Source: Eledone cirrhosa
Lineage: Eukaryota
Direction of reading: 5' to 3'
Length of the DNA: 64,000 bases
Assembly: GCA_964016885.1 (NCBI GenBank)
Contig: OZ024742.1
Span: 286,874,001 to 286,938,000, forward strand
The notes beneath the pieces are model-generated. The model was not told the origin of the DNA, did not search any database, and saw nothing but the letters and a program-made list of their open reading frames with translations. Of the stretch, positions 1 to 64,000 are shown in pieces. Made by a program: the position numbers and the translations under genes. Position 1 is the first letter of the stretch; every line of letters starts with the position of its first letter.

Positions 1-112
1 ACATAAATGATGGAAATGCATGTAAGATTTCTAGATGCAACAATAGATGCTGACTCTGTTGAATAAACACTGAAGATACCACACACTTTATAAGTAACTG
101 TCTGAAAATAAC

Positions 113-245
113 TATTTCTACTTTAGGCACAAGGCCAGCAATTACCCAGTACATTACTGGTACTTTATTTTATCGACCCCGTAAGGATGAAAGGCAAAGT
201 TAACCTCGGCGGGATTTGAACTCAGAATGACAAGGGACGTAACTC
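113..245 (-). mobile_element. tRNA-derived SINE, 5'-truncated, with 18-bp target-site duplication
   Basis: Body ACTGGTACTTTATTTTATCGACCCCGTAAGGATGAAAGGCAAAGTTAACCTCGGCGGGATTTGAAC recurs >10 times in the window. B box GTTCAAATCC on minus strand. TSD TAACTGTCTGAAAATAAC at 95-112 and 246-263. Confidence 0.9.
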
Positions 246-473
246 TAACTGTCTGAAAATAACCTCAAAATATACTATCTTCTTGAATAATGACACCGTA
301 GCCGAAATATTATGCAATACATTCCGCCGGATAGTCCTTAATGTAAGACGTTACAGGGAGGAGGGCTTCTATACTCGTTCGTAATATGGAAGAATATTGT
401 AGACAAATATGGTATCCTGAAACTGATGCCCTGAATATTTTTTTTTTTTACTTAATACAAACTAAAAACTTTT

Positions 474-650
474 CTGTTGTTGCTATTGTTGCTGTTATCG
501 CTGCTGTTGCTTCTGTTGTTGTTGCTGCTGCTGTTACTACTGCTGTTGCTGCTGCTGCTTCTGTTGATATTGTTATTGTTGTTGTTGCTGCTGCTGCTGT
601 TGTTGATGTTGCTTCTGTTGTTACTGCTGTTGTTATTGTTGCTATTGTTT
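474..650. repeat. Compound (GTT/GCT)n trinucleotide microsatellite
   Basis: Visible directly; explains the poly-L/V/A/N ORFs. Confidence 0.9.
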
Positions 651-1926
651 AGATACAGGTCAGGATAAATCCGCAATAAGAGAAATTTCAGAATTCCAAC
701 AGGGAAAACATTTTTTCCGTCAATACCCTACTATTTTGACTGAGTTTGATGACAATAATAACTTAATATAAGGTTGTTAACATTATCTAATAAACTATGT
801 TATATATAAAACTAATAATATTAAATTAATATAAAACTTAATTTTATGTAATAAATTGTTATAAACAGGACTACTATTTTTTTTTCCTTTATCATGTATG
901 AATAAAAATCGGGTTGGTGAACTGGTAAAGGGGGGAAATACAGAACAAAGGTTAAGAAATATATGTCTAGATCAAGTAGACTTATAATTAATGGTATTAC
1001 AAACATGACTATTAAACTACAACCTCACAAAACATTTAACTTTATTGTCTTAAACAATAGAAATATTAATCTAGAGTTATTATTACGGTTTTAGTTATCT
1101 GGCAAATATTGCATGTTATAGCGAAATTATTGCTGTGTTAAATTTTCTCTTTTCTATATGTGGTTGTTAATCGATATGTGAAAAAAAAAGAAACACAAAA
1201 TGCTTATTTAAGAACATTAAAAGACGTGAGAATTCTGTATTTAATCTATGAGAGGAATTATATCTACGGTGGGTGAAAAACAGTTTTGAAAATGTATACG
1301 AGCAACACATTGTAAAATCGCCTGTCTTTGTTTTAACAGAACCTTATCTAATATTGAAACCTCCAACGTTGAGACAAGATAAACCTCAGACAAAGCCATC
1401 GCCTCTATAAGTGTTTGTCTAGTTCAGAGAAGGTCCAGGGGGCGCTGGGGCCTAAGGAGGCGCGGGTGGGGTGGGTGAGGGTTATAGATATAAGAGAGAT
1501 ATAATAGCATATTAAATATCAAATGATACATATTACATATTATTTATAATTTGTGTGTAGGCAATAGGGTTGGAAGCACTGAGGGTATTACATGGCCGTG
1601 ATGGGGGGGGGGGGGGGGCAAAAAGTTTGAGAACCTCTGATCTAGTTAATAAATGTTTTTGGGGTTTTTTTAGGCAGAGTACCAGCAATTTGTGGTGGAG
1701 CAATTTGTGGTGGAGGAAGGGAGAAGCCAATTAAATCGACCTAATACTTAATTAGAGGTTTATTTTGTCGACCCCAGAAGGATTATAGGGAGACCTCAGC
1801 AAGATTTGAACTGGAGGTTGTATTAAGTGCCGTTATACAATGTGGTGCTGAGATGATATGGTGGAGGTGATGAACCGTTTTGTACTTCCGCTATTAGAAA
1901 CTACGCTTATTTACCTTAACCATTGT

Positions 1927-2028
1927 CGCCGAGGTTAACTTTGCCTTTCATCCTTACGGGGTCGATAAAATAAAGCACCAGTAATACACTGGGGAAATTT
2001 CTGGCCTTGTTCCAAAAGTAAAAACAAT
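1927..2028 (+). mobile_element. SINE fragment (3' half)
   Basis: CGCCGAGGTTAACTTTGCCTTTCATCCTTACGGGGTCGATAAAATAAAGCACCAGT, the reverse complement of the 113-245 body. Confidence 0.85.
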
Positions 2029-3980
2029 GGTCTATTAGAATGTATATATATATATATATATATCACATAAGAAACGGAGAATCAGTGGTGCGACGAATTA
2101 AAATTTATTAGACATATTGCAATCATCTCTGGCGACCAGCTCGAGGCACGATCGATGCGACGATCGAATCTGACTCTGAAATCGCAAGATCCTCAGATAC
2201 GTCTCGATTCTTCGAAGCAGAGTTTCCAAATGTCCAGTTACTCCCGCGGCCTTCGCTCGTCAGCTTGTATCCTGTTGTTGCCTGTCGAGTGGTCAAGAAT
2301 TGTACACGTCATCGGTATTTCTGACCACTCATGGCCGTCATTTATCTGGTTCCTTTCATATGTCACCTGTCAATCAAAGTTGTTTCTTTTAGCGGAATTA
2401 CTACTGTAGGAGGTAAGAGGTTGTATGGTTGAAACGCTCTCGCCCTGCCGCAGCCTTCCCGGCCTGTAGACGCCCACAGCCATGTCCATGTTTCGCGCAG
2501 GCGTGATACATATGGGCACGTATACACACACAACAATCACATACACACCCGCAACTGTATTATATGCGACAATCACAGTAAATATTAAATGTACAGCGAA
2601 TACTTAGAAATATTTTTTTTTAAATGGAAAAACATTTAAAAAAACGTTTCAGAAAAACACACCCTCAAAATACCTTTAAAAAGACACACATTTAAAAAGA
2701 AACCCTTTAAAAAGAACATTTTTAAAAAATGGTTGAAAGAGCCTCTGAAAAAAATTTTTTTTTTCAAAAGTAGTTTTGATAAATATACATACGTATATAT
2801 ACACACACACTGTACTCAGGAAAGCATATATACTTAAGACAAATATACTTGAAACAATACATATGGATGCACATATATACAGATGAAAAAACGGAAAATC
2901 TACACATACATATGCATACACTTACACAGACATGTACATATATATGCATACACACACATATGCATACACATGCATGTATACACATACATACATGTACCCA
3001 CGCATGGGCATGCTTATACATATCAAAAAGCACATAATTGATGAATACCTACATATCCACACATCCACACACACGCAACTGTGCACATGGCGCATAAAAT
3101 AGTATATGAGAAAACATTCGTGAGGCGTGGAACCCAACACATTCATGGGGCCATATAAGCCCGAAAGTGCATGCATAAATGCAATAATTACGTAGCAGCC
3201 ACGTACTAATGACAGATAATAGGGGGGGGGGGCGACATATATGAATGCGTGTACGTACATAAAATAAAATAAAATACTTGAAAAAGGAATGTATACATGA
3301 AAAAGATACAAAGGAGGTATCAGTTCACGCCACGCGGATATTATTGGGATGTGCATAAAGTTGCATAAAATACTTAAAGACTGTGATGCATAGGGTTATA
3401 TAAAATACAGAAGGACTGAAGATCCAAGGGACTGGGTAAGAACCTGCACATCAACCATGCACATGAGACAGATTTCATGACAGGTGGACATAGAGGGCCG
3501 TGTAGGTATACACAAACAAGCTATATATTGTGAATGTGTAGAATATCCTTTTCATAACAGTATATATGAAATGTACATGGAATGGATGCATAAATGGAAT
3601 ATACCAGCGGCTTGTGTTGTAGGCATGTAGATAGCAACGGCAGGCAAAGTTATAATTAACCTCAACCTATATGTGTCCAACATCAAGTCCAACATTAAAG
3701 TTCCAAATTAAACATCAAGAATCGAAAATTAAAAATTAAAAATCAAAAATTAAAAATCAAATTCAAAACCACAGATAGAATAGTTGTAAACAAAATCAGA
3801 CTTATATTGAGTCGGCGTCCCCATTTTGGTGAGACGGTGGTATCCAAGGTACGTAACGAGGTAGGTATCGTTGGATCTGCCGTTGGTTTCAGCTTGTTCC
3901 GCCGTGCATTCATTGGTATGCTGTGGCATGTTGTAGTCCGCTGCATGCGCCCCACCTGGCATCGTCGTACCGGTAGGGCC

Positions 3981-4817
<837 letters not shown>

Positions 4818-4827
4818 TATCAAATAT

Positions 4828-4970
4828 AAACATTCTTATAGATAAACAATGTATGAAGCCGAATTTTTGGCTTTTGAAGCGCTGAGAAGATATATAGATA
4901 TATATATATATTCTCAGCGCTTCAAAAGCCAAAATTCGGCTTCATACATTGTTTATCTATAAGAATGTTT
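4828..4970. repeat. Near-perfect inverted repeat, ~60-bp arms around a TA-rich spacer
   Basis: AAACATTCTTATAGATAAAC...GCGCTGAGAA (4828-4888) is the reverse complement of TTCTCAGCGC...AAGAATGTTT (4911-4970). Confidence 0.9.
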
Positions 4971-5300
4971 CGATATATTATCTGTACTAATATTAGAATT
5001 ACGTATATATTTTCCTTTTCTTATAGTTACTAAAGGTTATATAGTCAGATAGCTAATGTGCTGTTGAATTATTAAATTCTTAAAATTACATACATATTAC
5101 ATTGGAAATGAAATGTGTTTTTGATTTAGGTTTTTGCTAGGTTTTCAACGAAACTGGCTTCTACTCGGAAAGTAAGGATAAAATAGGGTGGGGTGGAATA
5201 AGAAAGATCATGTATATGTATATTCGGCTATCTCTGTACATAATTTTGCCGAATGCTCATGCACATATGTATGTATATTTGTGTATTCATCTATATATAT

Positions 5301-5440
5301 ATAGGAAAAGAATTGGGACCCAGACGGCTGAGCTCCGGCCGTTTCGACAGCTAGATCTTATTACCCACTCTACTACCCTAAGTATCGAGTATTCTGCTGC
5401 GTTATGGTCCACTGGTTCTTTACCACACTTCCTTCGTTAT
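5301..5440. mobile_element. Two-module dispersed repeat, copy A (also at 11393-11598 and 15868-16058)
   Basis: Shared modules GACCCCGACGGCAGAGCT..GCCGTTTCGA and CCCACTCTACTAC.CTAAGTATTGAGTACTCTGGTGC.TTATGGTCCA. Bounded by (TA)n. Confidence 0.8.
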
Positions 5441-5457
5441 ATATATATATATGCATA

Positions 5458-5577
<120 letters not shown>

Positions 5578-5649
5578 GGTATGCATATATATATATGCAT
5601 ATATATATATATATGCATACCTACATATATATATATATATATGTAGGTA

Positions 5650-5695
<46 letters not shown>

Positions 5696-6433
5696 CACAC
5701 ACAGTATAATTAGGTTTTTTTTGGTTTTTTTAAATGAAAATAAATAAATAAATGATGGGAAAATTAGTCTCTGATAAGAGATAGAAGAATCGAACCCGAT
5801 ATCCAAAGATGTAATATATTTTAGCACATCGATACTTAAGTATAAAACATGCAAGACGATATAAAATTCAAAAATAAATATTTTCAATATCACTTTTAAA
5901 AAAAACGATCAAAATTAAAACTTTGTCGGTGGTTGAGTGGTACAACAGCCGGTTTATGTAAGTGTTAAGAATTCAATCCCCAAAATAGAAGCAGCGAACG
6001 ACTGTTCATCGAAATTTTTCTACTTTAGCAACATCAAATGTATGTTATAGCAGGTGAAGGGTATGTGATCATCCAATTTAATATAAGAATATGGTGTATA
6101 TATGCATGTGTGTGGATGTGGGTGTATTTATATATATAAATATATATATGTGTGTGTGTGTGTATGCGTGTGTGTTTCTAGGGTGTTTTAAGTGTGAAAA
6201 GAGTACATAAAATAAAGGTGGTCAGATTTTTTTTCATTTAACATCTGTATGTATAACTTGACAATTCCAGTTACATGTGCCAAGCCGACTTCGAAACTTA
6301 AGAGTTTATTATGCATATGCATTTTAATGTTTGTGTATGAGGGGCACCCCAAGCTTGAAGTGCTCTTTTCCCCATCCAAATTCTAAATCCGGTATGTATG
6401 AATGTATGTATGTATGTATGTATGCTGTTTCTC

Positions 6434-6475
<42 letters not shown>

Positions 6476-6482
<7 letters not shown>

Positions 6483-6956
6483 AATAGGATATCGCTTCAA
6501 GCATAGCTTTATACAATATGTATAAATATTTTGTATCTTCAAAGATATACGGTTTTAGGAAGCCGTAGCTATGCAAACACCGGGGGGCTAACGCTCTCTG
6601 GTGATGTCCAGCAGAAGCAAGAGGGACAACCGTCTATGCATTTCAGGCTTAACTGGCCTTCGTCAGGACGGTCCCTCCCACCGCCTGCGACTACTGGACT
6701 AGAAGACAGCTGAGAATATATACTTTTCTCGTCTGTGTAAATGAGGTGATTAATCTCATTTGCATATAAAGCTGCATAAGTTGGCTCAACTTATAATAAA
6801 AAAAGAAATAGGATTTCGCTTCAAGCATAGCTTTATACAATATTTATAAATATTTCGTATCTCCAAAGAAATACGGTTTTAGGAAGCCGTAGCTATGCAA
6901 ACACCGGGGGGAGGGGGGCTAACGCCCTCTGGCGATGTCCTGCAGAAGCAAGGGGG

Positions 6957-6960
<4 letters not shown>
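6476..6960 (-). mobile_element. Non-coding HHR-bearing element: ~324-nt monomer plus partial tandem copy (pLTR or retrozyme-like)
   Basis: GAAATAGGAT.TCGCTTCAAGCATAGC...GGGACAA at 6481-6629 recurs at 6805-6960 (period 324). (TA)n on both sides. Contains the HHR at 6621-6677. Confidence 0.8.
6621..6677 (-). ncRNA. Minimal type I hammerhead ribozyme, intact core
   Basis: Minus strand: ACCGUC-CUGACGA-AGGC CAGUUAA GCCU-GAAA-UGC-AUA^-GACGGU. Stem I 6 bp (extendable by GAGGGAC/GUCCCUC), stem II 4 bp, palindromic stem III AUGCAU, cleavage triplet AUA. Confidence 0.85.
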
Positions 6961-7040
<80 letters not shown>

Positions 7041-7450
7041 TACAGTATCGTAAAAACGGATGGAAAGAAGAGGTATAAAGAGGTGCGATACAGGGTATTA
7101 CATGCCAAAAGCGGGTGCGTAAGTGTTCGATGCTTGGGTTATCAGGGTTAAATATTAGAGAAAATTAATATTTAGTGTACAGGATTAAGCAGACCGGTTA
7201 TAGGCAAAATAATTAATGAAAGAGTTACAAGCCGTTAAATCATATCTTTATAAAGCTCTTACACGTGTTTCGCCTAATGGGGCTCGCCTGAGGCAGATAT
7301 TAAGGCAAAGTTTTAATTATATACCCTATTCGGATAAAATAATAATTTTATATCAGAGCATATTAAATATACGTGGTTAAGTATAAAACACAGAGGAAAG
7401 AGATTAGTTTGCTAAGGGAGGTAATTAGCGGTAATTACCAGAGCACACAC

Positions 7451-7555
<105 letters not shown>

Positions 7556-7607
7556 CAAATATACATATACATATATATATATATACAAATATACACACAC
7601 ACACACG

Positions 7608-7642
<35 letters not shown>

Positions 7643-7685
7643 GAAAATATAGAAATTAATGTGAGCAAGAAGCCAACAGTATTTC

Positions 7686-7751
<66 letters not shown>

Positions 7752-7839
7752 AATATACATATACATATATATATATATATATACAAATATACAAATATAT
7801 ATATGTATATGTATATTTGTATATACATATATATGTATG

Positions 7840-7909
<70 letters not shown>

Positions 7910-8349
7910 TATATACATATATGTGTGTGTGTGTGTGTATGCAACGTCAAGTTAGTAAAAACAATACCAGCAAATCCAAACATAAAACATTACAAAAAAA
8001 AAAAACTATAAAAACTAAAGTACAAAAAAAATAATAATAAACATAGATGTATGGTGGTAGCAAGAGTGACAGGGGGAGTAGATGGTGTTAGGTAGAGAGA
8101 CAAAGTGACTGAGAAGGGGGAGATAATGTGTGTATATATATATATGTATTTGTGTCTGTATGCTTGTATATGTGTATGTGCGAAATTATGCGACTGTTTG
8201 TGCAAGTGTGTATATGTGTGTTCATCTGTATGTTTGGTTGTATGTGTGGTATAGTTGTCTATGTATGCACATATATATATACATATGTGTGTATATATAT
8301 ATATTATATATATATGTGTATGTATATATATATATTATATATATATGTG

Positions 8350-8476
<127 letters not shown>

Positions 8477-8712
8477 GCATATATTTTTGTATGTGTGAGA
8501 ATATATATGTGTGTGTTGGTGTGCATATGTGTATGTCTGTGCGTAAGCTTGTTGCGTGTATATATATATAATTATGTGTCTCTCTGCGAGTATGTGTATG
8601 TAATTGTGTGTATGTGTCTGCATATGTATATGTGTGTGCTTATGTGTATGAGGTTAAGTGGGAGGGACCTAATACTATAATGTCTGGTTACGCTTATTAC
8701 AAAGGTTGATTC

Positions 8713-9305
8713 ATGGTGGTGGTGATGGAGGTGATGGTGATGGCGGTGGTGAAGCTTGCAGTGATGCTGGTGGTGGTGGTGGTGGTGAAGCTTGCAGTGA
8801 TGCTGGTGGTGGTGGTGGTGGTGGTGGTGGTGAAGCTTGCAGTGATGCTGGCGGTGGTGGTGGTGGTGAAGCTTGCAGTGATGCTGGCGCTTGCATTGTT
8901 AATAGTAGAAGTGGTGGTGGTGGTGGTAGTGATGGTGGTGGTGGTGATGGTGATGGTGATGGTGATGGTGATGGTGGTGGTGGTGGTGGTGGTGGTGGTG
9001 GTGGTGGTGGTGGTGGTGGTGGTGGTGGTGGTGGTGGTGGTGGTGAAGCTTGCAGTGATGCTGGAGCTTGCATTGTTAATAGTAGAAGTGGTCGTGGTGG
9101 TGGTAGTGATGGTGGTGGTGGTGATGGTGGTGGTGGTGGTGGTGGTGGTGGTGGTGGTGGTGGTGGTGGTGGTGGTGGTGATGCTGGAGCTTGCATTGTT
9201 AATAGTAGGAGTGGTGGTGGTGGTGGCGAAGCTTGCAGTGATGCTGGCGCTTGCATTGTTAATAGTAGAAGTGGTGGTGGTGGTGGTGGTGGTGGTGGCG
9301 GTAGT
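8713..9305. repeat. (GGT)n-based compound minisatellite
   Basis: GGT/GAT runs interleaved with repeated GAAGCTTGCAGTGATGCTGG and GCTTGCATTGTTAATAGTAGAA cassettes. Confidence 0.9.
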
Positions 9306-9401
9306 AAATGCGTTGCTGCAACTGAGAAGCTGCACAAGTTTAATGACTGCAACAGATGCAGTGTGCTGCATTACTATACGTATATATATAGAGAGTGAGA
9401 G

Positions 9402-9468
<67 letters not shown>

Positions 9469-9984
9469 TATATATATATATATATATATATGTACAAAAT
9501 GATATATCTGAACACCTAATATGAAGTTACAAAATTGTGTGTGTGTGCATGTGTGTGCGAGTGTGTGTGTGCATGTGTGTGTGCATGTGTGTGTGTATGT
9601 GATCTATCTCAGAGCACGTGGTATTTATAGAAGTTAGATGCGCACATGCGCAAAAGAGACTATGGTAACGCTATGCATTTGGCAGAGGAACTGTATGTGT
9701 GTGTTGCTATATAGATGCATGCATACAAACACACATGCACACATATATACATAAATGCATGCATATATACATACACACGCACTTTCACACATACATATAT
9801 GCATGCATGTAGACATAAATACAAACATACAAACATAGCTACACACATACATACACACATATGTATATGTATACATACATACTTGCTTGAATTTATGCCT
9901 ATATACATACATACATACATACATGCTTGAATATATACCTACATACATATGTACTTGAATATACACACACACACATACACACAC

Positions 9985-10074
9985 ATACATACATACATAC
10001 ATACATACATACATACATACATACATACATACATACATACATACATACATACATACATACATACATACATACAT
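9985..10074. repeat. (ACAT)n tetranucleotide microsatellite
   Basis: Visible directly. Confidence 0.95.
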
Positions 10075-10269
10075 AAGTATATACACCCTAAAATACACGT
10101 TATAGTTCTAGAGACGCAGCCAAAAATATGAAGAGCGCGGATCAATTTTTGATAATTATCTTTTAAAGTCATTAAATTTATAGTTCTTTCCAACACTGCT
10201 TTCTTTTTCAGTATTTTTAACCTAATAAAAATTATTCATCTTTTTCTCAGTTTAAACCGAAATATATAT

Positions 10270-10606
10270 GTGGTCCCGTAACTACTACAAGAGTCGTGGG
10301 GGCCACCGTATTGACATACAGCGTTTCTTGGGAATTGTTAAGCCTGACGGAGCCCATCTCTCGCCAGGTCTGAATACAGCAGATTTCTTCCAGAGAAAGA
10401 TTGAAAGTGAGAGTGAGGAAATGATAAAGAGATATAGAGAAGGGATCAACCCCAGTACTAGACTGTTACCTTTTTTTTATCGACCTCGGAAGAATGAAAG
10501 GCAAAGTTGACCTCGGCGAGATTTGAACTGAGAAAGCAGAGAGCCGGAACAAATACCATAAAGCATCTCTCCGGCGTTCTAACGACTCAGTTAATTCGCT
10601 GCCAAG
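10270..10606 (-). mobile_element. Diverged SINE with a longer, different 3' tail and 16-bp TSD
   Basis: SINE body at 10450-10603. TSD AAACCGAAATATATAT at 10254-10269 and 10607-10622. Confidence 0.8.
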
Positions 10607-10764
10607 AAACCGAAATATATATTTGTACAAATTGATTAGCGACAAGACTCAATATATTGTAGGAAGCAATTCAGATTTAACAACATAAATTAATTGTAAA
10701 TACAAGTTTCAATGTTAACTTCGATGATTCGAGTATTCTTGCAAAGTTCTTTTTACTATAGTTA

Positions 10765-11125
10765 TCAGGACCGAAACACTTGTATGAGCAGGATTTATTC
10801 TCTGAAGATCTTCTGCTGTCCAGCTCTCCTGGGATTTTTTTACCTCTATATATTTTAATTTATATTCATAGATCAGTGTTTATAAGGGCCGAAACTCTTG
10901 CATAAGGGGGTTTTCTTCACTGAAGACCTTCTGCTGTCCAGCTTTCATGGGAGTTTCTTACCACATAACCCGTTCCGTACCATATTTCTAATGAAACACA
11001 CGTAGGGTTAAATGGTAAGATACTCTCAGAAGTTAAAGGCCGAAACACATGCATGAGTGGTGGTGGTAGGGGGGGTTCTTCTCTGAAGACTTTCTGCTGT
11101 TCAGCTCCCTGAAGGTTTTTTGCCT
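10765..11125 (+). repeat. Three diverged tandem units (~120-155 bp), each with GAAAC and CTGAAGA hammerhead half-motifs
   Basis: CCGAAAAC-like motif CCGAAAAC absent; actual motif CCGAAAC at about 10771, 10889 and 11040, and CTGAAGA..TTCTGCTGT.CAGCT at about 10802, 10920 and 11083. Confidence 0.7.
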
Positions 11126-11326
11126 CTTTTGAACCTCTTTGCGTTGTTAAAATTTTAGCTATTCCTGTACAGGGATTTGTGTAATGGGGGCGGATATATA
11201 ACCTACGTAATCAGTTACATACATTTATGATTTCTTCTCTTTGTACACTCTTTGTTGAAGGAGACATCACGTGACGGTGGACATCTTTAGACATTTGTCT
11301 GTCAGAAACACAATGCATCCGGACAC

Positions 11327-11387
<61 letters not shown>

Positions 11388-11392
11388 TATAT

Positions 11393-11852
<460 letters not shown>

Positions 11853-11980
11853 AAAAAAGATGAAATCGAAAATGCAACTGGAGTCTTTTTAAGAATATTT
11901 ATTTGTTTCCTGTAACGGTTTCACAGTTCTTATGCTTTTCAAAAGTAGAATTGAGATGGAGGGTTTGTGGTTTTTCTTGC

Positions 11981-12060
<80 letters not shown>

Positions 12061-12105
12061 CCTATCTCTATACCACCTCTGCATCTCCCCATGCATTGAA
12101 TACTC

Positions 12106-12157
<52 letters not shown>

Positions 12158-12438
12158 GGATAATTATTTCTATGTATGCATATATATATAGGGGTGGGGT
12201 GCGCATATAGATCTGAACATTTAAAAATATGTGATTTTTTTACACACATGCGCAACAAGATATATAATATAAAAGGAAAAGAATAAGAATCACTGAGAGA
12301 GGGAGAGAGGAAGAGAGAGAGGGAGAGAGAGATTGTGTGTGGGGGGTGCGCATGTGTGTGTGTGATTGTGTGTGTGTATCTCTCGGTCTCTATGTGTGGG
12401 TGTGGGGACAAGGCAAAAATATAGAGAGAGACAGAGAC

Positions 12439-12475
<37 letters not shown>

Positions 12476-12653
12476 AAGATTTAAAAAAGGAGAGTGAAAA
12501 AAAAGATAGATATAGAGATAGAAAGTGAGGGAGAGACAGACAGTTAGAGAATCTGAAAGAATAGAGTGAAAAAGAAACAGATATAGATAGAGAGAGAGCT
12601 GGAGTGACAGACAGTGAGAGAGGAAGAGAGAAGCATTAAACAATATACATGTA

Positions 12654-12654
<1 letters not shown>

Positions 12655-12750
<96 letters not shown>
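12655..12750. repeat. (TAA)n microsatellite
   Basis: Visible directly. Confidence 0.97.
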
Positions 12751-12751
<1 letters not shown>

Positions 12752-12987
12752 CAAACAAACAAACAAATAAATGAATAAATAAATACATACATAAATAATA
12801 ACTAAATATATGCTTAAATGCATTTTAAACAAGGAAAAGCTAGCGGCAGTTTTAGAAAGAAAATGTTAGAAAGAAAATAGAAGATGAAAAAAATAAAAAC
12901 AACTGAATATGCAAATTCCATAGATTAGATAATGCAGTAGGACAGTCATTGTTACTTCACATATGCATTTGCATTTTTTTGGTGTGC

Positions 12988-13112
12988 ATATAACACTATA
13001 CAGTCTTTGTGGGTGTATATAACACTATATACAGTCCTTGAGGGTGTATATACACTATAAACAGTCCTTGTGTGTGTATATAACACTATGCAGTCCTTGT
13101 GTGTGTATATAA
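12988..13112. repeat. ~29-31-bp minisatellite, about 4 copies
   Basis: Unit TATAACACTATACAGTCCTTGTGTGTGTA with variants. Confidence 0.85.
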
Positions 13113-13304
13113 TACATTCCTTCTTTGCCAGTGTAGTGTTGTCCAATTTCAGACGTTTATGCTGCAGTATTTTTACAATTCATAGAATTATTACAATTTT
13201 CATATTTCTCTAAAAGTTATGTAAGAAATATTCGTTTCAAATTTCAGTACAGGGCTAGTAGTTTGAAGTGGGTGGGGTGGGGGTGGGTGAATGGAAAGTT
13301 CAGG

Positions 13305-13855
13305 ATATCGACCCAGTAAATGACTGGTACTTTATTTTATCGATCGACTCCGGAAGGTTGGAAGGCAAAGCTAAACTCAGCAGGGTTTGAACTCAGAATG
13401 TTGAAGGTTCTAAGTAAATAATTGTTTCTACTTTTTGGCACAAGGCCAGCTATTACTGCAGTGTATTACTGGTACTTTATTTTATCGACCCCGTAAAGAT
13501 GAAAGGCAAAGTTAACCTCGGCGGGATTTGAACTCAGAATGGCAAGGGCCGTAACTCAATGCGTGATAGCATGGCGTCCGACCTTCTACCGATACTGCCA
13601 ATCCACCGCCCTAAGGTTCTAAGTAAATAATGGTTTCTGTTTTAGACACAAGGCCAACGATATTGAGAGATGGGGAAAGTCGATTAAATCAACCTCAAAC
13701 ACAGTGTATTACTGGTACCTTATTTTATCGACCCTGTGAGGATGAAAGGCAAAGCTAACTTCGGCGGGATTTGAACTCAGAACGTAAAGGGCCGTAAATA
13801 TATGTCGCAAAGCATGTTGTCCGGCGCTCTACCGATACTGCCAATCCATCGCCCT
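13305..13855 (-). mobile_element. Cluster of three head-to-tail SINE copies; the middle one is full length with a 19-bp TSD
   Basis: Bodies at about 13305-13403, 13423-13612 and 13632-13855. TSD AAGGTTCTAAGTAAATAAT at 13404-13422 and 13613-13631. Confidence 0.9.
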
Positions 13856-14049
13856 TAGTTATGTAAAAAAATTGATGTCTGGTGCATATTCTAAGTCTTT
13901 AATTATAAATCAATCAATCAGTCAGTAAATTGATCAATCAATGACTGCGCGTATTAATCAATAACATTATACGCGATACTAGAGAGTTGTTCTATCATCA
14001 ATTTATTTCGTTTGTATCGTTTAGCAGCCAGAAATATATATATATATAA

Positions 14050-14093
<44 letters not shown>

Positions 14094-14105
14094 TTTAGCA
14101 GCCAG

Positions 14106-14152
<47 letters not shown>

Positions 14153-14159
<7 letters not shown>

Positions 14160-14276
14160 CATTTTCTTAAGTATACATCGGCTGAGTAGCCTCATTTGCA
14201 TACCGAACGAATTACGGCTAGCTCGGTATGCAAATGAGGCTACTCAGCCGATGTATACTTAAGAAAATGCTATATA
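14153..14276. repeat. Perfect inverted repeat with ~54-bp arms, immediately upstream of an HHR
   Basis: GCATTTTCTTAAGTATACATCGGCTGAGTAGCCTCATTTGCATACCGA (to 14206), a 16-nt spacer, then its reverse complement from 14223. Confidence 0.92.
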
Positions 14277-14308
14277 TTTCCAACTGTTCAACAGACTGGC
14301 TGAGGTAT

Positions 14309-14351
14309 ACAGTCCTGATGAAGGGTAATGACCCAGAAACATGTTGATTGT
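14309..14351 (+). ncRNA. Minimal type I hammerhead ribozyme, intact core
   Basis: ACAGUC-CUGAUGA-A GGGU AAUG ACCC A-GAAAC-AU-GUU^-GAUUGU. Stem I 6 bp with one G-U, stem II 4 bp after an A.A mismatch, palindromic stem III AACAUGUU. Confidence 0.78.
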
Positions 14352-14582
14352 TCCCCAATGCCAGTGTTGAACAAACGGATGACGATTTATGAAGGTACCC
14401 AGAAAAACCCCGTATCTCGGAAACCCGTACTCCGATTTATGCGAAACTAGTTTTATTCCATTTGTATTCCCATTTCAGGGGCAACTTACTTTCAAAGTAT
14501 TTCCCCATGATGCGCCGTTTTGGCTGTATTAAATTACAGACAAGCACACTATCACAGAGTTTTAGTATATATATATATATGA

Positions 14583-14700
14583 AGGCGTGTGGCTGAGTGG
14601 TTAGAGAATTGGATTCGCAATCGAAAGGTTGTGAGTTCGATTCCTGGACCAGGCGATGCGTTATGTCCTTGAGCAAGACACTTTATTTCACGTTGCTCCT
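14583..14700 (+). mobile_element. tRNA-derived SINE of a second family, with a CORE-like segment
   Basis: A box TGGCTGAGTGG, B box GTTCGATTCC, then TGTCCTTGAGCAAGACACTT resembling the MIR/CORE domain. No complete acceptor stem. Confidence 0.75.
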
Positions 14701-14808
14701 TCTACCTGGAGTTGCGACCGATAGATAGTATTAGCAATTGGAAAGACCAACGGAAACATTGTTCCCTCGGTCCGATTTGACGAAAGTCGATCGTTCCTAT
14801 AAAATAAA

Positions 14809-14867
<59 letters not shown>

Positions 14868-15297
14868 GAGAGAGAGGGAGGGAAGAGATATGAGATCAAG
14901 AGCTTCCATAGACTAGATAAAGGTAATAGAGAGCTCGATGTTCAGTACAGAGCTAAAGTATATTATTATTAATATAAATATATTCTCAATACAGCTGCAT
15001 GCTACCTAGGGTTTCAAAGCTTACTCTAGCAAGAGTAATAGAGACCGTCTATTCGCTTGTGTTGCTTATCTTTCTGGCAATACCAAGATGGTATTCACCT
15101 CCCTATAACTGGAGGACTAAATACTTCATATAAGTGTATACTATGTATATATATCTAACTTGTCTGCTATCTATAAATGTCACTACCACTCATTTTTATC
15201 ATTATTATTTAAAGCCCGACCTTAATGTTGTAACATTAGTATCGTCTCCTCCATCTGATGACCTCTTCACAAATAAAAGAAAACATCATTATTATTA

Positions 15298-15482
15298 AGG
15301 GCGGTGGATTGGCAGTGTCGGTAGAGGGTCGGACGCCATGCTTTGACGCATAGAGTTACGGCCCTTGCCATTCTGAGTTCAAATCCCGCCGAGGTTAACA
15401 TTGCCTTTCATCTTTATGGGGTCGATAAAATAAAGTACCAGTCACGCACTGGGTAATTGCTGGCCAAAAGTAGAAACAATTA
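15298..15482 (+). mobile_element. Full-length tRNA-derived SINE (main family) with simple-repeat tail
   Basis: 5' GGGCGGTGGATTGGCAGTGTCGGTAGAG (A box), GTTCAAATCC (B box), central GCCTTTCATC..GGGGTCGATAAAATAAAGTACCAG, then an (ATC)n/(AGT)n tail. Confidence 0.9.
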
Positions 15483-15508
15483 TCATCATCATTATCATCA
15501 TCATCATC

Positions 15509-15543
<35 letters not shown>

Positions 15544-15615
15544 CAACATTATTATTGTTATTGTTGCTATTATTCCTTTATAAAACATACCTGAAACAAT
15601 AATCTAATATGTGTG

Positions 15616-15646
<31 letters not shown>

Positions 15647-15667
15647 AGATAAATCTACCATATATAT

Positions 15668-15826
15668 GTGAAGGAATGTATATTTCCTCTGATAGCTTGT
15701 AATATTTTTACATAGGTCTATATGATATACATACCAACACACATATATATCCTAGAAACGATCGTAAAATGATGAATTTTTTAATATAAGGAACGTGTTC
15801 TTTGTTTTTATTCATTGTTTTTATTA

Positions 15827-15830
<4 letters not shown>
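15668..15830 (+). mobile_element. 5'-truncated relative of the 57411-57600 long-loop HHR element
   Basis: GTGAAG..ATGTATATTTC..TTGTAATAT.TTTACATAG..AGAAACGATCGTAAAAT.ATGA aligns by eye with 57435-57590. It lacks the upstream CTGAAGA core. Confidence 0.7.
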
Positions 15831-15867
<37 letters not shown>

Positions 15868-15872
<5 letters not shown>

Positions 15873-16056
15873 CAAAGGAATTGTGGTAGGAACCAGATGG
15901 ACCATAATGCACCAGAGTACTCAATACTTAGAGTAGTAGAGTGGGAAATAGGAAAACGTATGACCCCGACGGCAGAGCTCAAGCCATTTCGACGGCTATT
16001 TACAGAAATAGCCGTCGAAACAGCTTGAGCTCTGCCGTCGGGGTCATACATTTTCT

Positions 16057-16058
<2 letters not shown>
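15868..16058. mobile_element. Two-module dispersed repeat, copy C, with fold-back
   Basis: Same layout as 11393-11598. Arms at about 15947-16000 and 16006-16057. Confidence 0.85.
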
Positions 16059-16096
<38 letters not shown>

Positions 16097-16120
16097 CATA
16101 CAATCATATATATATATATG

Positions 16121-16177
<57 letters not shown>

Positions 16178-16194
16178 ATTTATATATATACAAT

Positions 16195-16254
<60 letters not shown>

Positions 16255-16311
16255 ATTGTATAAATACGTATATATATGTATGTATGATTGTATATATATA
16301 AATATATACGC

Positions 16312-16383
<72 letters not shown>

Positions 16384-16410
16384 CCCTACAACACCATCTT
16401 TCTGTTTGCT

Positions 16411-16462
<52 letters not shown>

Positions 16463-16749
16463 TTAGCTTCAGATTTTTCCATTGTTTACTGTCGAGATAA
16501 TTATTTTAAACCTACTCAGACTAATGATATTATTATATACAATAATTCTTCTTGTCTGTCTCGTGTCATACCTCAGTATTTGTGGACGATTTGTTCGTCT
16601 TTCCTTTTTCTATCGAAACTCTTTTTCTTTTGTCTTCTCTATAAATATTTTCGATTGTGTACACTAAATCCGTTGTATACACTAGTAAATTATATACAAT
16701 CGTCTGTCGATAATGAATCAATTATTGTAAATATAATATGTTTGATAAT

Positions 16750-16819
<70 letters not shown>

Positions 16820-17010
16820 GTATATATATATATATATATATATACGTATATATACGTATATATATCATTATATATACGTGTGTCTGTATGTATATATATA
16901 TATATGTGTGTACATATATATATATAACATATATATATATATACATATATATACGTGTATGTATATATATATATATATATATGTATACGTGTGTGTATAT
17001 ACATATATAC

Positions 17011-17058
<48 letters not shown>

Positions 17059-17072
17059 GTATATATATATAC

Positions 17073-17152
<80 letters not shown>

Positions 17153-17312
17153 CAAAGGTATATATTGAGTTAGAAACTCAAAATAGTCTCTTAGAATAAG
17201 TTAGTATGTCTACAGTTAGTATTCTTTTCACCTTAGCGAATCTGGTCCCTTACGATTTGAACACATTATGTATATATCTGTGTTCGTCATTCTTTTATAT
17301 TCAATTATAATT

Positions 17313-17452
<140 letters not shown>

Positions 17453-17878
17453 ATATATATATATATATCTATATATATATGTGTGTGTATATAAAGACGC
17501 AGACATGGCTCTCCAATATAGTTATGTACGCCCAGTTGAAGTCACAAGGGGGTCTAGATTTCACATCTGGCCTGGGTCTGTTAAGGTTAGTATTTAGACT
17601 TTGGAGGGTCCAGGTCACTTCAGATTTGGGCTCCCCCTCATACGCAAAAAATAGAATACTCAATACCCCCCAATTTTACATATCAAAGTTAGCTTGGTTC
17701 AAGTATTTGGAATTGAAAAGTTATAGCTACAGGTATTAAATTAAAACATTCTAACCATCCAAAAAAATAAAGCCCATCTGAGGGCACAAATAAATTGCTG
17801 CGGCCATCGCTTGTAGAGCCCCCCACTGCAGGGGGCCCGTGGAAATTGCCCCCTATTGAATTTTGCTCTGGGCCTGTT

Positions 17879-20800
17879 ATCTGGCCTGAGTATATTACCT
17901 ATTTTAGTGCTCACACCTGGCCTGAGTCTGTTACCAACTTTAGAGACCTACATTTTACATCTGGCCTGGGTATATTACCTACTTTAGTGCTCACATCTGC
18001 CCTGAGCCTGTTACCAACTTTAGAGACCTACATTTTACATCTGGCCCGGGTATATTACCTACTTTAGTGCTCACACCTGGCCTGAGCCTGTTACCAACTT
18101 TAGAGACCTACATTTTACATCTGGCCTGGGTATATTACCTACTTTAGTGCTCACATCTGGCCTCAGCCTGTTACCAACTTTAGAGACATAGAATTTACAT
18201 CTGGCCTGGGTATATTACCTACTTTAGTGCTCACACCTGGCCTGAGCCTGTTACCAACTTTAGAGACCTACATTTTACATCTGGCCTGGGTATATTACCT
18301 ACTTTAGTGCTCACACCTGGCCTGAGCCTGTTACCAACTTTAGAGACCTACATTTTACATCTGGCCTAGGTATATTACCTACTTTAGTGCTCACATCTGC
18401 CCTGAGCCTGTTACCAACTTTAGATACCTACATTTTACATCTGGCCTGAGTATATTACCTACTTTAGTGCTCACACCTGGCCTGAGCCTGTTACCAACTT
18501 TAGACACCTACATTTTACATCTGGCCTGGGTATATTATCTACTTTAGTGCTCACACCTGGCCTGAGCCTGTTACCAACTTTAGAGACCTACATTTTACAT
18601 CTGGCCTGCGTATATTACCTACTTTAGTGCTCACACCTGGCCTGAGCCTGTTACCAACTTTAGAGACCTACATTTTACATCTGGCCTGGGTATATTACCT
18701 ACTTTAGTGCTCACATCTGCCCTGAGCCTGTTACCAAATTTAGAGACCTACATTTTACATCTGGCCTGGGTATATTACCTACTTTAGTGCTCACACCTGG
18801 CCTGAGCCTGTTACCAACTTTAGAGACCTACATTTTACATCTGGCCTAGGTATATTACCTACTTTAGTGCTCACATCTGCCCTGAGCCTGTTACCAACTT
18901 TAGAGACCTACATTTTACATCTGGCCTGGGTATATTATCTACTTTAGTGCTCACACCTGGCCTGAGCCTGTTACCAACTTTACATACCTACATTTTACAT
19001 CTGGCCTGGGTATATTACCTACTTTAGTGCTCACACCTGGCCTGAGCCTGTTACCAACTTTAGAGACCTACATTTTACATCTGGCCTGGGTATATTACCT
19101 ACTTTAGTGCTCACACCTGGCCTGAGCCTGTTACCAACTTTAGAGACCTACATTTTACATCTGGCCCGGGTATATTACCTACTTTAGTGCTCACACCTGG
19201 TCTGAGCCTGTTACCAACTTTAGAGTCCTACATTTTACATCTGGCCTGGGTATATTACCTACTTTAGTGCTCACACCTGGCCTGAGCCTGTTACCAACTT
19301 TAGAGACCTACATTTTACATCTGGCCTGGGTATATTACCTACTTTAGTGCTCACACCTGGCCTGAGCCTGTTACCAACTTTAGAGACCTACATTTTACAT
19401 CTGGCCTGGGTATATTACCTACTTTAGTGCTCACACCTGGCCTGAGCCTGTTACCAACTTTAGAGACCTACATTTTACATCTGGCCCGGGTATATTACCT
19501 ACTTTAGTGCTCACACGTGGCCTGAGCCTGTTACCAAATTTAGAGACCTACATTTTACATCTGGCCTGGGTATATTACCTACGCTCACACCTGGCCTGAG
19601 CCTGTTACCAACTTTAGAGACCTACATTTTACATCTGGCCTGGGTATATTACCTACTTTAGTGCTCACATCTGCCCTGAGCCTGTTACCAACTTTAGAGA
19701 CCTATATTTTACATCTGGCCTGAGTATATTACCTACTTTAGTGCTCACACCTGGCCTGAGCCTGTTACCAACTTTAGAGACCTACATTTTACATCTGGCC
19801 TGGGTATATTACCTACTTTAGTGCTCACATCTGCCCTGAGCCTGTTACCAACTTTAGAGACCTATATTTTACATCTGGCCTAGGTATATTACCTACTTTA
19901 GTGCTCACTTCTGCCCTGAGCCAGTTACCAACTTTAGAGACCTACATTTTACATCTGGCCCGGGTATATTACCTACTTTAGTGCTCACATCTGCCCTGAG
20001 CCTGTTACCAACTTTAGAGACCGACATTTTACATCTGGCCCGGGTATATTACCTACTTTAGTGCTCACACCTGGCCTGAGCCTGTTACCAACTTTAGAGA
20101 CCTACATTTTACATCTGGCCTGGGTATATTACCTACTTTAGTGCTCACACCTGGCCTGAGCCTGTTACCAACATTAGAGATCTACATTTTACATCTGGCC
20201 TGGGTATATTACCTACTTTAGTGCTCACATCTGCTCTGAGCCTGTTACCAAATTTAGAGACCTATATTTTACATCTGGCCTGAGTATATTACCTACTTTA
20301 GTGCTCACACCTGGCCTGAGCTTGTTACCAACTTTAGAGACCTACATTTTACATCTGGCCTGGGTATATTACCTACTTTAGTGCTCACACCTGGCCTGAG
20401 CTTGTTACCAACTTTAGAGACCTACATTTTACATCTGGCCTAGGTATATTACCTACTTTAGTGCTCACACCTTGCCTGAGCTTGTTACCAACTTTAGAGA
20501 CCTACATTTTAGATCTGGCCTGGGTATATTACCTACTTTAGTGCTCACACCTGGCCTGAGCCTGTTACCAACTTTAGAGACCTACATTTTACATCTGGCC
20601 TGGGTATATTACCTACTTTAGTGCTCACATCTGCCCTGAGCCTGTTACCAACTTTAGAGACCTACATTTTACATCTGGCCCGGGTATATTACCTACTTTA
20701 GTGCTCACACCTGGCCTGAGCCTGTTACCAACTTTAGAGACCTACATTTTACATCTGGCCTGGGTATATTACCTACTTTAGTGCCCACACCTGGCCTGAG

Positions 20801-23800
20801 CTTGTTACCAACTTTAGAGACCTACATTTTACATTTGGTCTGGGTATATTACCTACTTTAGTGCTCACACCTAGCCTGAGCTTGTTACCAACTTTAGAGA
20901 CCTACATTTTACATCTGGCCTGGGTATATTACCTACTTTAGTGCTCACACCTTGCCTGAGCCTGTTACCAACTTTAGAGACCTACATTTTACATCTGGCC
21001 TAGGTATATTACCTACTTTAGTGCTCACACCTGGCCTGAGCCTGTTACCAACTTTAGAGACCTATATTTTACATCTGGCCTGGGTATATTACCTACTTTA
21101 GTGCTCACACCTGGCCTGAGCCTGTTACCAACTTTAGAGACCTATATTTTACATCTGGCCTGGGTATATTACCTACTTTAGTGCTCACACCTGGCCTGAG
21201 CTTGTTGACCAACTTAAGAGACCTACATTTTACATCTGGCCTAGGTATATTACCTACTTTAGTGCTCACATCTGGCCTGAGCCTGTTACCAACTTTAGAG
21301 ACCTACATTTTACATCTGGCCTAGGTATATTACCTACTTTAATGCTCACACCTGGCCTGAGCCTGTTACCAACTTTAGATACCTACATTTTACATCTGGC
21401 CTGAGTATATTACCTATTTTACTGCTCACACCTGGCCTGAGCCTGTTACCAACTTTAGAGACCTACATTTTACATCTGGCCTGGGTATATTACCTACTTT
21501 AGTGCTCACATCTGCCCTGAGCCTGTTACCAACTTTAGAGACCTACATTTTACATCTGGCCTGGGTATATTATCTACTTTAGTGCTCACACCTGGCCTGA
21601 GCCTGTTACCAACTTTAGATACCTACATTTTACATCTGGCCTGGGTATATTACCTACTTTAGTGCTCACATCTGCCCTGAGCCTGTTACCAACTTTAGAG
21701 ACCTACATTTTACATCTGGCCTGGGTATATTACCTACTTTAGTGCTCACACCTGGCCTGAGCCTGTTACCAACTTTAGAGACCTACATTTTACATCTGGC
21801 CTGGGTATATTACCTACTTTAGTGCTCACAACTGGCCTGAGCCTGTTACCAACTTTAGAGACCTACATTTTACATCTGGCCCGGGTATATTACCTACTTT
21901 AGTGCTCACACCTGGTCTGAGCCTGTTACCAACTTTAGAGTCCTACATTTTACATCTGGCCTGGGTATATTACCTACTTTAGTGCTCACACCTGGCCTGA
22001 GCCTGTTACCAACTTTAGAGACCTACATTTTACATCTGGCCTGGGTATATTACCTACTTTAGTGCTCACACCTGGCCTGAGCCTGTTACCAACTTTAGAG
22101 ACCTACATTTTACATCTGGCCTGGGTATATTACCTACTTTAGTGCTCACACCTGGCCTGAGCCTGTTACCAACTTTAGAGACCTACATTTTACATCTGGC
22201 CCGGGTATATTACCTACTTTAGTGCTCACACGTGGCCTGAGCCTGTTACCAACTTTAGAGACCTACATTTTACATCTGGCCTGGGTATATTACCTACTTT
22301 AGTGCTCACACCTGGCCTGAGCCTGTTACCAACTTTAGAGACCTACATTTTACATCTGGCCTGGGTATATTACCTACTTTAGTGCTCACATCTGCCCTGA
22401 GCCTGTTACCAACTTTAGAGATCTATATTTTACATCTGGCCTGAGTATATTACCTACTTTAGTGCTCACACCTGGCCTGAGCCTGTTACCAACTTTAGAG
22501 ACCTACATTTTACATCTGGCCTGGGTATATTACCTACTTTAGTGCTCACATCTGCCCTGAGCCTGTTACCAACTTTAGAGACCTATATTTTACATCTGGC
22601 CTAGGTATATTACCTACTTTAGTACTCACTTCTGCCCTGAGCCAGTTACCAACTTTAGAGACCTACATTTTACATCTGGCCCGGGTATATTACCTACTTT
22701 AGTGCTCACATCTGCCCTGAGCCTGTTACCAACATTAGAGACCGACATTTTACATCTGGCCCGGGTATATTACCTACTTTAGTGCTCACACCTGGCCTGA
22801 GCCTGTTACCAACTTTAGAGACCTACATTTTACATCTGGCCTGGGTATATTACCTACTTTAGTGCTCACACCTGGCCTGAGCCTGTTACCAACATTAGAG
22901 ATCTAGATTTTACATCTGGCCTGGGTATATTACCTACTTTAGTGCTCACATCTGCTCTGAGCCTGTTACCAAATTTAGAGACCTATATTTTACATCTGGC
23001 CTGAGTATATTACCTACTTTAGTGCTCACACCTGGCCTGAGCTTGTTACCAACTTTAGAGACCTACATTTTACATCTGGCCTGGGTATATTACCTACTTT
23101 AGTGCTCACACCTGGCCTGAGCTTGTTACCAACTTTAGAGACCTACATTTTACATCTGGCCTAGGTATATTACCTACTTTAGTGCTCACACCTTGCCTGA
23201 GCTTGTTACCAACTTTAGAGACCTACATTTTAGATCTGGCCTGGGTATATTACCTACTTTAGTGCTCACACCTGGCCTGAGCCTGTTACCAACTTTAGAG
23301 ACCTACATTTTACATCTGGCCTGGGTATATTACCTACTTTAGTGCTCACATCTGCCCTGAGCCTGTTACCAAATTTAGAGACCTACATTTTACATCTGGC
23401 CCGGGTATATTACCTACTTTAGTGCTCACACCTGGCCTGAGCCTGTTACCAACTTTAGAGACCTACATTTTACATCTGGCCCGGGTATATTACCTACTTT
23501 AGTGCTCACACCTGGCCTGAGCTTGTTACCAACTTTAGAGACCTACATTTTACATTTGGTCTGGGTATATTACCTATTTTAGTGCTCACACCTAGCCTGA
23601 GCTTGTTACCAACTTTAGAGACCTACATTTTACATCTGGCCTGGGTATATTACCTACTTTAGTGCTCACACCTTGCCTGAGCCTGTTACCAACTTTAGAG
23701 ACCTACATTTTACATCTGGCCTAGGTATATTACCTACTTTAGTGCTCACACCTGGCCTGAGCCTGTTACCAACTTTAGAGACCTATATTTTACATCTGGC

Positions 23801-26800
23801 CTGGGTATATTACCTACTTTAGTGCTCACACCTGGCCTGAGCCTGTTACCAACTTTAGAGACCTATATTTTACATCTGGCCTGGGTATATTACCTACTTT
23901 AGTGCTCACACCTGGCCTGAGCTTGTTGACCAACTTTAGAGACCTACATTTTACATCTGGCCTAGGTATATTACCTACTTTAGTGCTCACATCTGGCCTG
24001 AGCCTGTTACCAACTTTAGAGACCTACATTTTACATCTGGCCTAGGTATATTACCTACTTTAATGCTCACACCTGGCCTGAGCCTGTTACCAACTTTAGA
24101 TACCTACATTTTACATCTGGCCTGAGTATATTACCTATTTTACTGCTCACACCTGGCCTGAGCCTGTTACCAACTTTAGAGACCTACATTTTACATCTGG
24201 CCTGGGTATATTACCTACTTTAGTGCTCACACCTGGCCTGAGCCTGTTACCAACTTTAGAGACCTACATTTTACATCTGGCCTGGGTATATTACCTACTT
24301 TAGTGCTCACATCTGGCCTGAGCCTGGTACCAACTTTAGAGACCTACATTTTACATCTGGCCTGGGTATATTACCTACTTTAGTGCTCACATCTGGCCTG
24401 AGCCTGTTACCAACTTTAGAGACCTACATTTTACATCTGGCCTAGGTATATTACCTACTTTAATGCTCACACCTGGCCTGAGCCTGTTACCAACTTTAGA
24501 TACCTACATTTTACATCTGGCCTGAGTATATTACCTATTTTACTGCTCACACCTGGTCTGAGCCTGTTACCAACTTTAGATACCTACATTTTACATCTGG
24601 CCTGAGTATATTACCTATTTTAGTGCTCACACCTGGCCTGAGCTTGTTACCAACTTTAGAGACCTACATTTTACATCTGGCCTGGGTATATTACCTACTT
24701 TAGTGCTCATACCTGGCCTGAGCCTGTTACCAACTTTGGAGACCTACATTTTACATCTGGCCTGGGTATATTACCTACTTTAGTGCTCACATCTGGCCTG
24801 AGCCTGTTACCAACTTTAGAGACCTACATTTTACATCTGGCCTGGGTATATTACCTACTTTAGTGCTCACATCTGGCCTGAGCCTGTTACCAACTTTAGA
24901 GACCTACATTTTACATCTGGCCTAGGTATATTACCTACTTTAGTGCTCACACCTGGTCTGAGCCTGTTACCAACTTTAGATACCTACATTTTACATCTGG
25001 CCTGAGTATATTACCTATTTTAGTGCTCACACCTGGCCTGAGCCTGTTACCAACTTTAGAGACCTACATTTTACATCTGGCCTGGGTATATTACCTAGTT
25101 TAGTGCTCACACCTGGCCTGAGTCTTTACCAACTTTAGAGACCTACATTTTACATCTGGCCTGGGTATATTACCTACTTTAGTGCTCACACCTGGCCTGA
25201 GCCTGTTACCAACTTTAGAGACCTATATTTTACATCTGGCCTGGGTATATTACCTACTTTAGTGCTCACACCTGGCCTGAGCCTGTTACCAACTTTAGAG
25301 ACCTACATTTTACATCTGGCCCGGATATATTACCTACTTTAGTGCTCACACCTGGCCTGAGCCTGTTACCAACTTTAGAGACCTACATTTTACATCTGGC
25401 CTTGGTATATTACCTACTTTAGTGCTCACACCTGGCCTGAGCCTGTTACCAACTTTAGAGACCTACATTTTACATCTGGCCTGGGTATATTACCTACTTT
25501 AGTGCTCACATCTGCCCTGAGCCTGTTACCAACTTTAGAGACCTACATTTTACATCTGGCCCGGGTATATTACCTACTTTAGTGCTCACACCTGGCCTGA
25601 GCCTGTTACCAACTTTAGAGACCTACATTTTACATCTGGCCCGGGTATATTACCTACTTTAGTGCTCACACCTGGCCTGAGCTTGTTACCAACTTTAGAG
25701 ACCTACATTTTACATTTGGTCTGGGTATATTACCTACTTTAGTGCTCACACCTAGCCTGAGCTTGTTACCAACTTTAGAGACCTACATTTTACATCTGGC
25801 CTGGGTATATTACCTACTTTAGTGCTCACACCTTGCCTGAGCCTGTTACCAACTTTAGAGACCTACATTTTACATCTGGCCTAGGTATATTACCTACTTT
25901 AGTGCTCACACCAGGCCTGAGCCTGTTACCAACTTTAGAGACCTATATTTTACATCTGGCCTGGGTATATTACCTACTTTAGTGCTCACACCTGGCCTGA
26001 GCCTGTTACCAACTTTAGAGACCTATATTTTACATCTGGCCTGGGTATATTACCTACTTTAGTGCTCACACCTGGCCTGAGCTTGTTGACCAACTTTAGA
26101 GACCTACATTTTACATCTGGCCTAGGTATATTACCTACTTTAGTGCTCACATCTGGCCTGAGCCTGTTACCAACTTTAGAGACCTACATTTTACATCTGG
26201 CCTAGGTATATTACCTACTTTAATGCTCACACCTGGCCTGAGCCTGTTACCAACTTTAGATACCTACATTTTACATCTGGCCTGAGTATATTACCTATTT
26301 TACTGCTCACACCTGGTCTGAGCCTGTTACCAACTTTAGATACCTACATTTTACATCTGGCCTGAGTATATTACCTATTTTAGTGCTCACACCTGGCCTG
26401 AGCTTGTTACCAACTTTAGAGACCTACATTTTACATCTGGCCTGGGTATATTACCTACTTTAGTGCGCACATCTGCCCTGAGCCTGTTACCAACTTTAGA
26501 GACCTATATTTTACATCTGGCCTGGGTATATTACCTATTTTACTGCTCACACCTGGCCTGAGCCTGTTACCAACTTTAGAGACCTACATTTTACATCTGG
26601 CCTGGGTATATTACCTACTTTAGTGCTCACACCTGGCCTGAGCCTGTTACCAACTTTAGAGACCTACATTTTACATCTGGCCTGGGTATATTACCTACTT
26701 TAGTGCTCACATCTGGCCTGAGCCTGGTACCAACTTTAGAGACCTACATTTTACATCTGGCCTGGGTATATTACCTACTTTAGTGCTCACATCTGGCCTG

Positions 26801-29800
26801 AGCCTGTTACCAACTTTAGAGACCTACATTTTACATCTGGCCTAGGTATATTACCTACTTTAATGCTCACACCTGGCCTGAGCCTGTTACCAACTTTAGA
26901 TACCTACATTTTACATCTGGCCTGAGTATATTACCTATTTTACTGCTCACACCTGGTCTGAGCCTGTTACAAACTTTAGATACCTACATTTTACATCTGG
27001 CCTGAGTATATTACCTATTTTAGTGCTCACACCTGGCCTGAGCTTGTTACCAACTTTAGAGACCTACATTTTACATCTGGCCTGGGTATATTACCTACTT
27101 TAGTGCGCACATCTGCCCTGAGCCTGTTACCAACTTTAGAGACCTATATTTTACATCTGGCCTGGGTATATTACCTACTTTAGTGCTCACACCTGGCCTG
27201 AGCCTGTTACCAACTTTAGAGACCTACATTTTACATCTGGCCTGGGTATATTACCTAGTTTAGTGCTCACACCTGGCCTGAGTCTTTACCAACTTTAGAG
27301 ACCTACATTTTACATCTGGCCTGGGTATATTACCTACTTTAGTGCTCATACCTGGCCTGAGCCTGTTACCAACTTTGGAGACCTACATTTTACATCTGGC
27401 CTGGGTATATTACCTACTTTAGTGCTCACATCTGGCCTGAGCCTGTTACCAACTTTAGAGACCTACATTTTACATCTGGCCTGGGTATATTACCTACTTT
27501 AGTGCTCACATCTGGCCTGAGCCTGTTACCAACTTTAGAGACCTACATTTTACATCTGGCCTAGGTATATTACCTACTTTAGTGCTCACACCTGGTCTGA
27601 GCCTGTTACCAACTTTAGATACCTACATTTTACATCTGGCCTGAGTATATTACCTATTTTAGTGCTCACACCTGGCCTGAGCCTGTTACCAACTTTAGAT
27701 ACCTACATTTTACATCTGGCCTGGGTATATTACCTAGTTTAGTGCTCACACCTGGCCTGAGTCTTTACCAACTTTAGAGACCTACATTTTACATCTGGCC
27801 TGGGTATATTACCTACTTTAGTGCTCACACCTGGCCTGAGCCTGTTACCAACTTTAGAGACCTATATTTTACATCTGGCCTGGGTATATTACCTACTTTA
27901 GTGCTCACACCTGGCCTGAGCCTGTTACCAACTTTAGAGACCTACATTTTACATCTGGCCCGGATATATTACCTACTTTAGTGCTCACACCTGGCCTGAG
28001 CCTGTTACCAACTTTAGAGACCTACATTTTACATCTGGCCTTGGTATATTACCTACTTTAGTGCTCACACCTGGCCTGAGCCTGTTACCAACTTTAGAGA
28101 CCTACATTTTACATCTGGCCTGGGTATATTACCTACTTTAGTGCTCACATCTGCCCTGAGCCTGTTACCAACTTTAGAGACCTATATTTTACATCTGGCC
28201 TGAGTATATTACCTACTTTACTGCTCACTTCTGCCCTGAGCCAGTTACCAACTTTAGAGACCTACATTTTACATCTGGCCCGGGTATATTACCTACTGTA
28301 GTGCTCACATCTGCCCTGAGCCTGTTACCAACTTTAGAGACCTACATTTTACATCTGGCCCGGGTATATTACCTACTTTAGTGCTCACACCTGGCCTGAG
28401 CCTGTTACCAACTTTAGAGACCTACATTTTACATCTGGCCTGGGTATATTACCTACTTTAGTGCTCACACCTGGCCTGAGCCTGTTACCAACATTAGAGA
28501 TCTACATTTTACATCTGGCCTGGGTATATTACCTACTTTAGTGCTCACATCTGCTCTGAGCCTGTTACCAAATTTAGAGACCTATATTTTACATCTGGCC
28601 TGAGTATATTACCTACTTTAGTGCTCACACCTGGCCTGAGCTTGTTACCAACTTTAGAGACCTACATTTTACATCTGGCCTGGGTATATTACCTACTTTA
28701 GTGCTCACACCTGGCCTGAGCTTGTTACCAACTTTAGAGACCTACATTTTACATCTGGCCAGGGTATATTACCTACTTTAGTGCTCACACCTTGCCTGAG
28801 CTTGTTACCAACTTTAGAGACCTACATTTTAGATCTGGCCTGGGTATATTACCTACTTTAGTGCTCACACCTGGCCTGAGCCTGTTACCAACTTTAGAGA
28901 CCTACATTTTACATCTGGCCTGGGTATATTACCTAGTTTAGTGCTCACACCTGGCCTGAGTCTTTACCAACTTTAGAGACCTACATTTTACATCTGGCCT
29001 GGGTATATTACCTACTTTAGTGCTCACATCTGCCCTGAGCCTGTTACCAACTTTAGAGACCTACATTTTACATCTGGCCCGGGTATATTACCTACTTTAG
29101 TGCTCACACCTGGCCTGAGCCTGTTACCAACTTTAGAGACCTACATTTTACATCTGGCCTGGGTATATTACCTACTTTAGTGCTCACACCTGGCCTGAGC
29201 TTGTTACCAACTTTAGAGACCTACATTTTACATTTGGTCTGGGTATATTACCTACTTTAGTGCTCACACCTAGCTTGAGCTTGTTACCAACTTTAGAGAC
29301 CTACATTTTACATCTGGCCTGGGTATATTACCTACTTTAGTGCTCACACCTTGCCTGAGCCTGTTACCAACTTTAGAGACCTACATTTTACATCTGGCCT
29401 AGGTATATTACCTACTTTAGTGCTCACACCTGGCCTGAGCCTGTTACCAACTTTAGAGACCTATATTTTACATCTGGCCTGGGTATATTACCTACTTTAG
29501 TGCTCACACCTGGCCTGAGCCTGTTACCAACTTTAGAGACCTATATTTTACATCTGGCCTGGGTATATTACCTACTTTAGTGCTCACACCTGGCCTGAGC
29601 CTGTTACCAACTTTAGAGACCTACATTTTACATCTGGCCCGGATATATTACCTACTTTAGTGCTCACACCTGGCCTGAGCCTGTTACCAACTTTAGAGAC
29701 CTACATTTTACATCTGGCCTTGGTATATTACCTACTTTAGTGCTCACACCTGGCCTGAGCCTGTTACCAACTTTAGAGACCTACATTTTACATCTGGCCT

Positions 29801-32800
29801 GGGTATATTACCTACTTTAGTGCTCACATCTGCCCTGAGCCTGTTACCAACTTTAGAGACCTATATTTTACATCTGGCCTGAGTATATTACCTACTTTAC
29901 TGCTCACTTCTGCCCTGAGCCAGTTACCAACTTTAGAGACCTACATTTTACATCTGGCCCGGGTATATTACCTACTGTAGTGCTCACATCTGCCCTGAGC
30001 CTGTTACCAACTTTAGAGACCTACATTTTACATCTGGCCCGGGTATATTACCTACTTTAGTGCTCACACCTGGCCTGAGCTTGTTACCAACTTTAGAGAC
30101 CTACATTTTACATCTGGCCTGGGTATATTACCTACTTTAGTGCTCACACCTGGCCTGAGCTTGTTACCAACTTTAGAGACCTACATTTTACATCTGGCCT
30201 AGGTATATTACCTACTTTAGTGCTCACACCTTGCCTGAGCTTGTTACCAACTTTAGAGACCTACATTTTAGATCTGGCCTGGGTATATTACCTACTTTAG
30301 TGCTCACACCTGGCCTGAGCCTGTTACCAACTTTAGAGACCTACATTTTACATCTGGCCTGGGTATATTACCTAGTTTAGTGCTCACACCTGGCCTGAGT
30401 CTTTACCAACTTTAGAGACCTACATTTTACATCTGGCCTGGGTATATTACCTACTTTAGTGCTCACATCTGCCCTGAGCCTGTTACCAACTTTAGAGACC
30501 TACATTTTACATCTGGCCCGGGTATATTACCTACTTTAGTGCTCACACCTGGCCTGAGCCTGTTACCAACTTTAGAGACCTACATTTTACATCTGGCCTG
30601 GGTATATTACCTACTTTAGTGCTCACACCTGGCCTGAGCTTGTTACCAACTTTAGAGACCTACATTTTACATTTGGTCTGGGTATATTACCTACTTTAGT
30701 GCTCACACCTAGCTTGAGCTTGTTACCAACTTTAGAGACCTACATTTTACATCTGGCCTGGGTATATTACCTACTTTAGTGCTCACACCTTGCCTGAGCC
30801 TGTTACCAACTTTAGAGACCTACATTTTACATCTGGCCTAGGTATATTACCTACTTTAGTGCTCACACCTGGCCTGAGCCTGTTACCAACTTTAGAGACC
30901 TATATTTTACATCTGGCCTGGGTATATTACCTACTTTAGTGCTCACACCTGGCCTGAGCCTGTTACCAACTTTAGAGACCTATATTTTACATCTGGCCTG
31001 GGTATATTACCTACTTTAGTGCTCACACCTGGCCTGAGCTTGTTGACCAACTTTAGAGACCTACATTTTACATCTGGCCTAGGTATATTACCTACTTTAG
31101 TGCTCACATCTGGCCTGAGCCTGTTACCAACTTTAGAGACCTACATTTTAAATCTGGCCTAGGTATATTACCTACTTTAATGCTCACACCTGGCCTGAGC
31201 CTGTTACCAACTTTAGATACCTACATTTTACATCTGGCCTGAGTATATTACCTATTTTACTGCTCACACCTGGCCTGAGCCTGTTACCAACTTTAGAGAC
31301 CTACATTTTACATCTGGCCTGGGTATATTACCTACTTTAGTGCTCACACCTGGCCTGAGCTTGTTACCAACTTTAGAGACCTACATTTTACATCTAGCCT
31401 GGGTATATTACCTACTTTAGTGCGCACATCTGCCCTGAGCCTGTTACCAACTTTAGAGACCTATATTTTACATCTGGCCTGGGTATATTACCTACTTTAG
31501 TGCTCACACCTGGTCTGAGCCTGTTACCAACTTTAGAGACCTACATTTTACATCTGGCCTGGGTATATTACCTAGTTTAGTGCTCACACCTGGCCTGAGT
31601 CTTTACCAACTTTAGAGACCTACATTTTACATCTGGCCTGGGTATATTACCTACTTTAGTGCTCATACCTGGCCTGAGCCTGTTACCAACTTTAGAGACC
31701 TACATTTTACATCTGGCCTGGGTATATTACCTACTTTAGTGCTCACATCTGGCCTGAGCCTGTTACCAACTTTAGAGACCTACATTTTACATCTGGCCTG
31801 AGTATATTACCTACTTTAGTGCTCACACCTGGCCTGAGCCTGTTACCAACTTTAGATACCTACATTTTACATCTGGCCTGAGTATATTACCTATTTTACT
31901 GCTCACACCTGGCCTGAGCCTGTTACCAACTTTAGAGACCTACATTTTACATCTGGCCTGGGTATATTACCTACTTTAGTGCTCACAGCTGGCCTAAGCC
32001 TGTTACCAACTTTAGACACCTACATTTTACATCTGGCCTGGGTATATTACCTACTTTAGTGCTCATATCTGGCCTGAGCCTGTTACCAACTTTAGAGACC
32101 TACATTTTACATCTGGCCTAGGTATATTACCTACTTTAGTGCTCACACCTGGTCTGAGCCTGTTACCAACTTTAGATACCTACATTTTACATCTGGCCTG
32201 AGTATATTACCTATTTTAGTGCTCACACCTGGCCTGAGCCTGTTACCAACTTTAGAGACCTACATTTTACATCTGGCCTGGGTATATTACCTTGTTTAGT
32301 GCTCACACCTGGCCTGAGTCTTTACCAACTTTAGAGACCTACATTTTACATCTGGCCTGGGTATATTACCTACTTTAGTGCTCACACCTGGCCTGAGCCT
32401 GTTACCAACTTTAGAGACCTACATTTTACATCTGGCCTGGGTATATTACCTACTTTAGTGCTCACACCTGGCCTGAGCCTGTTACCAACTTTAGAGACCT
32501 ACATTTTACATCTGGCCCGGATATATTGCCTACTTTAGTGCTCACACCTGGCCTGAGCCTGTTACCAACTTTAGAGACCTACATTTTACATCTGGCCTTG
32601 GTATATTACCTACTTTAGTGCTCACACCTGGCCTGAGCCTGTTACCAACTTTAGAGACCTACATTTTACATCTGGCCTGGGTATATTACCTACTTTAGTG
32701 CTCACACCTGGCCTGAGCCTGTTACCAACTTTAGAGACCTACATTTTACATCTGGCCCGGATATATTACCTACTTTAGTGCTCACACCTGGCCTGAGCCT

Positions 32801-35800
32801 GTTACCAACTTTAGAGACCTACATTTTACATCTGGCCTTGGTATATTACCTACTTTAGTGCTCACACCTGGCCTGAGCCTGTTACCAACTTTAGAGACCT
32901 ACATTTTACATCTGGCCTGGGTATATTACCTACTTTAGTGCTCACATCTGCCCTGAGCCTGTTACCAACTTTAGAGACCTATATTTTACATCTGGCCTGA
33001 GTATATTACCTACTTTAGTGCTCACTTCTGCCCTGAGCCAGTTACCAACTTTAGAGACCTACATTTTACATCTGGCCTGGGTATATTACCTACTTTAGTG
33101 CTCACATCTGCCCTGAGCCTGTTACCAACTTTAGAGACCTACATTTTACATCTGGCCCGGGTATATTACCTACTTTAGTGCTCACACCTGGCCTGAGCCT
33201 GTTACCAACTTTAGAGACCTACATTTTACATCTGGCCTAGGTATATTACCTAGTTTAGTGCTCACACCTGGCCTGAGTCTTTACCAACTTTAGAGACCTA
33301 CATTTTACATCTGGCCTGGGTATATTACCTACTTTAGTGCTCATACCTGGCCTGAGCCTGTTACCAACTTTAGAGACCTACATTTTACATCTGGCCTGGG
33401 TATATTACCTACTTTAGTGCTCACACCTTGCCTGAGCCTGTTACCAACTTTAGAGACCTACATTTTACATCTGGCCTAGGTATATTACCTTCTTTAGTGC
33501 TCACACCTGGCCTGAGACTGTTACCAACTTTAGAGACCTATATTTTACATCTGGCCTGGGTATATTACCTACTTTAGTGCTCACACCTGGCCTGAGCTTG
33601 TTACCAACTTTAGAGACCTACATTTTACATCTGGCCTGGGTATATTACCTACTTTAGTGCTCACACCTGGCCTGAGCTTGTTACCAACTTTAGAGACCTA
33701 CATTTTACATTTGGTCTGGGTATATTACCTACTTTAGTGCTCACACCTGGCCTGAGCTTGTTACCAACTTTAGAGACCTACATTTTACATCTGGCCTGGA
33801 TATATTACCTACTTTAGTGCTCACACCTTGCCTGAGCCTGTTACCAACTTTAGAGACCTACATTTTACATCTGGCCTAAGTATATTACGTACTTTAGTGC
33901 TCACACCTGGCCTGAGCCTGTTACCAACATTAGAGACCTATATTTTACATCTGGCCTGGGTATATTACCTACTTTAGTGCTCACACCTGGCCTGAGCCTG
34001 TTACCAACTTTAGAGACCTATATTTTACATCTGGCCTGGGTATATTACCTACTTTAGTGCTCACACCTGGCCTGAGCTTGTAGACCAACTTTAGAGACCT
34101 ACATTTTACATCTGGCCTAGGTATATTACCTACTTTAGTGCTCACATCTGGCCTGAGCCTGTTACCAACTTTAGAGACCTACATTTTACATCTGGCCTAG
34201 GTATATTACCTACTTTAGTGCTCACACCTGGCCTGAGCCTGTTACCAACTTTAGAGACCTATATTTTACATCTGGCCTGAGTATATTACCTATTTTAGTG
34301 CTCACACCTGGCCTGAGCCTGTTACCAACTTCAGAGACCTACATTTTACATCTGGCCTAGGTATATTACCTACTTTAGTGCTCACACCTGGCCTGAGCCT
34401 GTTACCAACTTTAGAGACCTATATTTTACATCTGGCCTGGGTATATTACCTACTTTAGTGCTCACACCTGGCCTGAGCCTGTTACCAACTTTAGAGACCT
34501 ACATTTTACATCTGGCCTAGGTATATTACCTACTTTAGTGCTCACATCTGGCCTGAGCCTGTTACCAACTTTAGAGACCTACATTTTACATCTGGCCTAG
34601 GTATATTACCTACTTTAGTGCTCACACCTGGTCTGAGCCTGTTACCAACTTTAGATACCTACATTTTACATCTGGCCTGAGTATATTACCTATTTTAGTG
34701 CTCACACCTGGCCTGAGCCTGTTACCAACTTTAGAGACCTACATTTTACATCTGGCCTGGGTATCTTACCTAGTTTAGTGCTCACACCTGGCCTGAGTCT
34801 TTACCAACTTTAGAGACCTACATTTTACATCTGGCCTGGGTATATTACCTACTTTAGTGCTCACACCTGGCCTGAGCCTGTTACCAACTTTAGAGACCTA
34901 CATTTTACATCTGGCCTTGGTATATTACCTACTTTAGTGCTCACACCTGGCCTGAGCCTGTTACCAACTTTAGAGACCTACATTTTACATCTGGCCTGGG
35001 TATATTACCTACTTTAGTGCTCACACCTGGCCTGAGCCTGTTACCAACTTTAGAGACCTACATTTTACATCTGGCCCGGATATATTACCTACTTTAGTGC
35101 TCACACCTGGCCTGAGCCTGTTACCAACTTTAGAGACCTACATTTTACATCTGGCCTTGGTATATTACCTACTTTAGTGCTCACACCTGGCCTGAGCCTG
35201 TTACCAACTTTAGAGACCTACATTTTACATCTGGCCTGGGTATATTACCTACTTTAGTGCTCACATCTGCCCTGAGCCTGTTACCAACTTTAGAGACCTA
35301 TATTTTACATCTGGCCTGAGTATATTACCTACTTTAGTGCTCACTTCTGCCCTGAGCCAGTTACCAACTTTAGAGACCTACATTTTACATCTGGCCCGGG
35401 TATATTACCTACTGTAGTGCTCACATCTGCCCTGAGCCTGTTACCAACTTTAGAGACCTACATTTTACATCTGGCCCGGGTATATTACCTACTTTAGTGC
35501 TCACACCTGGCCTGAGCCTGTTACCAACTTTAGAGACCTACATTTTACATCTGGCCTAGGTATATTACCTAGTTTAGTGCTCACACCTGGCCTGAGTCTT
35601 TGCCAACTTTAGAGACCTACATTTTACATCTGGCCTGGGTATATTACCTACTTTAGTGCTCATACCTGGCCTGAGCCTGTTACCAACTTTAGAGACCTAC
35701 ATTTTACATCTGGCCTGGGTATATTACCTACTTTAGTGCTCACACCTTGCCTGAGCCTGTTACCAACTTTAGAGACCTACATTTTACATCTGGCCTAGGT

Positions 35801-38800
35801 ATATTACCTACTTTAGTGCTCACACCTGGCCTGAGACTGTTACCAACTTTAGAGACCTATATTTTACATCTGGCCTGGGTATATTACCTACTTTAGTGCT
35901 CACACCTGGCCTGAGCTTGTTACCAACTTTAGAGACCTACATTTTACATCTGGCCTGGGTATATTACCTACTTTAGTGCTCACACCTGGCCTGAGCTTGT
36001 TACCAACTTTAGAGACCTACATTTTACATTTGGTCTGGGTATATTACCTACTTTAGTGCTCACACCTGGCCTGAGCTTGTTACCAACTTTATAGACCTAC
36101 ATTTTACATCTGGCCTGGATATATTACCTACTTTAGTGCTCACACCTTGACTGAGCCTGTTACCAACTTTAGAGAGCTACATTTTACATCTGGCCTAAGT
36201 ATATTACGTACTTTAGTGCTCACACCTGGCCTGAGCCTGTTACCAACATTAGAGACCTATATTTTACATCTGGCCTGGGTATATTACCTACTTTAGTGCT
36301 CACACCTGGCCTGAGCCTGTTACCAACTTTAGAGACCTATATTTTACATCTGGCCTGGGTATATTACCTACTTTAGTGCTCACACCTGGCCTGAGCTTGT
36401 AGACCAACTTTAGAGACCTACATTTTACATCTGGCCTAGGTATATTACCTACTTTAGTGCTCACATCTGGCCTGAGCCTGTTACCAACTTTAGAGACCTA
36501 CATTTTACATCTGGCCTAGGTATATTACCTACTTTAGTGCTCACACCTGGCCTGAGCCTGTTACCAACTTTAGAGACCTATATTTTACATCTGGCCTGGG
36601 TATATTACCTACTTTAGTGCTCACACCTGGCCTGAGCCTGTTACCAACTTTAGAGACCTACATTTTACATCTGGCCTGGGTATATTACCTACTTTAGTGC
36701 TCACATCTGGCCTGAGCCTGTTACCAACTTTAGAGACCTACATTTTACATCTGGCCTGAGTATAGTACCTACTTTAGTGCTCACACCTGGCCTGAGCCTG
36801 TTACCAACTTTAGATACCTACATTTTACATCTGGCCTGAGTATATTACCTATTTTAGTGCTCACACCTGGCCTGAGCCTGTTACCAACTTTAGAGACCTA
36901 CATTTTACATCTGGCCTGGGTATATTACCTACTTTAGTGCTCACACCTGGCCTGAGCCTGTTACCAACTTCAGAGACCTACATTTTACATCTGGCCTAGG
37001 TATATTACCTACTTTAGTGCTCACACCTGGCCTGAGCCTGTTACCAACTTTAGAGACCTATATTTTACATCTGGCCTGGGTATATTACCTACTTTAGTGC
37101 TCACACCTGGCCTGAGCCTGTTACCAACTTTAGAGACCTACATTTTACATCTGGCCTAGGTATATTACCTACTTTAGTGCTCACATCTGGCCTGAGCCTG
37201 TTACCAACTTTAGAGACCTACATTTTACATCTGGCCTAGGTATATTACCTACTTTAGTGCTCACATCTGGCCTGAGCCTGTTACCAATTTTAGAGACCTA
37301 CATTTTACATCTGGCCTGGGTATATTACCTACTTTACTGCTCACACCTTGCCTGAGCCTGTTACCAACTTTAGAGACCTACATTTTACATCTGGCCTGGG
37401 TATATTACCTACTTTAGTGCTCACACCTGGCCTGAGCCTCTTACCAACTTTAGAGACCTACATTTTACATCTGGCCTGGGTATATTACCTAGTTTAGTGC
37501 TCACACCTGGCCTGAGTCTTTACCAACTTTAGAGACCTACATTTTACATCTGGCCTGGGTATATTACCTACTTTAGTGCTCATACCTGGCCTGAGCCTGT
37601 TACCAACTTTAGAGACCTACATTTTACATCTGGCCTGGGTATATTACCTACTTTAGTGCTCACACCTTGCCTGCGCATGTTACCAACTTTAGAGACCTAC
37701 ATTTTACATTTGGTCTGGGTATATTACCTACTTTAGTGCTCACACCTGGCCTGAGCTTGTTACCAACTTTAGAGACCTACATTTTACATCTGGCCTGGGT
37801 ATATTACCTACTTTAGTGCTCACACCTGGCCTGAGCCTGTTACCAACTTTAGAGACCTACATTTTACATCTGGCCTGGGTATATTACCTACTTTAGTGCT
37901 CACACCTGGCCTGAGCCTATTACCAACTTTAGAGACCTATATTTTACATCTGGCCTGGGTATATTACCTACTTTAGTGCTCACACCTGGCCTGAGCCTGT
38001 TACCAACTTTAGAGACCTATATTTTACATCTGGCCTGGGTATATTACCTACTTTAGTGCTCACACCTGGCCTGAGCTTGTTGACCAACTTTAGAGACCTA
38101 CATTTTACATCTGGCCTAGGTATATTACCTACTTTAGTGCTCACATCTGGCCTGAGCCTGTTACCAACTTTAGAGACCTACATTTTACATCTGGCCTAGG
38201 TATATTACCTACTTTAGTGCTCACACCTGGTCTGAGCCTGTTACCAACTTTAGATACCTACATTTTACATCTGGCCTGAGTATATTACCTATTTTAGTGC
38301 TCACACCTGGCCTGAGCTTGTTACCAACTTTAGAGACCTACATTTGACATCTGGCCTGGGTATATTACCTACTTTAGTGCTCACATCTGCCCTGAGCCTG
38401 TTACCAACTTTAGAGACCTATATTTTACATCTGGCCTGGGTATATTACCTACTTTAGTGCTCACACCTGGCCTGAGCTTGTTACCAACTTTAGAGACCTA
38501 CATTTTACATCTGGCCTGGATATATTACCTACTTTAGTGCTCACACCTTGCCTGAGCCTGTTACCAACTTTAGAGACCTACATTTTACATCTGGCCTAAG
38601 TATATTACGTACTTTAGTGCTCACACCTGGCCTGAGCCTGTTACCAACATTAGAGACCTATATTTTACATCTGGCCTGGGTATATTACCTACTTTAGTGC
38701 TCACACCTGGCCTGAGCCTGTTACCAACTTTAGAGACCTATATTTTACATCTGGCCTGGGTATATTACCTACTTTAGTGCTCACACCTGGCCTGAGCTTG

Positions 38801-41800
38801 TAGACCAACTTTAGAGACCTACATTTTACATCTGGCCTAGGTATATTACCTACTTTAGTGCTCACATCTGGCCTGAGCCTGTTACCAACTTTAGAGACCT
38901 ACATTTCACATCTGGCCTAGGTATATTACCTACTTTAGTGCTCACACCTGGCCTGAGCCTGTTACCAACTTTAGAGACCTATATTTTACATCTGGCCTGG
39001 GTATATTACCTACTTTAGTGCTCACACCTGGCCTGAGCCTGTTACCAACTTTAGAGACCTACATTTTACATCTGGCCTGGGTATATTACCTACTTTAGTG
39101 CTCACATCTGGCCTGAGCCTGTTACCAACTTTAGAGACCTACATTTTACATCTGGCCTGAGTATAGTACCTACTTTAGTGCTCACACCTGGCCTGAGCCT
39201 GTTACCAACTTTAGATACCTACATTTTACATCTGGCCTGAGTATATTACCTATTTTGGTGCTCACACCTGGCCTGAGCCTGTTACCAACTTTAGAGACCT
39301 ACATTTTACATCTGGCCTGGGTATATTACCTACTTTAGTGCTCACACCTGGCCTGAGCCTGTTACCAACTTCAGAGACATACATTTTACATCTGGCCTAG
39401 GTATATTACCTACTTTAGTGCTCACACCTGGCCTGAGCCTGTTACCAACTTTAGAGACCTATATTTTACATCTGGCCTGGGTATATTACCTACTTTAGTG
39501 CTCACACCTGGCCTGAGCCTGTTACCAACTTTAGAGACCTACATTTTACATCTGGCCTAGGTATATTACCTACTTTAGTGCTCACATCTGGCCTGAGCCT
39601 GTTACCAACTTTAGAGACCTACATTTTACATCTGGCCTAGGTATATTACCTACTTTAGTGCTCACATCTGGCCTGAGCCTCTTACCAATTTTAGAGACCT
39701 ACATTTTACATCTGGCCTGAGTATATTACCTACTTTAGTGCTCACACCTTGCCTGAGCCTGTTACCAACTTTAGAGACCTACATTTTACATCTGGCCTGG
39801 GTATATTACCTACTTTAGTGCTCACACCTGGCCTGAGCCTCTTACCAACTTTAGATACCTACATTTTACATCTGGCCTGAGTATATTACCTATTTTAGTG
39901 CTCACACCTGGCCTGAGCCTGTTACCAACTTTAGAGACCTACATTTTACATCTGGCCTGGGTATATTACCTACTTTAGTGCTCACACCTGGCCTGAGCCT
40001 GTTACCAACTTCAGAGACCTACATTTTACATCTGGCCTAGGTATATTACCTACTTTAGTGCTCACACCTGGCCTGAGCCTGTTACCAACTTTAGAGACCT
40101 ATATTTTACATCTGGCCTGGGTATATTACCTACTTTAGTGCTCACACCTGGCCTGAGCCTGTTACCAACTTTAGAGACCTACATTTTACATCTGGCCTAG
40201 GTATATTACCTACTTTAGTGCTCACATCTGGCCTGAGCCTGTTACCAACTTTAGAGACCTACATTTTACATCTGGCCTAGGTATATTACCTACTTTAGTG
40301 CTCACATCTGGCCTGAGCCTGTTACCAATTTTAGAGACCTACATTTTACATCTGGCCTGGGTATATTACCTACTTTACTGCTCACACCTTGCCTGAGCCT
40401 GTTACCAACTTTAGAGACCTACATTTTACATCTGGCCTGGGTATATTACCTACTTTAGTGCTCACACCTGGCCTGAGCCTCTTACCAACTTTAGAGACCT
40501 ACATTTTACATCTGGCCTGGGTATATTACCTAGTTTAGTGCTCACACCTGGCCTGAGTCTTTACCAACTTTAGAGACCTACATTTTACATCTGGCCTGGG
40601 TATATTACCTACTTTAGTGCTCATACCTGGCCTGAGCCTGTTACCAACTTTAGAGACCTACATTTTACATCTGGCCTGGGTATATTACCTACTTTAGTGC
40701 TCACACCTTGCCTGCGCATGTTACCAACTTTAGAGACCTACATTTTACATTTGGTCTGGGTATATTACCTACTTTAGTGCTCACACCTGGCCTGAGCTTG
40801 TTACCAACTTTAGAGACCTACATTTTACATCTGGCCTGGGTATATTACCTACTTTAGTGCTCACACCTGGCCTGAGCCTGTTACCAACTTTAGAGACCTA
40901 CATTTTACATCTGGCCTGGGTATATTACCTACTTTAGTGCTCACACCTGGCCTGAGCCTATTACCAACTTTAGAGACCTATATTTTACATCTGGCCTGGG
41001 TATATTACCTACTTTAGTGCTCACACCTGGCCTGAGCCTGTTACCAACTTTAGAGACCTATATTTTACATCTGGCCTGGGTATATTACCTACTTTAGTGC
41101 TCACACCTGGCCTGAGCTTGTTGACCAACTTTAGAGACCTACATTTTACATCTGGCCTAGGTATATTACCTACTTTAGTGCTCACATCTGGCCTGAGCCT
41201 GTTACCAACTTTAGAGACCTACATTTTACATCTGGCCTAGGTATATTACCTACTTTAGTGCTCACACCTGGTCTGAGCCTGTTACCAACTTTAGATACCT
41301 ACATTTTACATCTGGCCTGAGTATATTACCTATTTTAGTGCTCACACCTGGCCTGAGCTTGTTACCAACTTTAGAGACCTACATTTGACATCTGGCCTGG
41401 GTATATTACCTACTTTAGTGCTCACATCTGCCCTGAGCCTGTTACCAACTTTAGAGACCTATATTTTACATCTGGCCTGGGTATATTACCTACTTTAGTG
41501 CTCACACCTGGCCTGAGCTTGTTACCAACTTTAGAGACCTACATTTTACATCTGGCCTGGATATATTACCTACTTTAGTGCTCACACCTTGCCTGAGCCT
41601 GTTACCAACTTTAGAGACCTACATTTTACATCTGGCCTAAGTATATTACGTACTTTAGTGCTCACACCTGGCCTGAGCCTGTTACCAACATTAGAGACCT
41701 ATATTTTACATCTGGCCTGGGTATATTACCTACTTTAGTGCTCACACCTGGCCTGAGCCTGTTACCAACTTTAGAGACCTATATTTTACATCTGGCCTGG

Positions 41801-44800
41801 GTATATTACCTACTTTAGTGCTCACACCTGGCCTGAGCTTGTAGACCAACTTTAGAGACCTACATTTTACATCTGGCCTAGGTATATTACCTACTTTAGT
41901 GCTCACATCTGGCCTGAGCCTGTTACCAACTTTAGAGACCTACATTTCACATCTGGCCTAGGTATATTACCTACTTTAGTGCTCACACCTGGCCTGAGCC
42001 TGTTACCAACTTTAGAGACCTATATTTTACATCTGGCCTGGGTATATTACCTACTTTAGTGCTCACACCTGGCCTGAGCCTGTTACCAACTTTAGAGACC
42101 TACATTTTACATCTGGCCTGGGTATATTACCTACTTTAGTGCTCACATCTGGCCTGAGCCTGTTACCAACTTTAGAGACCTACATTTTACATCTGGCCTG
42201 AGTATAGTACCTACTTTAGTGCTCACACCTGGCCTGAGCCTGTTACCAACTTTAGATACCTACATTTTACATCTGGCCTGAGTATATTACCTATTTTGGT
42301 GCTCACACCTGGCCTGAGCCTGTTACCAACTTTAGAGACCTACATTTTACATCTGGCCTGGGTATATTACCTACTTTAGTGCTCACACCTGGCCTGAGCC
42401 TGTTACCAACTTCAGAGACCTACATTTTACATCTGGCCTAGGTATATTACCTACTTTAGTGCTCACACCTGGCCTGAGCCTGTTACCAACTTTAGAGACC
42501 TATATTTTACATCTGGCCTGGGTATATTACCTACTTTAGTGCTCACACCTGGCCTGAGCCTGTTACCAACTTTAGAGACCTACATTTTACATCTGGCCTA
42601 GGTATATTACCTACTTTAGTGCTCACATCTGGCCTGAGCCTGTTACCAACTTTAGAGACCTACATTTTACATCTGGCCTAGGTATATTACCTACTTTAGT
42701 GCTCACATCTGGCCTGAGCCTGTTACCAATTTTAGAGACCTACATTTTACATCTGGCCTGAGTATATTACCTACTTTAGTGCTCACACCTTGCCTGAGCC
42801 TGTTACCAACTTTAGAGACCTACATTTTACATCTGGCCTGGGTATATTACCTACTTTAGTGCTCACACCTGGCCTGAGCCTCTTACCAACTTTAGAGACC
42901 TACATTTTACATCTGGCCTGGGTATATTACCTAGTTTAGTGCTCACACCTGGCCTGAGTCTTTACCAACTTTAGAGACCTACATTTTACATCTGGCCTGG
43001 GTATATTACCTACTTTAGTGCTCATACCTGGCCTGAGCCTGTTACCAACTTTAGAGACCTACATTTTACATCTGGCCTGGGTATATTACCTACTTTAGTG
43101 CTCACACCTTGCCTGAGCATGTTACCAACTTTAGAGACCTACATTTTACATTTGGTCTGGGTATATTACCTACTTTAGTGCTCACACCTGGCCTGAGCTT
43201 GTTACCAACTTTAGAGACCTACATTTTACATCTGGCCTGGGTATATTACCTACTTTAGTGCTCACACCTGGCCTGAGCCTGTTACCAACTTTAGAGACCT
43301 ACATTTTACATCTGGCCTGGGTATATTACCTACTTTAGTGCTCACACCTGGCCTGAGCCTATTACCAACTTTAGAGACCTATATTTTACATCTGGCCTGG
43401 GTATATTACCTACTTTAGTGCTCACACCTGGCCTGAGCCTGTTACCAACTTTAGAGACCTATATTTTACATCTGGCCTGGGTATATTACCTACTTTAGTG
43501 CTCACACCTGGCCTGAGCTTGTTGACCAACTTTAGAGACCTACATTTTACATCTGGCCTAGGTATATTACCTACTTTAGTGCTCACATCTGGCCTGAGCC
43601 TGTTACCAAATTTAGAGACCTACATTTTACATCTGGCCTAGGTATATTACCTACTTTAGTGCTCACACCTGGTCTGAGCCTGTTACCAACTTTAGATACC
43701 TACATTTTACATCTGGCCTGAGTATATTACCTATTTTAGTGATCACACCTGGCCTGAGCTTGTTACCAACTTTAGAGACCTACATTTGACATCTGGCCTG
43801 GGTATATTACCTACTTTAGTGCTCACATCTGCCCTGAGCCTGTTACCAACTTTAGAGACCTATATTTTACATCTGGCCTGGGTATATTACCTACTTTAGT
43901 GCTCACACCTGGCCTGAGCCTGTTACCAACTTTAGAGACCTACATTTTACATCTGGCCTGGGTATATTACCTACTTTAGTGCTCACATCTGGCCTGAGCC
44001 TGTTACCAACTTTAGAGACCTACATTTTACATCTGGCCTGAGTATAGTACCTACTTTAGTGCTCACACCTGGCCTGAGCCTGTTACCAACTTTAGATACC
44101 TACATTTTACATCTGGCCTGAGTATATTACCTATTTTAGTGCTCACACCTGGCCTGAGCCTGTTACCAACTTTAGAGACCTACATCTTACATCTGGCCTG
44201 GGTATATTACCTACTTTAGTGCTCACACCTGGCCTGAGCCTGTTACCAACTTCAGAGACCTACATTTTACATCTGGCCTAGGTATATTACCTACTTTAGT
44301 GCTCACACCTGGCCTGAGCCTGTTACCAACTTTAGAGACCTATATTTTACATCTGGCCTGGGTATATTACCTACTTTAGTGCTCACACCTGGCCTGAGCC
44401 TGTTACCAACTTTAGAGACCTACATTTTACATCTGGCCTAGGTATATTACCTACTTTAGTGCTCACATCTGGCCTGAGCCTGTTACCAACTTTAGAGACC
44501 TACATTTTACATCTGGCCTAGGTATATTACCTACTTTAGTGCTCACATCTGGCCTGAGCCTGTTACCAATTTTAGAGACCTACATTTTACATCTGGCCTG
44601 AGTATATTACCTACTTTAGTGCTCACACCTTGCCTGAGCCTGTTACCAACTTTAGAGACCTACATTTTACATCTGGCCTGGGTATATTACCTACTTTAGT
44701 GCTCACACCTGGCCTGAGCCTCTTACCAACTTTAGAGACCTACATTTTACATCTGGCCTGGGTATATTACCTAGTTTAGTGCTCACACCTGGCCTGAGTC

Positions 44801-47800
44801 TTTACCAACTTTAGAGACCTACATTTTACATCTGGCCTGGGTATATTACCTACTTTAGTGCTCATACCTGGCCTGAGCCTGTTACCAACTTTAGAGACCT
44901 ACATTTTACATCTGGCCTGGGTATATTACCTACTTTAGTACTCACACCTTGCCTGAGCATGTTACCAACTTTAGAGACCTACATTTTACATTTGGTCTGG
45001 GTATATTACCTACTTTAGTGCTCACACCTGGCCTGAGCTTGTTACCAACTTTAGAGACCTACATTTTACATTTGGTCTGGGTATATTACCTACTTTAGTG
45101 CTCACACCTGGCCTGAGCTTGTTACCAACTTTAGAGACCTACATTTTACATTTGGTCTGGGTATATTACCTACTTTAGTGCTCACACCTGGCCTGAGCTT
45201 GTTACCAACTTTAGAGACCTACATTTTACATCTGGCCTGGGTATATTACCTACTTTAGTGCTCACACCTGGCCTGAGCCTGTTACCAACTTTAGAGACCT
45301 ACATTTTACATCTGGCCTGGGTATATTACCTACTTTAGTGCTCACACCTGGCCTGAGCCTATTACCAACTTTAGAGACCTATATTTTACATCTGGCCTGG
45401 GTATATTACCTACTTTAGTGCTCACACCTGGCCTGAGCCTGTTACCAACTTTAGAGACCTATATTTTACATCTGGCCTGGGTATATTACCTACTTTAGTG
45501 CTCACACCTGGCCTGAGCTTGTTGACCAACTTTAGAGACCTACATTTTACATCTGGCCTAGGTATATTACCTACTTTAGTGCTCACATCTGGCCTGAGCC
45601 TGTTACCAACTTTAGAGACCTACATTTTACATCTGGCCTAGGTATATTACCTACTTTAGTGCTCACACCTGGTCTGAGCCTGTTACCAACTTTAGATACC
45701 TACATTTTACATCTGGCCTGAGTATATTACCTATTTTAGTGCTCACACCTGGCCTGAGCTTGTTACCAACTTTAGAGACCTACATTTGACATCTGGCCTG
45801 GGTATATTACCTACTTTAGTGCTCACATCTGCCCTGAGCCTGTTACCAACTTTAGAGACCTACATTTTACATCTGGCCTAGGTATATTACCTACTTTAGT
45901 GCTCACACCTGGCCTGAGCCTGTTACCAACTTTACACACCTATATTTTACATCTGGCCTGGGTATATTACCTACTTTAGTGCTCACACCTGGCCTGAGCT
46001 TGTTGACCAACTTTAGAGACCTACATTTTACATCTGGCCTAGGTATATTACCTACTTTAGCGCTCACATCTGGCCTGAGCCTGTTACCAACTTTAGAGAC
46101 CTACATTTTACATCTGGCCTAGGTATATTACCTACTTTAGTGCTCACACCTGGCCTGAGCCTGTTACCAACTTTAGAGACCTATATTTTACATCTGGCCT
46201 GGGTATATTACCTACTTTAGTGCTCACACCTGGCCTGAGCCTGTTACCAACTTTAGAGACCTACATTTTACATCTGGCCTAGGTATATTACCTACTTTAG
46301 TGCTCACATCTGGCCTGAGCCTGTTACCAATTTTAGAGACCTACATTTTACATCTGGCCTGAGTATATTACCTACTTTAGTGCTCACACCTTGCCTGAGC
46401 CTGTTACCAACTTTAGAGACCTACATTTTACATCTGGCCTGGGTATATTACCTACTTTAGTGCTCACACCTGGCCTGAGCCTGTTATCAACTTTAGAGAC
46501 CTACATTTTACATCTGGCCTGGGTATATTACCTAGTTTAGTGCTCACACCTGGCCTGAGTCTTTACCAACTTTAGAGACCTACATTTTACATCTGGCCTG
46601 GGTATATTACCTACTTTAGTGCTCACACCTGGCCTGAGCCTGTTACCAACTTTAGAGACCTACATTTTACATCTGGCCTGGGTATATTACCTACTTTAGT
46701 GCTCACACCTTGCCTGAGCCTGTTCCCAACTTTAGAGACCTACATTTTACATCTGGCCTGGGTATATTACCTACTTTAGTGCTCACACCTGGTCTGAGAC
46801 TGTTACCAACTTTAGAGACCTATATTTTACATCTGGCCTGGGTATATTACCTACTTTAGTGCTCACACCTGGCCTGAGCCTGTTATCAACTTTAGAGACC
46901 TACATTTTACATCTGGCCTGGGTATATTACCTACTTTAGTGCTCACACCTGGCCTGAGCCTGTTACCAACTTTAGAGACCTACATTTTACATCTGGCCTA
47001 GGTATATTACCTACTTTAGTGTTCACATCTGGCCTGAGCCTGTTACCAACTTTAGAGACCTACATTTTACATCTGGCCTAGGTATATTACCTACTTTAGT
47101 GCTCACATCTGGCCTGAGCCTGTTACCAATTTTAGAGACCTACATTTTACATCTGGCCTGAGTATATTACCTACTTTAGTGCTCACACCTTTCCTGAGCC
47201 TGTTACCAACTTTAGAGACCTACATTTTACATCTGGCCTGGGTATATTACCTACTTTAGTGCTCACACCTGGCCTGAGCCTGTTACCAACTTTAGAGACC
47301 TACATTTTACATCTGGCCTGGGTATATTACCTAGTTCAGTGCTCACACCTGGCCTGAGTCTTTACCAACTTTAGAGACCTACATTTTACATCTGGCCTGG
47401 GTATATTACCTACTTTAGTGCTCATACCTGGCCTGAGCCTGTTACCAACTTTAGAGACCTACATTTTACATCTGGCCTGGGTATATTACCTACTTTAGTG
47501 CTCACACCTTGCCTGAGCCTGTTACCAACTTTAGAGACCTACATTTTACATCTGGCCTAGGTATATTACCTACTTTAGTGCTCACACCTGGTCTGAGACT
47601 GTTACCAACTTTAGAGACCTATATTTTACATCTGGCCTGGGTATATTACCTACTTTTGTGCTCACACCTGGCCTGAGCTTGTTACCAACTTTAGAGACCT
47701 ACATTTTACATCTGGCCTGGGTATATTACCTACTTTAGTGCTCACACCTGGCCTGAGCTTGTTACCAACTTTAGAGACCTACATTTTACATTTGGTCTGG

Positions 47801-50800
47801 GTATATTACCTACTTTAGTGCTCACACCTGGCCTGAGCTTGTTACCAACTTTAGAGACCTACATTTTACATCTGGCCTGGGTATATTACCTACTTTAGTG
47901 CTCACACCTTGCCTGATCCTGTTCCCAACTTTAGAGACCTACATTTTACATATGGCCTAGGTATATTACCTACTTTAGTGCTCACACCTGGCCTGAGCCT
48001 GTTACCAACTTTAGAGACCTATATTTTACATCTGGCCTGGGTATATTACCTACTTTAGTGCTCACACCTGGCCTGAGCCTGTTACCAACTTTAGAGACCT
48101 ATATTTTACATCTGGCCTGGGTATAATACCTACTTTAGTGCTCACACCTGGCCTGAGCTTGTTGACCAACTTTAGAGACCTACATTTTACATCTGGCCTA
48201 GGTATATTACCTACTTTAGTGCTCACATCTGGCCTGAGCCTGTTACCAACTTTAGAGACCTACATTTTACATCTGGCCTAGGTATATTACCTACTTTAGT
48301 GCTCACATCTGGCCTGAGCCTGTTACCAACTTTAGAGACCTACATTTTACATCTGGCCTAGGTATATTACCTACTTTAGTGCTCACATCTGGCCTGAGCC
48401 TGTTACCAATTTTAGAGACCTATATTTTACATCTGGTCTGGGTATATTACCTACTTTAGTGCTCACACCTGGCCTGAGCCTGTTACCAACTTTAGAGACC
48501 TACATTTTACATCTGGCCTAGGTATATTACCTACTTTAGTGCTCACATCTGGCCTGAGCCTGTTACCAACTTTAGAGACCTACATTTTACATCTGGCCTA
48601 GGTATATTACCTACTTTAGTGCTCACACCTGGCCTGAGCCTGTTACCAACTTTAGAGAACTACATTTTACATCTGGCCTGGGTATATTACCTACTTTAGT
48701 GCTCACATCTGGCCTGAGCCTGTTACCAACTTTAGAGACCTACATTTTACATCTGTCCTGAGTATATTACCTACTTTAGTGCTCACACCTGGCCTGAGCC
48801 TGTTACCAACTTTAGATACCTACATTTTACATCTGGCCTGAGTATATTACCTATTTTAGTGCTCACACCTGGCCTGAGCCTGTTACCAACATTAGAGACC
48901 TACATTTTACATCTGGCCTGGGTATATTACCTACTTTAGTGCTCACACCTGGCCTGAGCCTGTTACCAACTTTAGAGACCTACATTTTACATCTGGCCTG
49001 GGTATATTACCTACTTTAGTGCTCACATCTGGCCTGAGCCTGTTACCAACTTTAGAGACCTACATTTTACATCTGGCCTAGGTATATTACCTACTTTAGT
49101 GCTCACATCTGGCCTGAGCCTGTTACAAACTTTAGAGACCTACATTTTACATCTGGCCTAGGTATATTACCTACTTTAGTGCTCACACCTGGCCTGAGCC
49201 TGTTACCAACTTTAGAGGCCTATATTTTACATCTGGCCTGGGTATATTACCTACTTTAGTGCTCACACCTGGCCTGAGCCTGTTACCAACTTTAGAGACC
49301 TACATTTTACATCTGGCCTGGGTATATTACCTACTTTAGTGCTCACATCTGGCCTGAGCCTGTTACCAACTTTAGAGACCTACATTTTACATCTGGCCTG
49401 AGTATATTACCTACTTTAGTGCTCACACCTGGCCTGAGCCTGTTACCAACTTTAGATACCTACATTTTACATCTGGCCTGAGTATATTACCTATTTTAGT
49501 GCTCACACCTGGCCTGAGCCTGTTACCAACTTTAGAGACCTACATTTTACATCTGGCCTATGTATATTACCTACTTTAGTGCTCACATCTGCCCCGAGCC
49601 TGTTTCCAACTTTAGAGACCTACATTTTACATCTGGCCTAGGTATATTACCTACTTTAGTGCTCACATCTGCCCTGAGCCTGTTACCAACTTTAGAGACC
49701 TACATTTTACATCTGGCCTGGGTATATTACCTACTTTAGTGCTCACATCTGGCCTGGGCCTGTTACCAACTTTAGAGACCTACATTTTACAGGTGGCCTA
49801 GGTATATTACCTACTTTAGTGCTCACACCTGGTCTGAGCCTGTTACCAACTTTAGAGCCCTATATTTTACATCTGGCCTGGGTATATTACCTACTTTATT
49901 GCTCACACCTGGCCTGAGCCTGTTACCAACTTTAGATACCTACATTTTACATCTGGCCTGGGTATATTACCTACTTTAGTGCTCACACCTGGCCTGAGCC
50001 TGTTACCAACTTTAGAGACCTACATTTTACATCTGGCCTGGGTATATTACCTACTTTAGTGCTCACATCTGCCCTGAGCCTGTTACCAACTTTAGAGACC
50101 TACATTTTACATCTGGCCTGGGTATATTACCTACTTTAGTGCTCACACCTGGTCTGAGCCTGTTACCAACTTTAGATACCTACATTTTACATCTGGCCTC
50201 AGTATATTACCTATTTTAGTGCTCACACCTGGCCTGAGCTTGTTACCAACTTTAGAGACCTACATTTTACATCTGGCCTGTGTATATTACCTATTTTAGT
50301 GCTCACACCTGGCCTGAGCTTGTTACCAACTTTAGAGACCTACATTTTACATCTGGCCTAGGTATATTACCTACTTTAGTGCTCACATCTGCCCTGAGCC
50401 TGTTTCCAACTTTAGAGACCTACATTTTACATCTGGCCTAGGTATATTACCTACTTTAGTGCTCACATCTGCCCTGAGCCTGTTACCAACTTTAGAGACC
50501 TACATTTTACATCTGGCCTGGGTATATTACCTACTTTAGTGCTCACATCTGCCCTGAGCCTGTTTCCAACTTTAGAGACCTACATTTTACATCTGGCCTG
50601 GGTATATTACCTACTTTAGTGCTCACACCTGGCCTGAGCCTGTTACCAACTTTAGATACCTACATTTTACATCTGGCCCGGGTATATTACCTACTTTAGT
50701 GCTCACATCTGCCCTGAGCCTGTTTCCAACTTTAGAGACCTACATTTTACATCTGGCCTGGGTATATTACCTACTTTAGTGCTCACACCTGGCCTGAGCC

Positions 50801-53800
50801 TGTTTCCAACTTTAGAGACCTAAATTTTACATCTGGCCTGGGTATATTTCCTACTTTAGTGCTCACATCTGCCCTGAGCCTGTTTCCAACTTTAGAGACC
50901 TACATTTTACATCTCGCCTGGGTTTATTACCTACTTTAGTGCTCACACCTGGCCTGAGCCTGTTACCAACTTTAGAGACCTACATTTTACATCTGGCCAG
51001 GGTATATTACCTACTTTAGTGCTCACACCTGGCCTGAGCTTGTTACCAGCTTTAGAGACCTACATTTTAAATCTGGCCTGGGTATATTACCTACTTTAGT
51101 GCTCACACCTGGCCTGAGCCTGTTACCAACTTTAGATACCTACATTTTACATCTGTCCTGAGTATATTACCTATTTTAGTGCTCACACCTGGCCTGAGCT
51201 TGTTACCAACTTTAGAGACCTACATTTTACATCTGGCCTAGGTATATTACATACTTTAGTGCTCACATCTGCCCTGAGCCTGTTTCCAACTTTAGAGACC
51301 TACATTTTACATCTGGCCTGGGTATATTACCTACTTTAGTGCTCACACCTGGCCTGAGCCTGTTACCAACTTTAGATACCTACATTTTACATCTGGCCCG
51401 GGTATATTACCTACTTTAGTGCTCACATCTGCCCTGAGCCTGTTTCCAACTTTAGAGACCTACATTTTACATCTGGCCTGGGTATATTACCTACTTTAGT
51501 GCTCACACCTGGCCTGAGCCTGTTTCCAACTTTAGAGACCTAAATTTTACATCTGGCCTGGGTATATTTCCTACTTTAGTGCTCACATCTGCCCTGAGCC
51601 TGTTTCCAACTTTAGAGACCTACATTTTACATCTGGCCTGGGTTTATTACCTACTTTAGTGCTCACACCTGGCCTGAGCCTGTTACCAACTTTAGAGACC
51701 TACATTTTACATCTGGCCAGGGTATATTACCTACTTTAGTGCTCACACCTGGCCTGAGCTTGTTACCAGCTTTAGAGACCTACATTTTAAATCTGGCCTG
51801 GGTATATTACCTACTTTAGTGCTCACACCTGGCCTGAGCCTGTTACCAACTTTAGATACCTACATTTTACATCTGTCCTGAGTATATTACCTATTTTAGT
51901 GCTCACACCTGGCCTGAGCTTGTTACCAACTTTAGAGACCTACATTTTACATCTGGCCTAGGTATATTACATACTTTAGTGCTCACATCTGCCCTGAGCC
52001 TGTTTCCAACTTTAGAGACCTACATTTTACATCTGGCCTGGGTATATTACCTACTTTAGTGCTCACACCTGGCCTGAGCCTGTTACCAACTTTAGAGACC
52101 TACATTTTACATCTGGCCTGGGTATATTACCTACTTTAGTGCTCACATCTGCCCTGAGCCTGTTTCCAACTTTAGAGACCTACATTTTACATCTGGCCTG
52201 GGTATATTACCTACTTTAGTGCTCACACCTGGCCTGAGCCTGTTTCCAACTTTAGAGACCTACATTTTACATCTGGCCTGGGTATATTACCTACTTTAGT
52301 GCTCACATCTGCCCTGAGCCTGTTTCCAACTTTAGCGACCTACATTTTACATCTGGCCTGGGTATATTACCTACTTTAGTGCTCACACCTGGCCTGAGCC
52401 TGTTACCAACTTTAGAGACCTACATTTTACATCTGGCCTGGGTATATTACCTACTTTAGTGCTCACACCTGGCCTGAGCTTGTTACCAACTTTAGAGACC
52501 TACATTTTACATCTGGCCTGGGTATATTACCTACTTTAGTGCTCACATCTGCCCTGAGCCTGTTTCTAACTTTAGAGACCTACATTTTACATCTGGCCTG
52601 GGTATATTACCTACTTTAGTGCTCACACCTGGCCTGAGCTTGTTACCAACTTTAGAGACCTACATTTTACATCTGGCCTGGGTATATTACCTACTTTAGT
52701 GCTCACATCTGCCCTGAGCCTGTTTCCAACTTTAGCGACCTACATTTTACATCTGGCCTGGGTATATTACCTACTTTAGTGCTCACACCTGGCCTGAGCC
52801 TGTTACCAACTTTAGAGACCTACATTTTACATCTGGCCTGGGTATATTACCTACTTTAGTGCTCACACCTGGCCTGAGCTTGTTACCAACTTTAGAGACC
52901 TACATTTTACATCTGGCCTGGGTATATTACCTACTTTAGTGCTCACATCTGCCCTGAGCCTGTTTCCAACTTTAGAGACCTACATTTTACATCTGGCCTG
53001 GGTATATTACCTACTTTAGTGCTCACATCTGCCCTGAGCCTGTTACAAACTTTAGATACCTACATTTTACATCTGGCCTGGGTATATTACCTACTTTAGT
53101 GCTCACACCTGGCCTGAGCCTGTTACCAACTTTAGAGACCTACATTTTACATCTGGCCTGAGTATATTACCTACTTTAGTGCTCACACCTGGCCTGAGCC
53201 TGTTACCAACTTTAGAGACATACATTTTACATCTGGCCTGGTTATATTACCTACTTTAGTGCTCACACCTGGCCTGAGCCTGTTACCAACTTTAGAGACC
53301 TACATTTTACATCTGGCCTGGGTATATTACCTACTTTAGTGCTCACACCTGGCCTGAGCCTGTTACCAACTTTAGAGACCTACATTTTACATCTGGCCTG
53401 AGTATATTACCTACTTTAGTGCTCACACCTGGCCTGAGCCTGTTACCAACTTTAGAGACATACATTTTACATCTGGCCTGGTTATATTACCTACTTTAGT
53501 GCTCACACCTGGCCTGAGCCTGTTACCAACTTTAGAGACCTACATTTTACATCTGGCCTGGGTATATTACCTACTTTAGTGCTCACATCTGGCCTGAGCC
53601 TGTTACCAACATTAGATACCTACATTTTACATCTGGCCTGGGTATATTACCTACTTTAGTGCTCACACCTGGCCTGAGCCTGTTACCAACTTTAGAGACC
53701 TACATTTTACATCTGGCCTGAGTATATTACCTACTTTAGTGCTCACACCTGGCCTGAGCCTGTTACCAACTTTAGAGACCTACATTTTACGTCTGGCCTG

Positions 53801-54190
53801 GGTATATTACCTACTTTAGTGCTCACACCTGGCCTGAGCCTGTTACCAACTTTAGAGACCTACATTTTACATCTGGCCTGGGTATATTACCTACTTTAGT
53901 GCTCACACCTGGCCTGAGCCTGTTACCAACTTTAGAGACCTACATTTTACATCTAGCCTGGGTATATTACCTACTTTAGTGCTCACATCTGCCCTGAGCC
54001 TGTTACCAACTTTAGAGACCTACATTTTACATCTGGCCTGGGTATATTACCTACTTTAGTGCTCACATCTGCCCTGAGCCTGTTACCAACTTTAGAGACC
54101 TACATTTTACATCTGGCCTCAGTATATTACCTACTTTAGTGCTCACACCTGGCCTGAGCCTGTTACCAACTTTAGAGACCTACATTTTAC
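17879..54190. repeat. Satellite DNA array, 80-bp unit, about 450 copies
   Basis: Consensus ACATCTGGCCTGGGTATATTACCTACTTTAGTGCTC (36) + ACACCTGGCCTGAGCCTGTTACCAACTTTAGAGACCTACATTTT (44). The pattern realigns every 4 lines (240 = 3 x 80). One orientation throughout and no insertions seen. Confidence 0.98.
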
Positions 54191-54299
54191 ATTTGGTTTG
54201 CGTCTATTAACATCTTTAGTTTCCTACATTTTGAACTGGCCTGGACATATTAACATCTTTGAGGCCCACATTTCACATCTGGCCAGTGTATAATGCTTG

Positions 54300-55470
54300 T
54301 ATGTGTAATGTTTGTTTGTGATATAATGTGTATATGTATATGTCGTGCCTGTCGTGTAATGTGTATATATATATTTGTGTAGTGTTTGTGATGTAATGTG
54401 TATATATGTAATGTCAGTTTGTGATGTAATATATATATATATATGTGTAGTGTCTGTTTGTGATGTAATATATATATATGTGTAGTGTCTGTTTGTGATG
54501 TAATATATTTATATATAGTGTCTGTTTGTGATGTAATATATATATATATATAGTGTCTGTTTGTGATGTAATATATATATGTAGTGTCTGTTTGTGATGT
54601 TATATATATATATAGTGTCTGTTTGTGATGTAATATATATATATATATATATGTAGTGTCTGTTTGTGATGTTATATATATATATAGTGTCTGTTTGTGA
54701 TGTAATATATATATATATATATATGTAGTGTCTGTTTGTGATGTAATATATATATATGTATGTAATGTCAGTTTGTGATGTAATATATATATATGTAGTG
54801 TCTGTTTGTGATGTAATATATGTATATGTAGTGTCTGTTTGTGATGTAATATATATATATATATATAGTGTCTGTTTGTGATGTAATATATATATATATA
54901 TAGTGTCTGTTTGTGATGTAATATATATATATATGTAGTGTCTGTTTGTGATGTAATATATATATATATATATGTGTAGTGTCTGTTTGTGATGTAATAT
55001 ATATATATGTATGTAGTGTCTGTTTGTGATGTAATATATATATATGTGTAGTGTCTGTTGGTGATGTAATATATATATATATATATGTGTAGTGTCTGTT
55101 GGTGATGTAATATATATATATATGTGTAGTGTCTGTTGGTGATGTAATATATATATGTAGTGTCTGTTTGTGATGTAATATATGTATATATGTGTAGTGT
55201 CTGTTGGTGATGTTATATAAATATGTAGTGTCTGTTTGTGATGTAATATATGTATATCTGTGTAGTGTCTGTTGGTGATGTTATATAAATATGTAGTGTC
55301 TGTTTGTGATGTAATATATGTATATATGTGTAGTGTCTGTTGGTGATGTTATATAAATATGTAGCGTCTGTTTGTGATGTAATATATGTATATATATGTA
55401 GCGTCTGTTTGTGATGTTATATATATATATAGTGTCTGTTTGTGATGTAATATATATATATCTGTGTGTA
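54300..55470. repeat. Variable-length minisatellite: GTAGTGTCTGTTTGTGATGTAA plus a variable (TA)n spacer
   Basis: Constant ~22-bp core with TA spacers of differing length, over about 1.1 kb. Confidence 0.92.
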
Positions 55471-55816
55471 ATGTTTGTCTGTTTGTAAGTTTGTAATGAG
55501 TCTAATGTCTGTCTATTTTTTATGTCTGCCTTGTTATGTCAACTGAAAACTACAATAAAAAATTATCTCTTCGCGGTATCTTAGCAACAGAACGTTTCTC
55601 TGTAAAACTAACGAAGTTGGAAATAAGAAATAAATCAACAGTCTGGTCACGCCGCATTAACTGCTACTGGGTGCAAATATTATATTCACCAACTGTTTGT
55701 TCACGAACTCCTCGTATGGTTTTGGAGGTAGACCCCCATAACCTCAATATATTCTGAAACTACATTGCCCAGGGTACTTGGATAAGTATATTTCATTTTA
55801 ATCAAAGGGTTTACCG

Positions 55817-56043
55817 GGGGCACAAACCCCCGCTGAAAATTTTTTCTCTTCGATTTATATGAAATTTAAACCATAGTTAAATGACAAGACATGTTGCCTA
55901 TTCACAAAATTTCAGAAAATGTCACCAATATTAAGACACCCTAATGGGGGTTAAACCCCCTATTAGGTTTCCTTGGAGGCACAAACCCCCGCTGAAAATT
56001 TTTTCCCTTCGATTTATATGAAATTTAAACCATAGGTAAATGA
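55817..56043. repeat. ~66-bp direct repeat pair, period about 160
   Basis: GGCACAAACCCCCGCTGAAAATTTTTTC.CTTCGATTTATATGAAATTTAAACCATAG.TAAATGA at about 55819 and 55978, with the hairpin CCTAATGGGGG-TTAAA-CCCCCTATTAGG between them. Confidence 0.85.
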
Positions 56044-56151
56044 GGTATTTACCCAAAAGTTTTGAATTGATATTACGAAAAAAAATTATTTACAAGAAAC
56101 AAAATAAGAATAAGATTTGATAATGTAATTTTGATTTGATATATTACTAAA

Positions 56152-56343
56152 AATAATTGTTTCTACTCCTGGCACAAGGCCAGTAATTACCCAGTACATT
56201 ACTGGTACTTTATTTTATCGACCCCGTAAGGATGAAAGGCAAAGTTAACCTCGGCGGGATTTGAACTCAGATCGTAAAGGGACGTAACTCTTTGCGTCAA
56301 AGCAGGGCCTCCGACCCTCTACTGATACTGCCAATCCACCGCT
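56152..56343 (-). mobile_element. Full-length SINE (main family)
   Basis: Same body, ending TACTGCCAATCCACCGC. Confidence 0.9.
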
Positions 56344-56489
56344 TCCAATTTTTCATGTATTACATTTTACATTGAGTAATATTGAAATGCAGAGTTTTTC
56401 TCCATAAATTATATCACTGATTTAAAATCAATCATCATTTTCTTATAAAAAAATGTGCGAAACGCAGCCAGGCGCGAGTAATTCGGCAA

Positions 56490-56663
<174 letters not shown>

Positions 56664-56962
56664 AGTGTAACTAGGAGTTACTGTAGGTTCACCTGCGTGA
56701 GCACTCGATGTTTAGGTTCACTTCTGTGTCGAGGTGTAGTGCTATACAGAGTGTATTATATTAAAAAGATAACAAGGACGATTGGTTAGTCCTTCATTAC
56801 ATTTATTGGTAGGTGACGCGCGTTTCGCTACTGATCAGCTCAAGGTTCGATCTCGACGGACCCTTTAAAATGCTAGTAGAAAATATATATATATATATAA
56901 ATATATACAAATAGTGAAAACAATGAAATTAAACAAAAAACGGTTAATTCATAGTAAAACTC

Positions 56963-57123
56963 ATTATTTTACGATCGTTTCTGGGGGGGGGGGTAGTTCC
57001 CCGTATGTCCATTCTATTATTGATCTATGTAAAATATATTACAAAATATCATAGTAAGAAAATATACATACGTCTTCACTACCCGCGGGCGGTGAATTGG
57101 CAGTATCGCCGTCTTCAGAAATA
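56963..57123 (-). ncRNA. Type I hammerhead with long stem-II insert (mirror copy)
   Basis: Minus strand: UAUUU-CUGAAGA-CGG...CCA-GAAAC-GAUC-GUA^-AAAUA. Confidence 0.6.
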
Positions 57124-57379
57124 GGAGGATATATTTCTTTAAAGAAAATGTAAAGGAAGGGGTGAACAACCGAGCAAAAGACAGCAGCGTTGTGAGGAGT
57201 ACTGGGCAACCTCTCTAATGATTTCTGAGGCAAGCCAGCACAATCGCAGCGTTGCTTCGGGTGATGGCGAGGCTAATGCGCTGGAACAACCAAGCGCACT
57301 CGCGAGATTCGTCAGATACTTCTATTAGGCGAGCCGCCAGTGAAGAGAGGAACCTCGCAGTCAGCGGCCCGACCCCCCT
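57121..57379 (-). mobile_element. 3' fragment of a CRE-like (restriction-like endonuclease) non-LTR retrotransposon with a 28-bp flanking duplication
   Basis: Encodes GGVGPLTARFLSSLAARLIEVSDESRECAWLFQRISLAITRSNAAIVLACLRNH*. ATTGGCAGTATCGCCGTCTTCAGAAATA occurs at 57096-57123 and 57380-57407. Confidence 0.8.
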
Positions 57380-57410
57380 ATTGGCAGTATCGCCGTCTTC
57401 AGAAATAAAG

Positions 57411-57544
57411 ATTATTTCTGAAGACGGCGAGTAGTGAAGACGTATGTATATTTCTTACTATGATATTTTGTAATATATTTTACATAGATCAATAATAGAA
57501 TGGACATACGGGGAACTACCCCCCAGAAACGATCGTAAAATAAT
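57411..57544 (+). ncRNA. Type I hammerhead with ~100-nt insert in stem II, intact core
   Basis: AUUAUUU (57411-17) - CUGAAGA (57418-24) - CGG...CCA - GAAAC (57526-30) - GAUC - GUA^ - AAAUAAU (57538-44). Perfect 7-bp stem I and palindromic stem III ACGAUCGU. Confidence 0.72.
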
Positions 57545-57790
57545 GAGTTTTACTATGAATTAACCGTTTTTTGTTTAATTTCATTGTTTTCACTATTTGT
57601 ATTTTTGACTCTGTATACAATGAATTATATCGTTGAAAATTTTGTATTTTAAACTTTGCTTCACGACATCTTCTCCATACGGATTACATTGAGTTTTTCA
57701 TACGGCTTAGACCCTACCATTAATTGGTGGATTTATCTGTGTTATCTGTATATAAATATATATATATAAAGAGTGATGCTATACAATAGT

Positions 57791-57914
57791 TTATAAAATA
57801 GGATGAAGATCCTTAGAAACGAAAAATGAAGTTGACATCGGATTTGTATATGTATATAACATTCTGTGTCAACTTTATTTTCCGTTTTTAATTATCTTTT
57901 CACCCTATTTTATA
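57791..57914. repeat. Degenerate inverted repeat
   Basis: TATAAAATAGGATGAAGA..AAACG.AAAAT.AAGTTGACA pairs with TGTCAACTTTATTTTCCGTTT..TCACCCTATTTTATA. Confidence 0.65.
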
Positions 57915-57948
57915 TATATATATATTCATTTTATTAAGGCTAAATAAT

Positions 57949-58146
57949 TGTTTCTACTTTTGCCACAAGACCAGCAATTACTCAGTACATTACTGGTACT
58001 TTATTTTATCGACCCCGTAAGAATGAAAGGCAAAGTTAACCTCGACAGGATTTGAAGTCGCCGAGGTTAACGTAAAGGGACGTAACTATGCTAGAAAGCA
58101 TGGCGTCCAACCCTCTACCGTTACTGCCAATTCACCGCCCGTGAAT
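57949..58146 (-). mobile_element. SINE with 15-bp TSD and a small internal inversion
   Basis: TSD TTAAGGCTAAATAAT at 57934-57948 and 58147-58161. Confidence 0.88.
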
Positions 58147-58166
58147 TTAAGGCTAAATAATCAGTC

Positions 58167-58212
58167 TTGTTACTCTGGAGTTTCGCCTGTTTATTACAAG
58201 GTCATCAGACAA
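58167..58212 (-). ncRNA. Type I hammerhead ribozyme, intact core
   Basis: Minus strand: UUGU-CUGAUGA-C CUUGU AAUAA ACAGG C-GAAAC-UCCAGA-GUA^-ACAA. Stem I 4 bp, stem II 5 bp after a C.C mismatch, near-palindromic stem III ACUC-CA-GAGU. Confidence 0.75.
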
Positions 58213-58464
58213 CAACGAACGTTTCAATACCAGACAGTATAAGTAAAGGATGACTCAAGGAGAGGCAGGGGTTTATTTAAGGAGTGGTAATTAAGATAGG
58301 GTGGACAGGGTGGTGTTGGAAGTGGGGGAGACTAGGGATATGTGAAAAAGAAGGTGATAATGAGTGGTAGTTGACATAGCCATAGAATTTTAACTGGTCA
58401 GTCGAAGGCAGGTGATGAATGCAAAGGTGGGTGTATACACCCACTTTCACATTCACTGACCAGT

Positions 58465-59439
<975 letters not shown>

Positions 59440-59642
59440 TATGTACACGTACATGCATATATGTATACAGACGTACCGTAGTATGTATATATATATACAT
59501 ACATGCACACATATATATATATATACGTATGAATTCACCGAACATTTATTATAATGCTCGGTGTGTTTGTAAACAAACATCCCGTATTAAGCCGTAGTGT
59601 CTAGCAACCATCGTTGCTCGTTTGTTCAACACTGACAAAGGA

Positions 59643-59685
59643 ACGCTGTGCTAGTTTCAATCTTATTAGCTATCGTCAGCAACGT
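59643..59685 (-). ncRNA. Degenerate minimal hammerhead, relative of the 14309 copy
   Basis: ACGUUG-CUGACGA-UAGC UAAUAA GAUU-GAAAC-UA-GCA-CAGCGU. Stem I 6 bp, but the triplet is GCA and stem II is mismatched. Shares AGGTATAC upstream and CAGTGTTGAACAAACG downstream with the 14.3-kb copy. Confidence 0.62.
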
Positions 59686-59717
59686 ATACCTTCCTGCCAT
59701 ATATTATATATATATAA

Positions 59718-59986
59718 GAGACGTTTGGGGGAATCGGGCCGCTGACTGCGAGGTTCCTCTCTTCACTGGCGGCTCGCCTAATAGAAGTATCTGACGAATC
59801 TTGCGAGGGCGCTTGGTTGTTCCAGCGCATAAGCCTCGCCATCACCCGAGGCAACGCTGCGAGTGTGCTGGCTTGCCTCAGAAATAATTAGAGAGGTTAC
59901 CCAGTACTCCTCACGATGCTGCTGTCTTTTGCTCGGTTGTTCACCCCTTCCTTTACATTTTCTTTAAAGAAATATATCCTCCTATA
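59718..59986 (+). mobile_element. Second CRE-like 3' fragment (RLE C-terminus plus 3' UTR)
   Basis: 59718-59891 reads ETFGGIGPLTARFLSSLAARLIEVSDESCEGAWLFQRISLAITRGNAASVLACLRNN*, matching the ET.G..G...LFQRIS.A..RGNAA motif. Nearly identical to 57121-57379 and ends AATATATCCTCCTATA. Confidence 0.82.
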
Positions 59987-60404
59987 GGAAAAAGAAGTTG
60001 AAAATGCAATTGGAGTCTTTAAGAAGATTTATTTACAATAACATAACTTTACCAGTTTCACAAGTTTCGTGATTTTGAAAGGTTTAGAAAGATGGAGAGA
60101 TGTGTGGTTATGCCGTTGCGTAACTTCTAACATCTAACTGGTGTTGGGAATTTCTTTCAGATTTATGCAAAAATAAAGTGGTTCAGATTGCTATATATTT
60201 GATGTATAATTTGATAGGTTGCGGATGATCACGTGATTAGATACAGAGTTTGGTGGTATTTTTGCGCCAAAAATCAGGAGTGTCATGGTTTAGTGATTAT
60301 GGACAGTGGCAATCCCAAATGAAATTCATGCGATTTTTCATGTGTTTAGTAGAAGTTAGTATTGTCTTTGTGACAATCCCCAAAATTCAAAAGTACAGGA
60401 AACT

Positions 60405-60444
<40 letters not shown>

Positions 60445-60569
60445 ACTATTTTTTTTGTTTCCTGCTACGTCCGAATAATAATGGCAGTAACAATAATAAC
60501 AACAACAATAATAGTAATTGTTATTATTATCATTAATATTACCGTCACTATCATAATGATAAACAATAA

Positions 60570-61383
60570 TAATTGTTTCTACTTTTGGCACAAGGCCAGT
60601 AATTACTCCAGTGTATTACTGGTACTTTATTTTATCGACCCCGTAAGGATGAAAGGCAAAGTTAACCTCGGCGGGATTTGAACTCAGACCATAAAGGGCC
60701 ATAACTCTTTGCTGCAAAATAATAATAATGATCCAATGAGCAAGAATTGTATGTTACTGTGTGTGTGTATTTACATGTCTGGAATATACTAAATAACTTA
60801 CTTTCGATTATATATATACAGACACACATATAGCTTTGAGTTTGATAACTTTGACAGGTTTCGGGGCATGTCTAACTTAATAGTTGTTTCTACATTTGGC
60901 ACAAGGCCAGCAATTATCCCAGTGTATTACTGGTACTTTATTTTATCGACCCCGTAAGGATGAAAGGCAAAGTTAACCTCGGCGGGATTTGAACTCAGAC
61001 CATAAAGGGCCATAACTCTTTGCTGCAAAATAATAATAATGATCCAATGAGCAAGAATTGTATGTTACTGTGTGTGTGTATTTACATGTCTGGAATATAC
61101 TAAATAACTTACTTTCGATTATATATATACAGACACACATATAGCTTTGAGTTTGATAACTTTGACAGGTTTCGGGACATGTCTAACTTAATAGTTGTTT
61201 CTACATTTGGCACAAGGCCAGCAATTATCCCAGTGTATTACTGGTACTTTATTTTATCGACCCCGTAAGGATGAAAGGCAAAGTTAACCTCGGCGGGATT
61301 TGAACTCAGAATGGCAAGGGCTGTAACTCTTTGCTGCAAAGCATGGCGTCTGACCCTCTACCAATACTGCCAATCCACCGCCT
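60570..61383 (-). mobile_element. Three SINE copies at 311-bp spacing (tandem duplication of SINE plus flank)
   Basis: GGCACAAGGCCAG at 60587, 60898 and 61209, with near-identical spacers. The third copy is full length with TSD ATGTCTAACTTAATAGT (61179-61195 and 61384-61400). Confidence 0.9.
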
Positions 61384-61474
61384 ATGTCTAACTTAATAGT
61401 ATCACCTGGCGAAGTCTTTCAAATCAGGATTTGGACACCATGTCCCACTCAATTAGAGAGTTATTGTTTACGGA

Positions 61475-61591
<117 letters not shown>

Positions 61592-62085
61592 ACTAGAGAT
61601 TGATTAACATATAAATAAACATGAATAATCACATGAGATAATTTTTACAAGTGTGTAACCACACATAGCTAGGTAGGTAACTAAATAAAGTTGACCAGAA
61701 CTTCAAAAATAGATACCTTATAATATGATTAATCTTCCCTGTATATATTCCATTAAAGAAATATATTTCACCAATTAATCAGATGGTAAACCACAGAAGT
61801 GGAGACTTGGATTTTCAACAAGGAAGAAGTTCCAGCAATCCGTGTTTACACTTCAAGTTCAAATCAGCGACTGGCCAGCACCACGTGTAGTATTTACTAG
61901 AAATACACACATCATACTAGCTTCGTCCCAGTGGCGTGAATAGGGTTATCGGTAACTATTATAAAATGCTCGGACCTACTCGTTAGAATCTTAGAGCTTA
62001 TTTTGCGGGTGATATGGCGCGTGTCTTTCTGGCATGACACCCATAATTTTGATTTAGATTAAATTCATTTGATTTATCTTAATTT

Positions 62086-62139
<54 letters not shown>

Positions 62140-62161
62140 CATACATACATACATACATACG

Positions 62162-62229
<68 letters not shown>

Positions 62230-62314
62230 ATATATATATGTGTGTGTTTGTGTGTCTGTCTGTTTTGTTTGTGTGTGTGTTTGTGAGTGAGTGAGTGAGT
62301 GAGTGAGTGAGTGA

Positions 62315-62405
<91 letters not shown>

Positions 62406-62800
62406 CCATTGTACATTTGTATGTCTATATGTACCAGTTTTACAGGTGGCTATGTAAATATATACTGTATATATATACAATTGTATATAGGCAAGAATGT
62501 ATGTCTGCATGTATACATGTATGTATATATGTATAGATGCATGTATGTAAGGAAATATATATGTATGTATGTGTGTGTGTGTGCATATGTGCATATGTAG
62601 ACATGCAGCTGTGGCAGAAATCTGATCACATGACCTACTGACCTGAACAGGAATGTCATAATGCCCCAATTTAATATGCACATATGTATGTAATTGCGCA
62701 GATGTTTCATCCCAACGCTGACAGCAACACCTACCCACCTCTTAACTCCCACTCTATCTCTTTCTTTCTCTATTTCTTTCAGACGATGTCAATGTACAGG

Positions 62801-62890
<90 letters not shown>

Positions 62891-62891
62891 C

Positions 62892-63057
<166 letters not shown>

Positions 63058-63161
63058 GTATACACACTCACACACACATATAGATATATATGTGTGTGTG
63101 GGTGGGTGTTTGTGAAGGTGGGTGTCTCTCTCTCTCTCTCTATATGTATATATACGCGTGA

Positions 63162-63205
<44 letters not shown>

Positions 63206-63292
63206 ATGATAATAAATGTAAAGACTAAAATCCAAAGAGGGCCCGACAAGGATAAATATATATCAAATATATAAGAACCCTAGAGCAAATAT

Positions 63293-63419
63293 TTATTAAA
63301 ATAACATTAAAGTGTAAGCAAAGAATCGGTGCTTCCACCCTTAACGGGATCTTCTGAAACTCCCGTTAAGGGTGGAAGCAGCGATTCTTTACTTAAACTT
63401 TAATCTATTATTTTAATTA

Positions 63420-63420
<1 letters not shown>
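63293..63420. repeat. Inverted repeat with ~55-bp arms
   Basis: AAAGAATCGGTGCTTCCACCCTTAACGGGA-TCTTCTGAAAC-TCCCGTTAAGGGTGGAAGCAGCGATTCTTT. Confidence 0.85.
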
Positions 63421-63463
<43 letters not shown>

Positions 63464-63470
<7 letters not shown>

Positions 63471-63889
63471 TTGGCGCTCTGAAATAGCGATATTATATGA
63501 ATGTATATATAGTGTATTTTGCAATACACTGTATGCTTAATTAAAAGCATTTCGAAGACCTTATGCTATTGTTTTAGAGTAGTGACAGTCTCACTTACTT
63601 TAAATTTTCAGCAAACAGGGGAGATAAAGCTGACAGAGCTATGTTTCGTACTTATTGGTACTTATCAAAGCCAAGTACTCCACCTGTTTGCTGAAAATCA
63701 TGAATGTTTGATTCTTATAGAATTTCTAGGAATAATTAGGAACTGATTATACAGAGCGGTTGCCGGTCAAGCAGAAATTGAAAATTAGAATTGGCGCTCT
63801 GAAATAGCGATATATATATGAATAGCATAAGGTCTTCGAAATGCTTTTAATTAAGCATACAGTGTATTGCAAAATACACTATATATACA

Positions 63890-63897
<8 letters not shown>
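63464..63897 (-). mobile_element. HHR-bearing element: 320-nt monomer, short direct repeat and inverted segment
   Basis: TTAGAATTGGCGCTCTGAAATAGCGATAT at 63465 and 63785 (period 320). 63496-63570 is inverted at 63821-63895. (TA)n on both sides. Confidence 0.8.
63628..63672 (-). ncRNA. Degenerate type I hammerhead at the tip of a hairpin
   Basis: GGCU-UUGAUAA-GUAC CAAUAA GUAC-GAAAC-AUAGCUCU-GUC^-AGCU. The core differs from CUGAUGA by two transitions. Flanks ATTTTCAGCAAACAGG and CCTGTTTGCTGAAAAT extend stem I (63604-63698). Confidence 0.65.
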
Positions 63898-63932
<35 letters not shown>

Positions 63933-64000
63933 ATACAAGGACGATTTGTTAAGCCTTCATTACGTCTATTGATTGGTGACGCGCGTTTCGCTATTGATCA

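What the first reader, a model, noticed from the sequence alone, without database searches (positions are those of the whole stretch)
6476..6960. 324-nt monomer with one intact hammerhead and a partial tandem copy
Seen: a direct repeat of period 324, with the second copy cut off by (TA)n just at the ribozyme stem I arm. Inference: a 1.5-mer is what reverse transcription around a small circular or multimeric RNA would give. Animal non-LTR retrozymes have monomers in this size range, and PLE pLTRs also form partial tandems.
Basis: partly seen in the sequence, partly recalled or inferred. Interest (0 to 1): 0.7.

Follow-up and report, generated by a model that had tools for sequence, protein, structure and literature searches.

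The report
Penelope-borne 323-base hammerhead retrozyme copy
This is one of many hundreds of scattered copies of a 323-base, protein-free repeat that carries a predicted self-cutting RNA motif and was likely pasted into TA repeats by a Penelope-type jumping-gene enzyme, possibly from an RNA circle; it is a new member of a known kind of element (retrozymes).

Summary
On the minus strand lie a full 323-nt unit (6478-6800) and a 5'-truncated upstream copy (6802-6960), both in (TA)n. One canonical type I hammerhead is present, with its predicted cut between 6635 and 6634. The family has 376 exact cores and 905 exact tail motifs genome-wide, and compensatory stem changes between subfamilies. Copies are not circularly permuted: 213 of 248 arms end at one of two fixed sites 38 nt apart, and 61 of 64 classifiable back-to-back insertions use one site on each arm. 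This is the Penelope (PLE) 'tail' signature. A young autonomous PLE in the same genome behaves alike and is a candidate driver. The truncation next to the ribozyme is likely chance: 5' ends do not pile up there. Arms run cleanly through the cut site, sometimes twice, and the only long array found is not the source of the dispersed copies. A circular template is therefore favoured but not shown; no RNA data were available. No copy examined sat as the end repeat of an ORF. Verdict: a new member of a known kind (non-LTR retrozyme, non-autonomous PLE). The scan already noted similar families elsewhere in this genome.

The parts
6478..6800 (-). Full 323-nt non-coding unit (q1 = 6800, q323 = 6478), 42% GC, about 3.4% from the family majority (11 differences)
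6606..6699 (-). Canonical type I hammerhead with extended stem I: core CUGACGA 6666-6660, 4-bp stem II with 7-nt loop 6659-6645, GAAA 6644-6641, palindromic short helix III 6641-6636, UUG bulge in stem I
6634..6635 (-). Predicted self-cleavage site (after A17 of AUA at 6635); predicted ligation junction of a monomer circle
   Evidence: cleavage itself not tested
6478..6515 (-). 38-nt PLE-type 'tail' between the two fixed 3' ends (tail-less site about 6516 = q285; tailed site 6478 = q323); this insertion ends at the tailed site
6802..6960 (-). Upstream 5'-truncated copy (q172-323) with its own tail, joined seamlessly to q1 of the full unit; lacks the ribozyme core
6782..6828 (-). Tail-to-start junction holding two short motifs (an ATG-led 14-mer in the tail and a 7-mer 13 nt past the tailed site) at the same register as around the start codon of an autonomous PLE; weak similarity, suggestive only
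6437..6477 (.). (AT)20 target microsatellite at the element's 3' end
6960..7034 (.). (AT)37 microsatellite at the element's 5' end, shared with a neighbouring, different repeat

Best explanation
This is one old copy of a dispersed, non-coding 323-nt repeat family with a conserved type I hammerhead motif, likely a non-autonomous passenger (non-LTR retrozyme) copied into (TA)n tracts by the reverse transcriptase and GIY-YIG endonuclease of a Penelope-like element. Shown: the unit, the ribozyme motif and its covariation, the copy number, two fixed 3' ends 38 nt apart, variable 5' ends, the TA target, the one-site-per-arm rule in back-to-back insertions, and clean read-through of the cut site. Inferred: tandem transcripts self-cleave (probably as hammerhead dimers, because helix III is short and palindromic) and the monomer is ligated into a circle. 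A PLE protein, probably a dimer, nicks both strands of a TA tract and starts cDNA internally at the two sites, one per strand. Each arm runs back round the template until it falls off at random, and the arms join head to head, or only one survives. The window copy is a single arm primed at the tailed site that ran 475 nt (1.47 rounds). Confidence is about 0.9 for 'PLE-mobilised non-autonomous hammerhead element' and about 0.55 for the circular template.
For: Family: 376 exact cores, 905 exact tail 24-mers, 2132 first-look candidates; median divergence from the majority 3.6% over 234 pieces. Ends: of 248 arms in 138 unique insertions from 150 loci, 120 end at q316-323 and 93 at q278-299; 164 of these 213 have (TA)3 within 8 nt; public contigs show loose ends into TA at the same two sites. 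Pairing: 61 of 64 classifiable two-armed insertions have one end of each kind, and 15 of 17 in the set anchored on the ribozyme core, p = 0.001 against 0.5. [quoted passage not shown] Autonomous PLE with an 860-aa RT + GIY-YIG ORF: copies 97.6-99.9% identical, 10 tailed and 10 tail-less ends in TA among 20, and both two-armed insertions checked had one of each. Ribozyme kept by selection in the lineage: 95.4% of cells paired, 38 both-side changes against 15.2 shuffled, in stems I and II. Circle: in the tail-anchored set 35 of 37 and 36 of 36 arms pass the first cut site; 1 of 68 pieces has an indel at the junction; 14 of 213 arms cross it twice, one of them part of the array; genome-wide 77 tandem pairs of cut-site motifs fall in 75 loci and only one locus is chained; that 11-unit array has a variant in 10 of 10 units seen in 1 of 177 pieces outside it, so it is not their source; copies within one insertion share derived alleles (0.215 direct, 0.285 inverted, against 0.06 between insertions); the monomer folds as a stable circle, z = -4.0.
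Against: Cleavage, ligation and transcription were not observed. In anole Poseidon the hammerhead was dispensable for insertion in vitro, uncut RNA was the main substrate, and no reads ended at the cut site (PMC11167929). In Xenopus 8 of 9 predicted dimers did not cleave in vitro (10.64898/2026.07.22.740005). Only 9 of 138 insertions hold two intact cores on one strand, so the family is mostly not tandem. The link to the candidate driver is weak: the registered 75-nt comparison beats 5000 of 5000 shuffles, but AT-rich windows of unrelated PLE loci score as high or higher, and a local alignment gave p about 0.05. Shared alleles within insertions could also come from subfamily structure or gene conversion. 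Covariation cells reflect about four events inherited by many sequences, on a structure I drew from these sequences. The two window copies differ at 10 sites, so this locus adds nothing of its own on the template.
Confidence: 0.72

Rival explanations
1. Same non-autonomous PLE passenger, but copied from uncut linear read-through transcripts of tandem loci (dimers or an unassembled array); the hammerhead trims transcripts or is a passenger and no circle is used.
For: Anole Poseidon uses uncut RNA in vitro (PMC11167929). About 75 genomic loci hold two cut sites in tandem and 70 of 138 insertions keep a tail-to-start junction, so more-than-unit linear templates exist. Arrays may be collapsed in the assembly.
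Against: If sequence 3' of the start site is needed, as in anole Poseidon, two-junction arms need sources of three or more units; only one such locus was found and it is excluded by its private variant. Compensatory changes show the ribozyme fold is kept.
Confidence: 0.3
2. The copies are just severely 5'-truncated ends (solo pLTRs) of an autonomous Penelope-like element whose ORF was not sampled.
For: The anatomy is pure PLE (tail, inversions, TA target). The genome has 10,596 GIY-YIG first-look candidates, of which I examined only 30 short and about 40 longer loci. The tail holds an ATG in the same position as the start codon of an autonomous PLE.
Against: Arms longer than one unit continue into the unit's own tail, never into coding sequence. 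PLE protein matches in 31 of 160 family loci belong to several families at varied distances and orientations; the unit itself encodes no PLE-like peptide. No pLTR among the 30 + 20 GIY-YIG loci matched the unit. The first 100 of 816 bipartite-motif hits were only this family and the one autonomous family.
Confidence: 0.06
3. A local tandem duplication or minisatellite with an accidental hammerhead-like motif, or a SINE moved by a LINE.
For: One array shows a later block duplication (units 3 and 8 share a deletion), so DNA-level duplication does occur.
Against: Hundreds of dispersed copies on many contigs with fixed internal 3' ends, no poly-A tail, head-to-head arms and compensatory stem changes.
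Confidence: 0.02

Closest known systems
Metazoan non-LTR retrozymes (PMC7229834: passages and Discussion read; bioRxiv 10.64898/2026.07.22.740005: parts 1-3 of 5 read, supplements not seen)
   Same: About 300-nt non-coding unit, GC under 45%, canonical type I hammerhead with short palindromic helix III, some dimers and one multimer, co-occurrence with PLEs, proposed PLE mobilisation through circles.
   Different: Mostly dispersed 0.2-1.9-unit arms in back-to-back pairs, not long tandems; two fixed 3' ends mapped; circular RNA and cleavage not shown here; a mollusc lineage (octopus-like, inferred) not covered in the passages read.
Pseudo-LTRs of canonical EN+ Penelope-like elements (PMC4209133 and PMC8557442: passages; anole Poseidon PAc, PMC11167929: parts 1-2 of 4)
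   Same: Partial tandems, inverted 5'-truncated arm, 30-40-nt tail at one end, AT-rich or (TA)n target, hammerhead about 120-160 nt upstream of the two start sites.
   Different: No ORF; the hammerhead is the canonical form with a bulged, extended stem I, not the minimal PLE form; the tail runs into the unit's own start instead of an ORF.
Autonomous RT + GIY-YIG PLE family in this genome (loci L232-L281; clade not assigned by any search)
   Same: TA target, two 3' ends (tail about 44 nt against 38), one end of each kind in two-armed insertions (2 of 2), hammerhead-like core about 140-150 nt before an ATG in the tail, two short shared motifs in register.
   Different: No alignable homology over the rest of the unit; its core is degenerate (U4 replaced by C); its best copies are younger (97.6-99.9% identical) than this family.

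Membership tests
Non-LTR retrozyme | Canonical type I hammerhead in each unit | tested here: met
   Core, stems and AUA site; covariation across subfamilies. Rfam gave no hit.
Non-LTR retrozyme | Small (about 150-400 nt) non-coding unit, GC under 45% | tested here: met
   323 nt, 42% GC; no PLE-like peptide.
Non-LTR retrozyme | Head-to-tail copies with at least two consecutive hammerheads | tested here: met
   Met by the family (75 loci, one 11-unit array), not by this window copy, which has one core; 9 of 138 insertions have two intact same-strand cores.
Non-LTR retrozyme | Self-cleavage of the transcript | not testable with these tools
   Needs in vitro transcription of a dimer.
Non-LTR retrozyme | Monomer linear and circular RNA in vivo | not testable with these tools
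   No RNA holder was listed; genomic hints only.
Non-autonomous Penelope-like element | [quoted passage not shown] | tested here: met
   213 of 248 arms; 61 of 64 two-armed insertions.
Non-autonomous Penelope-like element | Partial tandems and inverted 5'-truncated copies | tested here: met
   83 of 138 insertions two-armed and diverging; 70 of 138 with a tail-to-start junction.
Non-autonomous Penelope-like element | Microsatellite or AT-rich target | tested here: met
   164 of 213 3' ends have (TA)3 within 8 nt.
Non-autonomous Penelope-like element | Identified autonomous partner sharing the recognised end | tested here: inconclusive
   Candidate with the same end geometry and short shared motifs; similarity not above AT-rich background windows.
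Autonomous PLE (pLTR of an ORF-bearing element) | RT + GIY-YIG ORF between the repeats | tested here: not met
   None in pLTR position in 160 family loci; unit absent from 50 GIY-YIG loci.
Plant-type LTR retrozyme | Type III hammerhead in LTRs with PBS, PPT and 4-bp target duplication | tested here: not met
   Type I topology; fixed internal 3' ends in TA and back-to-back arms. PBS and PPT were not searched for.

The most novel reading that the evidence does not exclude
The family is a genomic record of a Penelope enzyme copying a ribozyme-made RNA circle from two internal start sites at once, one per target strand, and the near-identical intact PLE family in the same genome is the enzyme's lineage. 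Element and driver together would give a minimal two-part system (323-nt circle plus 860-aa protein) to test directly the long-standing proposal that PLEs and animal retrozymes transpose through circular RNA.
Probability: 0.35. Interest if true: 0.65.

Novelty: new member of a known kind. Interest (0 to 1): 0.36.

Why it matters
How animal retrozymes move, and why PLE insertions come as partial tandems with an inverted arm and a one-sided tail, is proposed but not settled. This family gives clean counts: a near-strict one-site-per-arm rule, precise read-through of the ribozyme cut site, and no suitable multimer source in the assembly. It also offers a candidate young driver. That makes the circle-template model testable. 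The element itself is a known kind, and the scan has already noted several similar families in this genome.

Tried and rejected
Rfam scans: no hammerhead family reported, only microsatellite-driven miRNA hits. RNA runs: no RNA holder listed; the three runs laid were contigs of one sample and served only to confirm the two ends and variants. Pile-up of 5' ends at the cut site: none; an apparent pile-up at q1-17 was mostly missed short tail pieces and shrank after extension. L007: the sequence after a third partial unit looked like an ORF start but reads as an unrelated element on the other strand (the family label is recalled). Neptune-like GIY-YIG loci as parent: no shared end (the clade label is recalled from the CxxC linker described in PMC8557442). 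The unit as a relic of a PLE N-terminus: no protein match. The first pair count used a mis-registered structure and was redone. One pattern search lacked a base and was uninformative. One Pfam family asked for was not in the library. Searching for an empty target site through the right flank found instead a second repeat family. Literature: no description of a cephalopod retrozyme was found in searches, and no count of the one-site-per-arm rule in searches; supplements of the bioRxiv retrozyme survey were not seen and could list related families.

Full report
Observation. The repeat is real: 6468-6587 matches 6792-6911 at spacing 324 (93%), and 6582-6629 matches 6913-6960 at spacing 331 after a 7-nt insertion; (AT)n tracts flank it on both sides. 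A scan of both strands of the window found one hammerhead core with a paired stem II, on the minus strand from 6666, with A17 of an AUA triplet at 6635. It has a 4-bp stem II, a 2-bp palindromic helix III and a long bulged stem I. That is the 'canonical' metazoan type I form described in PMC4209133 (passages), which is expected to cut as a dimer. Rfam did not report it. In RNA sense the locus reads: (TA)n, a 5'-truncated copy (q172-323), a full unit (q1-323, where q1 = 6800), (TA)n.

Family. The exact 37-nt core occurs 376 times and a 24-nt tail motif 905 times in the 3.0-Gb genome, with 0 for the reversed controls. Pieces lie a median 3.6% from the majority sequence (234 pieces of at least 100 nt). 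I analysed 150 loci: 30 best hits, 50 anchored on the core and 70 anchored on the tail. They gave 138 unique insertions and 248 arms (pieces under 25 nt dropped). The organism is octopus-like by recall of its repeats and by other notes of this scan; no call of mine named it.

Ends. 120 arms end at q316-323 (tailed) and 93 at q278-299 (tail-less, mode q285); 35 end elsewhere, apparently interrupted. Of the 213, 164 run into (TA)3 within 8 nt. Public contigs show loose ends into TA at the same two sites. So copies are not circularly permuted. Of 138 insertions, 83 are two diverging arms joined at their 5' ends. In 64 both ends could be classed (19 dropped), and 61 have one tailed and one tail-less arm; in the core-anchored set it is 15 of 17, p = 0.001. 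This is the PLE signature: a 30-40-bp tail often at only one end, with inverted truncated copies (PMC8557442, 12 of 20 passages). It also fits anole Poseidon, where the protein is predicted to be a dimer, extends both target strands and starts internally at two adjacent sites that define the tail (PMC11167929, parts 1-2 of 4).

The cut-off at stem I. The window arm stops 5 nt short of its second cut site, but the family shows no such preference: 5 of 213 5' ends lie in q162-176 (about 10 expected if uniform), and 1 of 102 in the tail-anchored set. There, 35 of 37 tailed and 36 of 36 tail-less arms that reach the first cut site pass it. The template was therefore not a cut linear monomer, and the window's truncation is likely chance.

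Is the ribozyme kept? An older subfamily differs in the core region. In 27 aligned sequences (the window plus 26 of 30 loci; L202, L214, L226 and L229 left out) 95.4% of cells pair, and both-side changes fall in stems I and II: 38 cells against 15.2 shuffled. These are about four events shared by descent, on a structure I drew, so this is moderate evidence that the fold was selected in the replicating lineage.

Circle or linear multimer. For a circle: the junction is passed without scars (1 of 68 pieces with an indel); 14 of 213 arms cross it twice; copies inside one insertion share derived alleles three to four times more than copies from different insertions (67 direct and 146 inverted pairs, array and poly-C tract excluded); the monomer folds as a stable circle (z = -4.0 against 100 shuffles). 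Genome-wide, 77 exact tandem pairs of cut-site motifs fall in 75 loci, only one of them chained (exact motifs, so a lower bound). That 11-unit array starts truncated, ends at the tail-less site, has mostly star-like divergence with one later block duplication, and carries a variant in 10 of 10 units that is in 1 of 177 pieces elsewhere. It looks like one rolling product and is not the master. Against: no RNA evidence is in hand; anole Poseidon used uncut RNA in vitro; 8 of 9 Xenopus dimers did not cleave (10.64898/2026.07.22.740005, parts 1-3 of 5); arrays can collapse in assemblies. I put the circle at about 0.55.

Driver. No copy sat as the end repeat of an ORF. PLE protein hits in 31 of 160 family loci came from several families at varied distance and orientation, and 50 GIY-YIG loci lacked the unit. 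One autonomous family with an 860-aa RT + GIY-YIG ORF (716 first-look candidates) has copies 97.6-99.9% identical. Of 20 ends fetched, 10 were tailed and 10 tail-less, all in TA, and both two-armed insertions checked had one of each. Its tail holds the start codon. The unit has an ATG-led motif and a 7-mer at the same register around its tailed site; a pattern built from both matched only these two families in the first 100 of 816 hits. The registered similarity beats all 5000 shuffles but not AT-rich windows of unrelated loci, so this is a candidate, not a proof.

Comparison and verdict. It works like a non-autonomous PLE and meets the sequence-level definition of a non-LTR retrozyme at family level (PMC7229834, passages and Discussion; the 2026 preprint argues that such retrozymes derive from PLE pLTRs). 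Cleavage and circular RNA are untested. The circle-template idea itself is in print (PMC4209133, PMC7229834). Searches found no description of a cephalopod retrozyme or a count of the pairing rule; PMC8967140 (passages) notes Penelope expansion in coleoids without ribozymes. Earlier notes of this scan report similar families and the same two-end rule on other DNA of this genome, and no look-alike of this sequence. New member of a known kind; interest 0.36.

Noticed in passing
window 7035-7432: A second dispersed ~400-nt repeat (1073 first-look candidates, 82-95% identical) abuts the same TA tract, has a fixed end at the TA and inverted pieces, and carries on the minus strand a hammerhead-like core with A in place of U4 that is kept in most of 12 loci.
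   Followed up: partly
L232-L281 (for example G000:C4:313819200-313823200): Young autonomous Penelope-like family with many intact ~860-aa ORFs, start codon inside the tail, and a degenerate hammerhead core (C in place of U4); likely recently active.
   Followed up: partly
L063:3632-6935 (G000:C2:83920632-83923935): 11-unit head-to-tail array of this family with a private variant in all units and a later block duplication.
   Followed up: yes
window 17879-54196: 36-kb satellite of 80-bp period, 454 copies, 95% matches; no match to the element or to eight PLE or element loci tried.
   Followed up: partly
window 60567-61340: 2.5 tandem copies of a 311-bp unit (97% matches) resembling a SINE that also interrupts a family copy in L019; SINE label recalled.
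   Followed up: no
G000:C1:195537524-195537810: The start-codon region of the autonomous PLE is repeated four times at 80-bp spacing, a small tandem born from a PLE end.
   Followed up: no
window 4206-4577 (-): Fragment of a GIY-YIG-like reading frame ending at a long TA tract, probably another PLE remnant.
   Followed up: no
L182-L201: Several long-ORF PLE families with a CxxC linker and long 3' UTRs whose hammerhead-like cores are degenerate and lie about 25 nt from the TA end.
   Followed up: partly
family column q142: A at the first stem II position is T in 26 of 189 pieces, which breaks the pair and creates an ATG at the position where anole Poseidon starts its ORF; the frame closes after three codons.
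   Followed up: no

What the first reader, a model, noticed from the sequence alone, without database searches (positions are those of the whole stretch)
56963..57544. Hammerhead with a ~100-nt insert in stem II, present as a back-to-back pair
Seen: a perfect 7-bp stem I (AUUAUUU/AAAUAAU) brackets CUGAAGA and GAAAC-GAUC-GUA about 100 nt apart, with only CGG/CCA at the base of stem II. The inverted arm gives a second complete copy on the minus strand, and a truncated third relative is at 15668-15830. Inference: a long-loop-II class that standard short-stem descriptors would miss. The insert has its own hairpin (GGGG-AACTA-CCCC).
Basis: partly seen in the sequence, partly recalled or inferred. 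Interest (0 to 1): 0.75.

Follow-up and report, generated by a model that had tools for sequence, protein, structure and literature searches.

The report
Long-armed hammerhead of a Penelope retrotransposon
The motif is the end piece of a Penelope-like jumping gene, present over 10,000 times in this genome, whose hammerhead (predicted self-cutting) RNA has one arm stretched to about 100 bases and predicted to fold as a rod kept by paired changes; the back-to-back layout is these elements' ordinary insertion pattern.

Summary
The motif is real. It is a type I hammerhead in the pseudo-LTR of a Hydra-clade Penelope-like element. The long helix II is the family norm: 10,781 exact genome matches to a relaxed long-form pattern, and 3,889 long versus 2 short with matched strict patterns. 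In five subfamilies the insert is predicted to fold as one 97-115-nt rod (z -3.8 to -6.9) with G-C/A-U swaps, while the 11 core nucleotides stay identical. Published Hydra-clade hammerheads have 12-26 nt there; Rfam misses this one. The proposed GGGG/CCCC hairpin is not conserved. The back-to-back pair is an ordinary 5' inversion; its minus copy carries two extra insertions, and read-through RNA would pair the arms. 88 of 100 consecutive copies were copied from uncut RNA, so cleavage is likely slow, dimer-dependent or protein-gated. Cleavage is untested. Boldest open reading: the rod hides the donor site of a ~420-nt leader intron. This scan has already noted long-armed Hydra hammerheads elsewhere in this genome.

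The parts
57411..57544 (+). Type I hammerhead motif, family A copy: stem I 57411-57417/57538-57544, core CUGAAGA 57418-57424, GAAA 57526-57529, palindromic stem III 57529-57536, predicted cut after A57537
57425..57525 (+). 101-nt helix II, predicted irregular rod; this copy has one G-to-A change (57430) and a 1-nt deletion versus intact copies
57442..57447 (+). GUAUGU in the 5' strand of the rod, invariant in 13 of 13 aligned copies; candidate 5' splice site (inferred, untested)
57545..57738 (+). Rest of the pseudo-LTR plus the long 'tail' end; in full elements this sequence is the 5' leader that runs on to the ORF
56908..57123 (-). Inverted, short-ended copy with complete core (C3 at 57118, predicted cut after 56970), 130-nt disrupted helix II, 5-bp stem I
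57087..57106 (+). About 20 nt matching the end of the abundant SINE-like repeat (compare 58119-58141), lodged in the minus copy's helix II
   Evidence: (I15)
57121..57378 (-). 258-bp piece of an unrelated repeat, 95.7% identical to 59728-59985 and sharing that copy's private junction; likely copied from the neighbour; flanked by a 28-nt direct repeat (57096-57123, 57380-57407)
57380..57430 (.). Head-to-head inversion junction: reverse complement of the ribozyme's first ~18 nt, then the plus copy
56894..56907 (+). Left copy of a tentative 14-nt target-site duplication in a TA-rich target (right copy 57749-57762); low complexity, so tentative
15664..15826 (+). 5'-truncated copy of sister family B1, starts inside helix II, no CUGAAGA

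Best explanation
This is the pseudo-LTR hammerhead motif of a high-copy Hydra-clade Penelope-like retrotransposon, with helix II lengthened to a predicted ~100-nt rod that is kept by compensatory changes and that likely still lets the RNA cut itself, but slowly and only as a dimer or with protein help. Shown here: the motif follows the 3'UTR of an RT plus GIY-YIG ORF with the Hydra-clade motifs, lies about 350 nt before the start codon in tandem copies, keeps its core across five subfamilies, and most genomic copies include sequence on both sides of the cut site. Inferred: transcription starts near the first base of stem I; the 2-bp palindromic stem III needs a second molecule to form an 8-bp helix; a competing pairing of the core strands holds the monomer off; the conserved internal loops of the rod (C.C mismatch near the base, distal loop) serve as contact sites. 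The window locus itself is a dead, ORF-less insertion in the known inverted form, and a read-through RNA would pair the two arms and silence both motifs.
For: Carrier: family A copies L009/L091, L106 and L092 run from the EN C-terminus through the 3'UTR into the motif. Ten sister-family ORFs of 806-817 aa all show RWR, DKT, CxCX5C, CxxC..E and N..CxH; YRDD is present in 9 of 10. These match the Hydra-clade diagnosis (Craig 2021, section 11). Norm of the family: 3,889 long versus 2 short matches; 10,781 with the relaxed pattern. Structure: insert z -3.8 to -6.9 in intact representatives of five subfamilies. In 112 distinct copies, anchored basal pairs are 95% paired versus 28% and 32% when slid by one, with G-C in A and A-U/U-A in B at positions 2, 5, 6, 7 and 10. 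6 of 26 pairs change on both sides, 97.9% of cells pair. Core 11/11 identical while helix II is 57-71% identical between A and B; the only subfamily-level core changes are at N7 and H17, the two free positions. Dimer: stem III self-duplex -10.0 kcal/mol versus +1.4 as a monomer hairpin, as described for PLE hammerheads. Off state: the active fold is 1.7-3.1 kcal/mol above the minimum with native stem I and 8.1 in the window copy. Uncut templates: 88 of 100 consecutive family A copies extend 3 nt or more upstream of the cut. Inversion: partner flagged in 52 of 100; 13 head-to-head pairs within 50 bp among the first 100 hits; known layout.
Against: No cleavage data exist, and no RNA run was available. 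The usual G10.1-C11.1 pair is replaced by C.A (108 C and 111 A of 112), which may lower activity; one published PLE motif has it (PLE-X1_cBra) but that table gives no assay. The compensatory changes are few independent events, mostly the single A/B split, and the shuffle control ignores relatedness. B3 and B5 representatives were picked with a pattern that requires the core, so only the A/B1 comparison of the 5' core is free of that bias. A PLE hammerhead from anole was dispensable for insertion in vitro, so conservation need not mean cleavage. The role of the rod is not shown by any search. No family A copy with a whole ORF was fetched; whole ORFs are from the B subfamilies.
Confidence: 0.7

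Rival explanations
1. The rod is a splicing switch. Its 5' strand holds the donor (GUAUGU) of a 409-435-nt leader intron that ends 35 nt before the start codon. Splicing would remove the 3' half of the ribozyme and both copy-end sites and give the mRNA; a folded rod would hide the donor and keep the unspliced template RNA.
For: GUAUGUAUAUU is invariant in 13 of 13 aligned copies while its partner strand drifts to G.U wobbles. In 7 full elements that keep the whole leader, it holds 8-10 upstream ATGs; removing GT..AG leaves 1, and an AG sits at -37. Penelope and Chlamys-3 have a 5'UTR intron starting in the pLTR (75 and 398 bp; Craig 2021 passage).
Against: No RNA reads. No spliced genomic copy (0 hits), which is uninformative because PLEs keep introns. 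GUAUGU is cheap in TA/TG-rich sequence. One long-ORF copy (L188) lacks the AG. Shorter hammerhead families in this genome do not all have a GT at the matching place.
Confidence: 0.2
2. The motif no longer cleaves. Core and rod are kept only as a folded binding platform for the element's RT/EN protein or for template switching.
For: C.A at the base of helix II; off-state pairing of the core strands; most copies come from uncut RNA; anole PLE ribozyme mutants still insert in vitro and no RNA ends map to the cut.
Against: All 11 catalytic positions are fixed and only N7 and H17 vary between subfamilies, the pattern of selection on catalysis. 7 of 100 copies begin within 2 nt of the cut (1.4 per nt versus 0.31 per nt inside helix II), though fold-back at stem I can also explain these.
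Confidence: 0.2
3. One reading: the two opposed copies form a functional pair, and the insert is an open loop with its own G/C hairpin.
For: Both copies have a complete core; the hairpin appears in the predicted fold of the minus copy.
Against: The copies are on opposite strands, so no single transcript has two sense motifs. In a read-through RNA 98% of the plus arm pairs with the other arm and every core base is paired. The layout is common in the family and known for PLEs. The hairpin is absent from B subfamilies.
Confidence: 0.04

Closest known systems
Hammerheads of Hydra-clade Penelope-like elements (Craig et al. 2021, PMC8557442, section 11, Files S1 and S2; includes Hydra-1_Obim)
   Same: Same carrier type (RWK/RWR, DKT, CxCX5C, CxxC and CxH, TA-repeat targets), type I motif near the 3' end, palindromic stem III, often a mismatch (mostly U.U) at the base of helix II.
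   Different: The listed Hydra motifs have 12-26 nt between CUGANGA and GAAA; here 97-115 nt in a covarying rod. The longest entry in that table is 54 nt (PLE-X1_sMoe, a plant element marked as deviating). No sequence of this family was found in that supplement (0 hits for its stem III motif).
[quoted passage not shown]
   Same: Type I, in pLTRs, extra nucleotide after A9, weak palindromic helix III, dimer model, copies in opposite strands 100-700 bp apart.
   Different: Helix II plus loop is at most about 23 nt in the 56 listed motifs, and G10.1-C11.1 is directly before G12; here an extra A faces the extra C and the arm is four to five times longer.
Poseidon_Ac (PAc) hammerhead of the green anole (Frangieh et al. 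2024, PMC11167929)
   Same: Ribozyme at the pLTR-ORF junction, two copy-end sites giving a 'tail', uncut RNA as main template.
   Different: There the ORF starts inside stem II and the tail is 30-40 nt; here the start codon is about 350 nt after the cut and the two 3' ends are roughly 135-150 nt apart. PAc was shown to cleave with protein help; this one is untested.
Inverted pLTR insertion units of EN+ PLEs (PMC8557442 Fig. 2 legend; PMC3846280)
   Same: 5'-truncated inverted copy joined head to head, palindrome at the junction, tail on one arm only, short target duplication.
   Different: This locus has extra captured DNA (SINE head, 258-bp neighbour-derived piece) at the junction.

Membership tests
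Hydra-clade PLE | Single ORF, RT followed by C-terminal GIY-YIG EN | tested here: met
   806-817-aa ORFs in B copies with YRDD and IVY..YIG; Pfam GIY-YIG below its cut-off at E 0.0017 for family A and 0.014 for B. Pfam finds no RT domain; the RT call rests on motifs that match the printed Hydra alignment.
Hydra-clade PLE | RWK motif and DKT in place of DKG | tested here: met
   RWR at 37 and DKT at 115 in 10 of 10 ORFs; R for K in the first motif.
Hydra-clade PLE | CxCX5C linker; CxxC and CxH around the conserved E and N | tested here: met
   10 of 10 B ORFs; family A fragments show the same linker and CxxC.
Hydra-clade PLE | Insertion into (TA)n | tested here: met
   3' flanks of most of 30 sampled copies and of this locus are TA runs.
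Hydra-clade PLE | Phylogenetic placement with reference Hydra RTs | not tested
   Reference sequences were only seen in a paper supplement; no tree was built.
Neptune-clade PLE | CX2-5CxxC linker and DKG | tested here: not met
   Linker is CxCX5C and the motif is DKT. My first label, Neptune, was dropped.
Type I hammerhead ribozyme | Core C3 U4 G5 A6 N7 G8 A9, G12 A13 A14, A15.1-U16.1, H17 | tested here: met
   Window copies; 11/11 across five subfamilies; 36 of 52 full-length family A copies, sampled without regard to the core, keep it intact.
Type I hammerhead ribozyme | Three helices around the core, open at stem I | tested here: met
   Stem I 94% paired versus 43-56% slid, with U-A/U-G/C-G variation; helix II 95%; stem III 2 bp or 8 bp as dimer.
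Type I hammerhead ribozyme | R10.1-Y11.1 pair closing helix II next to G12 | tested here: not met
   C.A opposition in nearly all of 112 copies, first pair one step out. Natural exceptions exist: U.U in an active ribozyme (PMC3088659 passage), U.U and C.A in PLE tables. So this is filed as a variant.
Type I hammerhead ribozyme | Loop I-loop II tertiary contact | tested here: inconclusive
   Terminal loop II is about 45 nt away along the rod; a conserved C.C mismatch at position 4, shared with 26-32-nt families, could substitute, but nothing tests it.
Type I hammerhead ribozyme | Site-specific self-cleavage | not testable with these tools
   No assay; genomic footprint at the cut is weak and confounded (7 of 100).
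Non-LTR retrozyme | Non-coding tandem monomers each with a hammerhead | tested here: not met
   The motif is attached to a coding element and occurs here as an inverted pair.

The most novel reading that the evidence does not exclude
The 100-nt arm is a sorting switch: it hides the 5' splice site of the element's leader intron inside helix II of the ribozyme, so each transcript becomes either a spliced, ribozyme-less mRNA or an unspliced template that keeps the ribozyme and both reverse-transcription start sites. This would explain why Penelope-like elements keep their introns in every genomic copy and what their hammerheads are for.
Probability: 0.2. Interest if true: 0.78.

Novelty: new variant of a known kind. 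Interest (0 to 1): 0.42.

Why it matters
Descriptor and Rfam searches cap helix II, so more than 10,000 hammerhead motifs in one genome go uncounted, and some PLE families reported as lacking a canonical hammerhead may hold long-armed ones. A young family with intact ORFs and natural variants of the arm gives ready material to test what PLE hammerheads do, which is an open question. The back-to-back pair itself adds nothing new.

Tried and rejected
Rfam: nothing at gathering score in the window; only weak unrelated hits at E up to 10 in 56900-58300. One-off insertion in an otherwise short hammerhead: rejected, only 2 short-form matches and both look like internal deletions. Insert itself as a self-contained intron ending at the AG of AGAAAC: no genomic copy with that junction among the 2 short forms; not testable further. 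Spliced leader copies: 0, uninformative. Expression: no RNA holder listed; three contig sets of unrecorded kind from one sample were laid and show no GT..AG joint, which is no evidence either way. Neptune clade: rejected on motifs. Pfam and PDB sequence searches of the long ORF gave nothing useful. The MAFFT alignment misplaces the middle helix of family A, so RNAalifold misses it; I used end-anchored counts instead and left that helix out. In one search, 9 of 121 distinct motifs were dropped (insert outside 95-116 nt, or another family). A constrained dimer fold crashed and was replaced by a duplex energy. Lunse et al. 2017 on PLE hammerhead variants is not held, so I could not check it for long helix II forms. 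Literature searches that found no description of a ~100-nt helix II in PLE hammerheads; the library lacks most subscription journals.

Full report
OBSERVATION. The plus-strand motif is as described: stem I 57411-57417/57538-57544, CUGAAGA 57418-57424, a 101-nt insert, GAAAC-GAUC-GUA 57526-57537. The minus copy has a full core but a 130-nt insert and a 5-bp stem I. The two arms are 96% identical over 182 nt. Rfam finds no hammerhead here at the gathering score or up to E=10.

IT IS A REPEAT FAMILY. The window lies in a 3.0-Gb animal genome (G000); the host looks octopus-like to me from recalled repeat sequence, which no call tests. A DNA search gave 1,551 candidates, of which 40 were scored, at 94-100% identity (family A). 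The relative at 15664-15826 belongs to a sister family, B1 (524 candidates, 40 scored), whose intact copies carry the whole motif. Exact pattern counts: 2 matches with a 1-30-nt gap, 3,889 with a 90-120-nt gap, and 10,781 with a relaxed pattern that admits more subfamilies; the reversed controls give 0. Gaps of 31-89 nt and above 120 nt were not counted.

THE CARRIER. Upstream of family A copies lie a 3'UTR and the C-terminal part of an ORF with a cysteine linker and a GIY-YIG-like domain. A protein search found many long open frames. Of 20 such loci fetched, I checked 10 for motifs: 806-817 aa, RWR, DKT, CxCX5C, CxxC and CxH in all 10, YRDD in 9. These are the diagnostic features of the Hydra clade of Penelope-like elements (PMC8557442, section 11 read whole). 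I first called it Neptune; earlier scan notes pointed to Hydra and the motif test confirmed it. In tandem copies the predicted cut lies 345-361 nt before the start codon.

THE ARM. Intact representatives of five subfamilies (A, B1, B2, B3, B5; my labels) fold their 97-115-nt insert as one rod, z -3.8 to -6.9, with 0 of 300 shuffles as stable. The layout is shared: C.A at the base, 2 bp, a C.C mismatch, a basal helix, an internal loop, a middle helix, then a short helix, an internal loop and a terminal hairpin. Counting pairs from the two core ends without alignment in 112 distinct copies gives 95% pairing versus 28% and 32% for slid controls, with G-C in A where B has A-U or U-A. On a 13-sequence alignment, 6 of 26 pairs change on both sides. 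These are few independent events. The 11 core positions are identical in all five subfamilies while the arm is 57-71% identical between A and B; subfamily-level changes fall at N7 and H17. Other hammerhead families in my loci have inserts of 13-18, 20-36, 43-51, 61-62, 82 and 95 nt, and many of the 26-32-nt ones share the C.C mismatch, so this family is the long end of a gradient.

THE PAIR. Of 305 exact matches to an anchor just after the cut, I examined the first 100. A simple motif test flags an inverted partner in 52; both arms of a pair count. In the relaxed search, 13 head-to-head pairs start within 50 bp among the first 100 hits. This is the known inverted 5'-truncated copy (PMC8557442 Fig. 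2 legend; PMC3846280 passages). Here the plus arm has the long 3' end and the minus arm the short one, matching the two end classes in 30 copies. A tentative 14-nt target duplication flanks the unit. The junction holds a 258-bp piece 95.7% identical to 59728-59985 that shares that copy's private junction, so it was likely copied from the neighbour. A read-through RNA folds the arms together and pairs every core base.

HOW IT LIKELY WORKS. 5' ends of the 100 copies: 12 run into the 3'UTR, 37 fall at -139 to -116 from the cut (peak of 12 at the first base of stem I; 4 of these are SINE insertions at that spot, not true ends), 32 inside helix II, 7 in stem III, 7 within 2 nt of the cut, 5 just after it. 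So 88 of 100 were copied from uncut RNA. The peak suggests an RNA 5' end at stem I. A CCAAT-type ATTGG lies 68-84 nt upstream in 14 of 15 copies checked, and AATAAA lies just upstream; start site and poly(A) site are both possible, and neither is tested. The monomer is predicted off: stem III costs +1.4 kcal/mol as a hairpin but gives -10.0 as a duplex, and the active fold is 1.7-3.1 kcal/mol above the minimum, 2.3-5.0 if the RNA starts at stem I. This fits the low, dimer-dependent activity of PLE hammerheads (PMC4209133, parts 1-2 of 4) and the protein-assisted, dispensable cleavage of the anole element (PMC11167929, parts 1-2 of 4). The small excess of ends at the cut may be a trace of cleavage, but most are inversion joints at the self-complementary stem I.

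BOLDEST READING. An invariant GUAUGU in the rod and an AG 37 nt before the start codon would define a 409-435-nt leader intron and remove all but 1 of 8-10 upstream ATGs (7 elements). Related elements have such an intron. No RNA data were available, so this stays at about 20%.

COMPARISON WITH PRINT. Hydra-clade motifs in File S2 of PMC8557442 have 12-26-nt inserts, the longest entry of the table 54 nt (supplement part 2 of 59 and term searches). The 56 motifs in Fig. S3 of PMC4209133 reach about 23 nt (supplement parts 1-2 of 3). 'Long helix II' in viral motifs means 6-8 bp (PMC13725137 passages). Also seen as passages only: PMC3088659, PMC6765202, PMC10085705, PMC13282606; part 1 of 5 of bioRxiv 10.64898/2026.07.22.740005, whose supplements are closed. 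Lunse et al. 2017 was not available and may list long variants. Seven searches found no ~100-nt helix II in a PLE hammerhead.

VERDICT. A real, structurally conserved new variant of a known kind. Interest 0.42.

Noticed in passing
window 14309-14353 (+), 58208-58171 (-), near 6666 (-), near 63668 (-): Four more short hammerhead-type motifs of other families, the last with a U3-A8 core; none reaches an Rfam gathering score.
   Followed up: partly
L062, L080, L217, L219, L241, L270; window copies at 56149-56342, 57940-58140, 60565-61382, 13409-13858, 15298-15483: An abundant ~190-nt SINE-like repeat whose ATT-ending end is repeatedly found joined to the ATTATT of stem I of this element: a possible insertion hot spot.
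   Followed up: partly
L064, L069, L197 (43-51 nt); L028, L089, L094, L142, L218 (61-62 nt); L087 (82 nt); L155 (95 nt): Unrelated hammerhead families with long helix II, several with C.A or U.U at its base.
   Followed up: partly
L004, L017, L106, L178, L183, L185 and others, 68-84 nt and about 15-20 nt before stem I: ATTGG and AATAAA are kept in all subfamilies although the surrounding 3'UTR diverges: promoter and/or poly(A) signals.
   Followed up: partly
L178-L197: Many copies keep intact 806-817-aa ORFs, so the B subfamilies are young and possibly active; three B3-type hits on contig C1 recur at about 6.5-6.9 kb spacing.
   Followed up: partly
window about 18000-54250: A 36-kb block of uniform composition (43% GC, strong skew) that ends in 80-bp repeats, probably a satellite array.
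   Followed up: no
window 57806-57898: A 32-bp imperfect inverted repeat just right of the insertion that draws sub-threshold miRNA-model hits.
   Followed up: no
window 59728-59985 and L033-L060: A separate high-copy repeat (2,642 candidates) of unknown type, donor of the 258-bp middle piece.
   Followed up: partly
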